A stretch of 54,508 nt of DNA from an uncultured virus (IMG/VR IMGVR_UViG_3300027801_001720) (Duplodnaviria; Heunggongvirae; Uroviricota; Caudoviricetes). The notes under the pieces were generated by a model, which did not search any database, was not told the DNA's origin, and worked only from the letters and a program-made list of their open reading frames with translations. Both the position numbers and the translations under genes were made by a program. Location: IMG/VR virus record IMGVR_UViG_3300027801_001720. One strand, 5' to 3'. Positions 1 to 54,508 of this stretch are shown piece by piece (position 1 is the first letter of the stretch; each line of letters opens with the position of its first letter).

Positions 1-529
1 TTTGTACAACCAAGTCTTTGTTAGGAACAATTACTATACTACGCCCATATGGTTCACACATATTGCTTAAGGCGGCTGTTATAAGCGTCTTACCGGCGCC
101 TGTAGCCACTTCTTGCAAACTTTGTGGATTTGCTAAAAACTCATTTATAACTTCAACTTGATAATCTCTAAGTATAACAGGTTCACCTTCTGCAGGATGA
201 CCTTTGGGCCATGCTGTATCTTCATACATTGTATCAACAATAGGCTCGAAAGAAAACTTCCATTCTGCTCGTTGGTCTTGAATCTCTATTTCATAACCGT
301 CTGCTTGAACTATTGGAAGTAATCTATCTAACATGTTCATATAAGTTCTGCCGCCAATATCACAATACCTCACACAACCATCCCACCTGCCTAACTTGTA
401 AGCCGGCATATGATATGCATAAGGTAAAAAATACTTTGCTTCGTCTGAAATCTTACGTCTTGTACTTGGTGATAAACCAACGAACTTAACGTTCACTTCA
501 TCTCTTATTTCTAAAACACATTTTGCCAT
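1..529 (-). CDS. uvsW: UvsW-like superfamily 2 DNA helicase (N-terminal part; runs off the window)
   Basis: Not in the ORF track. Manual translation from ATG at 529 gives MAKCVLEIRDEVNVKF...MPAYKLGRWDG...LRDYQ...ATGAGKT...IVIVPNKDLV, i.e. Q motif, Walker A and motif Ia. Confidence 0.88.
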   Translation of the reverse strand, partial: MAKCVLEIRDEVNVKFVGLSPSTRRKISDEAKYFLPYAYHMPAYKLGRWDGCVRYCDIGGRTYMNMLDRLLPIVQADGYEIEIQDQRAEWKFSFEPIVDTMYEDTAWPKGHPAEGEPVILRDYQVEVINEFLANPQSLQEVATGAGKTLITAALSNMCEPYGRSIVIVPNKDLVVQ

Positions 530-534
530 AAGTT

Positions 535-564
535 ATTATACTACCATTTCCTATTGATTGTCAA
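535..564 (-). promoter_or_regulatory. sigma70-like promoter for the helicase, embedded in the 3' end of the receptor gene
   Basis: TTGACA-N18-TATAAT on the minus strand, 5 nt before the ATG at 529. Confidence 0.6.
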
Positions 565-2205
565 CTGAAATTCTCTACCTTGACTAGAATAGCCTGGCAG
601 GACCTCTACTTCTTCGTCTAACACGTTCTTGACATTAAGTGATAGTTGTACCATGTCATTGAATGTCTTAGTGTAGCCGAAGTTTAATTTTTCTAAGTCT
701 TCTAACTCTGCACCGTCATATGGTCCAGGCTTTCTATCGTATGTACCTGTGTAAGAAGCATTAACATTATGTGTACCAAAGTCTTGGTCATAACTTAATA
801 CTGCAACATACTTAGGTACTCGTGCTTGTATGGTGTCTGTTGCTTTAAGCATTATACCAAAGTTGCCAAACGTCTGTGCATACCTAATACCTTTTGTGCT
901 GTATGCACCTGTATTATAATACTTTGCATTAGTCCAAGTAGAAGTCGGTTCTTCGCCTTCAGCAATTATGTCTGGAGTTGAAAAGCCTGACATGTACTCA
1001 ATGGATTCTTCAAAGTCGTATACAAATATACTTAATACCCCAAATCCTAGTTCATAGCCTACTGCTTCTTCTGGACCCAAGTCTAGATTAGCATCTACAT
1101 AACTATCGCCATATAGTTCATATAAGTTAGGTCGTCTGTAACTTGTACCAACGTTAAAAAATAATGGTCCTTTTTCTACACCAAATCTCATAGCATCTTG
1201 ACCTTCGTTACCTCGTCTAAAACCAAAGTTATAGTTTAAGGCAAACTCGGCATTAATGTTTAAGTAAGCACCATAGTTATCTCTCTTATGTTGATTATAC
1301 TTTTCTTGACTAGCATCAACACCATAAGAAACTTGAAGTTTCTGCGATAGGTTTGTTTGGTCGCCAAGTCTCATATAGTCTGTACTACTTTCATTTTCGT
1401 AAGACATGTAATCGGCTGTGAAGTAATCTGACTGCTGATACGTTCTTCCTAATGTTAAGTACTCGTTATTAATTGCAACATTATACTTCTCGCCTTCTTG
1501 TACACAATCATTGGACTGTGAAAAGTCTGCTGTATAGCAGTTGTCGTATTCATATGAAAAGTCTGTGAGCTTTGCTGTAATAGTAAAGTCCTGAACATCC
1601 ACATTAAGTTTAACATTCTTATTTGAGTACTCATCTTTTTCTGTGTTATCGTTTCTTACTTGATTGTTCACACCTAATTCTGTGTACTGTATCCATGTTG
1701 TTGGTGCTAAGTTTAAATACCTATATCCGTTATTACCTGCTCCGGCTGTAATTCCTTTGTTAATAGTATCTTTAATAAGTACTGTTCCAGCAATACTGCC
1801 TGAACCATATACAACACTATTTGCACCAGTGATTATTTTAACAGTCTCACCTGTTATAATATCTGCACCAAAGTTATACCATGCTGACCCGGGCTCATTT
1901 GCTGGTATACCATTTCGGTAAACTGATGTATGTATTGTTTGAGCACCACGCTCGTTGTAACCTTGGAATGCTCCATAGCCGCCGGCGGTCCATGTGTGCA
2001 TGGGTGCTATTGCTTCTATTAGGTTGCTGTCTTGTAGTGGGTCTGTTTGTTTTACTTTTATTTGTTGTGCCACTACCACAACTTCCTCTATCTCTTCTGC
2101 TTGAGTTTTAAACGATATTGCCATCAATACCATAACTACAAAGACAAGATATAAAGGACTTAAATTGATGTGGAAATTCCAGTCAATTTTTTTACTCACT
2201 TTCAT
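541..2205 (-). CDS. TonB-dependent outer-membrane receptor (BtuB-like architecture)
   Basis: Signal peptide ending TQA, TonB box EEVVVVA, plug motif IITGANSVVYGSGSIAGTVLI, barrel motifs SYRRPNLYELY and NLDLGPE, C-terminus NVLDEE...GREFQLTINRKW. GGAG RBS. Confidence 0.88.
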   Translation of the reverse strand: MKVSKKIDWNFHINLSPLYLVFVVMVLMAISFKTQAEEIEEVVVVAQQIKVKQTDPLQDSNLIEAIAPMHTWTAGGYGAFQGYNERGAQTIHTSVYRNGIPANEPGSAWYNFGADIITGETVKIITGANSVVYGSGSIAGTVLIKDTINKGITAGAGNNGYRYLNLAPTTWIQYTELGVNNQVRNDNTEKDEYSNKNVKLNVDVQDFTITAKLTDFSYEYDNCYTADFSQSNDCVQEGEKYNVAINNEYLTLGRTYQQSDYFTADYMSYENESSTDYMRLGDQTNLSQKLQVSYGVDASQEKYNQHKRDNYGAYLNINAEFALNYNFGFRRGNEGQDAMRFGVEKGPLFFNVGTSYRRPNLYELYGDSYVDANLDLGPEEAVGYELGFGVLSIFVYDFEESIEYMSGFSTPDIIAEGEEPTSTWTNAKYYNTGAYSTKGIRYAQTFGNFGIMLKATDTIQARVPKYVAVLSYDQDFGTHNVNASYTGTYDRKPGPYDGAELEDLEKLNFGYTKTFNDMVQLSLNVKNVLDEEVEVLPGYSSQGREFQLTINRKW

Positions 2206-2234
2206 AAATTCTCCAGTTAGGTTTACTGTAACTA

Positions 2235-2262
2235 ATTATACGTCTTTACAGGCAAAAGTCAA
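2235..2262 (-). promoter_or_regulatory. sigma70-like promoter for the TonB-dependent receptor
   Basis: TTGACT-N16-TATAAT. Confidence 0.6.
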
Positions 2263-2284
2263 GTTAATTAATATCTTATTTTAT

Positions 2285-2318
2285 AAAAGGTGAAGCCCCG
2301 GAGTAACTCCGAGGCTTC
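2285..2318 (-). terminator. Intrinsic terminator after the ATPase gene
   Basis: GAAGCCUCGGAG-UUA-CUCCGGGGCUUC, a 12-bp stem with one G-U pair, followed by ACCUUUU. Confidence 0.7.
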
Positions 2319-2319
2319 G

Positions 2320-2370
2320 TGGTGCTCTACTTGGGGGATGACTAACGTTGAGCACCAGGGAAACGTTAGC
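2320..2370 (-). ncRNA. Candidate H-type pseudoknot or switchable 3'-UTR element
   Basis: Stem 1 pairs 2362-2370 with 2341-2349 (9 bp). Stem 2 pairs 2350-2357 with 2320-2327 (8 bp). The stems are interleaved. Confidence 0.5.
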
Positions 2371-2383
2371 AATATTAATTATC

Positions 2384-3424
2384 CTATATAGTACCTTTCA
2401 TACAAGTAGTCCTGGCGAGCTTCTCCCAATTAGCAGGATCCATTTTTCTAAGATCCGCAATCTTCAAAACCATTCTCAAACTTATCTCTCTAAGTACTTC
2501 CTGGTTGCCAGTCATAAAGTCGATAACTTCTCTGTCACCTTCTTTACCAAACTTGTATTCATCAAGCATACCGTCTTCAACGATTTGGTTGATTCTAAGG
2601 AACTTGTCTCTCATGGAGCTCATTGTAAGATCCAAGTAGTGACATCTTGACATCAATGCCGCCAAGTGATCCTTAATCTTCTTAGAACGAACGTTCTCAA
2701 AATCAACGTTAGTAATAAAGATACAACCACCTTTAAACTCAAACCTATCTGGAATTCCTTCTCTTCGAAGTGCTTGGGACTCTGACTTCCAAGTAATAGT
2801 TCTCTTCTTACCTGAGTCCAAAGTAGCCTTCAACATGTTCAGACATACTTCATCAAATAATACACTATCACAATCATCAAATACTAATATGTTACCCGCC
2901 GCACTATTATTATATAGTGTCTGGAATAAACCAATTGGAGTAACTGAACCTTTAACAACTTCAGTTCTTGCAGGCTTGCCAGCAACTTCTGTTAGCATGT
3001 CATAATCTTCTAAAACAGTTTCAACACCAAATGACTTACCAACTCCTGGAGGGCCACTTACTATCATACCACGTACCGTACCTTCTGCTACAGCATGAGT
3101 CATACGATCCAAAATATCAAAACGTTCTCTGATACGCTCAATTGCTTGAACATCAGTTTCTGCTTTTTCCTTCTTTGGAGTATTATCTATTTTAGGCTGT
3201 TCAGCATAAACACTTGGAGTAACATACTCTAAGTCTTGTGTAGGATCTTCTATTAAAATCCTAATGCTTGAAAACTTCTCACCCATTGCTTCACTACCAT
3301 CAACGGTAATAAATGCACCTTTCTTGCCAATGTTAAGTGGCTTTAAGATTGGAAATACTGTATCAACGATTTCGTTTTTACGGTAAGTACCAGTCTTGAT
3401 CTTTACATAATTCTGCTTTGTCAT
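2384..3424 (-). CDS. P-loop (AAA-like) ATPase
   Basis: Walker A GPPGVGKS, Walker B ILVFDDCD, sensor-1 IFITN, Arg finger ALMSR. Confidence 0.85.
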   Translation of the reverse strand: MTKQNYVKIKTGTYRKNEIVDTVFPILKPLNIGKKGAFITVDGSEAMGEKFSSIRILIEDPTQDLEYVTPSVYAEQPKIDNTPKKEKAETDVQAIERIRERFDILDRMTHAVAEGTVRGMIVSGPPGVGKSFGVETVLEDYDMLTEVAGKPARTEVVKGSVTPIGLFQTLYNNSAAGNILVFDDCDSVLFDEVCLNMLKATLDSGKKRTITWKSESQALRREGIPDRFEFKGGCIFITNVDFENVRSKKIKDHLAALMSRCHYLDLTMSSMRDKFLRINQIVEDGMLDEYKFGKEGDREVIDFMTGNQEVLREISLRMVLKIADLRKMDPANWEKLARTTCMKGTI

Positions 3425-3482
3425 ATTGTCATCCCCGACTAAATGATTATTGTTAATAAGCCCTTCTTACTAACTTGTATAT

Positions 3483-3597
3483 ATTATACTAAATTTCTGG
3501 ACCAATGTCAACCTTTTACCGTTTTTATTGGAATCTTTTTCCAGTCCTTTATTGTTTAATATGTATATATTATACCGGATTTCCTGGCAGAAGTCAA
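3483..3597 (-). promoter_or_regulatory. Two tandem consensus sigma70 (early) promoters
   Basis: TTGACA-N17-TATAAT (3511..3483) and TTGACT-N17-TATAAT (3597..3569), both followed by ATATACA. Confidence 0.8.
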
Positions 3598-3625
3598 GTT
3601 TTATTTTCCGGTTTTTGTGGTTTAT

Positions 3626-4165
3626 TTACGGTTTTTGTATGTTTAGCATGAAAAAGCATGTCTGTAAGCATTTGGCTTGCCATTTAGCATCGTCTACAGC
3701 ACTATGTAATGCCTCTTGGACGCCTTTTCTAGGGTCTACAGCCATCATGCTGAATACTGTTCTGCTATCACGTATCTGCCAATATGCCCAGTTTGTGTGA
3801 ACTTCCATCTGCTTAAATAGGTTCTCTAATATGACCATATCAAATTGTGGGCCTTGGCACCAAATTTGGTCGCAACCTACTAACCACTTATTAAGTGATG
3901 TAGCGAATTCATTCAACTCAACTCTACCTTCTTCAGCAAATGCAATATCCTGGATATCCTGTGATTGCTTACCCCACCATTCTATTGTGCCTTGGTCTAC
4001 ATCTCTGCCTAACTCTGTTTGGGCATCAATATCAAGTTTGGCATCAAAGAAAGTATGTGGCTCTTCTTTAACATAAGGATCAAACTTTACACCACCCACA
4101 CTTAATATAACTGCTTCTGGCGAAGTAGCCAATGTTTCTATATCAATCATTGCATGGGTTGTCAT
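3626..4165 (-). CDS. DEDDh 3'-5' exonuclease (DUF5051 / RNase AS-like)
   Basis: HAMIDIETL, WCQGPQFD, RDSRT and HSAVDDA motifs. Confidence 0.85.
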   Translation of the reverse strand: MTTHAMIDIETLATSPEAVILSVGGVKFDPYVKEEPHTFFDAKLDIDAQTELGRDVDQGTIEWWGKQSQDIQDIAFAEEGRVELNEFATSLNKWLVGCDQIWCQGPQFDMVILENLFKQMEVHTNWAYWQIRDSRTVFSMMAVDPRKGVQEALHSAVDDAKWQAKCLQTCFFMLNIQKP

Positions 4166-4345
4166 TTATGTGTCCTTGTGCTGTGAATGTAAACTTTCAA
4201 ATACTGCGAATCCTTCATCCCTACTGTAGGTTTCTTCGTTATACAAACGTCTTTCTGAACAGTTCAATGAATACCATTCTGCAAAGTTAGACTCATAAGT
4301 AAAATCTGTATTGTATGTAAATACCGTTGATGTATTAACGTTCAT
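4166..4345 (-). CDS. Small hypothetical protein (59 aa)
   Basis: Manual translation MNVNTSTVFTYNTDFTYESNFAEWY...HKDT; tightly packed between its neighbours. Confidence 0.65.
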   Translation of the reverse strand: MNVNTSTVFTYNTDFTYESNFAEWYSLNCSERRLYNEETYSRDEGFAVFESLHSQHKDT

Positions 4346-4346
4346 A

Positions 4347-4505
4347 TTAGTACCCCTTTGTCATGTGTTCATAACAGTCTGGTGTGCTGTTATCAAGTCT
4401 AGCACCGCAAATACAATGCTCCTCTTCTTCCCTTGTAGGTGCTCCTACAACATCTCTAACATAGACCTCTAAGGGTACGTTTATTATATCTTTTGCTTGT
4501 TTCAT
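4347..4505 (-). CDS. Small hypothetical protein (52 aa), possible Zn-binding
   Basis: MKQAKDII...HCICG...DCYEHMTKGY; AGGAG RBS; upstream TTGACA-N17-TATACT at 4560..4532. Confidence 0.7.
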   Translation of the reverse strand: MKQAKDIINVPLEVYVRDVVGAPTREEEEHCICGARLDNSTPDCYEHMTKGY

Positions 4506-4565
4506 TATTACTCCTAAATATTAATACTGTTAGTATAGTTGATTTAGTGAGTAATGTCAACCTGA

Positions 4566-4991
4566 TTAGGCGTCTAATTTTTCGAAGTACTGTTTGAACA
4601 GTCGTTCTTCCCAATAGTATGCTTCACGTTCCCAAGGTTGTTTACTGTAAGGTACATCAGACATATCTGCTTTTTTCCATCTCATAGCACTACCAGATAG
4701 TTCGCCTGCTAAGAACTGTTTTGCATGAACTAATTCATGTGTTAAGTTAATGAGTATTTCTTCTCTTTCAAATACATACCCATTACTTGTTCTTGCAAGT
4801 TCAATATCAATGTGGTGCTTATCGCCCCAGCAATATCCGCCTGCTTGTTCTTCTAGTGCATTGTGTATTTGTACGTCAACTGTGACATTGCGTCTTAGTT
4901 TGATTGGGATAATGTTTTCTAACATTAACTCTGATACTGACTCTACAAATGACTTGTTTTTGAACTGCCCTACTATACACACTTCAATCAT
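4566..4991 (-). CDS. Zincin-like metallopeptidase (HExxH)
   Basis: LTHELVHAKQ...PWEREAY. Start moved to MIEVCIV (4991) to avoid overlap with uvsY; TTGACA-N16-TATTAT at 5053..5026 supports this. Confidence 0.75.
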   Translation of the reverse strand: MIEVCIVGQFKNKSFVESVSELMLENIIPIKLRRNVTVDVQIHNALEEQAGGYCWGDKHHIDIELARTSNGYVFEREEILINLTHELVHAKQFLAGELSGSAMRWKKADMSDVPYSKQPWEREAYYWEERLFKQYFEKLDA

Positions 4992-5083
4992 ATCTTGGTT
5001 TTCCACCCAGTTAGCAATAGTGCTTATAATAGCATCTTCTGTGGGTTTGTCAACCTTTTTGTAAGTTAGTGATTTTGAAGGAA

Positions 5084-5545
5084 TTATCCTATCGAGATAT
5101 CTTCCATTCCTGCTGTTCGGAGCCTTGTTATGTGTCCTATTTGCCATTGTTTCGTATCTAGCCCTTTCATTATACCTAGGTATTGGTTCCTAAGTAGACT
5201 GTATTGATTGCAAAGGTGTGTTAGGTTAATAACACTATCTTCACTATCAACAAACTTTTCTGCGTCTCTACTACTTAGTGTCCTATTATAAGATTCTAAA
5301 TACTTTCTGAAAGTTTTACTTCTTTCCTTACGAAGTTCAATATTCAAGTGTTCCAGTACTGCCTCAATCTCTTGTAATTGATTAAACCTGTGTTCGGTAA
5401 TGCCAGGTAGAGAAGCACTGGATCTCTCCAGGCTTCCCTTAATTGTACATTCGAATTTGGCTTCTTGTAGTTCTTTCTCGAAGTAAGTAATTGAGTCAAC
5501 AATTTTACCTAAGTCCTCTACTACTGAATTATACCAACCTGCCAT
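5084..5545 (-). CDS. uvsY: UvsY-like recombination mediator
   Basis: Helical 153 aa protein with KYLESYNRTLSSRDAEKF and KGLDTKQWQIGHITRLR; lies in the gp32-uvsX cluster. Confidence 0.7.
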   Translation of the reverse strand: MAGWYNSVVEDLGKIVDSITYFEKELQEAKFECTIKGSLERSSASLPGITEHRFNQLQEIEAVLEHLNIELRKERSKTFRKYLESYNRTLSSRDAEKFVDSEDSVINLTHLCNQYSLLRNQYLGIMKGLDTKQWQIGHITRLRTAGMEDISIG

Positions 5546-5548
5546 AAT

Positions 5549-5785
5549 CTAGTTCCATTCCTCGTCTTCGTCTTCTTCCACATCATTGCCCACATCATAG
5601 TGACCAATAACAGCGGCTTTAAGAGCTCCGTCGAATGTGTGTGCTTCTTCCTCGATGCCAGACATATCACATTCTTCGTCCATTACACGGACTAAATGTT
5701 CTGCGGCTTCTACTCTATCCTTCTTCTGGATATAGTTTTTCATGGATTCCCACACACTAACTAATAATTGTATTTCAGGATTCAT
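5549..5785 (-). CDS. Hypothetical protein with acidic tail
   Basis: 78 aa ORF with GGAG RBS, overlapping the uvsX stop. Confidence 0.75.
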   Translation of the reverse strand: MNPEIQLLVSVWESMKNYIQKKDRVEAAEHLVRVMDEECDMSGIEEEAHTFDGALKAAVIGHYDVGNDVEEDEDEEWN

Positions 5786-6893
5786 TGTTTAACTCCTCTG
5801 TAATAGGCTCATCAACTAAAGTCTCATCATCTACAATGTCACTTAAATCTTCATCTACAGTAACTACTGGTATTTGATGCCACTCGTCCATAACTACTTG
5901 TAATCGTTCTTCAGTCCACTGCTTTCTAAACTCTTTAATAATCTCGCCTGTAATAGGTGATGTATATTCAAGTTTATTACCAGTTTTTACAACGATACCT
6001 TTTGATTCAAGTAGTTCTAAAATACCTGAGTAAGGATTCATTCCTGTCTCATAAGGTATTTTAACCTGTACACTTTCAAACGGTTTGCTGTAACGAGTTT
6101 TCATTACTTTACATGCCGCTCTAATTCCTTGTACAGTGGTAGTTTTGTTGCCGTCCTCATCTTCTTTGAGCTTTAACTTTTTCATTGCTACTACAATACT
6201 ACTTGCATATACAAAACCTTGTCCACCTGATATCTTATCATCAGGGTCAAACATATCTTGTGATGCGTATGTATGGTTAGTTGCAACAAGCCCAATTGGA
6301 TGTGGTGCTAGTTGATTAACTGTATTTCTAACTAAGGATGTTAATGCCTTTGGTTTTCTTCCCATATCACCTTTCATGTCGCCTTTTTCAAATTGTGCAA
6401 CATCTGTTGGTGTTAGTAACATTCCTAAACTGTCTACTACAAATAGCATTTTAGGTTGTTCCTCATATGGTAAGTCACCATAGTTAGTCTTATAGTCTTT
6501 TACAAATTCACTGATTGTTTTAGCAACATCATCAATCATGCTAACACTAATTTTGAGAAGTTTCTCAGGACTAGTGTCTACATCTAATGCTTGTAGCCAA
6601 TCTTCATCAAGTGCATTTTCACTGTCAAACAATACTACTTGACAGCCTTGTTGTTGTGCATTACGCACTAAGTTACCTGAACAGATAAAACTCTTACCCG
6701 AACCGGATTCGCCAGCAAATACACTAACTTTACCTAAAGGGACTCCTTTATGGAAGTCCCCACTTATTAGGTAGTTTAAAGTGTAGTTACCAGTTGATAT
6801 CCAATCCTGTGGGTCATGAAAGCCAGCACTAATACCGCTGATGCCTTTAGTTATGCCCGTTCTGAACTTGGTTAGGTCAAATGGTTTCTGCAT
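5775..6893 (-). CDS. uvsX: UvsX / RecA-like recombinase
   Basis: ISTGNYTLNYLISG, Walker A GESGSGKS, FDSENA, VVDSLG, ISGGQG. Confidence 0.95.
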   Translation of the reverse strand: MQKPFDLTKFRTGITKGISGISAGFHDPQDWISTGNYTLNYLISGDFHKGVPLGKVSVFAGESGSGKSFICSGNLVRNAQQQGCQVVLFDSENALDEDWLQALDVDTSPEKLLKISVSMIDDVAKTISEFVKDYKTNYGDLPYEEQPKMLFVVDSLGMLLTPTDVAQFEKGDMKGDMGRKPKALTSLVRNTVNQLAPHPIGLVATNHTYASQDMFDPDDKISGGQGFVYASSIVVAMKKLKLKEDEDGNKTTTVQGIRAACKVMKTRYSKPFESVQVKIPYETGMNPYSGILELLESKGIVVKTGNKLEYTSPITGEIIKEFRKQWTEERLQVVMDEWHQIPVVTVDEDLSDIVDDETLVDEPITEELNNES

Positions 6894-6902
6894 TATCTTC
6901 TC

Positions 6903-7922
6903 CTAGGATCTGTTACGAATCATATTTAAAATATCATCCGCACTAGGCTTATCACCAGTTGCCTCTGCCGGAGCAGGTGCTGTTGCAGTTGCTTCAGCTA
7001 CAGGTACAGCTGGTGCAGGAGTAGGCGTTGCTACTACTGGTTCAGTTGTTACTGTTGGTGCTGGAGTTTCTACTACCGGAGCAGTTGGTTGCACAGGTGC
7101 TGATGTAGTTGGTTTTGCTGAAGCACTTGCAGGAACGTCTACGCCATAAGGCTTGTAGAAGTTACCCCAACGTTCAACATCATACAACTCACCGTCAACT
7201 GATGCTTGGAACATTTCGCTAATTGCGTTAAGTTCGTCTTGCCCAGGTCTTTTTGGTAAAAAGTCTGATAACGTATACAAACCATTTGTATCAATTGCCG
7301 CTAATTCATCTTCATTTAAGCCACGTTCTTTACGAGCCCATTTTGAAGTACTATAGTCAGCGTATTGACCTTTAGTGGTTTTCATTACTCTAAAATCTGT
7401 ACCATTTACATAATCAGTAGGAATGTTTTCCATATCAGGATCCATTAATGCTGATTTAATAATGTTAAAGATTTGAGGGGATATAACAAAACGTCTGATT
7501 GGATTTTCAGGTATTGTTTCGTTAAGTGGGTTTTCAGTAACATATCCTTGGAATATGTAACTTCTTTTTTTCCAGTACTTACGACCCATGTCTTCTAGAC
7601 TTGTGTCTTTAAACCAAGGACGAACCTCAGTTAATACTGGACAAGTATCTCCGTACATTTCTGCACATGGTACTTGTACTGTAACAGGTTTACTGTCACC
7701 GCCTTTTACACCCGGAAAAGAAAGTCTAATCATTTGTCTTTCTTGCCAAAAGAACGTGTTATCAGTGTCTGCGTCAGGTAAGAACCTGAGAACAGCTGAT
7801 GTTCCTTCGTCGATATTCCAGTGTGGATAAATGGCGTTGTCGCCGCCTGTTGATGATTGGCTAGAACTTTTTGTGTTCTCCATGCTTGCCAATTTAGCCC
7901 TTATTTCTGCCAAAGATGCCAT
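6903..7922 (-). CDS. gp32: T4 gp32-like single-stranded DNA-binding protein
   Basis: LRFLPD, CPV, YWKKRSY, GYVTENP, GQYADYSTSKW; Pro/Ala/Thr linker; adjacent to uvsX. Confidence 0.9.
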   Translation of the reverse strand: MASLAEIRAKLASMENTKSSSQSSTGGDNAIYPHWNIDEGTSAVLRFLPDADTDNTFFWQERQMIRLSFPGVKGGDSKPVTVQVPCAEMYGDTCPVLTEVRPWFKDTSLEDMGRKYWKKRSYIFQGYVTENPLNETIPENPIRRFVISPQIFNIIKSALMDPDMENIPTDYVNGTDFRVMKTTKGQYADYSTSKWARKERGLNEDELAAIDTNGLYTLSDFLPKRPGQDELNAISEMFQASVDGELYDVERWGNFYKPYGVDVPASASAKPTTSAPVQPTAPVVETPAPTVTTEPVVATPTPAPAVPVAEATATAPAPAEATGDKPSADDILNMIRNRS

Positions 7923-7939
7923 AATAGTGTCTCCTATGT

Positions 7940-8020
7940 TTGTGCCATAATGTTGTAATACTACTTTGTGTTAATGTATTACTTGTGCCTAAGTTTAATG
8001 TCTTTGTGCCATGATGTCAA
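7940..8020 (-). promoter_or_regulatory. gp32 promoter and leader with repeated GGCACAA motif and a hairpin
   Basis: TTGACA-N17-TAAACT (8020..7992); GGCACAA at 7940-7946, 7983-7989 and 8004-8010; stem 7955-7961/7976-7982. Confidence 0.6.
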
Positions 8021-8075
8021 CCTTTTTTTATCTTTTTATTGATAACAACCGTTGTCTTGTTGTGTATGTATTTAT

Positions 8076-9758
8076 TTAATCTTCAATAAAACTACTTATA
8101 AAATCGGTATATTTTTCTTCTTCTGTTACAGTATGGGCCATTTCAGCATGGTCTACTCGTTGTGCTGATAACAATGAAGCCTTAACTGCTCTATATTCAA
8201 ATTGATTCATAGAACCACCATTGCTTAGTTTATTACTAATACTACCTAAGTAGTTTGCAAGTTGTGGATTCTTAGCAGTAGAACCTAACTGTGATACTTG
8301 GTGCCCTAGTTTTGCTTCTGGTGTTGCAAAGTCCATTGGATCTTCACTAATAAGTTCTTTAATACCTGCAAAATTCTCTTCTTCAACAGTTTGCATAATC
8401 ATGCTTTCAAATGCAGATTGCTTATTAACTAGTTTACTAATTGTTTCGTGTACGTTACCTACTTTGCTATCAAAGTGTGTTTCAGTGAAATGGTCTTCTA
8501 ATGATACTTCATTAACAATATCAACATTGTTCATATCGTTGAGACTTTCTACTGCTTTACTATAAGTTTTTACACCGCTTAATTTTTTGAATGTTTCTTT
8601 AATTGTTTTAACATGTTGTTTAGCAAGTTCTACATAGTCATTATTTTCTTCATTAATAAGACCTTGCTTCTTAACATAGTTTGCAAATTCTTTTAACGTT
8701 TTTAATTCGTTACACATGCCAACAATACTTTCGCCTACTGTATCGTGCATTGTTCCGCCATTGTATAAATGCCTTGCCATTGCTCTAGCACCGTTTAAGT
8801 TTTTGCTTGGGAACAAGAATCGTTCTTCATTGTTCTCTATAAATATTTTTTGTATGTTTCTACTTCTAGAACCACGTACTTCTTCGTTTACTGCTTTAGT
8901 GTGCTTAACAATAATCTTTGTTCCACCTAGTGGTTGATTACTTGTTTTAATACTGCCTCTCATAGAACCTAAACTTGCTTCAGTGATAGTTTCTTCTTCC
9001 ATCATATCTTCTGCTATTGCTTCTGATACAGTTCCTTTGCCATCACAAGTGCCACAAACTTCGTTGCCTTTTTGACAAGTACTTTGTCCGCCATCACAAC
9101 AAGGACAGTCTACCATTGCTTCAAACACATCATCTGAGTTCATTGCATTTATGCCTGCATCCATTAATTCTTTTGCAGACTCGTCTGTTTCAAATCCACA
9201 CTCTGTTGCAAAGTCCATAGATGAACTGTAATACATATCGCTAAAATCAGGTTGTAGTTCTTTAAGTTTTTCACCAATCTCTTCTGGTGTTTTACCTAAG
9301 TTAATTTCTTGGTTGCCTAAGAACATATACAAAGATTGGTCATCTTGGCATCCTACAACTGTTCTATCTTCATTAACAGGTTCTAGTCCTGCTAGTTTTC
9401 TCATTTCATTATGTTCTTTCATGTCTGATTCTCTTGATATGTTAATTGCTTCACTGCTTGGTTTTAATGTTTTACCAAATACTCTAAAATCTAACATCAT
9501 TAAATAGTCTTTTGCTATTTCCGATAGTTGGTTTCTTATTGTATCTGTTTGGTCAGTATTAGCACTGATACTAAGTCTTATTTCTTCTTTTGGAACATTA
9601 AGTGTAACTAGTAAGTTAGGATCTTCAACAAAAAATCTAATTGCTTCTGCTGGATCGCCTACAACTTCACCTTCTTTATTATAAGTATCGATTTGAAATC
9701 CATAACCTTTTAATAGGTTAAAAACTCTATCTGCTACTGTTCTTACACTCGTTGCCAT
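8076..9758 (-). CDS. Hypothetical late protein with a DnaJ-type Cys motif
   Basis: 560 aa, GGAG RBS, GATAAATA upstream (9783-9790); contains CPCCDGG...CGTCDGKG. Confidence 0.8.
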   Translation of the reverse strand: MATSVRTVADRVFNLLKGYGFQIDTYNKEGEVVGDPAEAIRFFVEDPNLLVTLNVPKEEIRLSISANTDQTDTIRNQLSEIAKDYLMMLDFRVFGKTLKPSSEAINISRESDMKEHNEMRKLAGLEPVNEDRTVVGCQDDQSLYMFLGNQEINLGKTPEEIGEKLKELQPDFSDMYYSSSMDFATECGFETDESAKELMDAGINAMNSDDVFEAMVDCPCCDGGQSTCQKGNEVCGTCDGKGTVSEAIAEDMMEEETITEASLGSMRGSIKTSNQPLGGTKIIVKHTKAVNEEVRGSRSRNIQKIFIENNEERFLFPSKNLNGARAMARHLYNGGTMHDTVGESIVGMCNELKTLKEFANYVKKQGLINEENNDYVELAKQHVKTIKETFKKLSGVKTYSKAVESLNDMNNVDIVNEVSLEDHFTETHFDSKVGNVHETISKLVNKQSAFESMIMQTVEEENFAGIKELISEDPMDFATPEAKLGHQVSQLGSTAKNPQLANYLGSISNKLSNGGSMNQFEYRAVKASLLSAQRVDHAEMAHTVTEEEKYTDFISSFIED

Positions 9759-9804
9759 TGACTTGTATCTCCGTTATGTATGTATTTATCATTTAGTAAG
9801 GATT

Positions 9805-11397
9805 TTACAGCATACCGACAGGCATAGGTTCGTCGTATTCGTCATACGGTCCGTCATCAGGTCTTGAACCGTCACCTATGTTTTGATTTACTACTGTAAA
9901 TATATCATCTTCAAATGTACTAATGTAACTAATCATTCTACATGCTGTCATCATACTCATAACTAAGTCATCTGATTCACCAGGCTGTCCTGCAAAACTA
10001 TTACCACGTGCTACAAAGTTTTTAAGCTCACTTAAAAACGCTTTACTGTAGACTTTTAGTTTGCCTTGCTCTATGAAACGTTTAAGTTGTAAACAGCCGT
10101 CAATTTTAGTCTTACTGCTTGTATGAAATCCTTTACGTCCACGTTTGCCTTGTACTTTAACAGGATCATGTAAAAATGTTCCTGGGAATTGTTCTTCGCC
10201 TGTATCTCTAATTACAACTAGGGCGGCTTCTCCAATTGTATTGTTCTCTACTGTCCAATACAATTCTTTTGAACCATACTGTTTTAATTCTTTTAAAATT
10301 TCCATCATAACTCTTATTTGTCCTTCAACAGGAGTTTTGTTATGACACCATTCTGCTACTTGTACCATGCTAGGTAATTCTACTACTTGTATTGCAGAGT
10401 TATCTCCGCCTGTTCCTGCACTAGGATCTAACGACAGCACATACATTTTATCTGCTGTGGGCCTTTTGTACCAACGAACTTCTCCTGTCTTGTACAGGGT
10501 TGGTGTGTGCGTCATAGTTGCCAAATGCAACGAGTCAATAAGTGTTTCGTTGTATATAATAAATTCACATTCGTGTTCACGCCTAAAACGTTCTTCACCA
10601 ATCCTACTCATTTCTTCTGTAGCCCATTCCTCATCTCTATCTGGATGTTGATCCCATGTTGCCATGTAACCTCTGAATCCATTAATACCTACTTCTTGTT
10701 CATTGCCATATTCATCTGTAGTTTTAATTGCTTGATTCCAAATACCAGCAAAGGTATCATCATCACTGTTTGGTGTACTTGTAACAATACACTTACCGCC
10801 TGTTGCTAGTGTAGGTGATAGCGAAGTCCAAAACTCTTTGGCTATTCTAGGTGGCACAAACGCAAACTCATCTAAGTATACTAATGTTAAGGACATACCA
10901 CGACCAGTATTTTCAGTTGTTGTACTTGCAACAATTCTACTGCCGTTATCAAACGTTAAACTTGTTTTGTTATATTCAACAACACCTGCTCTAATATGAT
11001 TTGGTATGCTTTCATACGCATATCGTATACGTTGCATAATTTCTTGAGCGCCAGCCGCCTTATGTGCCGCTACTAGTATTGTACTGTCTGGCTTGAACAT
11101 TGCAAACCATAGTAAGTAACCTGCCGCCACAGTGGTTTTACCCATCTGTCTGCCTAGCATGTTAATACTATAACGATGTGCATTGTAATTAGCAATTAAA
11201 TCTTCTTGATAGTCGAATGGGTTGAACTTAATACCACCTTTTGTAGGGTGTTGTATCTTCACAAAGTTCTTCATGAAGTGCATTGGTCCTGTGTTAGAAT
11301 CGCAACATGCTTGGAACTCCCTTAACATCTCAGGATCATAAGGAATCTTCGAATATGCTTGTTTAACTAACTCTGTATTTACTGTACCTTTTGGCAT
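9805..11397 (-). CDS. gp17: Terminase large subunit (T4 gp17-like)
   Basis: FDYQ, GRQMGKTT, GRGMS, YLDEFAF, TSTP, nuclease LDPSAGTGGDNSA, DDLVM. Confidence 0.97.
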   Translation of the reverse strand: MPKGTVNTELVKQAYSKIPYDPEMLREFQACCDSNTGPMHFMKNFVKIQHPTKGGIKFNPFDYQEDLIANYNAHRYSINMLGRQMGKTTVAAGYLLWFAMFKPDSTILVAAHKAAGAQEIMQRIRYAYESIPNHIRAGVVEYNKTSLTFDNGSRIVASTTTENTGRGMSLTLVYLDEFAFVPPRIAKEFWTSLSPTLATGGKCIVTSTPNSDDDTFAGIWNQAIKTTDEYGNEQEVGINGFRGYMATWDQHPDRDEEWATEEMSRIGEERFRREHECEFIIYNETLIDSLHLATMTHTPTLYKTGEVRWYKRPTADKMYVLSLDPSAGTGGDNSAIQVVELPSMVQVAEWCHNKTPVEGQIRVMMEILKELKQYGSKELYWTVENNTIGEAALVVIRDTGEEQFPGTFLHDPVKVQGKRGRKGFHTSSKTKIDGCLQLKRFIEQGKLKVYSKAFLSELKNFVARGNSFAGQPGESDDLVMSMMTACRMISYISTFEDDIFTVVNQNIGDGSRPDDGPYDEYDEPMPVGML

Positions 11398-11432
11398 ACA
11401 GTTATTTATGTGGAATTATAGGTTGAATTTTG

Positions 11433-11804
11433 TTATTTAGAACTATTCATTAAGAAGTCTTTAAGTCTGTCTCTAATAACACTACTTAAAACTTCTTTAT
11501 CTGTGGACATTGATGCATCTTGCTTTGCATCTGGGTCTATGTCTGTTCTTGGAAATTGCATTCCAGTTGGGTTTTCTTCTGGTTGTGAAACAACTATTGC
11601 ATCTAATGGCATTTCTGCAGGATGTTCTGCGCCACATGGTTGTTCTTGTGCTTCTGGTTCACCTGCAGGCAAAGTAATGCCTACTTTTTGTAGCATTAAT
11701 TTTAAACCTTCAATTGAATCTGCAGTTGCATCAATAGTTACTGCTGAACTATCACCATGCATAGATTTTTTGTATGAATGATTTTCTCCAGTACTGTTTG
11801 ACAT
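11433..11804 (-). CDS. Hypothetical protein
   Basis: 123 aa, translationally coupled (TAATG) to the upstream ORF. Confidence 0.7.
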   Translation of the reverse strand: MSNSTGENHSYKKSMHGDSSAVTIDATADSIEGLKLMLQKVGITLPAGEPEAQEQPCGAEHPAEMPLDAIVVSQPEENPTGMQFPRTDIDPDAKQDASMSTDKEVLSSVIRDRLKDFLMNSSK

Positions 11805-12505
11805 TAGTTTCTTCTCGAACTCTGTGATATAACATCAACGTGTTTGGCTTCTGGAGCCAATCCGCCGTGTGCTTGACCAGTAATTGTATCATGCATTGCA
11901 TGTAGGTCATCTCCCATAATACCATCTTTACTAGGATAGTTACGGAAATAGTCTGCACCTTTCTCATCTTTAATTCTTTGGAGTTCTGCTAAGAATTTAG
12001 CATTGTATTCTTCTCCAAATAGAGGACCGTCTGTTTCACCTTGTTGTGCTTCATAATGGTCTTGTTCTGAAGAGCTATCTACTTCGTCTAATATTGCTCC
12101 TGGAACTTCTACTTGTCTGTCTTTGTCATTAGCAAGTCTTTCTTCAGCCATTTCGCTTTCAACCCTTTTAGGATTGTCTACGCCCATAACAATTACACGT
12201 TCATGGTCACAACCACAAGCAACTGCTACATATACTTCTAAAATTCTTTCATTGACTGGATATTTTAACACGACATCAGTACTACATACTTCTGAGGTAA
12301 CACTTAAACCTTTAAGTCTTTTGAATTCAATTGGATTCTCTTGTATAGGCAACCTTTTCCAAGGTGTAGCACTTACAAGATTATATTTTTGTAAAGCACC
12401 TTCTAACTTAGATAAGTCATCAGGACTACAATCTCTTGCTAATTTAATTCTGTAACCGTATTCTTTATTGAACGATTCGGTTATAATGTCTTTAAGTTCT
12501 CTCAT
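11804..12505 (-). CDS. Hypothetical late protein
   Basis: 233 aa, GGAG RBS, GATAAATA at 12527-12534. Confidence 0.8.
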   Translation of the reverse strand: MRELKDIITESFNKEYGYRIKLARDCSPDDLSKLEGALQKYNLVSATPWKRLPIQENPIEFKRLKGLSVTSEVCSTDVVLKYPVNERILEVYVAVACGCDHERVIVMGVDNPKRVESEMAEERLANDKDRQVEVPGAILDEVDSSSEQDHYEAQQGETDGPLFGEEYNAKFLAELQRIKDEKGADYFRNYPSKDGIMGDDLHAMHDTITGQAHGGLAPEAKHVDVISQSSRRN

Positions 12506-12551
12506 GTTAATAACTCCGTATGCACTTATTTATCATATTTAGGAAAATTTA

Positions 12552-13064
12552 CTAGTTTTCCTTTGCGTTGATAATTTTAAGTAGTTCATTTCTGTCTACA
12601 ACACTACCTTGTGTACCTGAAGTACTACCGGATTGTACATTGTTGTCTAGTCTTCCCTTCTTAATCATTAAATCAATCTGTTTTAACTTGGAATCTATTT
12701 TGCTGTCTTTGGCTTCTAAGGCTGTCTTTAACATTTTAGCCGCACTATCAAAAATACTGCCTGCTTCTCTGTCTCCAACGTTCATACCTAAGTTCATCAA
12801 CTGCTGATAACTGTCAACTGCCTGTTGAGCAATGTCGTCCATCTCTGTGTCATGCTCTTCAAGCCCTTTAACATTTTGTAATGCATGGTCTATCTTTTCT
12901 GCGTTAGTTAATGCTGTTTGTACATCTTCAATATCCACTGCTGTAACTTCAAATTCTGAAATGTCATTCAAGTCAGGGAGTTTATCTTCAGTATCGCCTA
13001 TAATTTTATTAGGTTCGTCTGACATTGGGGGTAAATTAAATTCTTCTTCTAGTTTTTTGGTCAT
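12552..13064 (-). CDS. Hypothetical helical protein, possibly terminase small subunit
   Basis: 170 aa, helical, C-terminal VVDRNELLKII; near gp17; TATAAATA 5 nt upstream. Function inferred from size and position only. Confidence 0.45.
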   Translation of the reverse strand: MTKKLEEEFNLPPMSDEPNKIIGDTEDKLPDLNDISEFEVTAVDIEDVQTALTNAEKIDHALQNVKGLEEHDTEMDDIAQQAVDSYQQLMNLGMNVGDREAGSIFDSAAKMLKTALEAKDSKIDSKLKQIDLMIKKGRLDNNVQSGSTSGTQGSVVDRNELLKIINAKEN

Positions 13065-13082
13065 ACTGCTATTTATACTATG

Positions 13083-14081
13083 TTACAAGTACTTTGTAAT
13101 GTTATATGGTATAGATACATAGGGTAAGTCTACTACTTGACGTATCTGATTGAGAAACTCTGGTCTTAAAGGATGATCCAATTGGTCAACTACGTCTTCT
13201 TCTGCAAAATTATCAAATGTTCCCCAATCGTCCATTCTACTTATAGTACATTGTGCATCATAACGTGCTGTTAGTTTAACAAAATTAACAACATCATGTG
13301 CATTTGCTTTTTGACACACAAATCTAAAGTGTACATCAGCGCCTTCTGGCTTGTTCTCATGCATCCAGTCTAAATTTTCTATAAGTTTTTCAAAGTTACC
13401 CGGTCTTCTTACTACTTCGTATACTTCTTTACTGCCTGCATCTATACTAATTTTAAATTCGCTTATATTAGGAAGTATTTTACTATCTGGTAATTGCTTA
13501 CTCATTAATAATCCGTTTGTGAACAATGTAAGAGTGTGATTATGATTAGGAATCCAGTCTGTAACAAACGGTCTCATTATGTTACTTGCTAAAGGATCGC
13601 CATTTCCAGTTAATGTAATGTGTGTACGTTCTTTAAATCTGCGTAATAGACTAATTGTATGCTTGGCATACTCTACTTGCTGTTGATAAGTGTCGCCTTC
13701 TGTGTGTAATATCATTTCTGGTCTACAACTTGGACATGCAAGGTTACAACTTTCATCTACATTAACATATATACTATAAAATTCTTGTCCTTTGTTGTTT
13801 ATGTGATGTAAATCATGTTCCATTATTCTGCAATGCTCTACAGCACACCATGTAAACTTTTTATCTTCTACATCTTTTTGTAATTCTTTTGCTAGTGGAT
13901 TTGACCATACATCTTCTAATTCATAACAGTCCAATATATTACATATAACAAATGGCAAATATAATTCACAGTTATCAATGAAGCATTCGCCCTTTGTTGT
14001 GATATTTAAACTACGATGTGGTATTGTACAACTGTTAGTAATAGTGTGTTTAAGTTCATTGTTACGTTTTGCCATTGGCAT
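13083..14081 (-). CDS. Radical SAM enzyme with N-terminal Cys-rich (SPASM/twitch-like) region
   Basis: CNLACPSC, GNGDPL, FTNGLL, ISIDAGSKEVYEVVR. Start moved to 14081 (AGAGGA RBS). Confidence 0.88.
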   Translation of the reverse strand: MPMAKRNNELKHTITNSCTIPHRSLNITTKGECFIDNCELYLPFVICNILDCYELEDVWSNPLAKELQKDVEDKKFTWCAVEHCRIMEHDLHHINNKGQEFYSIYVNVDESCNLACPSCRPEMILHTEGDTYQQQVEYAKHTISLLRRFKERTHITLTGNGDPLASNIMRPFVTDWIPNHNHTLTLFTNGLLMSKQLPDSKILPNISEFKISIDAGSKEVYEVVRRPGNFEKLIENLDWMHENKPEGADVHFRFVCQKANAHDVVNFVKLTARYDAQCTISRMDDWGTFDNFAEEDVVDQLDHPLRPEFLNQIRQVVDLPYVSIPYNITKYL

Positions 14082-14109
14082 TAGTCCTCTTGTTGGACTT
14101 TGTAACAAT

Positions 14110-14235
14110 TTATAGTCTATCAGTGTCGACATTCGGTCTTACCCATTTTCCATTTCTGTATACTGCAACTTCGCCTTTGTTGCAAAGTGTGTGTTCGCCT
14201 TCTACCGGACGTTGCGGTTCTCTTACCTTAATCAT
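14110..14235 (-). CDS. Small hypothetical protein (41 aa)
   Basis: MIKVREPQRPVEGEHTLCNKGEVAVYRNGKWVRPNVDTDRL, coupled to the gp4 stop by TAATG. Confidence 0.55.
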   Translation of the reverse strand: MIKVREPQRPVEGEHTLCNKGEVAVYRNGKWVRPNVDTDRL

Positions 14236-14708
14236 TATTTCCTGCGAGGTTTACGTTGTGCGGGTTTTCTCTTTTTGTTGTTTCTGAATATTTGGTCTTC
14301 AGTAATTACTTTAAAATGCATACCCTTGGCTTTAGCCCACTCTCTGGCGGCTGTCCATTTGGCGGCATTTAGCATTGTTTGAATTTTATCGCCTTTTCCT
14401 CTGGCGGCTTCTATTATAGTTTGGCTCTTAGGTTTAATTTCTATAAGCTCTACTAACTGCTTACCAGATTTGTCTGTGTATTGTACCATAAAGTCGGGTA
14501 CATAGTTAGTAATCTTTCCTGTGAACGGATTTTGGTAGGGAATTTTTACATTCTCACTAGCCCACTTGGTTATGTTTGGATGTCCATCACAGAACCTCAT
14601 AAACGCCGTCTCCCAACTGCTACGAGCATAAGGTATCTTAGTACCTACATACTTTTCCGGGTTTTGTACGGTGTATTGTCCTTGTGAATAGTGCTTACTA
14701 CCAGCCAT
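14235..14708 (-). CDS. gp4: Head completion nuclease (T4 gp4-like, TnsA fold)
   Basis: NPEKYVG, RSSWE, WASE, YVPDF, EIKP, AKWTAA, FKVITE. Confidence 0.92.
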   Translation of the reverse strand: MAGSKHYSQGQYTVQNPEKYVGTKIPYARSSWETAFMRFCDGHPNITKWASENVKIPYQNPFTGKITNYVPDFMVQYTDKSGKQLVELIEIKPKSQTIIEAARGKGDKIQTMLNAAKWTAAREWAKAKGMHFKVITEDQIFRNNKKRKPAQRKPRRK

Positions 14709-14717
14709 GTTACCTCT

Positions 14718-15155
14718 TTACGGTCTTATAACTGATGCAATTTTTGAATTTCTATTGAATTTGTCAACAGTTAAACCTATGTTATTACCTTTTGGTCTAA
14801 TACTATTTATAGCTTTATATGTTTGTTCTGCTAACTTTATGCTATCTTCGTTTAGTTCGAAGTATGAAATGGGGTGTACACCTTGTTGGTCTGCAACTGT
14901 AATTAATGCAACTGCCAATGTTTTAGCAGTAGGGCCATTGAATCCTATACTTTCAAGTCTGTTTTCTATTATGTTAATTTTGTTTGGGTCCATGCCCTTA
15001 AAATTTTGTGGTACCATGTTTACAAGTATTTCAACACTTGCTTCTGGTAATGGAAAATTAATAGTATTGTTTTCTATAAACTGTACAAGTTTATCTCTAC
15101 GAACTTCGTAACTAATCTCATTGCCGAATGTTTCGTATAAACTCTTACTACTCAT
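14718..15155 (-). CDS. Hypothetical protein
   Basis: Likely starts at MSSKSLYETFG (15155), overlapping the upstream stop. Confidence 0.7.
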   Translation of the reverse strand: MSSKSLYETFGNEISYEVRRDKLVQFIENNTINFPLPEASVEILVNMVPQNFKGMDPNKINIIENRLESIGFNGPTAKTLAVALITVADQQGVHPISYFELNEDSIKLAEQTYKAINSIRPKGNNIGLTVDKFNRNSKIASVIRP

Positions 15156-16200
15156 TTGATGATCCTGTAAACTGTTCAAAGAACTTGTCTGATTGTTTGG
15201 ATCTAACATCGCCGTTTTCATCGCCAAACCCACCTACTAAAAAGTCTAGATTTTTTGCTCCCATATGGGGATTTTTAGTAACACTACGTTCAGGCATAGA
15301 ACCACCCGGTGTATCAACATTTGTTTCACCTGCTCTTAGTTTTTTCCAAGCACCTTGATTGAATCCTGTGAATCGTTGTAACTCATCTTCTGAGATCCAA
15401 TCGTTTACAGCTGGATTAATACTAAAGTTTTCGTAACTAATGTTCATTGTTATCATTGCTGGTGCTGAGTCTGAATGGTCAATTCCATCTATTTGAAAAT
15501 CTGTTATTAAAGGATTAAATATTGTATAACGTATTGCTTTCTGTCCATGGAACTTAACTATGTCCATACTAGTAATAAAGTTTCTTTCTTTTCCTGGTCT
15601 AAGGTTGTACCCCATTGCGTCACTATCAAACTTTCCTAAAGTAACTGAGTCTGATCCGCCTGATGCTATTGCTTCTGGAACTACATCGTATGGTGTAATT
15701 TTTGGTGTATTTGTTGCACCAGTCATGTCAAATTTTCCCATTGGGTTAACAAATAAATGAGCATAAGCCTTCATTAAAACTATTACCCACGCACTATCAA
15801 CTGTATCATATGCTGTTACCTGTATAGGTTTCATTTCTGTGTGAGTCACAGTGATACGTTTTCTATTATATTGATTTTTTACGTCTGTTTGAATTTCTGC
15901 ACTTGGTACCTCAGCAGTTTTACACATAGAACTTAGTTGGTTCATTGTGTCAGTGCTGTTCAGGGCGTCAATTTTCACTCCTGAATTGAAGTGAAAATTA
16001 ACGTATCCTTGAAACTTTTGACGTACTGGGTTTATGCCAGGATTGAATCGCTTTGCATTGTTCCAATCTCTCAGATAATGGTTAACTGGTGTTTGACCAT
16101 TACTCTGATGTGCATTACCCGTCCGCTGACCGTTATAATAGCCGGTACCTAATAGTTCTGCGGCTATTCTATATAGTGGACCTCTAACTCCTGCCATCAA
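15148..16200 (-). CDS. Tail-tube-fold protein (gp54/gp48-like baseplate tube initiator)
   Basis: MCKTAEVPS...NQYNRKR...PIQVTAYD...NPLITDF...ISYE parallels tube-fold motifs; directly after the tube gene. Confidence 0.6.
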   Translation of the reverse strand: MMAGVRGPLYRIAAELLGTGYYNGQRTGNAHQSNGQTPVNHYLRDWNNAKRFNPGINPVRQKFQGYVNFHFNSGVKIDALNSTDTMNQLSSMCKTAEVPSAEIQTDVKNQYNRKRITVTHTEMKPIQVTAYDTVDSAWVIVLMKAYAHLFVNPMGKFDMTGATNTPKITPYDVVPEAIASGGSDSVTLGKFDSDAMGYNLRPGKERNFITSMDIVKFHGQKAIRYTIFNPLITDFQIDGIDHSDSAPAMITMNISYENFSINPAVNDWISEDELQRFTGFNQGAWKKLRAGETNVDTPGGSMPERSVTKNPHMGAKNLDFLVGGFGDENGDVRSKQSDKFFEQFTGSSNE

Positions 16201-16217
16201 GACCTCCTAGCGAATTA

Positions 16218-16841
16218 TTATGCGCCAGTACTTCCTGCTGGTCCAGGGTTAACGTTAGTAAACGGATTTCCTTGTGCTAAGATTCCTGCTACAACACTAC
16301 TTGTTCCTTGCTCATGTATTGCATTATCAAATCTAATTGTTAATGATACAGTTACAGGTTCGTTAGTGGCATAGTCGGCATCTGAGTAGTCAGTGTTAGT
16401 TATAAAACATCCTTCTAAGAACCAAACTTCAGTTGCATCTGCGGAAGAACCATCTAATGATTCAACAAGCATGTTGAATTTGTAGTCTTCGCCAGCAATT
16501 GGAGCCGTCTGTTCTAAGTGATTAAGTTGTCTACTATTCTGTGCGCCAACAATTCTTGCTACACTATTACTAATGTCGTCTCTTAGGACAACTGTAATAG
16601 GATCCCATGTGTGTTTGCCTTGGACATACACTTTTGAGTTGTAAGAATCAATTGGAACTTCTTCATAGTTTACTTTAGGACGAGTTACGTTCATAACATT
16701 CTGTGTGAATTCTCTCGTAGATTGGTCTCCGCCAAATCCACTTAGCATACTAACCCTAAATCTGAATTTCAGTTTAGGCATTAAGATGCCTTGGTTATCA
16801 CCTATCGGAACACCAAATTTATTTTTTGTTGGTTCTGCCAT
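16218..16841 (-). CDS. gp19: Tail tube protein (gp19-like)
   Basis: PKLKFRFRV, GKHTWDPITVVLRDD, WFLEGCFI, LTIRFDNA; GGAG RBS before MAEPTK. Confidence 0.88.
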   Translation of the reverse strand: MAEPTKNKFGVPIGDNQGILMPKLKFRFRVSMLSGFGGDQSTREFTQNVMNVTRPKVNYEEVPIDSYNSKVYVQGKHTWDPITVVLRDDISNSVARIVGAQNSRQLNHLEQTAPIAGEDYKFNMLVESLDGSSADATEVWFLEGCFITNTDYSDADYATNEPVTVSLTIRFDNAIHEQGTSSVVAGILAQGNPFTNVNPGPAGSTGA

Positions 16842-16942
16842 GTTTATATCTCCTAATCCATAAGACACATTTTAATAGTAGGTCTTATCGTTACATTTAT
16901 TTATCTAAAATGGGAGAAAATCTTTATACTAGTACTTAATGG

Positions 16943-17731
16943 CTATTGCTTTCTAATGTATGGAACTTCAGCACCAAAATTCATTTCTTTGAACTTAGAA
17001 TTAAAGAAATGTACCCCAGTAGGCAAATCTAATAAATTTCTGTGTAGGTCTACACTAAAAACTGCTCTATGTTCTGAAGACTCGTTGTATGCACTATGTA
17101 TCCATTGATTATTAAACCCAAAAGTTTTTGTCCAGTCAGTTTCTTCATTGCAAACTTCAAAATATAACTCACCTTCTGGTACATACAAAGGAACATGTAT
17201 TCTCATGTAGCCACCTTTTCTATTTTCTATACCAGTATGTCTTTTTATAACAGAGTCTGCTCTAAGTATAGAATAACTTGCAATAGGGCATTCTTCTAAA
17301 GTCCATCTATCTAATAATTTTCTTGCTGTTGGTATTTTTGGATTGTCTACTGTGAAATCAAAATGTGTTTCTCTATCTTCAGTAAACCAATCTGGTCTGC
17401 CATCTAAGCCATACCGTAAATTGTTAGCCATCCATGAATCTAACCCATGTTCGTTTTCTGCTACAAGACGTTGTGCGTCTGTTATAGTATAGTTACGTTG
17501 GTCTAATACTGCTTTGTATGATTCATCTCTGTCTAATACTTGTTGTATCTTTTCATGTGGTGTACCTTCTACATCGGCAACCATATCTTCCCAAAGTCCT
17601 TCTCTGAAAGAGTCTAAGTAATCATAGATATCATTCAGTGCTTGAGTAGAACCTGGCCCGTCTTTATGCCATACCTTTTGAAAGGCAGAGGAAAGTTTTT
17701 CTTCTTTTGTAAATTCTGAGTTTAGCTTCAT
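16943..17731 (-). CDS. Aspartyl/asparaginyl beta-hydroxylase-family oxygenase
   Basis: YSILRADSVIKRHTG...MRIHVPL...FNNQWIHSAYN...RAVFSVD. Confidence 0.8.
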   Translation of the reverse strand: MKLNSEFTKEEKLSSAFQKVWHKDGPGSTQALNDIYDYLDSFREGLWEDMVADVEGTPHEKIQQVLDRDESYKAVLDQRNYTITDAQRLVAENEHGLDSWMANNLRYGLDGRPDWFTEDRETHFDFTVDNPKIPTARKLLDRWTLEECPIASYSILRADSVIKRHTGIENRKGGYMRIHVPLYVPEGELYFEVCNEETDWTKTFGFNNQWIHSAYNESSEHRAVFSVDLHRNLLDLPTGVHFFNSKFKEMNFGAEVPYIRKQ

Positions 17732-17750
17732 AACAAGTATTTATGCAGTC

Positions 17751-17782
17751 AAAAAAAAGACGCCTTAAAAAAGACGCCTTTT
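17751..17782 (-). terminator. Intrinsic terminator after the sheath gene
   Basis: AAGGCGUCUU-UUUU-AAGGCGUCUU pairs over 10 bp with two G-U pairs on the minus strand, then a U tract. Confidence 0.7.
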
Positions 17783-17800
17783 AATTTATTAATGTATTGC

Positions 17801-20587
17801 TTAACTACCGGATGATCCCAAAGTGTTTTGGATTCTAATCGGAATGTATATAAACTCAACTGCTTTGACAGGCTGTATAGCAATGTCAATGTAAAGTTCA
17901 TTTCTATCAATTCTAGCAGATGTGTTATTTGTTCCATCACAAACTGTAACGAAGTCAAATAAACCTCTTTGAATAACTAAGTTACTCAATAAACCATCAA
18001 CTACATCTTTAGCATTTTGTCTAGTTACTGCATCATTTGGTTCAAACAAGAACGGCTTAACGATATCGTCAAGTCTTTCTCTTATGTACACAATAAGTCT
18101 AGCAACGTTCACTCTATCCAATGCACTTGCAGTTGGGTTAAGTGTTTTTTGTCCAAATACTGCAAGTCCACGTCCTGGGAATTGAGCAATTGGATTAATT
18201 TTGTTACCATATAATGTATCTCTTTGACCTTCGTTGAGTGTTACCGGAGTATACTCGCCTGTTGTCGGATCTACATAACCTACTGATGTTGCATTTTGAA
18301 CAAGACCTCTTTGGAAGCCTGCTGGTGCAAACCAAGGGAAAGCAACCTGGTCATTGTATGCAAGAGTTCTTAAAGCAACATGACTTGAAGGAACAACAAC
18401 GTTGGTTCCGTCTAAGTTAGTTGTTAAAGCACTTGGGTAATAAACAGCCGCGTATGGTGAAGCAGAAACAAGTCCGTCCTCTCCATTCTCACTAGCATTG
18501 TTGGCGTTAGTGGCCCAGTCTTTTGTGCTTGTAGCATCTGCTTTAAGTCTAAATGGTGAGTCAGCAATAACAAAGGCAGTATTTCTTCTGTCTGTGCTTA
18601 ATGCTACCATTTCGTCTAGCAATTCAGGGAAGCCAGGAGCGGCAATAATGTTATATGCATTAACTTCACTTCTAATGTCATCATTAGAAACGATTGCAGA
18701 TTGCATTTTAGTTTTAACTAAATTGTGTACTGCTTTTCTTAATCCAAACATGTTACCGTCTGTTTTGTTTCCTGAAGCATCAACCCATACGTTACCAATA
18801 TTAGTAGAAGCTGGAGTATAATTAATCTTATACTCTTTAACATTACCTACTGAAGCACGTTTGTTATAGCCCCAGATACCACTTGGGTATGCTGTTGCCA
18901 ATGGTGCGTCTGCATCTAATGAACTTGCTGAAGACTGTCTAAAGTCTCCAAACACTATTCCTTCTGCTGTATGCTGATCACTTCCGTCTACTGAAACCCA
19001 GGCTGTACCTGACCACTTGTAGAATTTAGGGAAGTTTTCTGTATCGTCTGAATCCAACCATGCGTCGCCGGCTACTAGAGCAGTTCCGTCTGATTGTACT
19101 GTTGGTGCTGTTGCAGTTACACTTACGTCTTTTGTGAAAGTAACCCAAGCACTACCGTTGTGTTCTAATAAGTCAACGTTAGCCTTAGCCACTGTCGCAT
19201 TGTACCAGTAAGTACCTTCTGCTAAAGTTCCTGTCATAGTAGTTTTTGATGCTACATACGATAGGGCTCCGTAGTTAGAGTATGTTTTGTTTAATGCAAC
19301 CGCCTGTGTTCCTAGTCCAATTGAACTTGGTCCAAAGTCTGCGTGGTTACTTTGTACAACTATATCTCTACCTGTACTAGAAGTTAATATAATATTATTA
19401 TTACTTCCTATTGAAGCAAGAACTTCAGTTACACTAGCCGCACTAAGAGCCGCGTTGATGTCATAAACTGCATCTTCGGCTGTTGATGTTGCTGGAGTAG
19501 TACTGATTGTACCTGCCAATGTTACAACTGTAGTTGTGCCATTGTAAACAATGTCTAAACTGCTGTTGCCGGAAACGTCTACGCCACTAGCGAACGCTGA
19601 TGAACCAGTCGCTACTAATGATGTGTTTCCATTATGTCTTTTCAGGTCATACTCTGCTTCTGTTCCGCCATGTACTGCAATAAGGTCGCCAACTTTAACG
19701 TTTGCCGTTCCTATTGTAGTAAGTGCTGTATCAGTGTTTGCATATATTGATGTTGCTACTGCACTAAAAGTCTTACTTGAAGAACTGTAAAGTTTAGTAG
19801 ATAAACTTGCACCTGTGTTAGGTGTTGAAGTTTGAACAAATATGTCTCCAGCTGAAAGAGCCGTAGTATTGTCTGATCTTAGACTTGGTACTGATAAATG
19901 AGTACTAAATTGGAAGTCACCTGATGTTGCTGAACCCCAACTAGTAGTACCTACTTGGTACCAGTCGTTTGAATATTTTTCGTAGTATTTAACTTGGGTA
20001 GAAGTTCCACCAGCCGCTGTATTTGCCACAACTGCGTAATCGCCGTTCTGTCCAAATGCTTGGCTTGGTCCACCTGTTCCTGAGTTTATACTTGTTGAAT
20101 CTACAACGGATACTGTTTTCTTAACCCATGCTGTGCCTGACCATTCTCTTAACCCGAAAGTTGAAGATGCTGTGTCAAACCAGTATGATCCATCTGCAAT
20201 AGCGCCTGTTGGAGCCTTGCTGGATGCCGCTAATTCACCTAAGTCTATATCTGCTCTCAGAACGTATGCTCTGTTTGCCAAACCTAAGAAACTGTGGGCC
20301 GCTAGTAAACCGTATTCATTGAGATCATAACCATTCAACTGATTACTACCACTTGCATAGAAACTTGGGTTTCCAAACTGTTGTAGTAGCTCACGTTGAC
20401 TAGTCATTAGTTTTAATTTACCTGCGTTTGCTTTAGTTGTAAATGCCGCTGTACTTGTTCCATCTGGTCCAGTTTTATCCTGGGCCGTAGCGATGATTAA
20501 CAAAGGTACAGTTCCAGCACCCGCCGCCGCATAAAACGATTCGTCGGATACACTAATGCTAACTCCTGGTGATACTAATTCTGCCAT
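17801..20587 (-). CDS. gp18: Contractile tail sheath protein (gp18-like)
   Basis: LVSPGVSISVSDES N-terminus; PWFAPAG, RDTLYGNKINPI, FGQKTL, DRVNVARL, LFEPND, EFIYIPIR. Confidence 0.96.
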   Translation of the reverse strand: MAELVSPGVSISVSDESFYAAAGAGTVPLLIIATAQDKTGPDGTSTAAFTTKANAGKLKLMTSQRELLQQFGNPSFYASGSNQLNGYDLNEYGLLAAHSFLGLANRAYVLRADIDLGELAASSKAPTGAIADGSYWFDTASSTFGLREWSGTAWVKKTVSVVDSTSINSGTGGPSQAFGQNGDYAVVANTAAGGTSTQVKYYEKYSNDWYQVGTTSWGSATSGDFQFSTHLSVPSLRSDNTTALSAGDIFVQTSTPNTGASLSTKLYSSSSKTFSAVATSIYANTDTALTTIGTANVKVGDLIAVHGGTEAEYDLKRHNGNTSLVATGSSAFASGVDVSGNSSLDIVYNGTTTVVTLAGTISTTPATSTAEDAVYDINAALSAASVTEVLASIGSNNNIILTSSTGRDIVVQSNHADFGPSSIGLGTQAVALNKTYSNYGALSYVASKTTMTGTLAEGTYWYNATVAKANVDLLEHNGSAWVTFTKDVSVTATAPTVQSDGTALVAGDAWLDSDDTENFPKFYKWSGTAWVSVDGSDQHTAEGIVFGDFRQSSASSLDADAPLATAYPSGIWGYNKRASVGNVKEYKINYTPASTNIGNVWVDASGNKTDGNMFGLRKAVHNLVKTKMQSAIVSNDDIRSEVNAYNIIAAPGFPELLDEMVALSTDRRNTAFVIADSPFRLKADATSTKDWATNANNASENGEDGLVSASPYAAVYYPSALTTNLDGTNVVVPSSHVALRTLAYNDQVAFPWFAPAGFQRGLVQNATSVGYVDPTTGEYTPVTLNEGQRDTLYGNKINPIAQFPGRGLAVFGQKTLNPTASALDRVNVARLIVYIRERLDDIVKPFLFEPNDAVTRQNAKDVVDGLLSNLVIQRGLFDFVTVCDGTNNTSARIDRNELYIDIAIQPVKAVEFIYIPIRIQNTLGSSGS

Positions 20588-20713
20588 TATAATCTCCTAA
20601 TATTATTAATTATGTTAGTGCAATTATTTATCATAAAAAGTGTAAAGCACGGTATTATAAAACTACCGGAGTACAATAAAATATGAGGTTTTGATAAATA
20701 AGACCGGTTTGGT

Positions 20714-21370
20714 CTATAATGCTTGTATTTTGGGGGTAAAGATATTATTATGTATTAAAGTTACTTGTTCTTGCAAATCTTCTAGTGTTCCTGTGTTAGA
20801 TATCTCATAATCAAAATCATATCCTGCCCACTTCCATTCACTTGCATGTACACTTGCATAACGTGTTTCCATTGTGTGCTTTGCTGGAACACTACCTTTA
20901 TTGGCGTGTGATGCCACTTCATACCATTCAGGCATGACGTTTCTTATAACATGAATAACTATACCGTCAAGTTGTTTAACTAAGTCTAGTTCATTTTTAA
21001 ATCTAGCGTCACTTACAACAACTAGTTGGTCTTCTTGTGATCTCTTTCTAATACGATATTCTAAACTGTCTAACCAAATGTCTTGATTAAAATGTGTACG
21101 CATTATTTCTGTACCTAACAACTGAAGTGCTAGTCTTGGAGTAAAATTATCTATGTTTAATTTTTTAGTCCAGTAAAGGTCTGCTGTTTCTCTAAAGTCT
21201 CTACTTGCTAATGTATCGCCTTCTAACATGTGTCTATCCCAACCAAACACACTAGAGCATAAATCTTTTAAAGGTGCCGCAAAACTATCCTTTACTGCTC
21301 CTCGTTCTACGAACATCTCGGCAACTGTATCTTTGCCACTTCCCATAAATCCTGTTATTCCTATTATCAT
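20714..21370 (-). CDS. Deoxynucleoside monophosphate kinase (T4 gp1-like)
   Basis: IIGITGFMGSGKDTVA, SFAAPLKD, TPRLALQLLGTE, SDARFKNE, HASE. Confidence 0.93.
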   Translation of the reverse strand: MIIGITGFMGSGKDTVAEMFVERGAVKDSFAAPLKDLCSSVFGWDRHMLEGDTLASRDFRETADLYWTKKLNIDNFTPRLALQLLGTEIMRTHFNQDIWLDSLEYRIRKRSQEDQLVVVSDARFKNELDLVKQLDGIVIHVIRNVMPEWYEVASHANKGSVPAKHTMETRYASVHASEWKWAGYDFDYEISNTGTLEDLQEQVTLIHNNIFTPKIQAL

Positions 21371-21393
21371 ACTATTATATATCCTAATAATTA

Positions 21394-22281
21394 TTACTTA
21401 AAGAAATTTCCGGAAGAAACCAATTCTTCAATTCTTCTAAAATTCATTCCTTCACCTGAATGTACTCTAAACGATACCCTAGGAGTATTATTAGTTAATA
21501 CTCTATGCCATTTGGCTAAGTTAATAAAAAACGGATTATGCATTCCTTTACGTTCAGCACTTATAGGTATATGGTCTCTCCACATCTCAGAGTCTGCAAT
21601 ATAGCTCGTAGAGGCTGAAACTTTCAATCCATCTTGAGCGAGAACTTCCGGGAGACCTTGTGGAGTTATTTTGTAATCTGGATTATTGTTAAGCCATGTG
21701 TTTACAAATTTAGATTCTACTTCGTTGTACTTGTTATTCAACTCATCAGTAGCATGTGTAAATTGTAGGATACTCTCGTCTACATCTCCTAATAGTCTAA
21801 AATTACAACATACCGATGCTCTTACTTGGTGCAGTATTTGTGTATTAAAATCTACAGGAATATCATTTGGAATTTTTACAGGACCTTCTGTATGCCACTT
21901 TGATGTTTTATTAAAACACAAAATAGTTATAGGTGGTAACTTACCACCTGGTAGTTCCCAAAGGTCATCTAAATAGTCTTCATGAAATGTGTCTCTAGCC
22001 CAATCATACACTTCACGTTTTAGTTTGCTATTCTTAATAAGTGCTGTACCATTAAAATGTATATTGTCATCTTCCCGTCCGTTTAGGCTGTGTATATATT
22101 TGTCATATTCATTCGCCGGTTGGGATTGCCAATTATTCCATGCTAGTTTATTTGTTTTAATTATAAAAGGTTTAAGGTGGCTTTTGTTATCATTAATTAA
22201 TTCGTAATCTTCATCAGAAAAGATGTCGTCTACTGTCCAGGGTAGTTCCATTGTTGGTAAATCTATATAACAGTTTTTCAT
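21394..22281 (-). CDS. Putative Fe(II)/2OG oxygenase-like protein, paralogue 4
   Basis: WHTEG...CNFRLLGD...NPFFINLAKWHRV...PRVSFR. Confidence 0.6.
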   Translation of the reverse strand: MKNCYIDLPTMELPWTVDDIFSDEDYELINDNKSHLKPFIIKTNKLAWNNWQSQPANEYDKYIHSLNGREDDNIHFNGTALIKNSKLKREVYDWARDTFHEDYLDDLWELPGGKLPPITILCFNKTSKWHTEGPVKIPNDIPVDFNTQILHQVRASVCCNFRLLGDVDESILQFTHATDELNNKYNEVESKFVNTWLNNNPDYKITPQGLPEVLAQDGLKVSASTSYIADSEMWRDHIPISAERKGMHNPFFINLAKWHRVLTNNTPRVSFRVHSGEGMNFRRIEELVSSGNFFK

Positions 22282-23195
22282 TTAAAAAACCTCTGTGTTT
22301 CTACAAGTTCTTCTATTTTTTTAAAAGTCATTCTTTCGTGTGAATGTACTCTAAATGTTACTCTAGGAGTATTGTTGGTTAATACTCTATGCCACTTTGC
22401 TACATTAACAAAATACGGATTATGCATTCCTACATGTTCTGTAATTTTATTAAGATGGTCAGCCCATTGATCCATATCTGATATGTAACTACTAACAGGG
22501 CCTACTCGTATGTTATTTACAATAGCTAGGTTTGGTGGACGTTTTATTAACCTGGATAAAAATCTTGCATAGTCTGTAAAAAATTTATCTCTAGCCAGTT
22601 CATGTGTACGTTCCAATTCGTCTGAACCATTTGCAAATTCTATTTTACTGTTGTCCGTATCTCCCAATAGTTTAAAGTTACACACAGCAGGTGGTCGTAA
22701 TTTATTAATCCTATTAAAGCCATCAACATCTCCACCAGATGGAGCCTCAAAATCTGGAGTTTTCATTGGTCCTTCACAATGCCATCCTGAAGTTTTATTA
22801 AAACATAAAACTGTTACAGGAACTACTTTGCTGGCGCCGTTGGGACCGGTCCATAGATTATCTATATAGTCTGCATGAAATGTATCGTTAAGCCATTCCC
22901 ACATTTGGCGTTTTAATATTTGGTCATGTACTACTGCTGTGCCATTGAAATGCATTTCTCCAGCAAGTATCGTATCTATGTCTTGCTGTACAAGGTCTCC
23001 AGTATGCTTTCCAGCCTGAAGTAAATCATATCGTTGCTTGCCGGCATTAGTCCACGTAATGTTTTTTGATTGTATTGAATAGTTCTTTGACGCACCATCT
23101 TTTGCATGTATCAACTCTATATCTTCAGCTGAAAGAATATCTTCTGCCGTCCATGGTAGTGTTAAATTAGGTACATCTATGAAACATCCATTCAT
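22278..23195 (-). CDS. Putative Fe(II)/2OG oxygenase-like protein, paralogue 3
   Basis: WHCEG...CNFKLLGD...NPYFVNVAKWHRV...PRVTFR. Confidence 0.6.
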   Translation of the reverse strand: MNGCFIDVPNLTLPWTAEDILSAEDIELIHAKDGASKNYSIQSKNITWTNAGKQRYDLLQAGKHTGDLVQQDIDTILAGEMHFNGTAVVHDQILKRQMWEWLNDTFHADYIDNLWTGPNGASKVVPVTVLCFNKTSGWHCEGPMKTPDFEAPSGGDVDGFNRINKLRPPAVCNFKLLGDTDNSKIEFANGSDELERTHELARDKFFTDYARFLSRLIKRPPNLAIVNNIRVGPVSSYISDMDQWADHLNKITEHVGMHNPYFVNVAKWHRVLTNNTPRVTFRVHSHERMTFKKIEELVETQRFFK

Positions 23196-24121
23196 TTTAA
23201 AAATTTACCTTCATCTATCAAACTTTGAAAATGTTCAAACGTTTGATTTTTGTGTCCCATAAATCTTAAACTAACTCTCGGTGCTACTGTTTTAATATTA
23301 ACCCTGTGCCAAGAAGATAAATTTAATAAAAATGGACTGTGGTATCCTTCTATTTTTCCTGCAGGTTTTAAACGCTGTAACATGTCATTACTAGATGTTT
23401 GGTCAATAGTTTCTGAAACACTAATGCCATTATCACTCCACATAGTCACAGGCTCTTTGCCGTCAACCTTCCATTGGTCTGTGAAACGTTTATTTAATGC
23501 ATCATACTCTGCTGTAAATATTTCATCTGGTTCTGCAACTTCAATAGAGCAATCATCTGCATCGCCTAATAGCCTAAAGTTACATACAGCACTTGTACGT
23601 GATGTTTCAATTCTATTGTGTAATAAACTTTCGTCTGCAACTTTTCTCCAACCTGATAACCCCTCTGTGTGGAATGTACTTGGTCCACTAAACCCAATAA
23701 GTGTAATAGGAACAATTTTCTTTCCGCCCAAACTCCAAATGTCTGCTAGATAGTCCTCATGGAATGTATCTTGTGCAAACTCTCTGAGTGTGTACATTAG
23801 TTTTTTATTTGTTATGACTCCTATACTTGTTGGAGGTCTATAGCCTTTCATTTTTTCGCCTACAACAAAATCTTCATCTTTGTCTAACACAATATCTGTG
23901 CCGGCAATCTTATGTTCGTTTGGGCTATACATCCAACTCATGTTTTCTGTTTGGGCCATTGTCCAACCAAACATGTCTGGGTGCTCTACGATTTCTACCT
24001 TGTCATTAAATTTTTCTCTGTCGTAAATTAAATCGTAATCATCTTCCGTAAAAATATCATCTACTGTAATAGGTAATTCCAAATCTGGAAAAGAACAAAG
24101 GTGATTTCTTACGTTATGCAT
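23192..24121 (-). CDS. Putative Fe(II)/2OG oxygenase-like protein, paralogue 2
   Basis: FHTEG...CNFRLLGD...SPFLLNLSSWHRV...PRVSLR. Confidence 0.6.
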   Translation of the reverse strand: MHNVRNHLCSFPDLELPITVDDIFTEDDYDLIYDREKFNDKVEIVEHPDMFGWTMAQTENMSWMYSPNEHKIAGTDIVLDKDEDFVVGEKMKGYRPPTSIGVITNKKLMYTLREFAQDTFHEDYLADIWSLGGKKIVPITLIGFSGPSTFHTEGLSGWRKVADESLLHNRIETSRTSAVCNFRLLGDADDCSIEVAEPDEIFTAEYDALNKRFTDQWKVDGKEPVTMWSDNGISVSETIDQTSSNDMLQRLKPAGKIEGYHSPFLLNLSSWHRVNIKTVAPRVSLRFMGHKNQTFEHFQSLIDEGKFLK

Positions 24122-24911
24122 TTATTAATTTACCCTCTTTATGTAAGTTAGCCCAATGACTCATTGGTAGTTCTTCATTACACATTAATCTAAAACTGAT
24201 CCTCGGTTCTTTAGTCCTACTATTTTCAACACGGTGCCAAGGATTAGGGTGGGTATCTTGATGTCCTAAGTTTAAGAGGAACGGACAATCGTAGTTTATT
24301 TTTCTATCTATTTCTGTAACATTATCATCAATAGTCATTATTGCATCACTATAAAAATTACTTCTAATGTTTTTATCTTTACACCATTGGACATCTTGCC
24401 CAGGTGTTCTCAAATTGTATAACTGCTCGACAGTATTTAACACATACTCACTTGGTTGCCCAAATACAATATCACTGTCCTCATCTGCTTTTAATTTAAT
24501 ATTAAGTACAGCACTAGTTCTTGCAAATCCTTCTTCCAATTTTGTCCAAGGATAAAATCCTTCGTAATGCCATCTGCTAGATTCACTTGCTTTAGTCATT
24601 ACTAATGTTGCTGGAAATGATTTATTAGGGCGTTTGTAAAATGCTTTTGTAAAAAAGTTATCTGGGAAAACATCTTTCGCCCATTCTTGCATTAAACGTG
24701 ATATGCTTTTATCTACTAAGAAACCTATCTGTAAGTTAGGTGCTTCTTCATTTGTGGTCCATGCTATCTTTTGTGCATTTTTAAAAACATATTCTGAGGG
24801 GTTGTGTCCATCTTGTAAGGCAAAATCTGAATCAAGTAAAATATCTTCTGCTTTAAACGGTAAAGGAAACTTTAAAAGTTCTGGTATGTCAAAATATGTG
24901 TTCCCAGACAT
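24114..24911 (-). CDS. Putative Fe(II)/2OG oxygenase-like protein, paralogue 1
   Basis: WHYEG...RTSAVLN...CPFLLNL...PWHRV...PRISFR. Confidence 0.6.
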   Translation of the reverse strand: MSGNTYFDIPELLKFPLPFKAEDILLDSDFALQDGHNPSEYVFKNAQKIAWTTNEEAPNLQIGFLVDKSISRLMQEWAKDVFPDNFFTKAFYKRPNKSFPATLVMTKASESSRWHYEGFYPWTKLEEGFARTSAVLNIKLKADEDSDIVFGQPSEYVLNTVEQLYNLRTPGQDVQWCKDKNIRSNFYSDAIMTIDDNVTEIDRKINYDCPFLLNLGHQDTHPNPWHRVENSRTKEPRISFRLMCNEELPMSHWANLHKEGKLINA

Positions 24912-25678
24912 TATCCTATAACAAAGCCTAGTGGTGAGTTGCCTTCTTCCATGTTGTGTATTGATGCTATCAATTGATCCATCTCTGTTAATGCTTCTGC
25001 CTTTAAGGCATCGCCATTAAGAGTTACTGCTCCACCTGGTCCTGGTAATCCACCTGGGAATTTGCTTCTTGCTTCACCTAACATCATTTTACTCTGTGCT
25101 AATGCAAAATTAGAAAGCCAATCTGCGGCATACACATCTTTAATTAAAACACTCTCTGGTATAAAGTTATTAACTCCAACTGCAATGTCTTCTGCGTGTG
25201 CCACGTTTCTTAGAATAGTTAATTCTTTTGTGTTGCGATTAAATGTAAAATTATACTCACTACCAAATATACGACCAATAGTTTCCTTGTATTGTGCAAA
25301 TGCATCAAATACTGCAAGTCCACCTATTTGTCCTGCTTGTAGCATGTACATGTTATTAAATGCAACATCAAATGGATCAAAGTTAGTACCGCCACCACTG
25401 TTAGTTCCGATGCCTCTTCTATATAAACGCTTAACGTCTATAACTTCATCAGGGAGTGTATACTTTGTTACACCGTCCTGTGTTTGTACAAAAATAACTG
25501 CTTCTTCTACACTACCGCTACTCAACTGTCTATACTTTTGTAAAGATTTGTTGATTGCTATATCGTAATGCTCTCTATCCAACTCAACATCTACCATTCC
25601 GTCAGCCAGTCTTAACTGAATTTCCTTAATGATTTCGTCTCTGTTGTTGTAGCCTATTTGGTCTATTCTCTGTGCCAT
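24911..25678 (-). CDS. gp13: Neck protein (gp13-like)
   Basis: LRLADGMVDVEL, AQSKMMLGEARSKF, PGPGGAVTLNGDALK, PLGFVIG. Confidence 0.88.
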   Translation of the reverse strand: MAQRIDQIGYNNRDEIIKEIQLRLADGMVDVELDREHYDIAINKSLQKYRQLSSGSVEEAVIFVQTQDGVTKYTLPDEVIDVKRLYRRGIGTNSGGGTNFDPFDVAFNNMYMLQAGQIGGLAVFDAFAQYKETIGRIFGSEYNFTFNRNTKELTILRNVAHAEDIAVGVNNFIPESVLIKDVYAADWLSNFALAQSKMMLGEARSKFPGGLPGPGGAVTLNGDALKAEALTEMDQLIASIHNMEEGNSPLGFVIG

Positions 25679-25702
25679 ACTACTATTTATCACTTTCCAG
25701 TG

Positions 25703-26860
25703 TTAGAAGGCTCTAAGTATGATTGTAGTATCGTTTATTCTTCCGTTTAGTTTGGTTGGTGTTGTTTTTACTTCGTCAAATGCTTTAGCAAAACGTGTTT
25801 TAGCATTTCCGGTCCAGTTGCTAATCTGTTCTTTTGGCTTTCTAAGTGTCTTTTGCATAGAAGAGCCTGCATCAAAGCCTATTATAGTTGTGCCTTTAAC
25901 CATTAATCCGGCACCTTCTCTTGCCATATTACGTGGGTCTTTGTTCTCTGCGTGGTACACACCTATCTTCCGGGACTTTGTATTGTATAACCAAAGTTCG
26001 TTAGCATACACGACGTCTGTGGGCGATATAGATGCTATTCCTAAGTCTCCATCGGCTACTTGGAACTTTAACTTCTTAATTATGCTTTCTTTACTTCTGC
26101 TTCTAGGCTTACGTTGTTTTCTGTTTGCTTTACCAGTAAGTATGATTGCATCGCAGGCATTACTAATTTTTTGAAAAAAGCCTAAATAATCCTTCTTCAT
26201 TTTCTTATCCATAAAACTGTATGCTTCATTTAATTGTTCACATGTTCCATCGATACTTTCTTGTGCTTCTGCAAGTAAAGGTATGTATTGGTCTTGAATC
26301 ATTTTAGCATGAGCAGGTTTAATTACTCCAGACTGATATACTTTCATATCTTTATCTGGATCAAACTTTTTAAGGTCAATCTTATCTGCTTCTATGAAGT
26401 TATCCATAACATCGTCCCAGTCTCCACATAAGTCAGTAATTTGTTCTAACATTCTTTCTTGTATAGACACTTTTGGTTTCACAACTTCTTTAACTTTGAC
26501 TTCTTCCATTATCTCATTACCTTTCTCAATCCATTCTGGTATTCGTTTTTCATAAAATGCTACATACCGTTCAGGCATGTAACCAACTCTGGACCACATG
26601 TATCCATATTTTGCACTACTGCTAAATCTCCAATCCGGGTTTTTAAGTATTATCTTAATATCAGCCTTATCCCAACCACTGCCGTCTTTAACCCATTTCC
26701 TAAATTGTAGTACTTGGTCTTTAGTGGCTATCTCAGAATGTACAAAGTAATCCATTTCACGGAATGCGTTTTCTTGTTCGTCAGGATCTGTTACCAGTAT
26801 GAATTTCTTCCAATCTGGTTGTGTAGTGACGTAAACTGTTCTCTGTTTTTTTCTAGCCAT
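25703..26860 (-). CDS. Hypothetical early phage protein
   Basis: Lys-rich, with LWLYNTKSRK, VKGTTI, KTLRKP and NGRINDTTIILRAF. GGAG and TTGACA-N17-TATACT (26924..26896) upstream. Confidence 0.75.
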   Translation of the reverse strand: MARKKQRTVYVTTQPDWKKFILVTDPDEQENAFREMDYFVHSEIATKDQVLQFRKWVKDGSGWDKADIKIILKNPDWRFSSSAKYGYMWSRVGYMPERYVAFYEKRIPEWIEKGNEIMEEVKVKEVVKPKVSIQERMLEQITDLCGDWDDVMDNFIEADKIDLKKFDPDKDMKVYQSGVIKPAHAKMIQDQYIPLLAEAQESIDGTCEQLNEAYSFMDKKMKKDYLGFFQKISNACDAIILTGKANRKQRKPRSRSKESIIKKLKFQVADGDLGIASISPTDVVYANELWLYNTKSRKIGVYHAENKDPRNMAREGAGLMVKGTTIIGFDAGSSMQKTLRKPKEQISNWTGNAKTRFAKAFDEVKTTPTKLNGRINDTTIILRAF

Positions 26861-26955
26861 AACTTTTATTTTTACTCCAAGCAATATTCGTAGTTAGTAT
26901 AACTTCAAATAAATTGTTTGTCAATTGGTAAATTTTGAATCAAAAGGTTTAAAAC

Positions 26956-27378
26956 CTATAGTTTTTTAGCAGTAAGCCCAATACTTGCTGAAGCAACACG
27001 TTTTTCATTACAAAAAACTTCACAATCATAAAATATGTTATTCATTTTACGTTTTTTAAGTGTCGCATTAAGTGTTAATACATCTCCAGGGAATACTGGA
27101 TTACGGAATTTACAACCATCTACCCTAGTAACAAAAGTTACATAGTCACTATGCTGTACTGCACCAACGTCTTGCTCTGCAAGATATAATGCATGTATTC
27201 CGGCGCATTGATTCATTCCTTCTATAAGATAAACTCCGGGCCATATCTTAACATGTGGGAAATGTCCTTCTAGGACTGGATGGTCTGCTTGGACTTCGTA
27301 AGTTGCTACAATAGAATGGTCATCTATAATCTTGTGACTGTCTATTAATGCTATTGGGTATCTGTGTGGTAGTTCCAT
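26956..27378 (-). CDS. fabZ: FabZ-like 3-hydroxyacyl-ACP dehydratase (hotdog fold)
   Basis: LPHRYP, GHFP, PGVYLIEGMNQ, KFRNPVFPGD. Confidence 0.9.
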   Translation of the reverse strand: MELPHRYPIALIDSHKIIDDHSIVATYEVQADHPVLEGHFPHVKIWPGVYLIEGMNQCAGIHALYLAEQDVGAVQHSDYVTFVTRVDGCKFRNPVFPGDVLTLNATLKKRKMNNIFYDCEVFCNEKRVASASIGLTAKKL

Positions 27379-27398
27379 ACAAGTAGTTATGTAAGGAA

Positions 27399-29189
27399 TT
27401 ATAGTGAGTTGCGGTATTCTTGAACAGTTAGTATAGTAGGCACATCATCTTTCCATAATGTTACAGACTCTACTCTATTGTGTTCCTTGATATTCATTAC
27501 TTTATCATAATATGCCATATGGTCATTGTACATATCTTGCCTTAACAAGTTACTGCCCAATATTGGATTCCTAGTAGGATGTATTTTCTTCCTAAGGAAT
27601 GCCTTATGGGTAACCTGTGCAAGATGAAATGCTTTCATCAATGTTACTCCATGTTTGTTTGTATATATAACCATGTCTTCTTGACCAGGGCCAAATATTC
27701 CGGATCTTTGTAGGGTTCTGTATTCTTCTTTAGACTTTTCTGTGTACCCATAAGCGGCTGGATCTGCCTGTATGGCACTTTCAGTTTTTGTACCATCCAT
27801 TTTTTCACCTTTACCTATGGACCTACGAAGTTTATATATAACAGGATAGATAGCATCCAGTTTATTATAATCTAAATCTGTTAATTTATTGTATGAATCT
27901 CTTAAACCTTCATAAGTATCTTCTGGTAACCCAAACATAAAGTTTGAGCTCATGCCAACATCTTTAAATGCGCCTGCTTTTAGTTCTCTAATAAATGCAA
28001 ACTGCTCCTCAGGATCCCATCCTTTGCCTAATGCAATACCACTTTCGTGTATTGTTGATTCTATTCCGTAATGTAACCAACCAGCGCCGGCGTCTACTAA
28101 TAATTGAGTTTGTTTTAATCTATGTTGTAAGTCTAATCTTGCAAAAGCGGACCATTTTAAAGGAATTCCTGTACGACTTTTTATTTCTGCTAGTCTTTCT
28201 AACTTTGAACTATCGTCATTTATAGTATCATCTGATACCCAGTACTCTGATACCCCAAACTCTTCCCAATTACGTTTCAGTTCGTCTTCTACCCTTGATG
28301 TACTACGCATATAGGAGCCTTTCTCCTTACCTATCAAGTTAAATTCACAAAATGTGCATTTGAATATACAGCCTCTGCCAATTTCTAAAGATATCTGTTG
28401 GTTTGGTAAAAGTATGTCTTCTGGAAAATAATGTTGTGTAGAATTTTCTATATCTAGCATACTTTTAGCGTCAGTGTATACTTTTTTGAGAGTGTTTGCT
28501 TCTAAATCCATCATCATGTGTCTAATTGTAACGTCTGCATAACCAAACATGAACACATCTATGTCATGTAGGGGAGAATCTACTTGTCCGTTACCTTTTA
28601 ATTCTTCTGTAGCATTAAATTGTATTCCACCTATAACAAGTTTTATGTCTGGATTAATTTCTGTAGCCCATTCTTTTAATTTATGATGTCTTGATGGAGG
28701 GAAATACACACTATTCATTAATCCTCGTTGTGTGGCGCCAAAGGCGAACACTTGTCCAAACATTACTGCTTTAGTATTAGGTCCTACAAACTTTTTAATA
28801 ACGTTGTGTATTAAATCTTCGCTGGAGTGCAATGGAAAATGTATTACTTGTACTGTATACCCCATTTGTCTAAGTTCATGTGCAACCCTATCTGCTCCCA
28901 TTGACCTAGAATTATGATCGCTACTCATAGGCCACTCTATCCAGCCATGAAACGGGTCTGTTTTTGCTCTTACTGGATCATAGTTTTGGTTTCTAGTATA
29001 ACAACGCTTTTCGAAGTCGTCTGCAGTTTGTAAATAGTCTGCATACTCTTCATCTGTCCATTGTTTTTGATAGTTCATCGATTCTAACTGTACTTCATAC
29101 TGTCTAGCTACCGTTGGGTCACTCGCAAACATCAGTATATCTACTTCTGTGTGAATAAAATCTTTATCGTATGTAAGTATGTGCTTCAT
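27399..29189 (-). CDS. Radical SAM enzyme, probably cobalamin-dependent, paralogue B
   Basis: AHELRQMGYTVQVI, LVIGG, GYAD, EIGRGCIFKCTFC, DDTIND, GIES, FMFGLPEDT. Confidence 0.85.
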   Translation of the reverse strand: MKHILTYDKDFIHTEVDILMFASDPTVARQYEVQLESMNYQKQWTDEEYADYLQTADDFEKRCYTRNQNYDPVRAKTDPFHGWIEWPMSSDHNSRSMGADRVAHELRQMGYTVQVIHFPLHSSEDLIHNVIKKFVGPNTKAVMFGQVFAFGATQRGLMNSVYFPPSRHHKLKEWATEINPDIKLVIGGIQFNATEELKGNGQVDSPLHDIDVFMFGYADVTIRHMMMDLEANTLKKVYTDAKSMLDIENSTQHYFPEDILLPNQQISLEIGRGCIFKCTFCEFNLIGKEKGSYMRSTSRVEDELKRNWEEFGVSEYWVSDDTINDDSSKLERLAEIKSRTGIPLKWSAFARLDLQHRLKQTQLLVDAGAGWLHYGIESTIHESGIALGKGWDPEEQFAFIRELKAGAFKDVGMSSNFMFGLPEDTYEGLRDSYNKLTDLDYNKLDAIYPVIYKLRRSIGKGEKMDGTKTESAIQADPAAYGYTEKSKEEYRTLQRSGIFGPGQEDMVIYTNKHGVTLMKAFHLAQVTHKAFLRKKIHPTRNPILGSNLLRQDMYNDHMAYYDKVMNIKEHNRVESVTLWKDDVPTILTVQEYRNSL

Positions 29190-30955
29190 ATAGGTTTGAA
29201 CTCTGTGACTTCACCGTTATTTACCCATTGTACAGAATTATACCGTGTATGTTGTTGAACTGACATAATTTTTGACCAATACTCTTGCCAATAATTTTTC
29301 ATAAAGTCTGTTTTTTCTGCATCTAGTGGTATCTTGTGATACGTTGCTGTAAGTTTTGGCATCCAGCCTCTACTTTTATGGAAGTCTTCATTTAACTTTT
29401 TAACAAACCGTTCTGCACCAGTGTAAGTTATGCCATGTTTGTTACGCCAGTACCTAACAACTGCTCCACTAGTAGCCTGTTGTATTCTGTTTGCTTCTTC
29501 AATGGGAAAGTCATACCCATAGTCTTCTGGATTTCTGTCTATCTTACTGCCTGTTTGTTGAAAGTTTTCATCGCCCGATGTCGTAACTTGATGAGATGAT
29601 AAATCTCTTATAAACATATAGTTTACCATTAAGTAATCTAACGGATTAAATTTAGGATCTAGTATTTGTTCTCTGAATAAATTTAAAGACTCTCTGGTGT
29701 CTTCTGGTAATCCAACTACAAATGAACTAAACAGTTGTACTTTGTCTTTGAATATACCGTTCTTTAATTCCCATAAGTATTCAAATTGCTCTAATGGGTT
29801 CCAACCTTTACCTATTAATGGACCATTGAGAGGATTAAGACTTTCTATGCCATAGTGTGGATTAAATAATCCGCAATCCAGTAGTAATTGTTCTTGTTTT
29901 AATCTATGTTGTAAGTCTAATCTAATAAACGCACTAAGCTCTAATGGTATGTTAGCATTATGTTTTGCTTCTGCTACAAGTTTAAGTTTATCACTATCCT
30001 CATTAAAGGTATCGTCCATTACCCAATACTTGTAAATGCCATTCTCTTCCCAATTACGTTTCAGTTCGTCTTGTATAAGACTTTGTTTTCTAATATATGT
30101 ACCTTTCTCTTTTCCTAGTAATCCAAAGTTACAAAAACTGCAACTAAAAATACAACCACGTGAAGTTTCTAAAGGCATTTCATCTCCTTTAACAATTCCA
30201 TCTTCTTCACAGTAACTCATTGTACTGTTTAATATATCTAGTCGACTGCCTCTATCTGTATAAACGGGCCACTCGGTGCCTGCTTTAATATCATCTAGCA
30301 TTTCAAAAATTGTTGCTTCTGCATAACCAACGTTGATAATATCCATATCAAGCATAGCACTATCGAATCTTTTATCTAATAATGTTTCTAATGTGTGAGG
30401 ACTACCTCCAGATACTAATTTAGTATTAGGATTAATATCTTTAATCCAGTTTTTAATTTGACGTTGACGTTGTGGTGGCATGTAAAGAGAATGAAACAAT
30501 GCCCATGGGTTATATGCACTATGGAATGTTTGACTAAAGCCTACTAAAAATGTATTATCACCTATAAACTTTTTAAATATTTTTTTAAAGTCTTCTTCTG
30601 TGTGATACCAAAAGTGTGTTACAACTTGTACTGTATAGCCTTTCTTTCTTATTTCATGTGCAAGTTTATACATAGCATAACTTCTTGCAGTATGATGTGC
30701 AGAACAATAGTCATTATTTTCTACATAATTGCAAACTCTTTCTGATTCTGGTGATGTTTTATCTACATGTTCTAAATACTTTGCATATTCTTCATCAGTA
30801 AATTGTTTCATACCTTGGTCGTCTGCTAACTTTAAACCAAAGTCATACACACTTGCACCTGGTATCATGTGTTCATAATACCAAATAGCAGTTAAGTCAT
30901 CTGCAAATAGCAGTACATCTACCGGAGTTTTTTCAGGATTAAAGTTTTCTAGCAT
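29186..30955 (-). CDS. Radical SAM enzyme, probably cobalamin-dependent, paralogue A
   Basis: AHEIRKKGYTVQVV, LVSGG, GYAE, ETSRGCIFSCSFC, DDTFNE, GIES, FVVGLPEDT. Confidence 0.85.
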   Translation of the reverse strand: MLENFNPEKTPVDVLLFADDLTAIWYYEHMIPGASVYDFGLKLADDQGMKQFTDEEYAKYLEHVDKTSPESERVCNYVENNDYCSAHHTARSYAMYKLAHEIRKKGYTVQVVTHFWYHTEEDFKKIFKKFIGDNTFLVGFSQTFHSAYNPWALFHSLYMPPQRQRQIKNWIKDINPNTKLVSGGSPHTLETLLDKRFDSAMLDMDIINVGYAEATIFEMLDDIKAGTEWPVYTDRGSRLDILNSTMSYCEEDGIVKGDEMPLETSRGCIFSCSFCNFGLLGKEKGTYIRKQSLIQDELKRNWEENGIYKYWVMDDTFNEDSDKLKLVAEAKHNANIPLELSAFIRLDLQHRLKQEQLLLDCGLFNPHYGIESLNPLNGPLIGKGWNPLEQFEYLWELKNGIFKDKVQLFSSFVVGLPEDTRESLNLFREQILDPKFNPLDYLMVNYMFIRDLSSHQVTTSGDENFQQTGSKIDRNPEDYGYDFPIEEANRIQQATSGAVVRYWRNKHGITYTGAERFVKKLNEDFHKSRGWMPKLTATYHKIPLDAEKTDFMKNYWQEYWSKIMSVQQHTRYNSVQWVNNGEVTEFKPI

Positions 30956-30975
30956 GTATGTACTTATCGTATTTT

Positions 30976-31701
30976 CTAATCTACGAAAGCACGTTCTAGT
31001 ACAAAGTCGTTTGGTTCACCTAAGTTGCCTTCTATGAATCCATGTTCTTCAAAATAGTCTCGACATTCATAATTCATTTCTGGGCCTCCACATACCATAA
31101 CTCTGTCAGTTTCTTTATTAAATCCACCGTTAGTAATCAAATCAATGTGTTCCCACAGTCGTCCTTTGCGGATATATTCTTCTTGAGTACAGGTATCATA
31201 ATATTTTAAAGCAAACACCGATGCTACTTCCTCAATTTGTTTTATGTAAGTGTGTTCTGCATGTGTGCGTGTTGTATGAACTAGTATAACGTTTTTAAAT
31301 TTTTCATACGTTTCTGGATCTCTAATAATACTCATAAACGGAGCAAGTCCTGTTCCTGTTGAAAGCAAATACAAATTGTCCCCTACAGTTAAGTTATCTA
31401 TCGTTAGAGTGCCCGTTGTCTTGGGCATACATATTACTTCGTCTCCAACTTTTAAATGCTGTAAACGACTTGTAAGAGGTCCGTCGGGTACCTTAATACT
31501 TAAGAACTCCAACTCATCCTCATAGTTTGCACTAGCAATACTGTATGCTCTTAGTAAAGGTCTTCCGTTTTCTTCTTCTGACGGTAGTCCAATCATAGCA
31601 AACTCACCGTTTATAAAACGGAATGATTTATTGCGTGTTGTTTTAAAACTAAATGTTTTGTCGGTCCAATGATGGACCCATGTAACTGTTTCTATATTCA
31701 A
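30976..31701 (-). CDS. fpr: Ferredoxin/flavodoxin-NADP+ reductase
   Basis: RAYSIAS, LEFLSIKVPDGPLTSRL, STGTGLAPF, MVCGGPEM, C-terminal ERAFVD. Confidence 0.95.
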   Translation of the reverse strand: MNIETVTWVHHWTDKTFSFKTTRNKSFRFINGEFAMIGLPSEEENGRPLLRAYSIASANYEDELEFLSIKVPDGPLTSRLQHLKVGDEVICMPKTTGTLTIDNLTVGDNLYLLSTGTGLAPFMSIIRDPETYEKFKNVILVHTTRTHAEHTYIKQIEEVASVFALKYYDTCTQEEYIRKGRLWEHIDLITNGGFNKETDRVMVCGGPEMNYECRDYFEEHGFIEGNLGEPNDFVLERAFVD

Positions 31702-31958
31702 TGTTTAGTTGCCTTGAAAGATTCGAGCATTGCTCGTCTTATCTCTGGATCTTTTAGTTTATCTAGAAATTCATCGTTGAGTTCAAAGTTCATGCCACTT
31801 TCAAATCCAGACATTAAACTTATATCATCAACTCCTAATAATTCACAAATTTGTTCAAACGACAGTAAATCCATTCCTCGTTCTTTAGCATCAATTAACA
31901 ATTCTAACATTGCTCCTGTTATGACGTCTTCTAAATCGCGGTCCATTTCATCTGCCAT
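31698..31958 (-). CDS. Hypothetical acidic protein
   Basis: 86 aa, AGGAG RBS, overlaps the fpr start. Confidence 0.7.
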   Translation of the reverse strand: MADEMDRDLEDVITGAMLELLIDAKERGMDLLSFEQICELLGVDDISLMSGFESGMNFELNDEFLDKLKDPEIRRAMLESFKATKH

Positions 31959-31976
31959 TATAATCTCCTACGGATC

Positions 31977-32052
31977 TGGTGGAGCTGATAGGGTTCGAAC
32001 CTACGACATCCACGTTGCAAACGTGGCGCTCTCCCAACTGAGCTACAGCCCC
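31977..32052 (-). tRNA. tRNA-Ala (UGC)
   Basis: GGGGCTGTAGCTCAGTTGGGAGAGCGCCACGTT-TGC-AACGTGGATGTCGTAGGTTCGAACCCTATCAGCTCCACCA: 76 nt, G3-U70 identity pair, encoded CCA. Confidence 0.97.
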
Positions 32053-32067
32053 CAAATCTTAAATACT

Positions 32068-32313
32068 TTACTTAATATTTCTATTTAAGTATGCTTTCAT
32101 GTTGTTGCCAACTCTCTCTGAGTTTGCTCTTACATTATTGCCTATCTCTTCTGCATTCTTTCGAATGTTTGCACTAATTTGCTGTGCATTCTTTTGAATG
32201 TTTGCACTAATTTCTTGTGCGTTTCTCATTACGTTGTCGCCAACATCTTGAAAAGCCCAATCATTTTTGGTTGCTTTAGATACTTTTGTTGCTTTTGCTT
32301 TTGCTTTTACCAT
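32068..32313 (-). CDS. Small protein with 11-residue amphipathic repeats
   Basis: MVKAKAKATK...NAQEISANIQK NAQQISANIRK NAEEIGNNVRA NSERVGNNMKA. Confidence 0.65.
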   Translation of the reverse strand: MVKAKAKATKVSKATKNDWAFQDVGDNVMRNAQEISANIQKNAQQISANIRKNAEEIGNNVRANSERVGNNMKAYLNRNIK

Positions 32314-32475
32314 GTCTATCTCTCTGTGTGTGTACACACTATTGCCTAGTATTGTTATACTCGGTAGCACATATTTACCAGGAATAATTAACAATAGTTT
32401 TAATTACTGGCGTAAAGGAGAGATAGGCATTCACGTCTTTTGTCAAGAACTTTAGAAAGTGATAAATACTACATT

Positions 32476-33504
32476 ATGCCAAGAATACAACTGTGGAACA
32501 AGAACAAAACTAACGACTACGGCTTCATAGACAGAGCTGTGGCAGAAGTTATCAATGCAGGCGGAACAGGAGTTTATGTACACAAATACATAGGCACATA
32601 CACTGATGACGCAACTGCAAGTACGGGCTCGGGCGATTTATACATCCAAGATGTTTTATTTTTAGAAAACCGAGATAGAAAATACGATACAGACATTTAT
32701 GAATTACGTGGTGCTTACAATGTAAGTGAACCAGACTTTGATTTAACACAGTTTGGTATGTTTATGTCTAACGACAATTTGTCAATGACATTTCATATGA
32801 ATACATGTGCAAGTTTGCTTGGTAGAAGATTAATGCCAGGCGATGTTGTTGAACTACCACATTTAAGAGATGATTTACTTTTAGGTGGCGGTGAAGCAAT
32901 TAATAGATACTTTGTTGTAAGTGATTCAGGCAGACCGGCAGAAGGATATGATCCTAGATGGTGGCCTCACTTGTGGAAAGTTAAATTAACTAATATCACA
33001 GACAGTCCAGAATACAGAGATATTCTTGGTACTGGTGAAACTGCTACAGACTTAAGAAACATTTTAAGTACTTACAGTAGTGAAATTACAATTAGTGATA
33101 AGGTAATGGAACTTGCTACAACAGATGTTAAACATGATACAGGCTATTACGAAGGTGGACATTTATATGTTGACGAAGAAAGTGATAAGCCAGGTATATA
33201 CTTCCCAGGCGATGGAACTGCTCCTAATGGTATAAGTATAGTAGGCAGTGGAAGTTCATTCCCAATAAGTTGTGTTAACGGAGATTATTTCTTGAGAACA
33301 GATTTTGAACCTCACAGATTATTTAAAAAACAAGGTAGTAGATGGAGTAAAATTAGTGACGACAACAAGAAGGCTTGGAGTGCCGCTAATAAACTACTTA
33401 CATCATTCGTTAATAACGACACCATAACTACCAATACAGATGGTACAACGCAAAATGAGAAAACTAATCTCAGTAAAGCAGTTAAACCAAAGGCAGATAA
33501 TTAA
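32476..33504 (+). CDS. gp14: Neck / head-closure protein (gp14-like)
   Basis: GGTGVYVHKYIG, IQDVLFLENRDRKYD, FDLTQFG, GRRLMPGDVVELPHL; precedes the gp15-like gene. Confidence 0.7.
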   Translation: MPRIQLWNKNKTNDYGFIDRAVAEVINAGGTGVYVHKYIGTYTDDATASTGSGDLYIQDVLFLENRDRKYDTDIYELRGAYNVSEPDFDLTQFGMFMSNDNLSMTFHMNTCASLLGRRLMPGDVVELPHLRDDLLLGGGEAINRYFVVSDSGRPAEGYDPRWWPHLWKVKLTNITDSPEYRDILGTGETATDLRNILSTYSSEITISDKVMELATTDVKHDTGYYEGGHLYVDEESDKPGIYFPGDGTAPNGISIVGSGSSFPISCVNGDYFLRTDFEPHRLFKKQGSRWSKISDDNKKAWSAANKLLTSFVNNDTITTNTDGTTQNEKTNLSKAVKPKADN

Positions 33505-34949
33505 TGGCTAATTTGGATTACTGGTATGACGCACAACTAAGACGATACTTGACACAGTTCATGAGAATCTTTGGCGACTTTAAAGTAGCAGAAGGTAAGA
33601 GAGATAGCTCAACATTCTATAACAAGGTGCCTGTAAGATATGCAGACATGAGTAGAATGGTTGCACACATATTAAGAAAGGGTAGTGAGAACATGGTTAA
33701 TGCTACTCCTTTTATTGCATGTAGTATTAATAGTTTATTAATTGCTAGAGATAGGGCACAAGATCCTATGCTAGTCAGTAAAGTACAAGTTGCAGAAAGA
33801 CAATACGATAGTGGTTCTAGTGAATATGAAACAGGAAGTGGCGGTCAAAGTTTTCCAGGAAACTTATACAGCACAGATAGATACATGCCTGTGCCATATA
33901 ACTTAACAATGCAAGTAGATATTTGGAGTGGTAACACAGACCAAAAACTACAAATAATGGAACAAATATTAGTATTGTTTAATCCTAGCATACAGTTACA
34001 AAGTAGCACTAATCCATTAGACTGGACTAGTATTTTTGAAGTAGAACTAACAGACATAAATTGGTCAAACAGAAGTGTACCAGCCGGCGTAGATGAAACC
34101 ATAGACGTTGCCACCCTAACATTTACTTTACCAATATGGATCAGTCCTCCGGCGAAAGTTAAGAGACAAAAAATTATTAACACAATTATCACCAACATAT
34201 ATGATACTTCAAGTGTGTCTGATATGGGGTATGATGAAGATATATACGATTTCTTTAGGACATTAGAAAGTGATTTTGAATTACATACTGTTAGTCCTAA
34301 CAATTACTTCTTACAAATTGCCGGTACAGAAGCAACATTATTTAAAACAGGACCTACAGAAGGTACTAGTTACGATGACGGAACAACTACTAAAGCAAAT
34401 TGGAACGATTTATTAGAGTCGATATCACAGCAAGGTGCATCCGGAACATTAAGTAATGCATCAGTTACAATGAGCGACATACCATTAACAACTGGTAGTA
34501 CACTACAACTTAATTTATCAAACGACATAGATTCAGTTACAAGTTTAGTAAGTGGATTTGTTGCTAGGAATAGCATAGATCCTGCTAAGTTAGTATTTAC
34601 TGTAGACAATGATACACTACCAACTGCAACACTTTCTAACATTACTAAAATTATTGACCCTACAGCAAGTTACCCAGGAGACGGTACGTTAGATGCCGCT
34701 ACCAATGGGCAAAGATATTTACTTACAGCAGAAATATCAGGCAGTCAGTGGGGTATATCTGCAGACGTAAACGACATAGTAGAGTACAACGGAAGTGCAT
34801 GGACTGTAGTATTTAATGCTTCTGCTGTTACAGACTTACATTACGTTACAAACACATACACAGGAAAACAATACAAATGGCAAAGCGAAACGTGGACAAG
34901 CACTTACGAAGGGACGTACAATCCGGGGTTCTGGAAAATAAACATCTAG
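33504..34949 (+). CDS. gp15: Tail sheath stabiliser / terminator (gp15-like) with C-terminal extension
   Basis: YWYDAQLRRYLTQF, KVPVRY, MPVPYNL, QKLQIMEQILVLFNP, ATLTFTLPIWISPP. Confidence 0.85.
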   Translation: MANLDYWYDAQLRRYLTQFMRIFGDFKVAEGKRDSSTFYNKVPVRYADMSRMVAHILRKGSENMVNATPFIACSINSLLIARDRAQDPMLVSKVQVAERQYDSGSSEYETGSGGQSFPGNLYSTDRYMPVPYNLTMQVDIWSGNTDQKLQIMEQILVLFNPSIQLQSSTNPLDWTSIFEVELTDINWSNRSVPAGVDETIDVATLTFTLPIWISPPAKVKRQKIINTIITNIYDTSSVSDMGYDEDIYDFFRTLESDFELHTVSPNNYFLQIAGTEATLFKTGPTEGTSYDDGTTTKANWNDLLESISQQGASGTLSNASVTMSDIPLTTGSTLQLNLSNDIDSVTSLVSGFVARNSIDPAKLVFTVDNDTLPTATLSNITKIIDPTASYPGDGTLDAATNGQRYLLTAEISGSQWGISADVNDIVEYNGSAWTVVFNASAVTDLHYVTNTYTGKQYKWQSETWTSTYEGTYNPGFWKINI

Positions 34950-35428
34950 AGCCAGTAAGTATTATAGAACGGTTAAATCCTTTAACCAATTTTAATAAGC
35001 ACAAAGGTATTAGTGCCGCGGGTGTATTATTCTTAGCAAAAGACACAGGCAGATGTTTATTCCAATTAAGAAATTCAGACAAACGAATGAAACACACTTG
35101 GGGATTTTGGGGAGGCATCATAGAGCATGGTGAGTCGCCATATGAATGCATTCAACGTGAGCTTGAAGAAGAAATAGGCTTTGTTCCTGAACTTAAAAAA
35201 TTAAATCCAATTGATACATATCAAAGTAAAAATAAACATTTTATGTATTACAGTTTTTGTGCTGTAGTAGATAGTGAATTTTTGCCAACACTTAATAAAG
35301 AGAGTTGTGGGTATGCTTGGGTAGATATAGGGCAATGGCCCAAGCCACTTCATGATGGTGCAAGAAGCACACTAGGACGTAACAAAGGTGCTGGTAAACT
35401 ACACACTATACTTAAAATCAATATGTGA
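34877..35428 (+). CDS. NUDIX hydrolase (start uncertain)
   Basis: Nudix box GGIIEHGESPYECIQRELEEEIG; LNKESCGYAW. Confidence 0.88.
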   Translation: MAKRNVDKHLRRDVQSGVLENKHLEPVSIIERLNPLTNFNKHKGISAAGVLFLAKDTGRCLFQLRNSDKRMKHTWGFWGGIIEHGESPYECIQRELEEEIGFVPELKKLNPIDTYQSKNKHFMYYSFCAVVDSEFLPTLNKESCGYAWVDIGQWPKPLHDGARSTLGRNKGAGKLHTILKINM

Positions 35429-35439
35429 TAAGTAATAGC

Positions 35440-36066
35440 ATGTCAAAAGATATTATAAATTTTGATGCTATAAAACTTACTACAGAACTTACAAAATATA
35501 ATCGACACAAGGCAATCCCAAACACATTCTTCGATGGGACATTCACTATACTAGACGTAAGAGAATTGTATGATGACTTGTCGCCTAAGGTGCAAGAGTA
35601 TGCCGACGCTTTAATAGAACATTACAATGTAGATGTAAAAGACAGCGAAGAAGGATTATATAAAAGTTTTTTAAACGAGTATAAAGCATTTATACGAAAT
35701 CAACACACTCGTCATGACAAGTGGAACTACCGACCTATAATGAAAAAGTATAGGAGTAACATCAATCCAGTACGAGCAATAACGTATGACGTTAGGGAAA
35801 TGGCTTACAGTTATAATAACAATGATGACCATCATGTTTGGTTAAGTCAACTTATCATAGAGCCTAACTTTTATCATAGAGTTATACAAGACATAATTAA
35901 AGATAGACAAAAAGTAGATAAAATTTTGAACTATTACATACCTATATACCATGTTGCAAAGTTTACTGCTCCGATAGAGTTAAAACACTTGCAGACATTG
36001 AGATTAGATTTGCTGGAATATGCTAAGTTGTTTACTGAATTTAGACACTACGATCCCGACGAATAA
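35440..36066 (+). CDS. Hypothetical protein
   Basis: ATG at 35440, 5 nt after GATAAGTA. Confidence 0.7.
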   Translation: MSKDIINFDAIKLTTELTKYNRHKAIPNTFFDGTFTILDVRELYDDLSPKVQEYADALIEHYNVDVKDSEEGLYKSFLNEYKAFIRNQHTRHDKWNYRPIMKKYRSNINPVRAITYDVREMAYSYNNNDDHHVWLSQLIIEPNFYHRVIQDIIKDRQKVDKILNYYIPIYHVAKFTAPIELKHLQTLRLDLLEYAKLFTEFRHYDPDE

Positions 36067-37932
36067 TTATTTGTAAAGTTTTCTTACTTCACCATTAATT
36101 ATCGGAGCATAAATTTTAACAGGCTCCTCTTTACCTTTAACAGTAACTTCGCCCAATTTAGAACATGGAATGTTTGTAGTCTGCTGATATGTGTACTCAC
36201 TTATTAAAATAGGAGTATCTTGCTTCCTAGTTTCTGCTTCTAGTCTTGCACCTAAGTTTACAGCATCGCCTACAACACTATAATCTAATCTAGTTTCAGC
36301 ACCCATGTTACCCACAATACATGTGCCTGTGTTTACACCAGTACCAAATTTAACTCTAGGCAAGCCACGTTCTTCCATTTCTGCTTCTAGTTCATCGCCA
36401 AGTAGTTCAATTTCTATTGCTGTTTTAACTGCCATCTCGGCATGATTATCACAAGGTAGTGGAGCATTCCAGAATGCCATTACACAGTCTCCCATGAACT
36501 TATCTATCGTTCCACCGTTGGCTAATACTATATTTGTCATCTTATCCAGGAAGGTATTGATAAGTTCCACTAATCCCTCAGGGTCATCGTTCTTCATATA
36601 CTGTTCTGATATAGGAGTAAAGCCGACTATGTCAGCAAATAAGAAACTCATTTCTTTTCTTTCACCGCCCAACTTCATTAAACTAGGATCTTTAACTAGC
36701 ATATCTACATACTCTGGACTTATGTATGTACCGAATTGTGCTTTTATTTGTTGTCTCAACTTGTATTGTTTGTAAAAATTGTTAAATGTTGCTTGGGTAA
36801 ACACTAAAAATGTTGCAAGTAGTGGGAATGTTGCATCAAATAATAGCAGTTTTGACTGGTACATTAGTACACTAAACCATCCCAATCCACCCATGATACT
36901 AAGGGAAATTGGTATAGTTAACCATATAGGTGTTCTATACACACAGAAAGCAATAAGAATCATACCCAGTAACGCACATAGAAGCTCATACACGGTACTA
37001 AGTTGGCTACGCTGTATATTTGTACCATTAATTATATTCTGTAGCATATGAGCATGTATTTGCTGTGAATACAAGTTGCCACGTGGGGTTGGAACAGGAT
37101 TAGCAATGCCTTCTGCTGTTACACCTATTATAACATATTTGCTACCTAGGTCAGGCAAACTATCTGCATTTGTGTATTCAACTTCTTGAAAGGTGTTGTT
37201 GAACCTAATATATGCTGTTCCATCCGGTTGTGTTACAACTGGGTCATAAGGTGGAACAGCAATTTCGCTAACACCTATTTCAGATGTTTTAATTATATAA
37301 CTTGGTTTACCTGAATTAACTCTTAATAGCTCAATAGCAAAACTAGGATATAATTTTCCTTCAACGCCTATTGTTAGTGGGTAAGTTCTTGTTTGATTGT
37401 CTGGTTGTGGTGCTGAAGCATTAACTCCAATACCAAACGCCATAGTCTCTAGTTGGCTTATGTTCGTTACTAGGTTGGGCCATGTTAGTACAAAGTCCTG
37501 TGCGGGTAAAGGGCCTATCGTTCCTGTACCAATGTGAGGACCTGTACTCCTCACCCCTTTTGAACTTGGGGTCTGGGATAAAACTATTCCGTTGTCTTTT
37601 ATCCATGATGCAAATACCTCATCTCCTGCAAATCTGTCTTGTTCTGGAAACATAATAGTGAATCCTATTATGCCTTGATTCTTTTGTCTTATATCATGTA
37701 TAAGTTGTGCATAAGTTGTTCTAGGAAAAGGATACTGTCCTAATACGTCTAAACTCTTTTCACCTATGTTTATAATAGCAACATCGTTGCTATCCACAAT
37801 AGTATCAAACTGTTGATAACTATCAAATACTTGACTACGCAGACTCTGTAATGCTGTAGGGTCTGCTATTCGCACGGCTAGTAGCAGTAATATTGCAACT
37901 GCTACAGCACTCTTGCTGTAAATCCATTTCAT
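36067..37932 (-). CDS. CHASE2-domain class III adenylate/guanylate cyclase
   Basis: N-terminal TM; CHASE2 motifs (IINIGEKSL...GQYPFPR, IHAHMLQNI); three TMs; FGTYISP, LGGERKE, LFADIVGFT, GTIDKFMGDCVMAFW, YSVVGDAVNLGARLE, VKGK. Confidence 0.95.
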   Translation of the reverse strand: MKWIYSKSAVAVAILLLLAVRIADPTALQSLRSQVFDSYQQFDTIVDSNDVAIINIGEKSLDVLGQYPFPRTTYAQLIHDIRQKNQGIIGFTIMFPEQDRFAGDEVFASWIKDNGIVLSQTPSSKGVRSTGPHIGTGTIGPLPAQDFVLTWPNLVTNISQLETMAFGIGVNASAPQPDNQTRTYPLTIGVEGKLYPSFAIELLRVNSGKPSYIIKTSEIGVSEIAVPPYDPVVTQPDGTAYIRFNNTFQEVEYTNADSLPDLGSKYVIIGVTAEGIANPVPTPRGNLYSQQIHAHMLQNIINGTNIQRSQLSTVYELLCALLGMILIAFCVYRTPIWLTIPISLSIMGGLGWFSVLMYQSKLLLFDATFPLLATFLVFTQATFNNFYKQYKLRQQIKAQFGTYISPEYVDMLVKDPSLMKLGGERKEMSFLFADIVGFTPISEQYMKNDDPEGLVELINTFLDKMTNIVLANGGTIDKFMGDCVMAFWNAPLPCDNHAEMAVKTAIEIELLGDELEAEMEERGLPRVKFGTGVNTGTCIVGNMGAETRLDYSVVGDAVNLGARLEAETRKQDTPILISEYTYQQTTNIPCSKLGEVTVKGKEEPVKIYAPIINGEVRKLYK

Positions 37933-37946
37933 ACTAGTATTTAATG

Positions 37947-38378
37947 TTATTCAGTATCGTTAAGTGGATTTTCTAGTATAGTTGTAATTTTTTCTTCTAG
38001 TTCTTTTTTAGTAGTTCTAATGTCTGCATCCATTTCTCTGAAGCGACTTTGCATTTCTTTTTCCATCTCATAAACATCATTTCTAACTTCTCTTTGAGTC
38101 GATGCTGAAGTCTGGTCTACCTCTCTTGCTAAATCCAACGCCATGTCAATTTCGTCTTTAAGGTCTTCTCTGATTATGTCTGTAATCCTAGTCAACTCTT
38201 CCATTTTCATTTCTATTTGTGCTGGGTTTAAAGTAGAAAGTTTCTTTTCTGCAATAAGCAGTCTGTTGTAGAGTTCAAAGCCTCCCCATAGTCCACCAAT
38301 TAAAGTACCTAGTAAAGGAATTATAATTACGAGTTTAGAACCTCCTAACTTTATACCTTTATATTCTATCTCTGCCAT
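37947..38378 (-). CDS. Single-pass membrane protein with coiled coil
   Basis: LVIIIPLLGTLIGGLWGGFELY followed by a charged helical region. Confidence 0.75.
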   Translation of the reverse strand: MAEIEYKGIKLGGSKLVIIIPLLGTLIGGLWGGFELYNRLLIAEKKLSTLNPAQIEMKMEELTRITDIIREDLKDEIDMALDLAREVDQTSASTQREVRNDVYEMEKEMQSRFREMDADIRTTKKELEEKITTILENPLNDTE

Positions 38379-38379
38379 T

Positions 38380-41300
38380 TTATTTCTCCTGTTCCTGTAA
38401 TGTTTTATATTGGCTGTATATCATTTTTTTTAATTTAACTTGAGTGTTACCAGCCATCATGTAAAAACTCGCTTTGTTGTCTACAACTTTTTGTCCTGGA
38501 TATACTTGTGATGAGCCGTACCATGCTTGTTGGTCTGCTAGTTGTATTTGTGATGTGTAAGCACTAAAGCCTGGTGTATATCCTATGTAAGCAACTGCAA
38601 TCGTTTGGTCGCCATATTGTGCATCGTCAGTATTACCTGCTTGTATCGATGCTAATTCTTTTTCTAAGTTTGCCGCGGCAACTGTTGCTCCCATTGTATC
38701 TGCTAAACTTTCTACTGCGTCTGATTGTCTTTGCTCTTGGAACGTAGGTGCTTCAACTTCAAACCTGCTGTAATCTGCTGGTGCCTGGCTTAGGAATTCT
38801 GTTAAGCCTGTGCCACTACTTAATGCTGTGGTTAGTTCATCTTCGAACTGAATATCTGCTCCACTAACTCCACCGCTTGTTCCGTCATCAAAACTGTCTA
38901 CAAACTGTAAAGTATCTTCTTGTTGTTGTTCGAATGCTTGTACTGAGCTCTGTGCAACTTCAAATGCACCTGTGTCAACTGTATCAGTTACACTTGCTGT
39001 AGCATCAAAACTTTGTTGACCCATACGTTGTTCTGCTTGTTCTTGCAAGAACGTATCACCTGTTGAGCTTTCTTGTGTTAGCATACCCATGTTACCTTGA
39101 CTTCCGGTGCTGTAACTATTGCTACTTCCGTCATTGCCTTGTGCAAAACTTCCACTACCGTCATTGCCACTTGAACTGCCATCGTCAATACTTCCACTTC
39201 CGTCATCAACACTACCCGAACCATCGTCGATAATGCCTGCAATAATTGTTTCTAATTGTTGTTGTGTTCCACCATCATCAAAGTTATTACTGTTACCAAA
39301 GTCAATATTAAACTCTGCAACACTTAAACTCATAACACCTGATCCTACATTACCTACAAACTGTTTGTCTGCTTTTTCTTGTTTTTGTTCTCGTTGAACA
39401 TTTGACTGTGGGGTACTGGCATCTGCAATATGAGTGGGACCGTCTTCTTCGTGGTGTTCGTCCATCATAGGACCTTGTTCATAATCTTCGTCTATCTCTG
39501 CGTATGCTTCATTTTTAAATTGTTCTAAATCATCTTCACTAAGTAAATCTTCAAGTCCTTCTTCTTGTATAAAACGTTCTATGTCTGCTTCTGGGCCTAA
39601 TTCAAAGTAAGCCTCTTCTTCATACATTCTTTCGTTCTCAAATGCTATTAGTTCATCATCTGATAAATCAAAAAATGCTTCTATATCACATGTTGGACAT
39701 TCTTTTTGTAAGTCTATTTCATCGCTCAGGAATTGTTCGTATGCTAAATCAAATTCCATATCGTCTTCGTAATATATTTCCATCATGTACTCGTCATCTA
39801 ATGCATAATTATAAGACTCCCATTCAAAATTACCACGCTCATCAAATACTACATCTTTGCCATACCACTCATCTACTTGGTCTTGTCCAAATTCTTTTAC
39901 ATCATAATCGTACCAATCTTTTGATGACCAGCCATATGCGTCATCGCCATACTGTTCTTCAAACTGTTGGTCATACAGTTCTTCTTGTAGCATGTATTCT
40001 TCTGTTGCCCAAATATCACTTGTTGTAAACCCATTTGCAAATCCATTTTCTTCTGCTTGTTTTAACATAGTTTCGTCATGTAGTTCTAAATCATAATTTT
40101 CTAATCCAATAGTATCCATAACTAAATCGCCTGGATTGTTGCCTTGAAATTGTATGCTAGGATCATGTCCTAGTGCTATTATGTCTTGCGTACCCATTGT
40201 GATTAGTACTGCTTCTTGCGGACTTAAACCTTGCTCAACTAACATTTGTTGTTCACCATTTAAATATTCGTACTGTATATCATCATCTTCCATTGGGTCA
40301 TATTGATTAGGAACATACACACCGTCTTGATTCATATAAAAGTCATCGCCAGTATTTGAATTAATGCTGTCGTAATCCGCGTTAGGATCGTATCCGTCTG
40401 AATAGTAATCACCTTGGATACTAATTTGTGAACCATCGCTTTGTGTTACTAATCCTGTGTTAGGATCATAACCGTCCATTTCTCCAAAATCGTTTGGACT
40501 ATAATAAGGACCCATGTTTCCTGTGGCATAATCATATTGAGAGACGGCATCAAAAATACCTAATCCAGCACAGCCTGGTAAGTTTGGATCGTTATAACAC
40601 TCTTGTTCTTCTTCAAATTTTTTGTCTAAGGCTGAAAAATATCCATTACAATCTGTACTGTATGTAGGATCTACGGCACATTGTTGCTGTAAGTAAGTTA
40701 TACTATATAAACTACAGGCTGTGCTGTAAAGAGCATTGCTGGCACATTCTGCCGGTTCTGTTCCATTACCGTCTGCATACATGGCGCCGCCTTCTAATGT
40801 TCCGTTGTCATAATCGTCCCATATAAACAAGTAACGTCCTTGCAGTCCTGTGTTTGGATCTATACAAGTATCACAATAACTGTTATCACTAAAAAAGTAT
40901 GCTTCGTTAAGTTGGGTACTGCTTTTCTTTTCACCAACTAAAACATTGGAATGATTTATTTCTAAATTACCATATAAGTAAGCATAGTCATCATTTGTAT
41001 CTGTTTCATCACCAGGACAATCAGCACAATTTTGATTTAAAAGTACTACTTCAAAAGTATTATGTGCGTTTGGATACTGCGGATCAAACTGGTCTGTATC
41101 TGCTGTTACGCCATACTCACGCATGTAGTACCAACCAAATGTAGCGAAGGAGCCTGAGTTGTTAAACAGCATCGTGCTAGGGCTTGGTGCTTGGGTATCG
41201 TATATTGTGCCTAAGTCTAAATCGCTCCAGAAAGGAAATAGTGTATCATTCATCCCAACTGAAGAACTTAAATGTTGTATATCATAACTACAGTAATCAC

Positions 41301-41592
41301 TACTGCTAAATGCACTCGACTTCAGTAGTTTTAAACAACCATTAGTACTCATTAATCCATGGGTAAACGTTTCTCCATACCATTCAAAGTTAAAGCCAAT
41401 AGCAAATGCGGCATTACAACCTGTTTCATCTGCGGCACCTTGACATAGTATAGAACCGTCTGCATTACCATTCTCATATGGTGTAAGCAGATTGTTTAGA
41501 GGATAATTTCCAGGGGTAGAGTAACTGTTAGCCTCTACCAACGTTGGTACTAAGCAAAGTAGTAGTCCTGCTATTAAAGATTTGATTCCCAT
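38380..41592 (-). CDS. Giant secreted acidic protein with NIDO-like N-terminal domain and Cys repeats
   Basis: Signal peptide ending VEA; IGFNFEWYGETF...MSTNG...PFWSDL; CxxD/NPxYSxxCxxY repeats; D/E-rich middle; DDGSGS repeats. Confidence 0.7.
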   Translation of the reverse strand: MGIKSLIAGLLLCLVPTLVEANSYSTPGNYPLNNLLTPYENGNADGSILCQGAADETGCNAAFAIGFNFEWYGETFTHGLMSTNGCLKLLKSSAFSSSDYCSYDIQHLSSSVGMNDTLFPFWSDLDLGTIYDTQAPSPSTMLFNNSGSFATFGWYYMREYGVTADTDQFDPQYPNAHNTFEVVLLNQNCADCPGDETDTNDDYAYLYGNLEINHSNVLVGEKKSSTQLNEAYFFSDNSYCDTCIDPNTGLQGRYLFIWDDYDNGTLEGGAMYADGNGTEPAECASNALYSTACSLYSITYLQQQCAVDPTYSTDCNGYFSALDKKFEEEQECYNDPNLPGCAGLGIFDAVSQYDYATGNMGPYYSPNDFGEMDGYDPNTGLVTQSDGSQISIQGDYYSDGYDPNADYDSINSNTGDDFYMNQDGVYVPNQYDPMEDDDIQYEYLNGEQQMLVEQGLSPQEAVLITMGTQDIIALGHDPSIQFQGNNPGDLVMDTIGLENYDLELHDETMLKQAEENGFANGFTTSDIWATEEYMLQEELYDQQFEEQYGDDAYGWSSKDWYDYDVKEFGQDQVDEWYGKDVVFDERGNFEWESYNYALDDEYMMEIYYEDDMEFDLAYEQFLSDEIDLQKECPTCDIEAFFDLSDDELIAFENERMYEEEAYFELGPEADIERFIQEEGLEDLLSEDDLEQFKNEAYAEIDEDYEQGPMMDEHHEEDGPTHIADASTPQSNVQREQKQEKADKQFVGNVGSGVMSLSVAEFNIDFGNSNNFDDGGTQQQLETIIAGIIDDGSGSVDDGSGSIDDGSSSGNDGSGSFAQGNDGSSNSYSTGSQGNMGMLTQESSTGDTFLQEQAEQRMGQQSFDATASVTDTVDTGAFEVAQSSVQAFEQQQEDTLQFVDSFDDGTSGGVSGADIQFEDELTTALSSGTGLTEFLSQAPADYSRFEVEAPTFQEQRQSDAVESLADTMGATVAAANLEKELASIQAGNTDDAQYGDQTIAVAYIGYTPGFSAYTSQIQLADQQAWYGSSQVYPGQKVVDNKASFYMMAGNTQVKLKKMIYSQYKTLQEQEK

Positions 41593-42935
41593 TCACTCTC
41601 ACATTGGCTCTTTGTTTTCTTTTTGCCTTTACCTTTTTTCTTTCTACATTGTTTCATAAATGCGTCATACTCATCGCCTGACCTCATTACTTGACCGTCG
41701 ATTGGTGCTGAAGATTTTAAATTTTTATCTTTCTTCGTAAACCAGCCTTTTTTGTAGTCTGCTCTTTGTGTAGAATTATCTTCCCATTGTTTAGAAGCCG
41801 CATCACCAATTGCTCCCATATAAGGACAAGGTGTTCCAGCCATTTCCATTGCTTTGAAAACTCTAGCATCTTGACACATTAAACTAACAGCCGCAACTTT
41901 CATACCCATATCATAAATTGTTTTACTAAGTTTCATTCTTTCACAGTTCATATCTCTTACTGACTTACCACCTGAAATACCAAATACTTGTCCTTGGAAA
42001 GCACCTGATATACCTGTTGTACATAAGTCTTGAGAATAACTTGATCCTATGCTTGGTGCAATCGCACTAGCCGGAGGAGCCTTAGTTGTAATCTCTTGTT
42101 TAATAGTTTGGTCAGTTTTGTTAATGTTTTCGTTCTTGTTATTGTTATTATTAGTGTTGTTACTTTCACTTTTATTATTAGTGTTCACATCACTTTCACT
42201 TTTAGAAGTACTTTCATTCTTGTTGACGTTCGTATTATTAGAGGTCGTATTGTTGTTATTGTTATTGGTATTAGTAGCAGTTGAATTTGAATTAACATTC
42301 TGGTCAATATTCGAGTTGTTAGTATTTGTATTATTCGAAGTACTATTCACATTACTGTTGTTGGTGTTAGTATTGTTACTCGTGGTATTGTTCGTATTAT
42401 TGTTGGTGTTATTATTCGTATTCGTCGAAGTCGAAGTATTATTATTCGTATTATTGTTCGTATTAGTATTCGTCGAAGTATTATTATTCGTATTCGAGTT
42501 CGTGTTATTGTTCGTATTCGAAGCCGTCGAAGTATTATTATTAGTATTCGTATTCGCATTGGTATTAGTCGAAGTATTGGTACTAGTATTATTATTGGTA
42601 TTCGTATTGGCATTCGTGTTATTGTTGGTGTTGGTGTTTGTGTTCGCATTCGTGTTATTGTTGGTGTTTGTGTTCGTCGACGTATTCGTATTCGTCGAAG
42701 TATTATTATTGGTGTTCGCATTGGTATTGTTATTGGTATTTGTCGACGTATTGGTATTCGTATTATTATTCGTATTCGTACCAGTTGTCGTTGTAGTATT
42801 GTTGGTCGTTGTAGTTGACTCCTCACAATACTGTGTACCAGCAGTACATGTACCAGTTTGGTCCGCCTGAGCCGGTAACGTGAAAAGTCCGAACGAACTA
42901 ATCATGGCTATCGCAGACAATATTCTTATCTTCAT
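41574..42935 (-). CDS. Secreted Asn/Thr low-complexity repeat protein with Cys-containing C-terminal domain
   Basis: Signal peptide ending AQA; long NTNTNNN tract; APPASAIAPS...DLC...NCERMKLSK...AAVSLMCQD...AGTPCP. Confidence 0.8.
   Translation of the reverse strand: MKIRILSAIAMISSFGLFTLPAQADQTGTCTAGTQYCEESTTTTNNTTTTTGTNTNNNTNTNTSTNTNNNTNANTNNNTSTNTNTSTNTNTNNNTNANTNTNTNNNTNANTNTNNNTSTNTSTNTNANTNTNNNTSTASNTNNNTNSNTNNNTSTNTNTNNNTNNNTSTSTNTNNNTNNNTNNTTSNNTNTNNSNVNSTSNNTNTNNSNIDQNVNSNSTATNTNNNNNNTTSNNTNVNKNESTSKSESDVNTNNKSESNNTNNNNNKNENINKTDQTIKQEITTKAPPASAIAPSIGSSYSQDLCTTGISGAFQGQVFGISGGKSVRDMNCERMKLSKTIYDMGMKVAAVSLMCQDARVFKAMEMAGTPCPYMGAIGDAASKQWEDNSTQRADYKKGWFTKKDKNLKSSAPIDGQVMRSGDEYDAFMKQCRKKKGKGKKKTKSQCESEWESNL
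42130..42812 (-). repeat. Degenerate Asn/Thr-encoding repeat tract (approximate limits)
   Basis: Recurrent plus-strand units such as TTCGTATTATTA and GTCGAAGTATTATTA. Confidence 0.85.
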
Positions 42936-43106
42936 TATTACTCCTGTGGGTCTGGTTTGTTTGTTAAGTGGGTGTGTTATGTACTGTAGTGTCCTTGCTT
43001 AATATCTAAGCAAATGACCCTGTCTAATGTGCTATTATTTATCAGATTTATAACCGCAACATGTTGTTATAAATCAAAAAAATGAGAGTGGTCTCATTTT
43101 TAAGTC

Positions 43107-43139
43107 AAAAAAAAGCACACCGAAGTGTGCCTCTTTTTT
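43107..43139. terminator. Intrinsic terminator, possibly bidirectional
   Basis: A-tract, GCACAC-CGAA-GTGTGC, then CTCTTTTTT; UUCG loop and U tract on the minus strand. Confidence 0.85.
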
Positions 43140-43145
43140 AATGTT

Positions 43146-43277
43146 CTAACATTCCTGTGGGTGTTCTGCACAATACACTTCTAATTTTTTTTGGTTCTCT
43201 TTAAAAAGTGCTATTAGTTCTTTTGCAGTTAGTTCTTCGTTCTTCTTTTTGAAAAACGAAAAACTTGTTACTTTCCC
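43146..43277 (-). other. Candidate programmed -1 frameshift site and 41-codon extension
   Basis: G GGA AAG directly before TAA; the -1 frame is open to TAG at 43146-43148. Confidence 0.65.
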
Positions 43278-43549
43278 TCAGACGTGTCTTTCTTCTGTAG
43301 TTCATCAGTTTGCTTGTCTACATTTTCTGCAACTGTTTTAACAACACCTTGTGCTGTTTCAATAGTTACGTCTGCAATGTTTCTTGCATCATCAGTAATA
43401 GCAACTGCCAATGTTGCGGCTCCGCCGACAACAGAGTCAACTGTTCCTGTAACAATCTCTGTTCCGGCATTCCAAGCCCCTCCAACTGAGGCACAACTTG
43501 TGATTCCAAAACATACGATTAAACCAAAGACTGAAAGTAAATTTTTCAT
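43268..43549 (-). CDS. Lipoprotein
   Basis: MKNLLSVFGLIVCFGITSC lipobox, amphipathic helix; AAGGAG RBS; GATAAATA at 43599-43606. Confidence 0.75.
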   Translation of the reverse strand: MKNLLSVFGLIVCFGITSCASVGGAWNAGTEIVTGTVDSVVGGAATLAVAITDDARNIADVTIETAQGVVKTVAENVDKQTDELQKKDTSEGK

Positions 43550-43642
43550 TTCATCTCCTTATATATAAGGTACTTGCCCATCTGGCAAAGTACAGTTATA
43601 TTTATCGGAAAAGTGTTGTAATTATGTTACGATTTGTAACAT

Positions 43643-43957
43643 TTAGAAACCATAATTGGCGGCTTCATTGATTTCATCACCCCACAAACTGCGTTTGTTA
43701 AGTGTATATAGCTCTTGCCTAAGTAGGTCTTTTGTGTGGTTATTATTAGTTTCTTTTATCATATGTAGTAAATCCATTCTAGCCATAGTTTCTATTTCAT
43801 ATTGTAATTTACACCAAAACCACAGGAAAGTCGACATAAAAATTAAAGCAAGTATGTGAAGCATGAAGTAAGGAAAAAAGAAAGTAAATATCAGAACATG
43901 TGTGCAAATTACTGACAGTGAATAAACTTTATACGAGTTTAACCAATTAGTCATCAA
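43643..43957 (-). CDS. Small membrane protein
   Basis: Two hydrophobic segments; overlaps the upstream small ORF. Confidence 0.6.
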   Translation of the reverse strand: MMTNWLNSYKVYSLSVICTHVLIFTFFFPYFMLHILALIFMSTFLWFWCKLQYEIETMARMDLLHMIKETNNNHTKDLLRQELYTLNKRSLWGDEINEAANYGF

Positions 43958-44108
43958 TACTTTTAAATTGTTCTATATAAGCATTACTATGCCAATATGT
44001 ATCCAACACGATATCTGCAATTAAGGCAATTAACACTAATGTCATAATCACAGACAAGTATATGTTTATACCTGCTGTAATCTTTAACCACTTAATCATG
44101 TGTTTCAT
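43947..44108 (-). CDS. Small membrane protein (53 aa)
   Basis: MKHMIKWLKITAGINIYLSVIMTLVLIALIADIVL...; TTGACA-N17-TATAAT at 44145..44117. Confidence 0.65.
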   Translation of the reverse strand: MKHMIKWLKITAGINIYLSVIMTLVLIALIADIVLDTYWHSNAYIEQFKSIDD

Positions 44109-44154
44109 AACTAGTAATTATAGTTGATTAACGGTCTAATGTCAACCTTTTTGG

Positions 44155-45060
44155 TTACTGTTGGGTTACGTTTATATTACAACCGCCGGAAGTTACGCAA
44201 TTTTGATTAATGCTGTATGACTTTGTGATATCATTTATTTGTGTGAGGTTCAATGTTGTAGGCTGAGTTCCATACAATAGTATCGTGGCAGTATGGGCGC
44301 CGCCGCCTTGTTGTGCAACATTTATCGTATTGTTGTCCACGTATGTTTTTATAGTTAAAGTTTTTCCTGCATTATGTTTTTGCTGAGACCAAACTGTATT
44401 ATCATCTGAATATAGCCAAACATCTGCTGTATGTCCATCATCGGAAGTTGTAGTTCCCCAACCATTAGTCTGATAGCCAACAACTTTATTTCTGTCTCCG
44501 TGTAAGTCTATTATTGCTTTATGTCCGCCTTTGTTTGCTGTAGAGTGTGAAAATGTAGTATCTGTTACACTACTTAAATGTGCTCCTTGACCCCAACGTA
44601 TTTCGTTAGTGTCTCCCCAAACATGGAATCCTGTTTCTGTAGCCGCACAACCAGAACCTAAACTACAATATTGGTCTACATAAATTTCATTATCTACACC
44701 ATCAACGTCTCCACAAAATGTTGCATTGTTACAATTTACTTTACCCCATGTGCTGGTAAAACCTGCTGTGTTGTTTCTGCCTTCTTGTTTTATTTTAACT
44801 GTATTACCATCTCCTGATACAGAAAATTCTACTTCGTTGTCTTGTCCAAGTTGCCCGATCCACATAGTAAGATTGTCAACGTTACCATATTGTAACCCTA
44901 AGTCTAAGTCTATGTGTTGGTCTTTACCGCTTTGCAAAATATCCATTACTAAGTTATCACCCGTCTGGTCTATATGAACATGGTTATGCCCTTCTTCCGC
45001 AAAAAGTTGTGTTGCCATTGACAGCAAAACAAATACTTGTATTATTCCTAAAGTTCTCAT
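44155..45060 (-). CDS. Curlin-like (CsgA/CsgB-type repeat) secreted protein
   Basis: Signal peptide; repeats NHVHIDQTGDN, LTMWIGQLGQDN, NTVKIKQEGRNN, NTINVAQQGGG. Confidence 0.72.
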   Translation of the reverse strand: MRTLGIIQVFVLLSMATQLFAEEGHNHVHIDQTGDNLVMDILQSGKDQHIDLDLGLQYGNVDNLTMWIGQLGQDNEVEFSVSGDGNTVKIKQEGRNNTAGFTSTWGKVNCNNATFCGDVDGVDNEIYVDQYCSLGSGCAATETGFHVWGDTNEIRWGQGAHLSSVTDTTFSHSTANKGGHKAIIDLHGDRNKVVGYQTNGWGTTTSDDGHTADVWLYSDDNTVWSQQKHNAGKTLTIKTYVDNNTINVAQQGGGAHTATILLYGTQPTTLNLTQINDITKSYSINQNCVTSGGCNINVTQQ

Positions 45061-45061
45061 T

Positions 45062-46258
45062 TTAATCTTCCTGTGTAATTATTATAGTTGTGCCTTCACA
45101 ATCATTAAGACAAATAATAGTGTCTTTTAAATTACTATCATATATTTCTATTCTAGCACTAGTACCGGATCCAATTCGTATACTTGCTGTATTTGTAACT
45201 TGCCTAAAGAAATAAATCTTTCCGTCCAAGCTCAAAGTATTAACCTGTGTGTTAGGATCTAGCCCTAAAGCAGTTCCTGTAATTTTATCAACTCCTAGGT
45301 CTCCGCCTTTTGAGTCTGCTCTTCTTTTCTTATTAATGCCTGTACTTACATCTTCTACAACTTCTAATAGATCCACTAAAAAATCTACATCTAAGAAATT
45401 CATATCTAGCTCACTAAACTGTAAATCTTCGTCTGTTTCAGTAAGCATGTCTTGTTCTAATGCACTTGCATCTAATCCGTTAAAGTCTAACAAGCCGGCA
45501 TCGCCTTTTAATTCTTCCTGTTGTTCCTCAACTGCTTCTGTAATCTGTTGCGGTTCTGATACAATAAACATATTATCTATCATGTTTAGATCCAAGTCCG
45601 CAAGTACTACAGGATTAGTTGGTGCTTGTTCATATGTACTAACCATAACAGCCTGAAAGGCTTCTGTTAATAGTTGAACGCCACCAGCATTAGTAATAGT
45701 TATACTACCACTTGGTCTACAACCTTCCTCAAGTCTAACCCCATCGGTACAACCCGAGTCTGGTAATAGTATAACCAAACTTCTTCCTAATTCGTCTACT
45801 GTTGTAGTAAAGTCTGTTCCTCTAATACCAATAGTAGCAGTAGGCGTTTGAATAGTTATATTCTCCTTTGCTACTAAACCCAGTCCACCTGTAGCAAATC
45901 TGGCTGTACCTTGTACAAAGTTTAAAGCCATTCTACTTTTACTTGGATCTGGATCATAAACGTATTCGTTTATTTCCATGTAAGTATGTTCTGTCAAACT
46001 TACTTTTGTGTCGTCTATGAACTTTAGTACTAACCTACCATTTAAGGTTTCTACTTCGTCCAAACTAACTATGTCTGTGTCTAGTTCTGCAATCAATGTG
46101 TCTCCAGACTTTCGACTGATAGCACCTGGTGTTCCGCTCTGCTCGTATACACCGCCGATTTTTACATCGGCGGATATAACTGTGATTGGACTAAACAGTA
46201 ATAATGCTGTTAGAAAAAGTTTAATCCTTTTGTCTAATCGATACCGATGCATTTTCAC
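45062..46258 (-). CDS. FecR-domain secreted/periplasmic protein (true start probably slightly downstream)
   Basis: DEVET...FIDDTKVSL...YVYDP...GTARF...TPTATIGIRGTDF. Confidence 0.88.
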   Translation of the reverse strand: MKMHRYRLDKRIKLFLTALLLFSPITVISADVKIGGVYEQSGTPGAISRKSGDTLIAELDTDIVSLDEVETLNGRLVLKFIDDTKVSLTEHTYMEINEYVYDPDPSKSRMALNFVQGTARFATGGLGLVAKENITIQTPTATIGIRGTDFTTTVDELGRSLVILLPDSGCTDGVRLEEGCRPSGSITITNAGGVQLLTEAFQAVMVSTYEQAPTNPVVLADLDLNMIDNMFIVSEPQQITEAVEEQQEELKGDAGLLDFNGLDASALEQDMLTETDEDLQFSELDMNFLDVDFLVDLLEVVEDVSTGINKKRRADSKGGDLGVDKITGTALGLDPNTQVNTLSLDGKIYFFRQVTNTASIRIGSGTSARIEIYDSNLKDTIICLNDCEGTTIIITQED

Positions 46259-47051
46259 TGTCTATATCAACGTCAATTTTACCAGGACATACTGGTGAAC
46301 ATGTTGCCGCCATGGACTGCTCAAATTGGAAATCACCATCAGAGCCAACTAATACAAATTTTAAGTAATGGTTAGCATTACCAGTTTGGTTAGTTGCGAT
46401 AGCATTATCGTCGCCTGTTATGTTCATTTCCCATGTAGCACTAGTAGAGTCAACTTTAATTCCAGACATTGCTGTATTTACAGTTGAATTCCAATTAGTT
46501 CCTGCGGTTCCACCCCAAGTTCTAGTATTTGTAAAACTGTCTTTAAAGTTATTTCTACTTCCAAGGATTGTTAAATCCATGTTCAAGTTATCTGCTGAGT
46601 AGTTTCCGCCTAAGTCCATGTCAAATACGTTTGTGTCACCTTGTATATTCCATAGCATATCAACACTATTTGCAGAAGCGGTTTGCCCGATATTTGCATC
46701 TAAGTCATTGTTGTCGCCATAGAAATAAAAGTCCCAAACAGTCGACCCGGAACCATTACCAGTCCACGCACCAAATATTTCGTTACCATTACCATCTTGA
46801 ATAATATCAATAATCAAGTTTGAACCACTGATAACTAAATCGCTACCTTGTGATGCATCACCTGAAACCTTATTGCTATTACCAGCCTGTAATATTGTTA
46901 GAATTAAGTTATCACCTGTTTGGTCTATAAATACCTCATTTTCGTCTGCCGCCAATGATGGTGCCATAGTCGCTAGGATAATACCCATAACTCCGAAGAC
47001 ATTGATTGCAATTTTATTCATAAAATTTCTAGTCTTCATTTTTTTCTCCAT
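46221..47051 (-). CDS. Curlin-like secreted beta-repeat protein
   Basis: Signal peptide; NEVFIDQTGDNL, LTILQAGNSN, IDIIQDGNGN, NAIATNQTGN; directly after csgG. Confidence 0.72.
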   Translation of the reverse strand: MEKKMKTRNFMNKIAINVFGVMGIILATMAPSLAADENEVFIDQTGDNLILTILQAGNSNKVSGDASQGSDLVISGSNLIIDIIQDGNGNEIFGAWTGNGSGSTVWDFYFYGDNNDLDANIGQTASANSVDMLWNIQGDTNVFDMDLGGNYSADNLNMDLTILGSRNNFKDSFTNTRTWGGTAGTNWNSTVNTAMSGIKVDSTSATWEMNITGDDNAIATNQTGNANHYLKFVLVGSDGDFQFEQSMAATCSPVCPGKIDVDIDSENASVSIRQKD

Positions 47052-48012
47052 TAGATTTCTCTAGCAACATTTTTTGCCAGAGCTTCTTATCAGCTTTAAG
47101 GTCGTCTTCGTTAATGTCTATTTGCATCCAAGTCGCTTGTTCACCAGGTTTTAACTCCTGTTGATCCCACCCTTCTGGATAGACTATTTTCCAATAACCC
47201 CTTTCACTGCCTTGTTGTATAAGTGCCAATACCGCGGCTTCAATTGCCGAACGTACTGCCCACGTTACACTTTCGTTTTCTGTCATACCACTCTCTAGCT
47301 CTAGTAGTTTCGTGTCCATATCTAAGAATTTAAATATGTCTCCTGCTTGTCCAGTGCTTAAAATGGTTTTGTATGTCTGTACGTTGAGTATCACTTCACC
47401 AGTTAGTGTGCTTACTGCACGAAGTGATATAACAACACTATCTCTACGATATTGGTTTGTTGTCCCTATACCTAGATATCTTGCGCCATTACCGCCAGTC
47501 TCAACATTAGTGTCGTATCCTACAATACCACCTTCTAATATCATTCCTGCAAATAATAATGGTTGGACTGCCTGTGCTGGTTCGGTTTCAGTCTCATACT
47601 GTTCGCGTGTGCTACGAACAATCTGCCTTTCCCTTACCAAATTGTCAAGTCCTAATCCTCTTTCAACAACTCGGAACCATGTACCTTTCGGATTATCTTT
47701 GGCTCCAGCCGCTTTAAGTGAATCTATTAATAAATCTTTAGCACCTTGTGTTACGGCTGTGCTAAATGAAGCCGATCCATCACTACTTAACCGTTGTCCA
47801 GTTAAGTCGTCAAATTTATAAACTGCTACCACTGGCATTTTTTCTGCTGGTGGTAAGTTTCGTAATTTTTTATACGTGGGTAGTTCTACAAACTTTGGTT
47901 CTTCTATACATTCCAAGAAGTCAGTCATGCAGACTTTATCACCGGGGATGGAGATACTCGCACACCCAGTAAACAATAACGCAAATATAATTGCTAAAAA
48001 ACTCTGCCTCAC
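47029..48012 (-). CDS. csgG: CsgG curli secretion pore lipoprotein
   Basis: Lipobox FTGC, VAVYKFDDLTGQ, FSTAVTQG, WFRVVERGLGLDNLVRERQI, LEGGIVGYDTNVETGGNGARYLGIG, AVRSAIEAAV. Confidence 0.95.
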   Translation of the reverse strand: MRQSFLAIIFALLFTGCASISIPGDKVCMTDFLECIEEPKFVELPTYKKLRNLPPAEKMPVVAVYKFDDLTGQRLSSDGSASFSTAVTQGAKDLLIDSLKAAGAKDNPKGTWFRVVERGLGLDNLVRERQIVRSTREQYETETEPAQAVQPLLFAGMILEGGIVGYDTNVETGGNGARYLGIGTTNQYRRDSVVISLRAVSTLTGEVILNVQTYKTILSTGQAGDIFKFLDMDTKLLELESGMTENESVTWAVRSAIEAAVLALIQQGSERGYWKIVYPEGWDQQELKPGEQATWMQIDINEDDLKADKKLWQKMLLEKSNGEKNED

Positions 48013-48013
48013 T

Positions 48014-48511
48014 TTAACCGCCTAACGTACCGATTCCAATTGGAATCTCAATTTCAGTAATAGTTCCATCGGGATCTACAATAGTCATCACGATGTACTC
48101 TATACCATCTATCATTTTTACTATATAAGAAACACTACTGCCTTCAATTTCAAATGCTCCTTCTCTTGAGTTGGTACAAGATACTTCTTCACCTGGATTA
48201 CAAAACATACTATCGACTAATCCTTTAGAGATTTGTGAATAGATTCTACTCTCCAAATTTCTAATAAATTTATTAATTGTGCTGTTATCCTCTAATCTGT
48301 CTGCCGCTCTTAGTGCCGCCTCAATATCGTCTTTAATTTTATCTTTTCTACTTTTTTCCTGATTCTCAATAGTCAAGTAATGAGCTCCAGTCCCTATACC
48401 ACTAAAGGAAGGGTTTTTAAATTTGTGCGTTAATTGGTCTGCCATTACGCCTTGACTTGCGAAATAAAATATGCCTACCAATACGCCTAAATGCGTTCCT
48501 GTAATTTTCAT
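48014..48511 (-). CDS. csgF: CsgF-like curli assembly protein
   Basis: Signal peptide, then QLTHKFKNPSFSG; F..NLESRIYSQIS; C-terminal DPDGTITEIEIP. Confidence 0.85.
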   Translation of the reverse strand: MKITGTHLGVLVGIFYFASQGVMADQLTHKFKNPSFSGIGTGAHYLTIENQEKSRKDKIKDDIEAALRAADRLEDNSTINKFIRNLESRIYSQISKGLVDSMFCNPGEEVSCTNSREGAFEIEGSSVSYIVKMIDGIEYIVMTIVDPDGTITEIEIPIGIGTLGG

Positions 48512-48810
48512 TTTTTATCCTTGAGAGACTTTAGTTCTTCAACTGCCTCTTCTTCTTCGTGCTCTTCGATTATTTTTTCTTTGGCACGGTATTCTAACAC
48601 TACATTAACTTTTTGTTGTAGTCTTATCATGTCTTGATCTAACATTCTTGTTTGGTCAATAACTTTAATTAATGCCATATGCATTTTACCTAGTTCAGGC
48701 TTAACATGTGTATTCATGTAATTCCAAACATAGTAAATAAAATAGCCTAACCCAACGCAGGCGACAACAGGAAAACCGTATTCACTTATTATAGTTGCAA
48801 GGTTATTCAT
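48508..48810 (-). CDS. Small single-pass membrane protein
   Basis: ISEYGFPVVACVGLGYFIYYVW plus helical tail; similar to the next ORF. Confidence 0.75.
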   Translation of the reverse strand: MNNLATIISEYGFPVVACVGLGYFIYYVWNYMNTHVKPELGKMHMALIKVIDQTRMLDQDMIRLQQKVNVVLEYRAKEKIIEEHEEEEAVEELKSLKDKK

Positions 48811-49106
48811 TAGTCTCTCCTTGAGTCTATTCTGCCATCTTCAATGAAGTTTTCTGCTCTGGCAATTCGTTCAATGTCGGGTCTAAGCTCTAATGCACTA
48901 CTTACTAGTAAGTCAATTTTTATCATTTCGTTACTCATAGTTCTGGCTCTGTCTTCCAACATTACGCAAAATGTAGTCAGTGTTTTAATTTGCCCCACGA
49001 TGCCGGCGAGCATTTGTTTGATAGTTAAGAAGATAAAATATCCCATTGCTAAACTTCCAACAATAGGCGTTCCGACCTCCGCTATTAATTTGAAAATCTC
49101 ATCCAT
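48810..49106 (-). CDS. Small single-pass membrane protein
   Basis: IAEVGTPIVGSLAMGYFIFL; TAATG coupling; CATAAATA at 49174-49181. Confidence 0.75.
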   Translation of the reverse strand: MDEIFKLIAEVGTPIVGSLAMGYFIFLTIKQMLAGIVGQIKTLTTFCVMLEDRARTMSNEMIKIDLLVSSALELRPDIERIARAENFIEDGRIDSRRD

Positions 49107-49243
49107 ATATGCACACTCTGTATGTTTGTATCTTTTTGTGTAAAGTGTGTTTCTTTGTTACTCTCTACAGCACTATTTATGCAAACTTTCAGGAAAATGT
49201 GCCGCAGAACCATGGGTTGACTTGATAATATTGATAAATATAA

Positions 49244-49283
49244 CCGTAACATATCTGTAACATGCCTGTAACACAAAGTTTAC
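49244..49283 (+). promoter_or_regulatory. 11-bp-period direct repeats, Pho-box / OmpR-family-like
   Basis: CCGTAAC (49244), CTGTAAC (49255), CTGTAAC (49266), AGTTTAC (49277). Confidence 0.55.
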
Positions 49284-49348
49284 AATACCCTTTGGGTTGA
49301 CGTAAACAGTAACACATGATGCAAAGTGTTCTCACAAAGGAGATAAAC

Positions 49349-49483
49349 ATGGCGAATCCATTAGGAATAGTAGCCAGATTAACTCGACCAGTTATTGGGA
49401 CGGCATCTGACTACTTTAAAAAATTTGATTATATGATGAAACAAGGTAAGGTTGAAAACATTACCAGCAAGTGTTTCGGATAA
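49349..49483 (+). CDS. Small hypothetical protein (44 aa)
   Basis: AAGGAG RBS; MANPLGIVARLTRPVIGTASDYFKKFDYMMKQGKVENITSKCFG; followed by a terminator. Confidence 0.7.
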   Translation: MANPLGIVARLTRPVIGTASDYFKKFDYMMKQGKVENITSKCFG

Positions 49484-49493
49484 AAAATAGTCT

Positions 49494-49522
49494 AAAAAAA
49501 AGCACCCTTTGGGTGCTTTTTT
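49494..49522. terminator. Bidirectional intrinsic terminator
   Basis: A8-GCACCC-TTT-GGGTGC-T6 between convergent genes. Confidence 0.88.
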
Positions 49523-49539
49523 ATGAATGCTAATTTAAA

Positions 49540-50076
49540 TTAACTTTCTGTAGTTCCGTCAGTAGGCATTGCATTTCCTTCTGGTGCAGTCTCATAATGT
49601 TCTTGATTGAGTCTGTCCGTATCATAATGTACTTCAGGTTCTGGCATAGAAACATTTGCTTCGTCTGTCATTGGTGCTTCAGTATATTCCATTGCAATAT
49701 CGTCTGCATAAAAATATGTGTTTGCATCAAATTCATTTGACCAATCGTTAGTTGCATCTTCAATCCAAACATTCGCTTCTGTATCAAAGTTCATGTCTGT
49801 ATTCATGTTTGCATATACGTTGTATTCATCTGCTTCATCTTCTGAAGGTTGCATCCAACCTTGACATGCTGTGTCGTAGTAAGCTTCTTCGCCTAATTCA
49901 ACTGGACATGGGTGGGTTGGTGTTTCTGGGTGCATGTAGTCGCCTTCAACTGGTGCTACAAACGGTGCTTCATAAGTTTCAACTGCGTGAGGTATTTCCC
50001 AAAGTTTCATTTCGATTTGGTTAAGTTTTTCTCTCATTTCCCAAATCATATTTTCTAATTCTATTCTTGGATCCAT
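49540..50076 (-). CDS. Highly acidic hypothetical protein
   Basis: GGAG RBS; short N-terminal coiled coil; no Lys after residue ~25; repeated EANV-like motif. Confidence 0.75.
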   Translation of the reverse strand: MDPRIELENMIWEMREKLNQIEMKLWEIPHAVETYEAPFVAPVEGDYMHPETPTHPCPVELGEEAYYDTACQGWMQPSEDEADEYNVYANMNTDMNFDTEANVWIEDATNDWSNEFDANTYFYADDIAMEYTEAPMTDEANVSMPEPEVHYDTDRLNQEHYETAPEGNAMPTDGTTES

Positions 50077-50186
50077 TGTTAATCTCCGTGTGATTGTTTA
50101 TTGTTTATGGGTAGTGTGATGTGATGTGAGTACTCTCAAATATTTGTGTTGTACTGGAGTATTTATCGTAATTTTATTAGAGTCAT

Positions 50187-50217
50187 AAAAAAAGGGAGGT
50201 TAAATACCTCCCTTTTT
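50187..50217. terminator. Intrinsic terminator after the tail fibre gene
   Basis: A7-GGGAGGT-TAAAT-ACCTCCC-T5. Confidence 0.85.
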
Positions 50218-50233
50218 AATATATGTTTTTGAA

Positions 50234-52747
50234 TTACATTAAGTTTACAAGTACTTCAATAACTGCTTCGCCACCGTCTGAAGAGCCAACTGCTTTACCA
50301 ATTATTCTTCCTGCCTGTGCGTTGTTATTTGACATTGCTCTACCATTGCCTGCAGAAACAACTAAGTCTCCTTTAGCAACTGGGCCAGTAACCTTAGTAG
50401 GTACTCTTCCTGTTAGTGCAACGTATTGTCCTTCACCATCGCTGTTCATCATGTAAGCTGGATCAGTACTAATAACACCTGCTACTGCATGACAGTTTTC
50501 ACTATCACATGCTGTAACTTCTTTATCGCCGCCAAACATAACAACTGTGCCTGCTTCTAGTTCTGCATCACTTTCGTATTTCTCAGCCAAATCCGCAAAC
50601 TGTGCCGCACTTGCTGTACCTTGGAATGTTACTGCGTATACTTCGTTATATCTTAATGAACCACTACCTAAGTCAACTGCGTTATCACTTGATGGTGTAA
50701 TTGTACCACTGTGAGAATCGTTAGCATCACTTCTTAAGAAACTTGCACTACTAATGCCGTCTAATGTATCTGCATCAACATTCAATGCGTCTACAAAAGC
50801 ATTAGTAACTCTTGAATCAATAAGTGTATTAACTCTTGCACTTGTATGATATTCGTTTGACCCTTCTACTAAATTAGAAGTACTAAAGTCACCCATGTCA
50901 ACTGCAATACTGTCTGCGGCAACACTAATACCTGTTCCTGCGCCAATATTAATTGTTACGTCACCTGATGAACCGCCGCCAGATAAACCTGAACCTGCTG
51001 TTACAGTTGTAATATCACCTGTTGTTGTTGAGTAACCAAAACTCTCAATTCTGTCATTGATTGCTTTTGCTGTCATTATTTGTGTATCTGAATCTGCAAA
51101 TGATTCTGAACTTAGTAGTAAACTACCTGCCGCTATCTCTGATAGCGTTACGCCTGATACGTTAAGTGTTACGTCACCTGATGTGCCGCCGCCGCTTAAA
51201 CCAGTACCTGCTACAACACTTGAAATGTCACCTGCGTCATTAGTAAAACTAATTACACCAGTACCGCTGTTGTATGATAAGTCACCGCCTACTGATATAG
51301 ATGCTCTTGCTCTTGCATCTGTATAGTATAAGTTAGTTGAACCTTCTGTCATCTCATCTGTATTATCTGTTGTTGCTATTTGTGAAGCAACGTAAGCCTT
51401 AATACTTTGTTGTGATGCAACTTTAGTAGCACTATCTGAAGCCATGTTGTCTTCATCTAATAATGCGTTGGCAATTCTTGCGTCTGCTCTTGCATTTGTG
51501 TAATATAAATTACTTCCTTCTACTAAGTCACCAGTATCAGCTAACGCTAATTTAGTTGCAAACCTACTGTCTGCTCTAGCATCTGCTCTGGCATTTGTAA
51601 AGTAAAGGTTAGTTGAACCTTCTGTTAATGTATCAGTATCTACTGCTATATTAACGTATGTTGATCCGTCGTTAGTAAACTGCCATTTGTCTAATGATTC
51701 ATTAAACTGGAAGTTTACGTCTGCACTTGATCCTCTATCTACAGTAAGTCCTGCGTTCTCACTTGGAGCTCCACTTGTTCCTGCGTTAAGAGTAATAATG
51801 TTATCTTCTAATAATAATGTTGCTGTATTAATTGTAGTTGTTGTACCACTAACTGTAAAGTTACCGTCTACTACTATATCATTACTAAATGTTTTGTTTC
51901 CACCAATTGCTTGAGTACCAGTTGTTCTAACTATTGTTGAATCTACTGCAAATGTACCTGCAGTATTTGTAATACCATCACCGCCTGTTAAGTAACCTGC
52001 GCCATCGACGTAAGCCTTATTAGTAGCATCTGCCACTTGGGTTGGTGTTGGTAAATTGTTTAGTTGGTTACTGTCTAAATTAATGTTGGAAGCCATTGTA
52101 AGACCGCCAGTACCAGTAAGTGTTTGACCTGAGTCAAACGTCATTGCTGATTGGATATTAATTACACCTGATCCTGATGCGTTAAGTTCTATGTCACCTG
52201 ATCCTGAAGTAATAAGTCCTAAATTTTGGTTTGCATCTGCACTAACCTGGATTGTTCCTGAATTATCTTCAAGTACTTTTTGTCCGTTAACGTAAAGTGA
52301 TCCTGGACCAACGTATACGTCTCGCCATTGCTTACTTGATGAACCTAAGTCATAAGTAACGTCTGCTGATGGTATTATGTGCTGTGCTACTGCTGAACCG
52401 TCAAATGCTACAGTAACATCGCCTGATGTTCCGCCTCCACTTAAACTTGTTCCTGCTGTTACACCAGTAATGTCTCCAGTTTGTCCATCAATAGTAAGTG
52501 TACCTGCTGAATCATTATATGTTAATGTGACTCCTGTACCGCCTACTAGAAGCGTGTTAACCGCGTCTTCGATGCTTTCTTGAGTATTTATTTCTGATGC
52601 TTTTGCTAATCTGTGTCCGCCTGCTGTTGAACCGTCGTGGACTATAACGGTATTTAAATCTGTATCGACAGTAATCTCACCAACTAATCCAGTAAATGAA
52701 CTGTGTTGGGAAGTTGTGCCTCGTCTCCATTGAATTGCTGTGGCCAT
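50234..52747 (-). CDS. Tail fibre-like structural protein
   Basis: Mtd-type N-terminus IQWRRGTTSQHSSFTGLVGEITVDTD; GDIT.VTAG.GLSGGG and EGSTNLY.T.ARA repeats; C-terminal ADLAEKY...GVISTDPAY...GRVP domain. Confidence 0.85.
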   Translation of the reverse strand: MATAIQWRRGTTSQHSSFTGLVGEITVDTDLNTVIVHDGSTAGGHRLAKASEINTQESIEDAVNTLLVGGTGVTLTYNDSAGTLTIDGQTGDITGVTAGTSLSGGGTSGDVTVAFDGSAVAQHIIPSADVTYDLGSSSKQWRDVYVGPGSLYVNGQKVLEDNSGTIQVSADANQNLGLITSGSGDIELNASGSGVINIQSAMTFDSGQTLTGTGGLTMASNINLDSNQLNNLPTPTQVADATNKAYVDGAGYLTGGDGITNTAGTFAVDSTIVRTTGTQAIGGNKTFSNDIVVDGNFTVSGTTTTINTATLLLEDNIITLNAGTSGAPSENAGLTVDRGSSADVNFQFNESLDKWQFTNDGSTYVNIAVDTDTLTEGSTNLYFTNARADARADSRFATKLALADTGDLVEGSNLYYTNARADARIANALLDEDNMASDSATKVASQQSIKAYVASQIATTDNTDEMTEGSTNLYYTDARARASISVGGDLSYNSGTGVISFTNDAGDISSVVAGTGLSGGGTSGDVTLNVSGVTLSEIAAGSLLLSSESFADSDTQIMTAKAINDRIESFGYSTTTGDITTVTAGSGLSGGGSSGDVTINIGAGTGISVAADSIAVDMGDFSTSNLVEGSNEYHTSARVNTLIDSRVTNAFVDALNVDADTLDGISSASFLRSDANDSHSGTITPSSDNAVDLGSGSLRYNEVYAVTFQGTASAAQFADLAEKYESDAELEAGTVVMFGGDKEVTACDSENCHAVAGVISTDPAYMMNSDGEGQYVALTGRVPTKVTGPVAKGDLVVSAGNGRAMSNNNAQAGRIIGKAVGSSDGGEAVIEVLVNLM

Positions 52748-52848
52748 GTTAATTCTTCCTATATGTTCTACGTTTTGTAGTCTACTAAGCCGTCGCTAAG
52801 TAGTCATAAATCACATTCTTGTAATTGTATAAGTGTATTTATCGAAGT

Positions 52849-54507
52849 TTACTTGATTTGTGCTTCTACAACACCGTTTCCGGAACGGTTATCAGTTATA
52901 GCAATTCCTATCATACTAGGTCCTGTTACATGATATCCTCTGAATGGTGCCGCTTCGGCATGTCCGGGTGTGTTACTACAAATTAGTACATCACCTTTTT
53001 GAACTCTGCCATAAACTTTAACAGGAACTCGTCCTCTTAATGCTAACACTACGCCGCCTTCTAAATCTGCATTCATTAAGTATGCTGGATCTGTACTAAC
53101 AACACCTGCTATTGCTGGGCAGTTTTGTTTTGTTGATTCTGTTACTTCTTCAGTTCCGCCAAATACACAAACAGTTCCTACTTCGTAGTCTTTATCTGAT
53201 GTATATTTCTCAGCCAAATCCGCAAACTTTGCCGAGGATGCCGTACCTTCAAAAGTTACTGCAAATACTTGATTGTATCTAAGTGAACCGGAGCCTAAGT
53301 CTATGCTATTATCTGCACTAGGAGTAATAGTATGCGTATGCGTATCTGCCGCATCGCTTCTTAAGAAACTTGCACTACTAATTCCGTCTAACGTATCTGC
53401 ATCAACGTTTAAGGCGTCAATTGCCGCTTTGGTAATTCTTGCATCTGCTCTTGCATTAGTGAAGTATAAGTTTGTGCCTTCACTTAAAGAACTTGTACTA
53501 GCCGCTGTAATTCTTGCATCTGCTCTAGCATCTGTATAGTATAAGTTTGTGCCTTCTGATAAGTCACTTGTACTAGCCGCTGTAATTCTTGCATCTGCTC
53601 TAGCATTTGTAAAGTAAAGGTTAGTTGAACCTTCTGTCATCTCATCAGTATTATCTTTAGTAGCAATCTGTGTGGCTATGTAAGCCTTAACTGACTGCTG
53701 TGAAGGAACATGAGTAGCACTATCACTAGACATATCATCTTCGTCTTTAAGTGCATTTGTTATTCTTGCATCTGCTCTAGCATCTGCTCTGGTATTTGTA
53801 AAGTATAAGTTTGTGCCTTCACTTAAATCACTTGTACTAGCCGCTGTTATTCTTGCGTCTGCTCTGGCATCTGTATAATATAAGTTTGTGCCTTCTGTTA
53901 AACTACCTGTGTTAGGTAGTACTGCATTCACTCTAGCATCTGCTCTGGTATTTGTAAAGTATAAGTTTGTGCCTTCTGATAAGTCACTTGTACTAGCCGC
54001 TGTAATTCTAGCATCTGCCCTTGCGTTAGTAAAGTATAAGTTATCACCTTCAGTAATATCTGTAGTTGTTAATGCTTCTGAAACTGTAATAGTATCTGCC
54101 GCATCATCATATGTTACACTGATGTTACCTGAACCAGACATAATAGCACCAATTTTGTCTGCGGCTCTTTCATCTGTGTAGTATAAATTACTACCTTCTA
54201 CTAAGTCACTAGTGGACTTGCTTGATAAGTCTAACGCTCCGCCTACAACACCAGTAACTGCTGTGTCAACGTATGCTTTAATAGATTCTGAAGTTGATAT
54301 AGTTGTTGCACTAGCACCGGACATAGTGTCTGAATCTAGTACTGCTGTACCACTTACACCAGTATTCAATACTGGAGAAGTTAATGTTTTATTTGTTAAT
54401 GTTTGACTGCCTGTTAAAGTTGCAACTGTTGAATCTATGCTAAGTGTAACATCACCTTGTGATGCTCCGCCATCTAAACCTGTACCGCTAATAATACCTG
54501 TTACAAT
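52849..54507 (-). CDS. Second tail fibre-like protein (5' end beyond the window)
   Basis: Frame stays open to the window edge (IVTGIISGTGLDGG...QTLTNKTLTSPVL); same repeats and ADLAEKY C-terminal domain. Confidence 0.85.
   Translation of the reverse strand: MVTGIISGTGLDGGASQGDVTLSIDSTVATLTGSQTLTNKTLTSPVLNTGVSGTAVLDSDTMSGASATTISTSESIKAYVDTAVTGVVGGALDLSSKSTSDLVEGSNLYYTDERAADKIGAIMSGSGNISVTYDDAADTITVSEALTTTDITEGDNLYFTNARADARITAASTSDLSEGTNLYFTNTRADARVNAVLPNTGSLTEGTNLYYTDARADARITAASTSDLSEGTNLYFTNTRADARADARITNALKDEDDMSSDSATHVPSQQSVKAYIATQIATKDNTDEMTEGSTNLYFTNARADARITAASTSDLSEGTNLYYTDARADARITAASTSSLSEGTNLYFTNARADARITKAAIDALNVDADTLDGISSASFLRSDAADTHTHTITPSADNSIDLGSGSLRYNQVFAVTFEGTASSAKFADLAEKYTSDKDYEVGTVCVFGGTEEVTESTKQNCPAIAGVVSTDPAYLMNADLEGGVVLALRGRVPVKVYGRVQKGDVLICSNTPGHAEAAPFRGYHVTGPSMIGIAITDNRSGNGVVEAQIK
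53430..54210 (-). repeat. Tandem ~75-bp (25 aa) repeats ITAASTSDLSEGTNLY(F/Y)T(N/D)ARADAR
   Basis: About eight copies of the EG.NLY core, several nearly identical at DNA level; limits approximate. Confidence 0.85.
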
Positions 54508-54508
54508 C

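Follow-up and report, generated by a model that had tools for sequence, protein, structure and literature searches.

In the icaR mRNA of S. aureus, the Shine-Dalgarno (SD) sequence pairs with a C-rich motif of the UCCCC type located in the 3′ UTR, and both RNase III cleavage and repression have been demonstrated (PMC3868564). In the type I toxin-antitoxin systems aapA3/IsoA3 and hok/sok the SD is likewise sequestered, once transcription has ended, by a distant 3′ anti-SD, with weak local hairpins at the ribosome-binding site (RBS); the full-length RNA is inert from the start, since translation is already prevented co-transcriptionally, and trimming of the 3′ end activates it (PMC6733600). In the hbs mRNA of B. 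subtilis, a 14-bp pairing between 5′ and 3′ UTR modulates how RNase Y cleaves the leader (PMC5737220). For artificial anti-RBS sites in the same species, Gill et al. report that 8-12 nt located hundreds of nucleotides away lower translation and half-life in vivo, that genes are normally depleted of such words, that the effect fades with distance, that an anti-RBS 8-mer between pairing segments or hairpins has little or no effect, and that only 44% of the protein is lost beyond 500 nt (PMC12697547). The natural bacterial 5′-3′ UTR pairings named in the corresponding section of a review are RNAIII, icaR and hbs, none of those given there being from a phage (PMC7821165). Our literature search, which covered few subscription papers, found no paper on the element described below or on such a pairing in phages. 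The motif is also absent from six supplement files of a viral csRNA catalogue (PMC10690425), other files of which may list the local structure.

The locus studied here lies in a stretch of 54,508 nt (the window), a fragment of an uncultured marine jumbo phage with terminase, sheath, UvsX-, UvsY- and gp32-like genes nearby. The gene concerned encodes an AAA+ ATPase that matches phrog_1250 (E 8e-83, full-length homology) and shares 33% identity over 269 aa with T4 NrdC.10, in which an AAA motif has been noted (PMC1524935); the T4 gene also stands behind an early-type promoter, and no 5′-3′ match was found in it. As in icaR, the 3′ UTR carries an anti-SD motif whose sequence is complementary to the mRNA's own RBS; for icaR, too, action in cis or in trans is left open, and displacement of a weak 5′ structure by the 3′ end has been proposed there. 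Unlike icaR, this is an early phage gene with a short, structured UTR of 100 nt and with the motif in a knot or hairpin loop, and the complementarity shows deep covariation across many lineages; the motif of icaR, by contrast, is missing even in S. epidermidis (PMC7821165). The sites of Gill et al. are artificial, whereas the present one is natural and selected for. With hbs the locus shares a short end-to-end mRNA helix, but here the SD would be masked rather than cleavage in the leader modulated.

Differences from the type I systems are larger. These combine an antisense antitoxin with a small toxin encoded by an RNA of 225 nt (PMC6733600), whereas here the product is a 346-aa AAA+ ATPase instead of a small toxic peptide, the RNA measures 1.2 kb, and the predicted order is ON then OFF. 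As regards an antisense antitoxin RNA, promoter-like sites on the plus strand reach 9/12 only and stay at chance level (18 found, 19.5 expected). The analogy with hok and aapA drawn in the original prediction goes no further than a resemblance: the product differs, and the pairing comprises 9 bp and is not extended. By this comparison icaR, not a type I toxin-antitoxin module, is the closest known system. The features of the locus are:

3569-3597, minus strand: distal sigma70-type promoter, TTGACT-17-TATAAT (11/12), from a motif scan; present in 9/33 close relatives
3483-3511, minus strand: proximal sigma70-type promoter, TTGACA-17-TATAAT (12/12), from a motif scan; putative start near 3476
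3452-3474, minus strand: 5′-UTR hairpin 1, 9 bp with loop AAGGG, seen only in the window's subclade
3428-3439, minus strand: RBS mini-hairpin, a short stem presenting a G-rich loop; stem covaries in clades A and B
3428-3436, minus strand: RBS 9-mer GGGGAUGAC, predicted target of the 3′ element, ending 3 nt before the ATG
2384-3424, minus strand: NrdC.10-like AAA+ ATPase, 346 aa (ORF call, phrog_1250, T4 NrdC.10 homology)
2362-2370, minus strand: 5′ arm of pseudoknot stem S1 (conserved part 2364-2370), mimicking the start-codon region targeted in some relatives
2358-2363, minus strand: loop L1 (2361-2358) and second C-rich loop UUCCC, from conservation in clades A and B
2350-2357, minus strand: 5′ arm of pseudoknot stem S2 (folding, covariation)
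2341-2349, minus strand: 3′ arm of S1, its final two bases starting the anti-RBS
2334-2342, minus strand: anti-RBS 9-mer GUCAUCCCC, exact complement of 3436-3428
2328-2340, minus strand: pseudoknot loop L3 (computed coordinates)
2320-2327, minus strand: 3′ arm of S2 (folding, covariation)
2283-2318, minus strand: intrinsic terminator hairpin with U-rich tail, 12 pairs (2318-2292), -22 kcal/mol

The predicted structure of the ATPase (pLDDT 92) consists of a small N-terminal beta barrel and an AAA+ module. In a fold search many AAA+ clades matched the module equally well (best Z 12.6, rmsd 3.5, 210 aligned), and the barrel alone gave SH3/KOW barrels as best, weak match (Z 4.8), with no Foldseek match at E ≤ 0.001; since these matches are unspecific or weak, no function was assigned from the fold. 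The barrel is lost or replaced in several lineages (ATPases of loci L202-L248, 270-305 aa) in which the 5′-3′ match is retained, so it is not required for the proposed RNA control. Directly past the ATPase terminator, a promoter at 2262-2235 precedes a gene for a 554-aa TonB-dependent receptor-like protein with a Plug domain (541-2205, minus strand). Assignment of a host from GTDB bins was abandoned: the matches were scattered over many unrelated taxa and were read as binned phage contigs.

The geometry of the original prediction was verified throughout: an H-type pseudoknot with stems of 9 and 8 bp and loops of 4, 0 and 13 nt begins 13 nt past the ATPase stop, entirely on the minus strand, and is followed by the terminator. 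Recomputation likewise returned 2342-2334 as the exact complement of the gene's own RBS, 1.1 kb away and 3 nt before the AUG. In the 54.5-kb window the 9-mer occurs exactly only twice, at the RBS and as the complementary site in the tail; with one mismatch 6 were found and 4.2 expected, so the word by itself is not enriched in the window. With the loop as probe, the own start region ranked first of 63 window genes (-19.0 kcal/mol; next -14.4, mean -8.7), and pairing of own start with own tail at ≤ -13 kcal/mol occurred in 1/57 window genes, the ATPase. The element was single-copy in 5/5 records, and the own RBS was the best target among 290 genes of a clade-B record and 241 of a clade-C3 record; these genome-wide ranks come from relatives in 20-kb tiles, with tile-edge genes, including the ATPase of record G002, left out. 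When metagenomes were searched with the motif first, 45 of 55 matches lay 36-48 nt behind the ATPase, one was truncated upstream and nine lacked the scaffold.

Viral contigs were scanned five times, with the ATPase or with relatives of it as query, which yielded 254 loci, some contigs being represented twice. A complete frame and a callable start were present in 237 (window included) and enough flank in 235, giving 154 distinct start/tail pairs; in L006 and L011 the start was called at the second ATG, with the RBS still inside the scored region. Own-start pairing reached ≤ -13 kcal/mol in 130/154 distinct loci, against 23.7% of cross-cluster swaps and 23/564 neighbouring genes. The motif differs in at least six lineages, and in each the two sides match one another. 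Written as RBS/tail, the pairs are GGGGAUGAC/GUCAUCCCC in clade A, GUGGGAGG/CCUCCCAC in B, GGAGGAGCAA/UUGCUCCUCC in C, GGAGAGAG/CUCUCUCC in C2, AGGAGUAACUAU/AUAGUUACUCCU in C3 and GGAGCGAA/UUCGCUCC in D, with CAUCCACGCAAA/UUUGCGUGGAUG as an example from a single lineage. Each motif state paired best with its own tails; the diagonal of the motif-state matrix read -20.0 (A1), -17.2 (B), -17.3 (C), -15.1 (C2), -17.7 (C3) and -15.2 kcal/mol (D). In a fixed register anchored on the shared GGA, which fixes some helix columns within a clade by construction, columns -2, -1, 3, 4, 5 and 6 change two-sidedly between clades. Single helix columns also vary within clades, with G-C 27, G·U 6, A-U 1 and 7 breaks in B and U-A 1, U·G 2 and C-G 1 in C3. 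In a quick tree built from 79 of the 154 proteins, A1, B, C3 and D each made up one side of a well-supported branch; the data therefore represent a handful of independent transitions, not 130.

Insertion of genes downstream of the ATPase leaves the site next to the terminator, at the end of the operon (L244 at +28 versus L239 at +1122); L207 (+236) and L208 (+1210) are weaker cases. The pairing of L244 runs through 12 bp upstream of the SD. Judged by these comparisons, the match of the tail to the initiation region of its own gene is under selection. Covariation between RBS and 3′ element, which the original prediction proposed to look for in homologous loci and whose absence it named as counter-evidence, is present, and the complementarity is conserved. 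The prediction is partly supported as a whole: the selected pairing of the 3′ element with its own RBS is upheld, and the repressive role is one that we infer.

Not every lineage carries a match, which makes the signal weaker when counted per protein cluster (16/27, p 0.021, or 6/11, p 0.32). Among distant loci from GTDB bins 10/30 distinct ones passed (45 returned; background 14%). In T4, KVP40, Acj9 and Muldoon no 5′-3′ match was seen within 90 nt, and the best sites within 2.5 kb were no better than the reverse strand; the operonic lineage L257-L272, L216 and L233 had no convincing site in the flank scanned. The only cultured candidate is PA5oct gp126, in whose tail (L095:2650-2695) the 3′ arm of a hairpin can form 12 bp (4 G·U, -14.2) with the gene's own start region, although this site is itself part of a local hairpin, which makes the case ambiguous. 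The hairpin loop of this tail resembles an RsmA site. A CsrA/RsmA site at the RBS was considered more generally and rejected, as the motif fits A3 and the PA5oct 3′ hairpin, not clades B, C and D. For the first non-Watson-Crick pair flanking the helix, A·C was counted 35 times and G·U 8 times, opposite to expectation; little weight was placed on this count because the flanks belong to local stems, which fix them.

The pseudoknot is confined to the window's clade, where its two crossing stems find support in covariation. Among 31 clade-A sequences, pairs in S1 alternate between G-C (24) and A-U (7) and between G·U and A-U (21/10), and in S2 two pairs are swapped in a single sequence; 0/500 shuffles reached this covariation and slid controls were lower, the independent events being few and within clade A only. 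As the two outer-loop pairs that bring S1 to 9 bp are unpaired in 18/31 and the first S2 pair in 14/31 sequences, the conserved knot amounts to about 7+7 bp. Since the S1 5′ arm resembles the start-codon region, the mRNA 5′ end can displace it. Outside clade A the anti-RBS stands in a plain hairpin loop, in the terminator loop or in a free stretch at the stop codon. The tails of L021, L396, L405 and L410 contain an extra short hairpin between S2 and the terminator, both of which are left intact. A second C-rich loop, UUCCC, is kept in 31/31 matched A1/A2 loci and 35/59 clade-B loci though the main anti-RBS changed between these tails; it complements the invariant GGGA core, and pairing simultaneously with the main site is impossible. 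The suggested Rfam search gave no family match at gathering score (best E 0.31 in the window, none in 7 homologous loci).

On the 5′ side, a sigma70-type promoter lies 60-97 nt upstream of the ATG in 33/33 close relatives. Both consensus promoters of the original prediction exist, but the second is kept in 9/33 close relatives only. In cross-lineage comparison, the pseudoknot and the twin promoters are best read as lineage-specific additions to a conserved core, the RBS pairing. The RBS mini-hairpin of 3-4 bp is supported by 27 cells with two-sided changes among 40 distinct A and B sequences (0/500 shuffles), its closing pair being U·G in 21 and C-G in 16. An RBS within a covarying hairpin together with an anti-RBS in a 3′ loop points to a loop-loop (kissing) geometry. 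Pairing between the loop of 5′ hairpin 1 and L1 was discarded, as it is not conserved. The stretch 3540-3597 (minus strand) consists of the distal promoter, an AT-rich leader and then purine-rich sequence resembling an RBS, without a start codon; it resembles the promoter-leader cassettes heading early genes in G002 and is possibly the relic of a lost gene. At L311 (G013:160001-180000), about 20 near-identical sigma70 promoter-leader-RBS cassettes occupy 10 kb, each before a short ORF and many with a GGAGC-type RBS, and the ATPase is among them.

The anti-RBS was more unpaired than GC-matched windows in 121/130 loci, by nested folding with the knot outside the model. When the putative 1194-nt transcript was folded, the nine long-range pairs reached P 0.54-0.69, with the program forced to break S2; unfolding both 9-mers costs 3.4 kcal/mol versus -18.6 for the duplex. 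Pairing of start with tail exceeded that of every CDS window in 18/18 homologs folded (of 29 chosen; all 18 from the matched set). No promoter or terminator was found on the minus strand of the window between the ATPase CDS and the 3′ motif. RNA-library contigs, which carry neither strand nor ends nor level, cover the ATPase gene in 4/4 runs, and one relative's contig spans 2326-2629, across stop and element, which as a contig cannot prove a single transcript. Uncovered bins flanking the unit were not taken as transcript ends, and runs with a small share were excluded from the habitat reading.

We consider it fairly probable that the element pairs in cis after transcription ends, competes with the 30S subunit, and thereby lowers re-initiation on the ATPase message and accelerates its decay. 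Host RNA polymerase would start at the strong early-type promoter, and the RBS, in its weak hairpin, would stay accessible during synthesis of the 1.1-kb message. Once the 3′ end emerges, the pseudoknot or hairpin would present its C-rich loop, which may nucleate on the G-rich RBS loop by kissing; this contact would zip into a helix of 9 bp (9-13 bp in relatives) over the SD, partly displacing S1. A core of 9-13 bp is short for an RNase III substrate. The helix would compete with the 30S subunit, cut re-initiation and probably hasten decay, so that output would be front-loaded and self-limiting, as icaR and engineered long-range anti-SD sites suggest. Dampening seems likelier than complete silencing or an all-or-none burst because of the 44% loss beyond 500 nt, and the small effect of sites flanked by pairing segments, in Gill et al.

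A role in trans appears rather doubtful. The 3′ UTR would then be processed into a terminator-protected sRNA (or a second mRNA would serve) that binds the RBS of the ATPase and of other phage or host genes via two C-rich loops, as negative feedback on an early regulon. Such loops are present in clade A and much of B, two to three motif copies occur in D and tandem CUCCU repeats in C, and the stable knot and terminator would be expected to withstand decay. Clade A combines a nearly constant 3′ element with a drifting 5′ target: pairing is shifted onto the start codon in A2 (12 loci), and in A3 (2 loci) just 5-7 bp are kept (-11.7), a score bettered by at least 10 of the 458 other start regions. 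The cis partner is therefore not the only constraint on the element. Each clade-D record has 2-10 genes headed by the RBS word, which early-promoter genes share (reversed control 0), and the ATPase itself ranks 10/385; perfect targets of the GGGAGCGAA type, however, were dropped because they occur in 1/5 records only. On the other hand, the own RBS is unique and ranks first in A1, B and C3, the minus strand gave no internal promoter from which a separate RNA could start, and the covariation follows the gene-specific RBS, which would be needless for a host-directed sRNA. The one better phage target found, csgF of G002 (-18.3), was rejected because the match is not conserved in homologs; the gene (L285:19161-19703, minus strand) is a phage homolog of CsgF (curli secretion) with about 50 viral-contig relatives, and its start region matches the element in this one lineage only.

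A closed loop that sustains translation, and does not just block it, is in our judgement quite unlikely. Finishing ribosomes would melt the duplex by the RBS in a self-coupling manner, or the duplex would protect the 5′ end from nucleases as in hbs, whose 14-bp pairing modulates RNase Y cleavage (PMC5737220); the message would be active while ribosome traffic lasts and locked once it lapses. In 32/130 matched loci (B, C3, D and three other lineages) the anti-RBS indeed begins no more than 10 nt from the stop codon and often overlaps it, but the distance past the stop is 32-43 nt in the window's clade and as much as 1.1 kb in operon forms, beyond reach of a terminating ribosome, and the helix covers the SD itself. 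Elements of several readings could be combined in a traffic-gated switch, in which kissing locks the message when initiation lapses, terminating ribosomes reopen it, and in some lineages the tail also shuts other early genes sharing the RBS word, timing the early-to-late transition; such a switch is conceivable, yet we would not expect it.

It is very improbable that the repeats act as DNA, as an operator or recombination site co-evolving with a DNA-binding protein, with incidental RNA folds. Core helices are almost purely Watson-Crick, the flank count favours A·C over G·U, and DNA-acting initiators are among the many proteins that the AAA+ fold resembles; however, one-sided changes within the helix are G·U on the coding strand, the motif is shown unpaired in covarying hairpins, and the repeat is always inverted, tied to the transcript end and able to shift register onto the start codon. 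Chance pairing of any C-rich tail with any purine-rich RBS is hardly credible and already largely refuted: cross-cluster swaps do reach ≤ -10 in 61%, but specificity is diagonal over six motif states, letters outside the SD covary as well, the pairing of L244 lies upstream of the SD, and neighbouring genes score in 4% only.

Control by pairing of mRNA ends is known from few bacterial genes, and the natural cases are presented in the review section cited above without deep evolutionary support (PMC7821165). The cis pairing proposed here supplies a natural compensatory series over 1-2 kb, and the matched natural pairs with their swaps make long-range masking of an RBS under ribosome traffic directly testable, in abundant aquatic jumbo phages. 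The element also offers a compact, portable, self-limiting expression part. For the phages themselves, the finding suggests that the dose or timing of NrdC.10-like ATPases is under strong selection.

Follow-up and report, generated by a model that had tools for sequence, protein, structure and literature searches.

The locus considered here raises a simple question: why does a short lipoprotein gene of a phage end on a slippery heptamer, with an open -1 frame behind it? The window, i.e. the whole stretch of 54,508 nucleotides that was analysed, is a phage contig from an uncultured virus with a GC content of 37% and not a single N. At the gene and its end the following features were found:

43268..43549, (-) strand: 0-frame gene for a 93-aa prelipoprotein, 93 codons, ending GAG GGA AAG TAA
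43555..43560, (-) strand: Shine-Dalgarno (SD) sequence AAGGAG, seen in the sequence 5 nt 5' of the ATG
43277-43271, (-) strand: slippery heptamer GGGAAAG (G GGA AAG), immediately 5' of the 0-frame stop
43146..43271, (-) strand: -1 extension of 41 codons, predicted loose linker and helix-helix head ending C-x6-C
43231..43265, (-) strand: putative stimulatory stem-loop of 15 bp, 5 nt 3' of the heptamer, -17.4 kcal/mol

GGGAAAG is the slippery site of the lambda tail assembly chaperone, and the original prediction read this gene end as a frameshift of lambda G-T type that yields two lipoprotein isoforms. All of its coordinates were confirmed: the codons of the gene end, the closure of the -1 frame by a TGA two codons ahead of the 0-frame stop, and the 41 open codons that follow up to a TAG at 43148-43146. 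It had also denied the -1 frame a usable start, and the only possible one is indeed a GTG 10 codons before the end of that frame. Since the post-slip codons GGG and AAA encode the same residues as GGA and AAG and the next codon is GTA, the long form would comprise 134 residues (93 + 41). What had been missed is the 15-bp hairpin at 43265-43231. From the evidence given below it is highly probable that the gene contains a programmed -1 ribosomal frameshift, a statement about mechanism and not about function.

Since GGGAAAG occurs four times in the window and 3 of the 75 window ORFs of at least 80 codons end in some XXXAAAZ, the heptamer taken alone carries modest weight only. What counts strongly is that heptamer and extension occur together in homologues. 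Two homologue searches contributed the best 80 of 144 and the best 80 of 385 confirmed stretches. The 279 loci fetched contained 108 plus 60 distinct gene ends. After removal of four loci cut inside the gene (L111, L156, L173 and L209), a weak cellular match (L094) and three duplicates, 160 distinct ends including the window remained. A two-cysteine -1 extension is present in 89 of them, 70 have neither heptamer nor extension, and one carries AAAAAAG on a contig that is broken inside the extension. Perfect XXXAAAZ heptamers were found in 86 of the 89 extension-bearing ends and the imperfect GGAAAAG in the other three; none of the 70 full-length ends without extension has a heptamer. The conservation in homologues to which the original prediction had pointed is thereby borne out. 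At many of the 70 cassette-free loci the next gene begins immediately. The heptamer lies 0-2 codons from the stop and always in the codon phase X XXY YYZ.

The perfect heptamers fall into five variants, of which AAAAAAG is the commonest (54 ends), followed by GGGAAAG (22), CCCAAAA (8), CCCAAAC (1) and GGGAAAC (1). A_AAA_AAG as well as G_GGA_AAG rank as highly shift-prone in E. coli according to the accessible part of PMC5009743. The less ideal bacterial sites CCCAAAA, CCCAAAC, GGGAAAC and GGAAAAG make up 13 of the 89 ends and count against a frameshift. In distant representatives, obtained by a profile search, the last residues are EGK, AKK or KKD. A quick tree was calculated from the protein bodies minus their last five residues (72 columns, midpoint root; L236 and L259, which have no lipobox region, were excluded). 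On this tree GGGAAAG and AAAAAAG are interleaved: the 7 labels change 21 times, and of 138 inner branches 70 are unresolved. The cassette-free rows form about four groups, one of which, with 30 rows, is nested among shifting rows with thin support. Since 70 homologues do without the cassette, the long form is not needed by the whole family.

The L210-L253 subfamily has neither heptamer nor extension and shows a conserved C-terminal P-D-F-P-T-G/A/S-E/K-L-K; this ending may be an in-frame substitute for the head. In T4-like phages the gene lies right after gp32 (around 1500-1770 in L059, L071 and L074). The cassette is present in L058, L059 and L062 and absent from L071 and L074, and these loci offer a natural comparison with and without cassette at one position. 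A further shifting homologue at L261:2545-4760, on a contig shared with L196, has GGGAAAG and a 66-codon extension; it is flanked by a tail terminator gene on one side and by a major tail protein gene on the other.

For 88 distinct extensions, pairwise dN/dS in the -1 frame was 0.16 (159 pairs of at least 80% identity) and 0.18 (514 pairs of 65-80%), where the pairs are not independent. In the same pairs and region the 0 frame gave 1.25 and 0.85 and the +1 frame 2.36 and 2.1. The most variable codon position in the extensions is the third. This pattern indicates a protein-coding -1 frame under purifying selection. Both cysteines of the C-x6-C tail, already recognised in the original prediction, are invariant in 39 of 39 aligned extensions, as is a proline. 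The model of the extension has helices at 16-25 and 27-36 with an overall pLDDT of 84, and one subfamily has a longer head with strands on either side of the cysteine loop. Stop readthrough and the +1/-2 frames were rejected since the resulting products are short and unconserved, with dN/dS near or above 1. One sequence, P0142, joins the end of the body and the extension in one frame; it was rejected as an indel artefact, because it has no N-terminus, lacks the last cysteine and comes from a single contig. Longer proteins with the extension in frame were absent among 7,999 candidates scored, which is weak evidence.

Might the -1 frame be a separate small gene, with its own start or translated by coupling, and the heptamer incidental? 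Gene callers do annotate parts of the extension from internal starts in the relatives P0130, P0133, P0134 and P0138, and an ATG, GTG or TTG occurs within the first 15 codons of 14 of 92 extensions. The remaining 78, however, have no such early start, and the window offers only the late GTG mentioned above. A separate gene would leave both the co-occurrence with the heptamer and the hairpin without explanation. Moreover, an invariant cysteine pair would suit an exported domain that needs an upstream signal peptide. We regard a separate gene as extremely unlikely and continue with the frameshift.

An assembly error as the cause of the frame break is unlikely, since contigs from both DNA and RNA cross the heptamer without an indel. 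A DNA run that carries no flag as possible source gave a contig which covers 43035-43524 and shows neither differences nor gaps (0 of either). The contig from an RNA run spans 43156-43576 with 0 gaps and no insertion at the heptamer, where it has to be considered that rare variants are invisible in contigs and that the RNA library may contain DNA. The original prediction had named an indel as a possible source of error, and neither contig has a continuous frame. These data also bear on transcriptional slippage, in which an extra base in the G3A3 or A6 run would yield the long form. An A6 run is present in 54 of the 89 extension-bearing ends, and a minority of slipped transcripts would be hidden in contigs. 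The run at the window site, however, consists of just three G and three A, and the accessible part of PMC3711429 gives An with n > 7 for such slippage. The constant codon phase and the RNA contig without insertion likewise argue against it, and the 3' hairpin is not yet made when the polymerase crosses the run but could act on the ribosome. Taken together, transcriptional slippage is a very improbable source of the long form. Slippage of the ribosome by -1 to give isoforms of 93 and 134 residues, as proposed originally, is the best reading of the homologue and contig evidence.

The hairpin behind the heptamer has a z-score of -5.8, and none of 200 shuffles matches it. Within the 50 nt past the heptamer, z is below -2 in 30 of 57 loci with heptamer versus 5 of 27 without; control regions reach this value in 5 of 57 cases further downstream and in 1 of 57 upstream. 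In some lineages the hairpin is weak (z > -2 in 27 of 57 loci). The spacing between heptamer and hairpin is most often about 6 nt (24 of 57). The fold near the site belongs to the best 5% of synonymous recodings at 69 of 89 loci, compared with 19 of 89 further downstream. In 19 close rows 93% of the cells are paired, with double changes in 2 of 7 consensus pairs, a count equalled in 409 of 500 shuffles. Column-wise covariation is modest, since the stem register slides between lineages. An internal 5' SD stimulator is absent: a duplex below -4 kcal/mol with the anti-SD 7-mer was found in 5 of 89 extension-bearing ends versus 1 of 71 others. The strength of the hairpin suggests that the site may shift more often than that of lambda.

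The transcription unit is delimited by three further elements:

43599..43606, (-) strand: late-promoter-like octamer GATAAATA, repeated 12 times in the window
43570..43593, (-) strand: covarying 5' leader hairpin just behind the octamer, its 5' end being the predicted transcription start
43107..43138, (-) strand: intrinsic terminator hairpin with U tail, -17.1 kcal/mol, z -4.5

GATAAATA resembles the T4 late promoter TATAAATA. Because its 12 copies compare with 4.1 expected in the window (0 of 100 shuffles reach 12) and it stands upstream of the tail sheath gene and other genes of the structural module, we read it as a probable late promoter. The leader hairpin consists of a 7-bp lower stem, a bulged U, a 3-bp upper stem and the loop AGWUG with an invariant C-G closure. 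In 29 rows picked for having the motif, both sides change in 9 of 10 pairs, 93% of the cells are paired and covariation is 0.79 versus 0.20 after shuffling. It was found in 67 of 82 extension-bearing leaders and in 3 of 70 others, one of these being the cut locus L155, and no Rfam family matches it. The tie to the frameshift is not strict: L058 and L059 shift without the hairpin, and related hairpins precede some non-shifting genes. The near-invariant loop suggests a protein-binding site and not just a stabilising cap. In the window this CAGWUG(G) hairpin is the sole copy with both a late promoter in front of it and a gene after it. The end of one RNA contig coincides with the 5' base of the hairpin, 43593, and hints weakly at the transcript start; two others end at 43576 and 43583. 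RNA contigs from three studies cover the lipoprotein gene and not its neighbours; this was not counted as higher expression. Upstream of the late promoter lies a palindrome TGTTA-N7-TAACA of the general form TGTNA-N7-TNACA (43641-43625, (-) strand). Its pattern has 3 copies in the window, and the palindrome or a looser repeat occurs in 10 of 82 related leaders; GTTAC-like repeats are present near 49240-49300.

The terminator stem, which is also listed on the + strand, begins 7 nt past the -1 frame stop, in agreement with the original observation that this frame ends just before the terminator. The predicted transcript has about 490 nt. Since the terminator follows the stop of the extension and not that of the 0 frame, the message is apparently laid out to include the extension. 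Terminator-like elements follow the extension stop at 62 of 88 loci, counted without a shuffled control. Masking of the SD sequence in longer read-through transcripts, of the T4 lysozyme type, is unsupported, because the openness equals that of the shuffled-upstream control (0.50 in long versus 0.70 in short transcripts of 64 loci; 0.49 with shuffled upstream sequence, p 0.6).

The following course of events can be proposed. A late, probably monocistronic mRNA would be translated into the prelipoprotein. Most ribosomes would terminate at the TAA, giving a mature, lipid-anchored amphipathic helix of 11-mer repeats. Some would be held up by the 3' hairpin while tRNA-Gly and tRNA-Lys occupy GGA AAG; re-pairing of both tRNAs on GGG AAA would bypass the stop and add 41 residues. 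The slip itself and its efficiency are predicted from these signals. In the added part, a linker composition of Phe/Ser/Leu and then Lys/Arg/Glu would track the two hairpin arms, and a small helical head would be closed by the two cysteines, probably as a disulfide after export. A long protein presumably exists, and its ratio to the short one may be fixed, as claimed originally. The single tRNA gene found in the window lies here:

31977-32052, (-) strand: tRNA-Ala(TGC) gene

Genes for tRNA-Lys and tRNA-Gly are absent from the window.

What kind of protein is extended in this way? The 0-frame product begins with MK and comprises a signal peptide, the lipobox ITSC at 16-19 with Cys19, a helix of about 65 residues and an acidic end. 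Cys19 is invariant in 22 of 22 aligned homologues. With the lipobox called from the sequence pattern against the consensus, the product is presumably a lipoprotein of bacterial type, and the lipid anchor of the mature short form (75 residues) is predicted accordingly. Since the hydrophobic period across 122 bodies is 3.68, near 11/3, and homologues are distinguished by exact 11-residue insertions, the body is predicted to be a hendecad amphipathic helix. Such a helix could lie on a membrane or form a right-handed coiled coil. The structure model of the body is a single long helix of low confidence (pLDDT 60), and the prediction of a three-copy homo-oligomer of residues 19-88 scored 0.00, which, with the monomer fold itself uncertain, speaks neither for nor against binding.

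Database comparisons gave little for either part. At E 0.1 the lipoprotein has no match in Pfam; in PHROGs it reaches just three unnamed families (E 0.03-0.09), and it is unmatched at E 1 among 50,697 records of cultured phages. Its nearest Atlas clusters are 98-100% viral and without a Pfam family. Cellular genomes gave one weak partial match among 100 candidate stretches, the excluded L094. Longer forms of the body were represented by two matches with unrelated tails. For the extension, Pfam families all stayed under the cut-off, PDB sequences gained no solid support (best E 0.048), and there was no convincing fold in the viral fold library (best E 6.3) and no usable match in the Atlas search. 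Two apparent identities of the extension were rejected. CP12 was matched by 8 of 39 members with a best E of 0.016 (the window reaches 15 bits against a cut-off of 22.7), and HdeA of the HdeA/HdeB type by 6 of 39 with a best E of 0.015, below the cut-off; both matches cover mainly the YC..NP motif. A secreted protein encoded after the lipoprotein in L008, L105 and L142 has a (Y/F)C..NP..C-like motif that resembles the end of the extension.

The surroundings of the gene in the window contain two elements of relevance:

36067-49106, (-) strand: curli-like cluster, which contains the lipoprotein gene
44145-44117, (-) strand: perfect sigma-70 consensus promoter TTGACA-17-TATAAT, preceding a gene for a 53-aa membrane peptide

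The cluster encodes CsgF, CsgG, FecR, a CHASE2-adenylate cyclase and two curlin-repeat proteins, together with an Asn/Thr-rich secreted protein, a 1070-aa acidic secreted protein and two phrog_18771 membrane proteins with weak holin similarity. The peptide gene behind the sigma-70 promoter starts with MKHMIKWLK, and its relatives occur near shifting lipoprotein loci (43 of 89 by one marker, 33 of 89 by another). Genes for a terminase, for UvsX and for a gp32-like protein lie elsewhere in the window, as does that for a tail sheath of 928 aa, which is more than 22 kb away from the lipoprotein gene. The best cultured matches to the terminase are PA5oct-like Pseudomonas jumbo phages (58% identity). 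The carrier of the curli-like cluster here is a PA5oct-like jumbo phage and not a T4-like pelagimyophage. Near-identical DNA is found in marine and seawater metagenomes, with at least half of the sampled words in 14 of 24 runs among those listed. The cassette is found in jumbo myophages and in T4-like phages, and also in at least one phage whose tail module is of siphovirus type.

Within a radius of 1.5 kb, limited by contig ends, curli-like or CHASE2-cluster genes accompany 60 of the 89 loci with extension and 2 of the other 70; 29 of the 89 have no such neighbour within the available flanks. This association is confounded by ancestry. Major capsid genes were found within the same distance of 0 of 89 shifting and 11 of 70 non-shifting loci, and gp32 near 4 of 89 and 2 of 70. 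The late promoter, the lipobox, the helix and the neighbours fit a late envelope protein. We tentatively propose, at rather less than even confidence, that it forms a coat on the outer membrane of infected cells, or remodels this membrane, while the minority of headed copies binds a partner, probably in connection with the curli-like cluster.

If the frameshift is accepted, a lysis accessory could also be considered, i.e. a spanin-like disruptor of the outer membrane whose long form would serve disulfide-linked oligomerisation. The late promoter would suit this role. Moreover, cassette-free homologues adjoin endolysins in L043, L054 and L088, and L175, L199 and L204 have a gene for an Rz-like spanin upstream. 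Lysis-type markers accompany 14 of the 70 non-shifting loci and 9 of the 89 shifting ones at a distance of up to 1.5 kb. Most loci, however, have no lysis marker nearby, none adjoins the window gene, and other homologues follow major capsid or gp32 genes. Where an Rz-like spanin adjoins, the role is already filled. The protein has no similarity to spanin families, both its ends are hydrophilic, and the gene is free-standing with its own promoter and terminator. Membership among the o- or u-spanins was rejected, because the gene is neither paired with nor embedded in an i-spanin gene and its product has no C-terminal transmembrane segment. On balance a lysis accessory is unlikely.

T5 Llp and Cor are examples of lipoproteins that exclude superinfection or block receptors. 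A similar role, again given the frameshift, would make the head a variable receptor-binding part. A small, free-standing and apparently well-transcribed gene at variable positions across unrelated phage types would be in line with this, as would the virus-restricted clusters. The protein is not homologous to any such family, however, its body is a predicted repeat helix instead of a folded domain, and its head shows conservation although variation might be expected of a part that binds receptors. We consider exclusion more doubtful still than a lysis accessory, and return to the late envelope protein as the working proposal.

A more far-reaching version of that proposal is decidedly speculative. 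The cassette might be a self-contained recoding module of marine phages, in which an operator in the leader hairpin and the frameshift jointly set the amount and the ratio of the lipoprotein. The isoforms would form a G/GT-like surface pair: short helices would coat a membrane or fibre, and a few headed copies would recruit a partner, e.g. the curli-like secretion machinery. If this were true, the principle of stoichiometric frameshifting would extend from virion assembly to an envelope structure built by a phage, and the unexplained curli clusters of phages would gain a testable handle. Independently of this, the locus points to an apparently well-expressed, uncharacterised late envelope protein beside such a cluster and to a widespread, presumably frameshifted exported lipoprotein that gene callers have missed. 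The about 90 natural combinations of heptamer and hairpin (five perfect heptamers, hairpins from weak to 15 bp) could be used for testing the rules of bacterial frameshifting.

The mechanism is classical; its use in a phage lipoprotein gene seems to be undescribed. In the literature searched there was no report of the gene or of a frameshifted phage lipoprotein. The accessible part of the review PMC5009743 gives tail chaperones, capsid or tail proteins for -1 frameshifts of phages. The pelagimyophages have curli-like CsgG/CsgF clusters, and the window likewise contains CsgG, CsgF, curlin-repeat, FecR and CHASE2-cyclase genes, but its phage is nearest to PA5oct-like jumbo phages among cultured records. 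Neither 'lipoprotein' nor 'frameshift' appears in the main text of PMC7029224.

Of the label 'lambda G-T type', the letters of the heptamer stand; the 3' stem-loop, the predominance of AAAAAAG and the missing chaperone homology and placement speak against it. As in lambda gpG/gpGT, a slip near the 3' end of a short gene would give a C-terminally extended minority product. In contrast to gpG/gpGT, the lipoprotein is without homology to them, has a signal peptide, a lipobox and a strong 3' hairpin, and most of its relatives use AAAAAAG. Membership in the G/GT family was rejected, since the gene is flanked by the curli-like cluster and does not lie between major tail protein and tape measure genes; even the slot in L261, between tail terminator and major tail gene, still differs from that of the lambda chaperone. 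The same heptamer is listed for the g-t genes of haloviruses in the accessible part of PMC5009743, which also describes frameshifts that add a C-terminal domain to some copies in T7/T3 10A/10B, Lactobacillus A2 and Listeria A118. Those capsid and tail products are virion proteins, often with Ig-like domains, whereas here a lipoprotein would receive a helical head of about 25 residues with two cysteines.

A closer comparison than lambda is the -1 cassette of the dnaX/IS911/csoS2 type, and the cassette described here appears to work in the same way, used to append a domain. E. coli dnaX, IS911/IS3 and Halothiobacillus csoS2 likewise combine an X XXA AAG heptamer, with its lysine codon, and a 3' stem-loop. 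Like the present cassette, csoS2 appears to have no 5' SD stimulator in the accessible part of PMC5009743, whereas dnaX has one. The main difference lies in the outcome: in dnaX and csoS2 the shift shortens the protein, whereas here bypass of the stop would lengthen an exported lipoprotein.
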